NCBI GenBank assembly: GCA_964583985.1
Contig: CAZOYD010000087.1
Coordinates: 1-12,202, forward strand
DNA from: an uncultured archaeon
GTDB taxonomy: Archaea > Asgardarchaeota > Lokiarchaeia > Sigyniarchaeales > SOKP01
Length of the DNA stretch: 12,202 bases
Direction of reading: 5' to 3'
Of this stretch, positions 1 through 12,202 are shown piece by piece. The position numbers and the translations under genes are program-made. How positions within the stretch are numbered: the stretch's first letter is position 1; each line of letters starts with the position of its first letter. The notes beneath the pieces were generated by a model that was not told the origin of the DNA, ran no database searches, and saw only the letters and a program-made list of their open reading frames with translations.

Positions 1-31
1 GATTCTACCATCTAATAGAAAAACTTCAAAA

Positions 32-39
32 TATATAAA
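32..39 (+). promoter_or_regulatory. Candidate archaeal TATA box for fwdA
   Basis: TATATAAA at 32-39, about 42 nt upstream of the fwdA ATG, with an A-rich stretch before it. A weak AAGGGAA RBS-like motif lies at 69-75. The AT-rich background limits certainty. Confidence 0.4.
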
Positions 40-81
40 ACATAATTCTAATCTATGTATAGTTATTAAAGGGAATATATC

Positions 82-1803
82 ATGAGTGATTTAATTATCA
101 AGAATGGTTTAGTGTATGACCCAACCCACAAGATTGAAGGTGAAAAGAAAGATATTCATATTAAAGATGGTTTTATCGTCGAAAAAGTCAATGGAAAGGC
201 AAAAGTCATCGATGCATCGGGTTTAATCGTCATGCCCGGCGGAGTAGACATTCATAGTCATATCGCTGGAGCAAAAGTCAATGTTGGCAGATCCCTCCGA
301 CCAGAAGATAAAGTGCCTGAAAGCAATGATAAAGCCACGAAGATGACTCGCGCGGGCACTGGTTTCAGCGTTCCAAGCACCTGGAAAACGGGATATATGT
401 ATACAAAGATGGGATATACCACGGTCGCTGAACCTGCAATGCCGCTCTTGGAGGCTCGTCATACACATGAAGAGTTCAACGATATCCCCATTATTGACAA
501 GCTAGCGATGCCAATTTTAGGAAATAATTGGTATGTCCTGCAATATGTCCGAGATAATGACATTGAGAAATTAGCAGCTTATATAAACTGGGTAATGGAT
601 GTCACCAAAGGGTATGCCATCAAAATAGTGAACCCTGGAGGGGTAGAAAATTGGGCTTGGGGTAAAAATTGCGAAGATGTTGACACTCCAGTGCTATACT
701 GGGATGTTACACCGAGGAGAATTGTCGAAGCTCTTTCAAAAGCCAACGAAATTCTGGAATTACCGCATTCCATACACATCCATTGCAATAATTTAGGCCA
801 TCCAGGAAATTTTACCCATTCAATGGAAACTTGGGACATTACAAAAGATATTGAACCAAAAGGAAGAGAAATTAGAAACACTCATTGTACTCACGTTCAA
901 TTTAATGCTTATGCGGGGGAAAATTGGGGAAATTTCGAATCAGGAGCTCCCCAAATTGCTAAATATGTCAATTCACACAAGCATTTAACGATAGATTGTG
1001 GTCAAGTCGTTTTTACTAAATATGCAACCACTACCATGACTGGAGACGGGCCGTGGGAATTCGCGCTGCATCATTTAGGCGGAATGAGCAGTTGGGGTTG
1101 TAAACCAGGAGTTAAATGGATTAATGGAGGCATAGAGGGTGAGTCAGGATCAGGTATTGTTCCTTATTTCTTCGAAGCCAAAAATGGCGTCAATGCGGTA
1201 CAATGGGCCATTGGTCTTGAATTAATGCTCTTGGTAGAAGATCCTTGGCAAATAGCATTTACAACAGATCATCCTAATGGCGCACCATTTACTACATACC
1301 CAATAGCGTTCAAATGGCTAATGGATAAGAAGACCCGGGAGGAGATGCTTGAAAAAGTGGTCTCGAAGAAAGCGAGTAGCGCATCTACATTGGCAAATCT
1401 TGATCGAGAATATACATTGAACGAACTATGCATAGTCACGCGAGCTGGAAATGCAAAGAATTTAGGATTGAAAGATAGAGGTCATTTAGGCATCGGGGCT
1501 ATCGGAGACGTTTCGATCTACAATATAAATCCTGAAAGCTATACGGGATATGATATTGAAAAAGCGTTCTCAAATGCGGCGTATACCATAAAAGAAGGTC
1601 AGGTTGTTGCAAAAAATGGTGAAATCATGGCAACACCAAAGGGCACTCTTATCCAAGCAAAGGGCAAGATTAAGAAAGATATCCATGAAGCAATGCTTGA
1701 GGATATTCAATTACACTGGCGCGATCATTACAGTATTAATTTTAATAATTACGCGGTTCAAGATGCTTACGCACCTAAAGTGAAGATGGTAACTTCTAGC
1801 TAA
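82..1803 (+). CDS. fwdA: Formylmethanofuran dehydrogenase subunit A (amidohydrolase-fold subunit)
   Basis: 573 aa. Motifs: MPGGVDIHSH (HxH metal site), GYTTVAEPA, KIVNPGG, PHSIHIHCNNLGHPGN, THVQF, TMTGDGP, QWAIGLEL, TTDHPNGAPF and GHLGIGAIGD. Length and motifs are typical of FwdA/FmdA. Confidence 0.96.
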   Translation: MSDLIIKNGLVYDPTHKIEGEKKDIHIKDGFIVEKVNGKAKVIDASGLIVMPGGVDIHSHIAGAKVNVGRSLRPEDKVPESNDKATKMTRAGTGFSVPSTWKTGYMYTKMGYTTVAEPAMPLLEARHTHEEFNDIPIIDKLAMPILGNNWYVLQYVRDNDIEKLAAYINWVMDVTKGYAIKIVNPGGVENWAWGKNCEDVDTPVLYWDVTPRRIVEALSKANEILELPHSIHIHCNNLGHPGNFTHSMETWDITKDIEPKGREIRNTHCTHVQFNAYAGENWGNFESGAPQIAKYVNSHKHLTIDCGQVVFTKYATTTMTGDGPWEFALHHLGGMSSWGCKPGVKWINGGIEGESGSGIVPYFFEAKNGVNAVQWAIGLELMLLVEDPWQIAFTTDHPNGAPFTTYPIAFKWLMDKKTREEMLEKVVSKKASSASTLANLDREYTLNELCIVTRAGNAKNLGLKDRGHLGIGAIGDVSIYNINPESYTGYDIEKAFSNAAYTIKEGQVVAKNGEIMATPKGTLIQAKGKIKKDIHEAMLEDIQLHWRDHYSINFNNYAVQDAYAPKVKMVTSS

Positions 1804-1812
1804 TTTTTTTTT
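1804..1812 (+). terminator. Oligo-T tract, probable archaeal terminator of fwdA
   Basis: T9 run directly after the fwdA TAA. Confidence 0.5.
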
Positions 1813-2032
1813 ACTTGTTTTAACTGGTTATAACCCAAAATTTCCTAATTCTTTTTCAAAAGCACTTGAAATAGTTAAAATTATATTCATAGTTTAAAAC
1901 TTGAGCTAATAAACAGTTATAATTACTGAAAAAAAAAATTAGGAATTTGTATTAAGCGAGTGTAATTCTTAAAAATCAATGAATCTCTTGACTCGTAATT
2001 TTATAAGCATCCGTTCGATAGATATATTAATC

Positions 2033-2251
2033 ATGATTCACGAATCAATAAACACGAAAAAGTGCTGTGATTGCGGTCTCCCCATCCCTTTTACCCATTT
2101 TATGGCGATTAATCCTTCTTTATCAAGTAAAGACGCAAAAGAATTGTATAAAAACCCGTTGATCCGGATATATTGCCCGAATTGCTATTTTCAACGCCCA
2201 GAAAGACCGTATAAGAAGAAAAGAAGACCTTATTATTATAACATCTCTTAA
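2033..2251 (+). CDS. Small Cys4 zinc-ribbon protein with a basic C-terminus (hypothetical)
   Basis: CCDCG...CPNCY (two CxxC pairs) followed by RPERPYKKKRRP. The ORF track starts at 1979, but ATG 2033 lies about 26 nt downstream of a TTTTATAAG box (1999-2007), which suggests a leaderless start there. Confidence 0.7.
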   Translation: MIHESINTKKCCDCGLPIPFTHFMAINPSLSSKDAKELYKNPLIRIYCPNCYFQRPERPYKKKRRPYYYNIS

Positions 2252-2362
2252 TCCGAAGAGTGAGATTTACCACATGATTTTTTTCAGAGAGAAGATAAAC
2301 CTAAATAATCTTATTTAACAAATATTTAAAGTAATAAAAGAATGATTTTAGAGTGTTGTTAA

Positions 2363-3163
2363 ATGAATCAGAAACCGCACATTATTGCACGATGTGGTGA
2401 TGTTGAGAAAGCTCCGGAGAACACGTTACCAGCATTTAAGAGTGCGATCTCGAGAGGAGCAGACGGTGTAGAACTAGATGTCCATTTCACAGTAGATAAA
2501 AAACTCGTCGTTCAACATTTTTATAACCTAGGTGCGACAGATAATGGTGAAGGGCTCGTAAGTGAATTTACACTGGAAGAGTTGAAAGCATTAGATTCAG
2601 GAAGCTGGTTTGACAAGCAATTTATAGGAGAGTCGAAACCAACATTGAGCGAGGTTTTTGATTTATGCAAGGGTAGGATTAGGTTCGAAATTGATTTGAA
2701 GGATTCAAGCTTAATTTTTTTAAACAAGGTAATTGATGAAATTGTGAGATTTGATCTCTTGGATGATGTAGAGCTTACAACTGCTCATTATCCGTTATTG
2801 GCACAAATTAAGAAAACCAATCCTAAATTGCGAACTGGAACATTTTTCTATAAGCCTCCTGATTGGATGCCAGTACGTCTTGCTCAAAAACATATCCTTG
2901 ACTGGGTCAGCTTGCTGGGAATAGATACTATTCATTTAAACATCTCATTGATTACAATAGATTTTGTGGACAAATTGCATCAATGTGGATTTATCGTGTA
3001 TGGTTCAAATCTAGATTTAGCAGATCAAATTAATAGAGGGCTGAATTTAGATATCGATTCATTCTCAACAAGCCATCTAGGAATTGCTTTAAAGCTACGA
3101 GATGAATTTTATAAGCAAGATTCTCGATACTATCTACAAGCGCACGATAATTCTTTATTATAA
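2363..3163 (+). CDS. Glycerophosphodiester phosphodiesterase (GDPD/UgpQ-like) family protein with a non-canonical active site
   Basis: APENTLPAF, GADGVELDV, TLEELKALDSGSWF, PTLSEV and FVDKLH are GDPD-family motifs. The canonical HRG reads RCG and HD reads HF. Confidence 0.88.
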   Translation: MNQKPHIIARCGDVEKAPENTLPAFKSAISRGADGVELDVHFTVDKKLVVQHFYNLGATDNGEGLVSEFTLEELKALDSGSWFDKQFIGESKPTLSEVFDLCKGRIRFEIDLKDSSLIFLNKVIDEIVRFDLLDDVELTTAHYPLLAQIKKTNPKLRTGTFFYKPPDWMPVRLAQKHILDWVSLLGIDTIHLNISLITIDFVDKLHQCGFIVYGSNLDLADQINRGLNLDIDSFSTSHLGIALKLRDEFYKQDSRYYLQAHDNSLL

Positions 3164-3376
3164 TATAATTTCTTCTCTTTGTTTCGTAACTCATCAGTCA
3201 CCAAAAAAAAATGCAAATTTTTCTTGTATTTCATGATTTAATGGGCATTTTTCCTATTTAGGATGGAACGTAAGACGGAGTAATTATTAAACTAACAATT
3301 TTTAAGTGTAAAATTACAGAAAATTAATTTTAAATGTAAAAATTTCATTAAATAAAAACTAAATCTTAATACAATT

Positions 3377-3565
3377 TTAATACGCTAAATTTTCTAACAA
3401 GATTTCCTTGTGCATTCTTCGCGCCTGCGAGATTTCGTTCAGAATTTTTTTATCTCGGCAATCAGCGCAAATATCATGCACTTTTAACCATCTTAGCTGT
3501 CCACATTCGGGACAGATAAATTCTTTTACTACCAATTTCATGTGTTTTTCACGTTTTTTTCTCAT
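3377..3565 (-). CDS. CPxCG-type zinc-finger microprotein (62 aa; alternative start 3541)
   Basis: FICPECG-x11-CADC. A TTTAAA box lies about 30 nt upstream (3595-3600) on the minus strand. Confidence 0.72.
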   Translation of the reverse strand: MRKKREKHMKLVVKEFICPECGQLRWLKVHDICADCRDKKILNEISQARRMHKEILLENLAY

Positions 3566-3781
3566 TTCTTTAATAGATTATATTATTAAATCCATTTAAA
3601 TGATTTCACCATATACTATAGAGAATATATATTAGTTTTTATATGGTTTTTTATTTGAGAAAATGATGAATAGGGAATTGAATTTTTCATCTATATATAC
3701 TGAAGAAAATTTAAATAAAAATAAGCTCCTAATAAGTATTAATCATAATTTTGGAATAAAATCCGTGAACGTAAATCAACC

Positions 3782-4306
3782 ATGAGTTTTGGTAAAAGCT
3801 TTCTGATTAATTTTGTCTCAATACTGGTATTAAACACCGGTTTTATTATGTTAGCATATACTTTTGGCTATGGATTTAATGATTTGATCACCGAAATTTC
3901 AATGGAGCCGATTTATATCTTGTATTTGTTATTTTGTCCTTTAGGACGAGCGATTTGGTTAAATTTTGATGGGATGATTTATGCCGTACAGGCAGCAACG
4001 TTCTCGATACTAATTCTTAACATCGCGTATCTGATGGCTCCTTTATGCGCGGTTATCATTACAGGAAGAATGAGCGACGATAAAATCAATTCATTGCTTG
4101 CTTTCATGGCAACCGCTATCATCAGCATGATTGTTTGTATCATCTTAGTGCTTTATAGTATTCCGCTTCAGATTGAGATTGGTCAAGATTTCACTCAGAG
4201 CATGGCAATTCTCAATGTAGTATTAGGAAGCGTGATAAATGGATGCCTCTATGGCCTCATTGCTCTTGCGCTTACAAGGAAAAAAAAGCACATCATAATC
4301 GATTAA
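3782..4306 (+). CDS. Hypothetical integral membrane protein (about 4-5 TM helices)
   Basis: 174 aa with repeated hydrophobic segments of about 20 aa and a basic C-terminal RKKK. No family motif recognised. Confidence 0.8.
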   Translation: MSFGKSFLINFVSILVLNTGFIMLAYTFGYGFNDLITEISMEPIYILYLLFCPLGRAIWLNFDGMIYAVQAATFSILILNIAYLMAPLCAVIITGRMSDDKINSLLAFMATAIISMIVCIILVLYSIPLQIEIGQDFTQSMAILNVVLGSVINGCLYGLIALALTRKKKHIIID

Positions 4307-4446
4307 TGATTTCTAATTATCAAACAATAATCATCTTACAATATCAACAATTTTTATAGATAGGATAGTATCAATTCCCTAATTATTAACCTTTAAATTA
4401 GGATATATCGATTATATAATAATTAATAATTTATAAGTAATTTAAA

Positions 4447-5343
4447 ATGATAAGTAAAGGAATGGAAGCAGTGATCAAGCTCTTAAAAAACAGTGCTGAC
4501 ACGGTGTTGAAAAATCGGGTGAAAGAATCACGGAAAGGCTTGGATGTGCTAGCATCATTAATAAAGCTTCCAAAAGACATGATCATTGAGGAAGTTAACA
4601 TCGATGGAATGAATGCTGCTTGGATATCCGTTCCATCCTGCACTCCTGATAACGTTGTTTTATACCTCCACGGGGGAGGTTACATCTCGGGTTCTCTCAT
4701 TTCCCATCAAGATCTTGCGATGAGGATCAGTCGAGCAGCAAGAATACGAGTGTTTCTAATAGAATACCGGTTAGCTCCAGAACACCCATTTCCTGCTGCC
4801 CTTGAAGATGCGATCAACGCATATAAGTGGCTAATTAACGATCAGAAAATAAATCCTAAAAAGATCGTGATCGCGGGCGATTCTGCGGGAGGAGGATTGA
4901 CCTTGGTTACATTGATCAAGCTCAGAGATGAGAATATTACGCTACCCGCAGCAGGAGCGTGTCTTTCTCCATGGACTGATCTCGCCTTGACGGGTGAATC
5001 GTTTAAACGGAACGTTAAAATTGATCCCTTTCTAAAAGATTATGATATTTTTTTTATGGCTCGGCAATACGTTGGATATGATGACCCAAAAAACCCATAC
5101 ATATCTCCTTTATACGCAGATTTGCATGACTTGCCGCCAATTCTCATGCATGTTGGAACTAATGAATTAATTCAAGATGATACCACGCGATTTGCCGAAA
5201 AGGCTAAGAAGGCGGGTGTTGATGTTACATTAGAAGTTTTTGATGGGATGATCCACGTTTTCCAAGCGTTCAGTGCCTGGGCTCCAGAAGGTCAAGAAGC
5301 GATTGATAAAATAGGAGAATATATACAAGAAAAGTTAAAATAA
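4447..5343 (+). CDS. Alpha/beta hydrolase, family IV (HSL-like, Abhydrolase_3) esterase/lactonase
   Basis: LYLHGGGY oxyanion motif, YRLAPEHPFPAALED, GDSAGG nucleophile elbow, LSPWTD, SPL and GMIHVF catalytic His region. Confidence 0.94.
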   Translation: MISKGMEAVIKLLKNSADTVLKNRVKESRKGLDVLASLIKLPKDMIIEEVNIDGMNAAWISVPSCTPDNVVLYLHGGGYISGSLISHQDLAMRISRAARIRVFLIEYRLAPEHPFPAALEDAINAYKWLINDQKINPKKIVIAGDSAGGGLTLVTLIKLRDENITLPAAGACLSPWTDLALTGESFKRNVKIDPFLKDYDIFFMARQYVGYDDPKNPYISPLYADLHDLPPILMHVGTNELIQDDTTRFAEKAKKAGVDVTLEVFDGMIHVFQAFSAWAPEGQEAIDKIGEYIQEKLK

Positions 5344-5354
5344 CATTTAGAGAA

Positions 5355-6797
5355 TTATCGAATTTTCTTATCTTCGATTTCAATTCCTAATTCCCGCAGT
5401 TTATTCCGGATTTGATCGCTCATTTCAAATAATTTCTTTTCTCTTAGTTGATCTCTTATAGTCGTGATCAAGTCTACCAAGTTTTTAATCATGACTCCTT
5501 GTTCATCCGAACCACTACCAAGACTTAAAACTTTATTTTCCATATCGGGAAAGACGCCTAAAATAGAATCGATTTTTTCAATAAAATCCACGAACGATTT
5601 TTTAAATGACGCGTTGATTTTTTTTCCATCTTGAAGGATCACTTTATTAATCTCTCGAAATAGCGATAAGATCTCTGCGATTGCGATTGGTGTGTCGAAG
5701 TCATCATCCATGGCTTTAATTATATTTTCAAACGTACCTTCTATTTTTACAATTAGGTCATCCATGTCCTTACTTGCCGTCTTGATAATGGGACTGGTAT
5801 ATATCTTTTTAATCGTATTAAATAATCGATTATATTCTTTTTTCGACTGCTCCAAACTATTTGGTGAATAATTTATAGAACTTCGATAATGGCTCGATAT
5901 TAAATACCACCGAACCACCATCGGATCATATTGTTTTAATATATCTATTGCCAAGAAGTAATTCCCAAGGCTTTTAGACATCTTTTCATCATCTGTATTT
6001 ATGAATCCATTATGGATGAAATAATTCGAAAAGGTTTTGCCGGTATAGGATTCCGATTGCGCGATCTCATTCGGATGGTGTGGAAATTTGAGATCCTGGC
6101 CACCACCATGAATGTCAATGGTTTCTCCCAAGAGGTTAAGTACCATCACGGAGCATTCAATATGCCACCCAGGTCTTCCTTTTCCCCATGGGCTCTCCCA
6201 ATATGGTTCCCCTTCTTTCATTTTTTTCCAGAGTGCAAAATCCTTAGGATCTCGTTTATCTTCTCCAAATTGAGTATCTTGATCTGGTGCTAAATCTGCT
6301 TCATCCCCATTAGATTCGGTCTCTTTAGCTCGTCTGAAAAACGTATTGTATTTTTTATAAGTATTTACCGAAAAATACACTGAACCATTATTTTCATACG
6401 CATTCCCTTTTTTAATGAGTACTTGTATGAAATCGATAATTTTAGGTATGAATTCCGTCGCTCGAGGGTTATATGTATCCGCTTTTACGTTTAATGCACG
6501 CATTATTTCTTCATATTCAAAGATATAAGGTTCACTGAGCTCCTTGTAAGTTATATTCTTTTTATTTGCTCTCTCTATAATTTTATCATCTATGTCGGTA
6601 TAATTCTTTGCTACAAAAACTTTATATCCTTTAAATTGGAGATAACGGTGAATCAAATCAAACACTACAGCAGATTTCACATGACCGATATGCGCGGAAT
6701 CATAAACGGTGGGACCGCACACGTACATTTTAACTTCATTTGAATTGATCGATTTAAACTCTTCCTTTTCAAATGTAAGACTGTTATAGATTTTCAC
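5355..6797 (-). CDS. cysS: Cysteine--tRNA ligase (class I CysRS)
   Basis: MYVCGPTVY, AHIGH, NYTDIDDKII, DFALWK, SPWGKGRPGWHIECS, DIHGGGQDLKFPHHPNE, KMSKSLGN and C-terminal SDQIRNKLRELGIEIED. GTG start with AGGAG 11 nt upstream. Confidence 0.98.
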   Translation of the reverse strand: MKIYNSLTFEKEEFKSINSNEVKMYVCGPTVYDSAHIGHVKSAVVFDLIHRYLQFKGYKVFVAKNYTDIDDKIIERANKKNITYKELSEPYIFEYEEIMRALNVKADTYNPRATEFIPKIIDFIQVLIKKGNAYENNGSVYFSVNTYKKYNTFFRRAKETESNGDEADLAPDQDTQFGEDKRDPKDFALWKKMKEGEPYWESPWGKGRPGWHIECSVMVLNLLGETIDIHGGGQDLKFPHHPNEIAQSESYTGKTFSNYFIHNGFINTDDEKMSKSLGNYFLAIDILKQYDPMVVRWYLISSHYRSSINYSPNSLEQSKKEYNRLFNTIKKIYTSPIIKTASKDMDDLIVKIEGTFENIIKAMDDDFDTPIAIAEILSLFREINKVILQDGKKINASFKKSFVDFIEKIDSILGVFPDMENKVLSLGSGSDEQGVMIKNLVDLITTIRDQLREKKLFEMSDQIRNKLRELGIEIEDKKIR

Positions 6798-6808
6798 GAT
6801 ATTTCAAA

Positions 6809-6815
6809 CTCCTTT
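6809..6815 (-). promoter_or_regulatory. Shine-Dalgarno-like site for cysS
   Basis: The minus strand reads AAAGGAG-N11-GTG. Confidence 0.55.
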
Positions 6816-6850
6816 AAAAAACGTATGATTAATAGCACGATAAATATAAG

Positions 6851-6930
6851 AGCCAGCGATGGGATTTGCACCCATGCTGCTGAAAGCAACGGCTCTGCAG
6901 GCCGCCTCCTTACTACTCGGATACGCTGGC
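6851..6930 (-). tRNA. tRNA-Cys(GCA), atypical: long variable arm, CCA not encoded
   Basis: Minus strand GCCAGCG UA UCC GAGUAGUAA GGA G GCGGC CU-GCA-GA GCCGU UGCUUUCAGCAGC AUGGG UGCAAAU CCCAU CGCUGGC U. It has a 7-bp acceptor stem, 3-bp D stem, 5-bp anticodon stem with GCA (6898-6896) and G37, 5-bp T stem and a U73 discriminator (Cys identity). It lies immediately upstream of cysS. Confidence 0.93.
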
Positions 6931-7043
6931 GTGATTTTCTTAACTAATTTTTTTTAATTAAATTAATGCTTATTATTTTTAAAAAGTAAATTAAGCTAAA
7001 AATTTTTGTTAATGCGTTAAAAAATGTTTATTTTAGACAAATT

Positions 7044-7544
7044 TCAGAACACGCATTTTTTGCAGCATTCCCCAGTTGAATCTAAAATGCAACTTCCAAA
7101 ATTAAAATCAAATGGCAAAACAAAATCGTTTATTACATCGGTAATTATGTCGATATAAACAGCTGAGACATTAGGGTTCTTTCTAAAATGCATATTAACC
7201 ATTTCATCAAGATGGGATAATTTAGAACAAATCACGAGAATACTGAGATTGAAAGTGCCACTCAAACGAAATGCATTTAACATGTATGGACACTGTTTAA
7301 CAAGGTTTATAATCTCTTCAGGTTCTAAAGTCTGAATTTCAATCCGAGCAAAGATTAAATCCATGGTTTTCACGTTTATACCTGCTTGGAATTTTAAAAC
7401 TCCCGCTTTTTCAAGCTTTCGAATTCTCATACCTATCGTGGGTTGGCTTCGATCGACCCTCTTTGCGATTTCTGTATGAGTAAGAGCCGGTTCTTTCTGA
7501 ATTATTTCAATTATGCTCTTATCTATCTCGTCTATATTTATCAA
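7044..7544 (-). CDS. Lrp/AsnC family transcriptional regulator with a Cys-rich C-terminal tail
   Basis: IDEIDKSIIEIIQ...THTEIAKRVDRSQPTIGMRIRKLEKAGVL HTH, then a RAM-like domain (AFRLSGTFNL) and the tail CILDSTGECCKKC. TTG start. Confidence 0.92.
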   Translation of the reverse strand: MINIDEIDKSIIEIIQKEPALTHTEIAKRVDRSQPTIGMRIRKLEKAGVLKFQAGINVKTMDLIFARIEIQTLEPEEIINLVKQCPYMLNAFRLSGTFNLSILVICSKLSHLDEMVNMHFRKNPNVSAVYIDIITDVINDFVLPFDFNFGSCILDSTGECCKKCVF

Positions 7545-7721
7545 TTTTTTATTACTTCATTTAGTATTTTTTTTTTGTAATATTCATTAATAACGATATG
7601 CCGATATATAAATGTTACGATGGTTTATAAAATAATTATTAATTTATATTAATAGATCATTAGAAATATCTTTAAATGCGATTATAATCAATTCTTCTCA
7701 AATACATTTGTACATTATTAG

Positions 7722-8057
7722 ATGAGTGACCTAAAAACAGACTTTATAAAGTTTTTAAAAGTTTTAGCAGATCAAACGCGATTGGATATTTTAGAGTTAT
7801 TGCGATATGAAAAAAAGACTGCTTCTGAAATTCAATCGGCGTTAAGCAAATCTCAATCGACGATTTCTCAACATTTACAGACTCTATCTAATAAAAATCT
7901 AATTATTCTTGAAAAAATAGACAATGTTAATACTTATACCATCAAAGATCCCGATATTTTTAAGCTCTTTTTAGAAATTAATTATTTTGTTATGAAAATT
8001 AATCAAGAAAAACTTAAAGATCTTAGAGATTTGGATGTTATCGATACATTATTATGA
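7722..8057 (+). CDS. ArsR/SmtB family winged-helix regulator
   Basis: FLKVLADQTRLDILELL...TASEI...SQSTISQHLQTL...LI. Divergent from the Lrp gene. Confidence 0.92.
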   Translation: MSDLKTDFIKFLKVLADQTRLDILELLRYEKKTASEIQSALSKSQSTISQHLQTLSNKNLIILEKIDNVNTYTIKDPDIFKLFLEINYFVMKINQEKLKDLRDLDVIDTLL

Positions 8058-8067
8058 TCAATCCATA

Positions 8068-8634
8068 ATGATTCACGTATTTAAAAGTTCAACGATGACA
8101 GAAAAAATATCACTTGGAATAAAGAAAGTACTATTGATGGGATTAGATAACTCTGGTAAGACATCCATCGCTTTGTGTTTAATGGGAGTGAAGCACTTGT
8201 CATCTTTTTCTTCGCTAAATCCTACTAGAGGAGTTAAAATCGATAAATTCCAAGCATTGAATTCAGAATTCAGCATTTGGGATTTCGGTGGTCAAGAACA
8301 ATTTCGAGAAGGTTATTTAAATGACTTTCAAACCCATATTAAAGGAACCAAGAAATTTTTTTACGTTTTGGACATCCAAGATCGAGAGAGATACGAGGTT
8401 TCATTAGAATATTTAGGGAAAATTGTATCTCTATTAAAAAAATACAAGATAAGTATTGAATTTTCCATATTTTTACATAAATATGATCCCGATTTGGAAA
8501 TCAAAAATTCTAAATTTTATGAAAGAGAGATCAATGAGTTGATAAAGAGCATAAAAAGAATAATTCCAATCGACTTTCCTTACCAAATTTACAAGACTTC
8601 AATTTATACTGTTTTTCAGAAAACATCATTATAA
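8068..8634 (+). CDS. Small Ras-superfamily GTPase, Rag (Gtr1/RagA)/Arf-like
   Basis: G1 KKVLLMGLDNSGKTS, G2 PT, G3 IWDFGGQ, G4 FLHKYD, G5 KTSIY. The ORF-track start at 8035 overlaps the ArsR gene, so ATG 8068 or 8095 is more likely. Confidence 0.93.
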   Translation: MIHVFKSSTMTEKISLGIKKVLLMGLDNSGKTSIALCLMGVKHLSSFSSLNPTRGVKIDKFQALNSEFSIWDFGGQEQFREGYLNDFQTHIKGTKKFFYVLDIQDRERYEVSLEYLGKIVSLLKKYKISIEFSIFLHKYDPDLEIKNSKFYEREINELIKSIKRIIPIDFPYQIYKTSIYTVFQKTSL

Positions 8635-8684
8635 TAAATAAGAAAAGAAAGCATTCCTTCTTTTTAATAAATAAGAAAAGAAAG
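8632..8684 (+). repeat. Exact 20-bp direct repeat (TAATAAATAAGAAAAGAAAG) at 8632-8651 and 8665-8684
   Basis: Read directly. The 13-nt spacer is CATTCCTTCTTTT, and its TTCTTTT can pair with AAAAGAA in either copy. Confidence 0.9.
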
Positions 8685-8831
8685 TGGTGTATTTCATTAA
8701 ATACTGAAAATAATTCAAGTTCCTCAATTTATCATCGAGATTTAGTCGAATATATTATTTTAATAGGGGGTTTATTACTTACCTACTTTATTAGTCTTTA
8801 TAATTACCTTCTATTTCATTCGATTGCAGAG

Positions 8832-10913
8832 ATGATCAGCATTGTTATTTCAGGTGGTATTTTTCTTATCGGTTGGCACTCAAGAAAGTACATGGATAGT
8901 TCCTTCTTTTTAATAATAGGGATTGCCATTCTCTTCACAAGTGGAATTGATTTGCTTCACACCTTGGCTTACACTGGAATGGGAGTCTTTCCTGAATTTG
9001 ATTCAGATCTCCCCACACAATTATGGATTGCCGCTCGATATTGGCAAGCATTCTCTTATTTAATAGCAACTTTTTTTATAAAAAAAAAGATCAAGCATAC
9101 TTATTTATTCTTTATCAATATCATTATATTTTTGGTAATATTGAATCTAATTTTTGGAGGTATCTTCCCCACATGCTACCTCGAAGGCTCTGGTTTAACC
9201 TTATTTAAGAAAATCAGCGAATATGTGATTGATGTAATTTTTTTACTTGCATTAATAGTTTTATATACACATAAAGAGGAGTTCAATCAGAAAGTGTTTC
9301 TTTTAATCACTGTCTCTATTATCACCACTATGATTTCAGAATTAGCATTTACTGTTTACATTAGCGTGTTTGATATTTCAAATTTTATAGGGCATATTTT
9401 TAAAATTATAGCATTTTTCTTCTTGTATAAGGCTATAATCGAATCGGGAATAGAGACACCTTTTGATTTATTGTTTAGGAAGTTGAAATTAAATGAGGAA
9501 ACTTTAATTAACAATGCTATGAAATTGGAAAAAGCCTACTCTGAATTTAACCAAATATTTAACGCTTCTCTACCATTAAGGGTAATAAACAAAAACTACG
9601 ATATTATTAGAGTCAACGATACTTACGCATCCCTCTTCTGCTTATCCAAAGAAGAAATTATCGGTAAAAAATGCTACGACCTTAAATTAGGTTATGAAAA
9701 CCGTTGCCATACCGAAAACTGTTCAATGTATCAAATTAATGAAGGAAAGGTGTATCATGAATACGAGTTAGAAACAATTTTCGCTGATGGAACGAAACTT
9801 GTTAATCTTGCGAGAACAGTTCCCAATAGAGACCCAAATGGTGAATTCATTGGAATTATTCAAAATTATATAGATATAACCGAAAATAAAACCAATCAAG
9901 AAAAACTACAGGTTATGGCAAGGTTTCCAATGGAAAATCCTAATCCTGTGCTGAGAGTGAGTCAAAAATACGTTCTTTTAGCAAATAAAGCGAGTCAGAA
10001 ATTATTTTTAATTGAAGAAGGGAGAAGAGTGCCTGAGATTTTACATGAATATATCAATAAATCCTTATCTGAGAATCAAAATTTAAATTTTGAGTTGAAT
10101 ATTGGAGATCAAATTTATTCGCTGTTTATTGTGCCAATAATAGAAAGTGGATATGCAAATATTTATGGTTTAAACATAACAGCTAGAAAGGAAGCAGAAA
10201 GAAGTTTGAAACGCTTTGTTTCAACAGTCTCTCATGAATTAAGAACACCAGTTTCAGTACTGATTATGTCAATTGATTTTTTAGAGAATCATTCTGATAA
10301 AGTCACTCCAGAAGTAAACAAGAAATTACAAGATGGAATCAAAAAAAACATTTTACTTTTAAAGATATTGATTGATGATATCTTAACATTATCCCGATTA
10401 GATAAGCATGAAGTACAAATAAAATGGATAGAATATAATCCACTTTCAATTGTTGAAAACATTTTAACTTTGATGGAACCTATTGGCAATGATAAAAATA
10501 TTACTTTTAATATTGCTGTCGAAGAAAATATAAAACTTTATGGAGATCCAACAAAAATTGAACAATTATTCCGTATTTTTATCGATAATGCATTAAAATA
10601 TTCAAAAGAAAATAGTAAAATAGAGATTACTGCTATTAATCATTATAAGAGAAAATACAACATTGATGAAAAAGACGGAGTTTTATTTGAATTTAAAGAC
10701 TATGGTGTAGGAATCAAGGAAGAAGATTTACCTTCTATTTTTGAAAGATTTTTTAGATCTGAACAAGTAAGTGATATTCCAGGAACGGGTTTGGGATTAG
10801 CCATCGCCAAAGAATTAATAAAACTTCATGATGGAGAAGTATGGGTTCAAAGTGAATACGGAAAAGGATCCACTTTTTCTATTTTTCTACCAATAATTAT
10901 AAAAAAAAGGTAA
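8832..10913 (+). CDS. Membrane sensor histidine kinase: MASE3 - PAS - PAS - HisKA - HATPase (true N-terminus probably upstream of 8832)
   Basis: MASE3-like motifs DLLHTLAYTGMGVF, TQLWIAARY, SELAFT and NFIGHIFKII. PAS segments end in DITENK and NITARK. H-box SHELRTP (His codon 10233), N-box DNALKY, G1 DYGVG, F-box FERFF, G2 GTGLGL and GKGSTF. The same frame continues upstream as ...NYLLFHSIAE. Confidence 0.95.
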   Translation: MISIVISGGIFLIGWHSRKYMDSSFFLIIGIAILFTSGIDLLHTLAYTGMGVFPEFDSDLPTQLWIAARYWQAFSYLIATFFIKKKIKHTYLFFINIIIFLVILNLIFGGIFPTCYLEGSGLTLFKKISEYVIDVIFLLALIVLYTHKEEFNQKVFLLITVSIITTMISELAFTVYISVFDISNFIGHIFKIIAFFFLYKAIIESGIETPFDLLFRKLKLNEETLINNAMKLEKAYSEFNQIFNASLPLRVINKNYDIIRVNDTYASLFCLSKEEIIGKKCYDLKLGYENRCHTENCSMYQINEGKVYHEYELETIFADGTKLVNLARTVPNRDPNGEFIGIIQNYIDITENKTNQEKLQVMARFPMENPNPVLRVSQKYVLLANKASQKLFLIEEGRRVPEILHEYINKSLSENQNLNFELNIGDQIYSLFIVPIIESGYANIYGLNITARKEAERSLKRFVSTVSHELRTPVSVLIMSIDFLENHSDKVTPEVNKKLQDGIKKNILLLKILIDDILTLSRLDKHEVQIKWIEYNPLSIVENILTLMEPIGNDKNITFNIAVEENIKLYGDPTKIEQLFRIFIDNALKYSKENSKIEITAINHYKRKYNIDEKDGVLFEFKDYGVGIKEEDLPSIFERFFRSEQVSDIPGTGLGLAIAKELIKLHDGEVWVQSEYGKGSTFSIFLPIIIKKR

Positions 10914-10967
10914 ACTAATTTTATTTTAGCCATATAGATTTTTATTAAAACACCAATTCATTCAGAT

Positions 10968-11870
10968 TTGAAACCATTAATTTTAATTGTTGAGGACAAC
11001 GTAGATTTATCATATAACTTAAAGCTAATGATAGATTCAAACAATTATGACGCAGTTATAGCAAAAAACGGGAAGGCAGCTCTGAAGATTTTATCGAATC
11101 TTAAACAGGTTCCTGATATTATTATTAGTGATATAATTATGCCTGAAATGGATGGGTATGAATTTTTCAGAGAGATCTCCAAAGAACCAAAATGGAATCG
11201 GATTCCTTTTGTTTTTCTTTCCGCACGTACAGCTCCTAAAGATATTAGGCTTGGAAGATTATTAGGAGCAGATGATTATTTAACAAAACCTTTCGACGAA
11301 AAAGACTTATTAGCTATTATTTCGGGGAAAATAGCCCGAATTAACAGGATAAACGTATTAAATAATAAAATCGATGAAATTTTCAAGGGTATGAATATCG
11401 AAGTTAAAAAGCCAATTACAAAACATCAAACGTCATATCCTTGCTTGTTAGTAACTTTTTGGGACGATAAGTTTGGTCCTGAATTAAAGCTCTATCACCC
11501 TAAACAGACTAATTTTTCCATTTCTTTGGAGAATATCGCAGCGCAGTTATTTACAGTAGCAACTTCTATTTATGGTAATGATAAAATTTCTAAAGCAGAA
11601 GGGGTTTTATTAAATATCGATAATCTGAATAATCGTGGGTATTTATTTTTTGATTCTTTTCCTGAAATAGATGAAAGATTTGGAGAAAAACAATACATGA
11701 TTGCAATTATCGCTCCATTCATTAATTATTTTCATACATTAGAGATTAGAGAGATATTTATCGATATATCTGATAAAATTAAATGTAAATTGAATTGGAA
11801 CATTGAGAAATATTGGAAAAAAATTTATGACATTTTATCATTAGAGACACCACAGATAGAATCCCATTAA
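10968..11870 (+). CDS. Response regulator: receiver domain fused to a putative longin/uDENN (NPRL2/FLCN/SMCR8-like) output domain
   Basis: REC: ILIVEDN, IISD55IIMPEMDG, FLSA, GADDYLTK107PF. Residues about 157-291 carry WDDKFGP...YHP and a beta-beta-alpha-beta-beta-beta-alpha-alpha pattern. TTG start. The REC call is secure; the longin call is by pattern recognition. Confidence 0.9.
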   Translation: MKPLILIVEDNVDLSYNLKLMIDSNNYDAVIAKNGKAALKILSNLKQVPDIIISDIIMPEMDGYEFFREISKEPKWNRIPFVFLSARTAPKDIRLGRLLGADDYLTKPFDEKDLLAIISGKIARINRINVLNNKIDEIFKGMNIEVKKPITKHQTSYPCLLVTFWDDKFGPELKLYHPKQTNFSISLENIAAQLFTVATSIYGNDKISKAEGVLLNIDNLNNRGYLFFDSFPEIDERFGEKQYMIAIIAPFINYFHTLEIREIFIDISDKIKCKLNWNIEKYWKKIYDILSLETPQIESH

Positions 11871-11911
11871 AATTTATTAGTTCCTAAGAGATTTTTACTT
11901 ACTAATTACGC

Positions 11912-12202
11912 TCAAAAATGAAATAATTCAGTCGATAAATATTTCTCTCCACCATCAGGTAAGAGAACCACAATATTATCATTTTCATTAAAATCTTTTG
12001 AAACTTCATGAATAGCAGCCCATGCACTTGCACCTGATGAAATTCCTGCAAAAATGCCTTCTAATCTCGCTAATTTTCTAGCAGTTGCTATAGCATCTTC
12101 AAATTCAACAGCAATCACTTTTTCATAGATTTTAGTATTCAATACTTCAGGAATAAAACCTGCTCCAATCCCTTGAATTTTATGAGGTCCAGGAGATCCC
12201 CC
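11912..12202 (-). CDS. cysK: Cysteine synthase A (O-acetylserine sulfhydrylase), 3' portion; the gene runs off the window edge
   Basis: The frame is open to the window end: [21 protein letters not shown]...[15 protein letters not shown]...[30 protein letters not shown] is the CysK-type signature. Confidence 0.93.

Follow-up and report, generated by a model that had tools for sequence, protein, structure and literature searches.

The window, by which we mean the whole 12,202-nt stretch of DNA analysed here, carries a tRNA-Cys(GCA) gene with a short hairpin between the anticodon and T arms, resembling the variable arm of class II tRNAs. This arm is a real, conserved structural variant of an otherwise ordinary tRNA-Cys, which has been recurrently gained and lost. 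Very probably, the gene encodes a single functional tRNA-Cys that is charged by CysRS and retains the arm in its mature form as a tolerated, dispensable addition. Archaeal tRNA-Cys bearing such an arm apparently has not been described before.

The window comprises an entire contig of a 3.8-Mb genome assembled into 138 contigs, with the completeness score of 100%. ARAGORN called a single tRNA in it, tRNA-Cys(gca), at 6850-6930 on the minus strand. The Rfam tRNA model RF00005 matched the same gene over its full length (6851-6930 on the minus strand, model positions 1-71) with 55.2 bits against the gathering score of 29; 10 extra nucleotides, located between the anticodon and T arms, were treated as inserted. 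With our own covariance model R1, the gene scored 103 bits. Its coordinates and those of its parts are given in Table 1.

Table 1. The tRNA-Cys gene of the window, its parts, and the neighbouring cysS
Feature	Position	Strand	Description	Basis
cysS, class I CysRS	5355..6797	-	480 aa, GTG start	Pfam PF01406 (tRNA-synt_1e), 1e-123; DALR_2
Spacer between tRNA-Cys gene and cysS	6798..6850	-	53 nt; T6 run at 6816-6821; GGAG before the GTG start	Sequence only
tRNA-Cys(GCA) gene	6851..6930	-	80 nt, no encoded CCA, no intron	ARAGORN, Rfam RF00005, model R1
Discriminator	6851..6851	-	U73	Sequence; identity rules from PMC2330236, PMC9976931
T loop	6864..6870	-	UGCAAAU, G at position 55 replacing the near-universal U	Sequence, relatives
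Variable region	6876..6888	-	UGCU-UUC-AGCA-GC, 13 nt	Sequence, minimum free energy fold, compensatory changes in relatives
Anticodon	6896..6898	-	GCA, followed by G37	ARAGORN, sequence, Rfam
D loop	6911..6917	-	AGUAGUA, AG replacing the usual G18-G19	Sequence; covaries with the T-loop type in relatives

According to the sequence, Rfam and RNAfold, the tRNA has a 7-bp acceptor stem, a 5-bp anticodon stem and a 5-bp T stem; the D stem is UCCG/AGGA with a G13-A22 mismatch, and the anticodon loop is CUGCAGA. The minimum free energy structure predicted by RNAfold is the cloverleaf with an additional hairpin in the variable region, where 3-4 base pairs enclose a 3-nt loop and are followed by two unpaired nucleotides before the T stem. 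Class I tRNAs have a variable loop of 4-5 nt, and the region found here is instead a covarying stem-loop of more than 10 nt, as in class II, although the G73 or A73 discriminator of the class II Ser, Leu and Sec tRNAs and a matching anticodon are absent. The arm is short for a class II tRNA. What the sequence-only reading had observed about the variable arm, a 13-nt region that forms a hairpin in an 80-nt tRNA lacking CCA, is confirmed in every detail. The cysteine identity elements GCA and U73, which it had listed as intact, are indeed read directly from the sequence, as are G15, G37, G1:C72 and A59.

The gene was also correctly placed directly upstream of cysS: the two are 53 nt apart and both are on the minus strand. 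The T6 run in the spacer may be a transcription terminator. The same arrangement of tRNA-Cys and cysS is found in relatives with a 5-nt variable loop and in those with the arm. Relatives identified via their CysRS are metagenome bins labelled Promethearchaeota or Promethearchaeia, that is, Loki-type Asgard archaea, and their cysS orthologues have 60-81% identity. Elsewhere in the window (7722-8634, plus strand), an ArsR-type HTH gene overlaps the start of a gene encoding a small GTPase of the Gtr1/RagA family, a eukaryote-like signature protein of Asgard archaea; downstream of the latter are genes for a MASE3-PAS histidine kinase and a response regulator.

We searched the genome for a second, canonical tRNA-Cys and found none with ARAGORN (with and without introns), the Rfam tRNA model, model R1, or a custom scan for any acceptor/T-arm pair within 330 nt having U73 and a YUGCAR loop. 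Model R1, built from tRNA-Cys of this group, gave one strong match, the window gene, followed by tRNA-Leu(UAG) at 40 bits. In the custom scan, the window gene was likewise the only credible tRNA, and a BLAST search of the genome with eight divergent tRNA-Cys sequences from relatives yielded no further gene. The indirect route of cysteine charging was sought in the same genome: the best match to SepRS (TIGR00470) scored 66.6 bits against the cut-off of about 380, and the best match to SepCysS (TIGR02539) scored 23.4 bits against about 365. Hence both possibilities raised by the sequence-only reading, another tRNA-Cys and a SepRS/SepCysS pair, find no counterpart above threshold in a genome scored as 100% complete. 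As the window gene is the sole tRNA-Cys and no SepRS or SepCysS exceeds its cut-off, UGY codons have to be read by this tRNA, and the adjacent CysRS is the only evident charging enzyme.

To describe the arm in relatives, we applied model R1 to 150 genomes belonging to the window's order and, for each informative genome, delimited the variable region in the best match. A tRNA-Cys could be read in 105 genomes; 54 had a long region (12-14 nt) and 51 a short one, a distribution that may be distorted by mis-binned contigs, as the relatives are all metagenome bins. Genomes with the long form belong to four genera of the window's family (g1, g12, g16, and g17) or to a second family, f4, all four genomes of which have it. 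Long-armed tRNA-Cys is thus common in the lineage, as the sequence-only reading had allowed, but it is not a documented norm: full-text literature searches retrieved no paper describing an archaeal tRNA-Cys with a long arm. A preprint of October 2026 devoted to tRNA introns in Asgard archaea includes only inserts of at least 10 nt, and tRNA-Cys goes unmentioned in it. When 399 genomes of the phylum were scanned with a pattern, no arm-bearing tRNA-Cys with the stem and T-arm context of f1 and f4 turned up outside the order, although the pattern requires a UG start and no nearby intron and so does not prove absence. The sequences of the three most tRNA-like matches outside the order were retrieved and are not tRNAs.

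The layout of the arm is constant among relatives: U, stem, loop, stem, A, N, C. Its content varies. The stem may be GCU/AGC, GCC/GGC, GGC/GCC, GC/GC or GUC/GAC, with the outer U-A pair sometimes replaced by U-G, and the loop may be UUC, UUU, AUUA, UUUC, AUUC, AUCC, or one of the GNRA tetraloops GCAA and GAAA. In an alignment of 80 sequences, the three modelled arm pairs are paired in 99% of cases and two of the three vary on both sides; the alignment was fitted to R1, which favours pairing, but the hairpin variants are also legible in the raw sequences. The covariation that the sequence-only reading had proposed to look for in Asgard homologues is therefore present. The structure of the whole tRNA-Cys in this alignment outscores every shuffled and every slid control. 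Judging from these comparisons, the arm hairpin is more than a chance fold.

The elbow of the molecule is unusual as well. Among the relatives (loci L001-L112), the G55 T loop goes together with the A18 D loop, and the UUC T loop with GG or CG at positions 18-19; all arm-bearing tRNA-Cys are of the G55 type. Other tRNAs of the window's genome have the normal UUC T loop. We also observed that the variable arms of tRNA-Leu(UAG) in two relatives, UGCUAAGUGCAUC in L113 (G141) and UGCUUAGUGCAUC in L114 (G129), share with the tRNA-Cys arm UGCUUUCAGCAUC a common UGC...GCAUC frame and the length of 13 nt. This likeness could reflect a common structural constraint or copying of the arm between tRNAs.

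The window's genus includes both genomes with the 13-nt region and genomes with a loop of 5 nt (UAUUC or UUACC). Apart from the variable region, the window tRNA-Cys differs from the short-loop tRNA-Cys of a relative of the same genus (L012) by one substitution and a 1-nt indel, both in the D loop. It is therefore a tRNA-Cys with an 8-nt insert rather than a recruited scaffold, and the suggestion that a class II tRNA had been adopted for cysteine has to be abandoned. A Ser or Leu class II scaffold is ruled out by the same match of the body to short-loop tRNA-Cys.

The state of the arm changed at least 10 times on the RpoA' tree (87 genomes) and at least four times on the CysRS tree (43 genomes). 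The genera g1 and g12 share an identical hairpin, GCUUUCAGC, and many genera have the same short loop, UAUUC. Such sharing would be better explained by lateral gene replacement or an old polymorphism than by exact deletions that recur. On the RpoA' tree, the arm-bearing genomes G108 and G115 each have an arm-less genome as sister, but their CysRS sequences cluster with one another, which suggests a possible transfer, or else mis-binning, of the tRNA-cysS cassette.

These data lead to the following scenario. An insertion of 8 nt would have converted the 5-nt variable loop into the 13-nt region with a short class II-like arm of 3-4 bp and a 3-nt loop, which probably stays in the mature tRNA-Cys. 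The GCA anticodon and U73 are the major cysteine determinants, and U73 is major for both CysRS and SepRS (PMC2330236, PMC9976931). Of the archaeal minor determinants G15, G37, and A47, the first two are present, while position 47 is ambiguous inside the 13-nt region. The tRNA would thus be charged with cysteine via GCA, U73, and G37 by the class I CysRS encoded 53 nt downstream. CysRS approaches its tRNA from the minor-groove side (PMC2330236); the variable region would then face the solvent, and for this reason the arm would be tolerated. We consider the arm to be heritable, kept paired, dispensable, and presumably near-neutral: a lineage-specific add-on, found in a part of one Loki-type order and probably gained, lost or exchanged between relatives repeatedly. 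Still, the conserved pairing, as seen in the aligned sequences, argues for some selection that a merely tolerated add-on would leave unexplained.

A role for the arm could be sought in the competition between the two cysteine-charging routes. It might serve as an antideterminant against SepRS/SepCysS, having arisen after the loss of SepRS or on one copy of a duplicated tRNA-Cys, or it might persist only where the indirect route is needless; in either case it would mark a tRNA-Cys reserved for CysRS. We regard this as improbable, though it agrees with several observations. We scored the presence of SepRS in the same 150 genomes. In family f1, the ratio of SepRS-negative to SepRS-positive genomes is 47:3 among those with the arm and 15:30 among those with the short loop. 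On the RpoA' tree, two short-loop SepRS-negative genomes (G023 and G139) are basal to two large arm-bearing clades, which fits the loss of SepRS followed by the gain of the arm. The mechanism is plausible, as SepRS approaches from the major-groove side and uses additional minor determinants (PMC2330236, PMC9976931). In family f4, all four genomes have both an arm-bearing tRNA-Cys and a match to SepRS (two full-length, two partial or split), and three of them (G026, G028, and G032) have a second, canonical tRNA-Cys with the short loop, the normal UUC T loop and G10:C25, a reported minor determinant of SepRS (PMC2330236). CysRS in this family is over the cut-off in two genomes, split across contigs in a third and represented only by a fragment in G032. 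A precedent comes from Methanosarcina mazei, where two types of tRNA-Cys coexist with the direct and indirect pathways, as in f4, and the isoacceptor preferred by SepRS differs from the one preferred by CysRS (PMC9976931). The M. mazei isoacceptors differ in core nucleotides and have no extra arm (PMC9976931), and the partitioning in f4 is hypothetical.

However, the association is strong only in the raw counts and is lost under phylogenetic control. Among 7-10 independent pairs differing in the arm on the RpoA' tree, SepRS changed in the same way in 1.6, in the opposite way in 0.9, and remained unchanged in 4.5; independent pairs on the CysRS tree do not support the association either, and the raw signal rests mainly on two large clades. 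Moreover, in G108 and G115, whose bins are only 72-74% complete, SepRS is full-length and the one tRNA-Cys detected bears the arm, and fifteen SepRS-negative genomes have kept the short loop. In its fullest form, the proposal would make the arm a natural switch that hides tRNA-Cys from the class II SepRS, from SepCysS, or from both, while leaving it a substrate of CysRS; such a switch would spread after the loss of the indirect pathway or split a duplicated pool of tRNA-Cys, as in f4, and may move between related species together with cysS. This, too, we consider doubtful. Were it true, it would provide a simple natural way to hide one tRNA from one of two competing charging enzymes, and this would matter for how the two cysteine-charging routes evolved and for designing orthogonal tRNA pairs.

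The f4 genes themselves are as follows. Two different tRNA-Cys genes are present in each of the genomes G028 (L179), G026 (L182), and G032 (L184). The arm-bearing one has the acceptor sequence GCCAGC and G55, and the canonical one has the acceptor sequence GUCGGGG, G10:C25, and the UUC T loop. Full-length SepRS occurs in G026 and G028, and a SepRS match in G032 as well; for CysRS, G028 has the full-length gene, G026 one that is split across contigs, and G032 only a fragment.

It is very unlikely that the insert is a tiny intron, cut out by the archaeal splicing endonuclease to leave a normal variable loop in the mature tRNA. Introns are indeed abundant in tRNA genes of this genome and lineage, some of them at non-canonical sites: in the genome, most tRNA genes contain them, with about 23 tRNA genes detected by standard tools, and those in tRNA-Cys genes of relatives occupy the D arm, the site after position 37, the T loop and, for two genomes, the variable loop. 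In the latter two, G149 and G070, there is a genuine insert of 29-30 nt. But the arm adds only 8-9 nt to the short alleles, whereas all clear introns in these tRNA-Cys genes are at least 20 nt long. The insert is a plain hairpin without bulges rather than a bulge-helix-bulge with two 3-nt bulges and a 4-bp helix between them, and excision of all 13 nt would leave no variable loop at all. In addition, compensatory changes preserve the stem, and several lineages have a GNRA tetraloop on top of it, as is typical of structural elements that are retained. The intron reading of the arm is thus rejected by length and shape.

The two variable-loop inserts deserve a separate mention. Located at L091:31-131 (G149) and L092:31-132 (G070), they interrupt short-loop tRNA-Cys and are most likely true introns at a non-canonical site. 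They show that the variable loop of tRNA-Cys is an insertion-prone site.

Least credible is a change of charging, in which the arm would redirect the tRNA to SerRS or LeuRS, making UGY codons partly or wholly Ser or Leu, or would form an orthogonal pair with a specialised CysRS; the odds of this are extremely low. A long arm is the main feature recognised by SerRS and, together with A73, serves archaeal LeuRS as well (PMC2330236, PMC9976931). The arm found here has the layout of the genome's own tRNA-Leu arm (one unpaired nucleotide, 3 bp, the loop, three unpaired nucleotides) and resembles the tRNA-Leu(UAG) arms of relatives. On the other hand, the discriminator used by SerRS and by the Sec pathway is G73, and that used by archaeal LeuRS is A73 (PMC2330236, PMC9976931); this tRNA has neither, and U73 should therefore block these enzymes. 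The tRNA is also the sole reader of UGY codons, and cysS itself contains only two Cys codons, both TGC, and the corresponding alignment columns hold Cys in 100% and 94% of 51 CysRS (outgroups included); given such conservation, CysRS depends on the window tRNA-Cys inserting cysteine. Serylation, which the sequence-only reading had considered conceivable, is hence unlikely.

Its other proposal, a co-evolved and possibly orthogonal tRNA/CysRS pair, is not borne out: the tRNA is the only tRNA-Cys, the synteny with cysS is the same in genomes with and without the arm, and so is the length of CysRS. Comparing 23 arm-bearing with 20 arm-less genomes, we found no indel or residue of CysRS that is fixed differently between them, and co-evolution of CysRS with the arm was rejected.

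Textbooks treat each amino acid as having one unchanging tRNA class throughout a domain of life. Class I tRNA species that have gained or lost a long variable arm include the nematode nev-tRNAs, which are extra gene copies charged with Leu, and tRNA-Tyr, whose class switch is fixed between bacteria on one side and archaea and eukaryotes on the other. The switch in tRNA-Cys differs from both in being recent, recurrent, and within one family. Here, a cellular tRNA-Cys present as a sole copy has passed between class I and a class II-like form at least 10 times within one Asgard family, with no visible change in its synthetase. The relatives thereby form a natural series for studying the origin of long variable arms and the amount of added structure that the elongation factor, the ribosome and a synthetase of class I can accommodate.

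With the canonical archaeal tRNA-Cys(GCA), a class I tRNA and a substrate of CysRS (and of SepRS where present), the window gene shares the 7/5 cloverleaf, GCA, G37, U73, G15, and G1:C72. It differs in having a 13-nt hairpin instead of the 4-5-nt loop, and the A18/G55 elbow instead of G18/U55. With the class II tRNAs (Ser, Leu, Sec, and bacterial Tyr) it shares a stem-loop of more than 10 nt between the anticodon and T arms; unlike them, it has the Cys anticodon and discriminator, an arm at the short end of the range (3-4 bp), and a body unrelated to that of tRNA-Ser or tRNA-Leu. The closest published cysteine tRNA with a long arm is the selC*-type tRNA-Cys of Desulfobacterales (Mukai et al. 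2017, PMC5389517), which also combines U73, a long variable arm and a link to the cysS family. The selC*-type is reported to be a bacterial mimic of tRNA-Sec, an extra minor species with the 8/4 acceptor/T geometry that is associated with selB*/cysS* (PMC5389517). By contrast, the tRNA described here has the 7/5 geometry and not 8/4, is the sole tRNA-Cys, and lies beside a full-length ordinary CysRS.

Finally, the gene of the RNA polymerase A' subunit, used for the tree, is itself unusual in some of these genomes. In the window's genome, it is interrupted by about 31 nt just upstream of locus L231 (contig C2 of G000, minus strand, about 24760-24790). The interruption, which brings in stop codons and a frame shift, lies between ...NCMGHFGH and IELARPVIHVGY.... 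An insert of 30 nt with stop codons is present at this site in five relatives and absent from most of the others. The fold of the region has a helix-bulge-helix shape (z = -2.9), and the insert resembles a short intron of the archaeal kind, here within a protein-coding gene. In three relatives (G003:C29, G137:C31, and G125:C88), the RpoA' frames are about 1500 aa long and the family match is split at model position ∼446-450, which would fit an intein in this subunit.

Follow-up and report, generated by a model that had tools for sequence, protein, structure and literature searches.

The closest described systems are the eukaryotic GAP complexes built on longin domains: FLCN-FNIP2 (Lst7-Lst4 in yeast), which acts on RagC/D, GATOR1 with its NPRL2-NPRL3 pair, which acts on RagA/B, and C9orf72-SMCR8, which acts on ARF. 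GAP activity is present when C9orf72 is paired with the SMCR8 longin and absent from either of them by itself, and SMCR8 R147, the equivalent of FLCN R164, lies in the bL4-bL5 loop (bioRxiv 10.1101/2020.04.16.045708). FLCN, NPRL2, SMCR8 and C9orf72 each carry a GP motif, situated in the loop before strand b2 or at the start of that strand, which adjoins the arginine finger in space and is not reported in FNIP2, NPRL3 or non-GAP longins; residues W33-D34 of C9orf72 are described as essential (PMC12290439), and C9orf72 carrying W33G/D34K no longer acts as a GAP on ARF1 (PMC8213707).

Among Asgard archaea, longins with a GP motif and an arginine finger have been proposed to be homologues of the GAP longins of eukaryotes, and perhaps to act as GAPs themselves, in a study based on 15 deposited models, those of Heimdallarchaeia in particular, which left it open which GTPase is the client (Traffic 2025, PMC12290439). 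Fusions of NPRL2-like longins with two-component domains were reported in Asgard archaea by Liu et al. (bioRxiv 10.1101/2020.10.19.343400, Fig. 5c; later Nature 2021), who argue that growth control there is still centred on two-component systems. GTPase genes of MK-D1 generally lie outside operons with longin or roadblock genes, so that it is hard to match the GTPases to their regulators (Tran et al., PMC10933270). A 2018 census of archaeal response regulators holds no REC-longin protein, only the roadblock-like REC-NitrOD3 of Thaumarchaeota (PMC5847659). In bacteria, MglA is controlled by platforms of the roadblock/longin superfamily, namely the roadblock GAP MglB and the response-regulator-containing RomR-RomX; RomR-RomX and REC-NitrOD3 are precedents for a receiver linked to such a platform.

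We analysed an AT-rich stretch of 12,202 nucleotides, here called the window, from an uncultured Asgard archaeon, of Loki type (Promethearchaeota) to judge by the nearest relatives of its proteins. It contains a cassette of four co-oriented genes, for an ArsR-type HTH protein, a small GTPase, a histidine kinase and a response regulator whose output domain had been suggested, in a preliminary description made from the letters alone, to be a longin with an arginine finger (Table 1).

Table 1. Coordinates of the cassette genes and of the features of the response regulator within the window.
Feature	Position	Strand	Basis
ArsR-type HTH regulator, first cassette gene	7722..8057	+	Pfam HTH_5 4.6e-12; position kept in orthologous cassettes
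Small Rag-like GTPase, about 179 aa, G domain only, candidate client	8095..8634	+	Pfam Gtr1_RagA 5e-23, Arf 5e-17
MASE3-PAS-HisKA-HATPase sensor histidine kinase, presumed cognate	8832..10913	+	Pfam; directly upstream of regulator in conserved cassette
Response-regulator gene, 300 aa, REC + linker helix + longin	10968..11870	+	ORF/translation; TTG start
Receiver (REC), residues 5-118	10980..11321	+	Pfam PF00072 E=4.5e-24
D55 (GAT), predicted phospho-acceptor Asp, SDIIMP context	11130..11132	+	Invariant in 25-orthologue alignment
Predicted long helix, residues 111-141, REC a5 running into linker	11298..11390	+	Full-length AlphaFold2 model
Predicted longin domain, residues 159-291, b-b-a-b-b-b-a-a	11442..11840	+	AlphaFold2 domain model
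W165-D166-D-K-F-G170-P171, WD + GP motif, b1 end / b2 start	11460..11480	+	Family alignment
b4-b5 loop and b5 start, residues 233-243, E-I-D-E-R237-F-G-E-K-Q-Y	11664..11696	+	Column counts
R237 (AGA), candidate arginine finger	11676..11678	+	Conservation, loop position

The peptides quoted in the preliminary description match the translation of the regulator ORF, and the codon it gave for R237 is indeed found at that position. Pfam detects the receiver alone in this protein, the C-terminal half being without any match. In an alignment of 25 orthologues, residues E9, D10, D55, S85 and K107 of the receiver are invariant, so the acidic pocket, the Asp, the Ser/Thr and the Lys are all present; D55 is presumably the phospho-acceptor, a role that we take from what is generally known of the REC family. 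With its pocket residues intact and a histidine kinase gene directly upstream (the kinase ORFs in orthologous loci range from 645 to 964 aa), the protein is a two-component receiver protein. Its orthologues, 167 at 62-75% identity and mostly 298 aa long, are named only 'response regulator' or 'CheY-like' in public records. P0119 and P0273, orthologues of the regulator and the GTPase both, are deposited under the name 'Candidatus Nanopelagicaceae bacterium', probably because an Asgard contig was mis-binned. For the full-length protein, AlphaFold2 with a 25-row alignment gives a model of moderate quality, with a mean pLDDT of 70 and a longin part poorer than that of the domain-only run, and we used it for the linker helix only and not for the packing of REC against longin; the linker that follows the helix, residues 142-158, is of low confidence, with pLDDT <50 for residues 142-155.

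Modelled on its own (AlphaFold2, residues 150-300, 98-row alignment), the C-terminal domain reaches a mean pLDDT of 92.3 and a pTM of 0.87. The predicted elements are b1 (159-166), b2 (170-177), a1 (187-202), b3 (211-217), b4 (222-232), a loop (233-239), b5 (240-249), a2 (254-272) and a3 (279-291), the same elements in the same order as those read from the sequence as a longin in the preliminary description; there would be no N-terminal helix and two C-terminal helices. The domain start placed there at 11436 is slightly too early, this being the position of Y157, while the first strand (CLLVTF) begins with C159 at 11442.

Foldseek against the PDB placed FLCN-FNIP2, GATOR1, the SEA complex, a Loki roadblock-longin protein and Lst4 in the top ranks. 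VIA-align, run on the Foldseek candidates and, independently, on 48,161 representative chains, gave 13.0 / 12.3 for the Lst4 longin, 11.9 for the Loki roadblock-longin protein 8yqg, 11.8 for a probable folliculin (8dhb_J), 11.2 for Folliculin (6nzd_H / 6ulg_L) and for C9orf72 (7o2w_A), 10.0 for 6lt0_B (probably SMCR8) and for FNIP2 (6ulg_N), 9.6-10.2 for GATOR1 chains and 9.3 for yeast Npr2; short sequence look-ups confirmed which chains are FLCN, C9orf72 and NPRL2/Npr2. Other longins (TRAPP, VAMP7, DENND1, CPLANE) gave 8-9.9, roadblocks (LAMTOR, MglB, Asgard roadblocks, Rag C-terminal domains) about 7-8.6, and the first PAS/GAF-like entry 6.8. Since both programs rank GAP-complex longins first, the longin assignment stands on structure: the best matches are longins of the FLCN/NPRL2/C9orf72 group and not PAS, GAF or roadblock proteins. 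A PAS/GAF sensor, a roadblock/MglB protein and a SNARE-type longin, each considered as an identity for the domain, were rejected on their lower places in the structure searches.

Sequence profiles do not recover this relationship. None of the Pfam families Folliculin (PF11704), NPR2 (PF06218) and C9orf72-like (PF15019) matches the window longin domain at E<=0.1, and NCBIfam returns nothing for it; phmmer with the domain against the PDB gives a chance match only (E=0.49), and a 20-row domain profile against the PDB retrieves designed helical proteins only (E>1). One family member, P0261, weakly matches Pfam Folliculin (E=0.003, below the curated cut-off), and REC matches dominate when its full length is compared with PDB sequences; in a language-model neighbour cluster, NPR2 is present in 19% of the members, which we treat as a lead only. 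No DENN or NPRL-specific domain follows the longin, the protein ending 9 residues past helix a3. Yeast Lst7 is also longin-only, so a C-terminal DENN domain is not universal in the GAP-type longin group.

Searching residues 150-300 alone against 1.84 billion cluster representatives (50% identity clusters), we found a longin family of 154 clusters at E<=1e-3; of 300 genomes sampled from the same phylum, 89 contain it. Two giant Ig/cadherin repeat proteins, P0247 (2736 aa) and P0267 (1482 aa), were dropped as spurious matches. The family signature comprises W165, D166, G170, P171, P178, F228-D229, R237, M244 and Y254, and in the 98-row alignment W165 is conserved at 97%, G170 at 95%, P171 at 93% and P178 at 90%; given a family of this size and spread in which these four residues are near-invariant, the pattern is not due to chance. 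The window protein reads F-W165-D166-D-K-F-G170-P171...P178, compared with F-A-Y-W33-D34-N-I-L-G38-P39...P47 in C9orf72 and F15-H-P-T-L-G20-P21...P28 in NPRL2 (both from PDB sequences). The spacing from the aromatic residue to the glycine is 5 in all three, and that from proline to proline is 7 in the window protein and NPRL2. The F/W-D-x-x-x-G-P...P start recognized in the preliminary description is therefore in register with C9orf72 and NPRL2, and the regulator longin carries the GP motif that characterizes GAP-type longins, with G170-P171 at the predicted start of b2.

R237 falls within the b4-b5 loop of the domain model, where it had been placed from sequence, and it is invariant in the 25 orthologues (64-76% identity). 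Across the family, in an HMM-anchored alignment, the column is Arg in 103 of 133 members (77%), and the residue is replaced or deleted in about 23%, mostly where the loop is shortened or acidic; these exceptions would fit the coexistence of catalytic and non-catalytic paralogues, as in eukaryotes. The family consensus is F-D...D233-x3-R237-G-G-x-K/R241-x-F/Y243-M-L, and residues 156-178 of FLCN (PDB sequence) contain F-F-I-K-D160-S-L-A-R164-G-F-Q-R168-W-Y170-S-I-I, so that the two share a register of D(0), R(+4), G(+5), K/R(+8) and an aromatic residue (+10) running into b5; NPRL2 R78 likewise stands two residues ahead of a hydrophobic strand. Of the likeness to the FLCN/SMCR8 pattern D-x-x-A-R-G-F that had been proposed, the register of R237 with FLCN holds, whereas the D and the G are replaced in the window protein by E233 and F238. 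By the identity of its loop in the model and by this register, R237 would correspond to the loop arginine of catalytic-subunit longins and is a candidate for a catalytic role. In a longin sheet of canonical order, loops b1-b2 and b4-b5 are neighbours on one sheet edge. Such proximity would fit the published arrangement in which the GP motif lies by the arginine finger. Fold, motifs, loop position and conservation thus support the view that the output domain, instead of binding DNA, belongs to the FLCN/NPRL2/SMCR8/C9orf72 (GAP-type) class of longins.

From the fold, the motifs, their conservation, the intact receiver and a genomic linkage to Rag-like GTPases described below, we infer a mechanism that would involve binding to the cassette GTPase, an effect in the GAP direction, catalysis by R237 and control through dimerisation. 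The adjacent MASE3-PAS histidine kinase would phosphorylate D55, and phospho-D55 would alter the oligomeric state of the regulator, most likely by homodimerisation through REC and the linker helix. The dimer would be a two-longin platform like the longin dimers of FLCN-FNIP, NPRL2-NPRL3 and C9orf72-SMCR8; it would bind the Rag-like GTPase of the cassette in a pocket lined by the WD/GP hairpins, and R237 would reach the nucleotide from the b4-b5 loop as an arginine finger, stimulating GTP hydrolysis. We favour homodimerisation because C9orf72 and the SMCR8 longin are active only as a pair, and the presence of WD and Arg in one chain likewise suggests a homodimer and not a catalytic/non-catalytic heterodimer. 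GAP function is plausible from the motifs and the model, and a phosphorylation-controlled homodimeric longin GAP with R237 as its finger is our preferred, if tentative, reading, one we hold at slightly under an even chance.

Several points count against a GAP. The top structural match, Lst4, is a non-catalytic partner of the FNIP type; the longin GAPs of eukaryotes work as heterodimers and carry DENN domains, which this protein lacks; and most longin/roadblock platforms are GEFs or scaffolds, not GAPs. The silence of the sequence profiles, the loss of R237 in about 23% of the family, E233 and F238 in the window protein and the existence of REC-longin paralogues with no GTPase nearby weigh on the same side. 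The regulator might accordingly have the same GTPase partner and another activity, as a phosphorylation-controlled longin platform serving as GEF, effector or scaffold, with R237 in a structural or interface role, for which Mon1-Ccz1, TRAPP, Ragulator and RomR-RomX are precedents. However, a GP motif together with a loop Arg is reported for GAP-type longins only (PMC12290439). The best structural matches, moreover, come from GAP complexes and not from GEF longins. Nor does the regulator possess the cDENN/dDENN modules, through which DENN GEFs chiefly contact Rab. We regard this explanation as rather unlikely, though it is the strongest of the alternatives to the GAP.

The candidate client of the GAP has an ambiguous start, with ATG codons at 8035, 8068 and 8095, the first of which overlaps the end of the ArsR gene; 8095 or 8068 is favoured because most orthologues have 179-183 aa. 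Its motifs are GLDNSGKT, switch-I T44, WDFGGQ, HKYD (a Rag-type G4) and TSIY (G5), and it keeps the G3 Gln (DFGGQ), the residue with which arginine-finger GAPs cooperate. Its nearest solved relatives are the Loki Rag-like proteins 8yl2 (7e-26) and 8zla/9m28 (1.6e-22), followed by Arl3 and RagC/Gtr1. The C-terminal roadblock domain of Rag proteins is absent (179-199 aa here, 175-184 aa in orthologues), and since the G domain fits, we call the protein Rag-like and not a full Rag. This absence is the starting point of a further alternative, that of a split Rag, in which the regulator longin would supply the missing roadblock dimerisation platform in trans and phosphorylation would govern the assembly or localisation of a Rag-like dimer instead of catalysis; we consider it improbable.

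The association with small GTPases extends beyond the window. We took 40 loci of the longin family from further genomes of the phylum, and phmmer detected a small GTPase within +/-9 kb at 27 of them, compared with 1 of 20 control windows taken elsewhere in those same genomes (Fisher p=4e-6, a value that overstates independence because the family loci are related by descent); the genome of the window itself has 30 small-GTPase ORFs in 3.8 Mb. At least four gene orders retain the adjacency: ArsR-GTPase-HK-RR in the orthologous cassette; ArsR-GTPase-RR (L085); RR followed directly by GTPase (L037, L086, L095); and, in another family, a Rag-like GTPase of 414-462 aa beside either an RR or a stand-alone longin (L048, L050, L051). 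For the GTPases adjacent to paralogues, Gtr1_RagA is once more the best Pfam match. In five genomes of the same family, 90-100% complete, the regulator is missing and so is the short GTPase orthologue; the best GTPase match there has 36-40% identity and lies in ORFs of at least 314 aa. No GTPase or kinase lies within 9 kb of a subfamily of REC-longin paralogues (L038, L041, L081, L082, L084, L097) that is divergent from the window protein, with domain E-values of 1e-12 to 1e-17. We give little credence to a longin that has no GTPase role and acts in protein-protein contacts, in membrane targeting (SNARE-like or adaptor-sigma-like) or as a small-ligand sensor, the GTPase being merely co-transcribed.

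The family also includes fusions of GTPase and longin in one chain, with a Ras-like GTPase in P0156 and an Arf-like one in P0171 and P0258. Contig C107 of the same genome (L053:2070-5438, minus strand) encodes a protein of 1123 aa in which an N-terminal segment of about 145 aa without a domain call is followed by an Arf-like GTPase (146-307), a longin (about 320-403), two PAS domains and HATPase_c; its longin keeps W-D..G and D-x3-R-G-G (hhalign probability 96.5%). This chain thus joins a GTPase, a putative longin regulator and a histidine kinase, and similar ORFs of 1126-1148 aa are present in many genomes of the taxonomic family. Other arrangements were observed in passing. Proteins of about 640-690 aa with an N-terminal longin and TPR repeats occur throughout another family of the phylum (e.g. 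L054:3983-5911, plus strand, and the tandem pair L055:2998-5043 and 5058-7127, plus strand). Two tandem REC-longin genes, possibly encoding heterodimer partners, lie at L092:8509-10380 (plus strand), and at L091:8524-9408 (plus strand) REC (147 aa) and longin (131 aa) are separate adjacent ORFs, through either a split gene or a frameshift.

Compared with the eukaryotic longin GAPs, the regulator unites a C9orf72-like WD and an SMCR8/FLCN-like Arg in a single chain, lacks a DENN domain (as does Lst7) and is fused to a receiver. It is most simply a member of the fusions of Liu et al., which are of the same architecture class and from the same phylum; the text of that paper describes neither a cassette with a Rag-like GTPase nor the WD, GP and Arg motifs of the REC-fused subfamily. 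The Asgard longins of PMC12290439 have a GP motif and a loop Arg arranged as in the regulator, whose domain differs in being fused to REC and in lying beside a specific Rag-like GTPase. The cassette is an exception to the pattern of Tran et al. (PMC10933270), since it brings a GTPase gene together with that of a longin regulator. Neither the longin class nor the class of two-component fusions is therefore new. Our analysis adds to them that the REC-fused subfamily carries WD, GP and Arg in one chain, and that a conserved cassette ties a REC-longin to a specific Rag-like GTPase without a C-terminal domain.

As to the surroundings of the cassette, a divergently transcribed Lrp/AsnC gene beside ArsR is kept in all 6 orthologous cassettes checked (L033-L036, L039, L040), and cysS and cysK flanks are kept across the genus and, in part, in the one next to it; in the window, these conserved flanks lie at 5355-7544 and 11912-12202, on the minus strand. 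A link of the cassette to amino-acid or cysteine status is possible.

The origin and the ancestral mode of longin GAPs, on which TORC1 nutrient signalling in eukaryotes relies through the action of GATOR1 and FLCN-FNIP on Rag GTPases, are the question on which this cassette bears. It may be a working hybrid in which a His-Asp phosphorelay of bacterial style switches a eukaryote-type Rag-like GTPase by driving the assembly of a homodimeric longin GAP, one chain of which combines a C9orf72-like WD/GP face with an FLCN/SMCR8-like arginine finger, and so a living model of the ancestor, as yet undifferentiated, from which GATOR1, FLCN-FNIP and C9orf72-SMCR8 arose. The conservation of the Lrp, cysS and cysK flanks suggests that it may respond to amino-acid (cysteine) status; we put this broader proposal forward as possible, with distinctly less confidence than the GAP itself. 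The cassette pairs one small, soluble GTPase consisting of the G domain only with one two-domain regulator that has an on/off handle in Asp phosphorylation, and the compactness of this pair, together with the handle, makes both the GAP hypothesis and the assignment of R237 as arginine finger testable with three recombinant proteins. Should GAP activity be confirmed, longin GAP chemistry would be older than eukaryotes and would first have been under two-component control.
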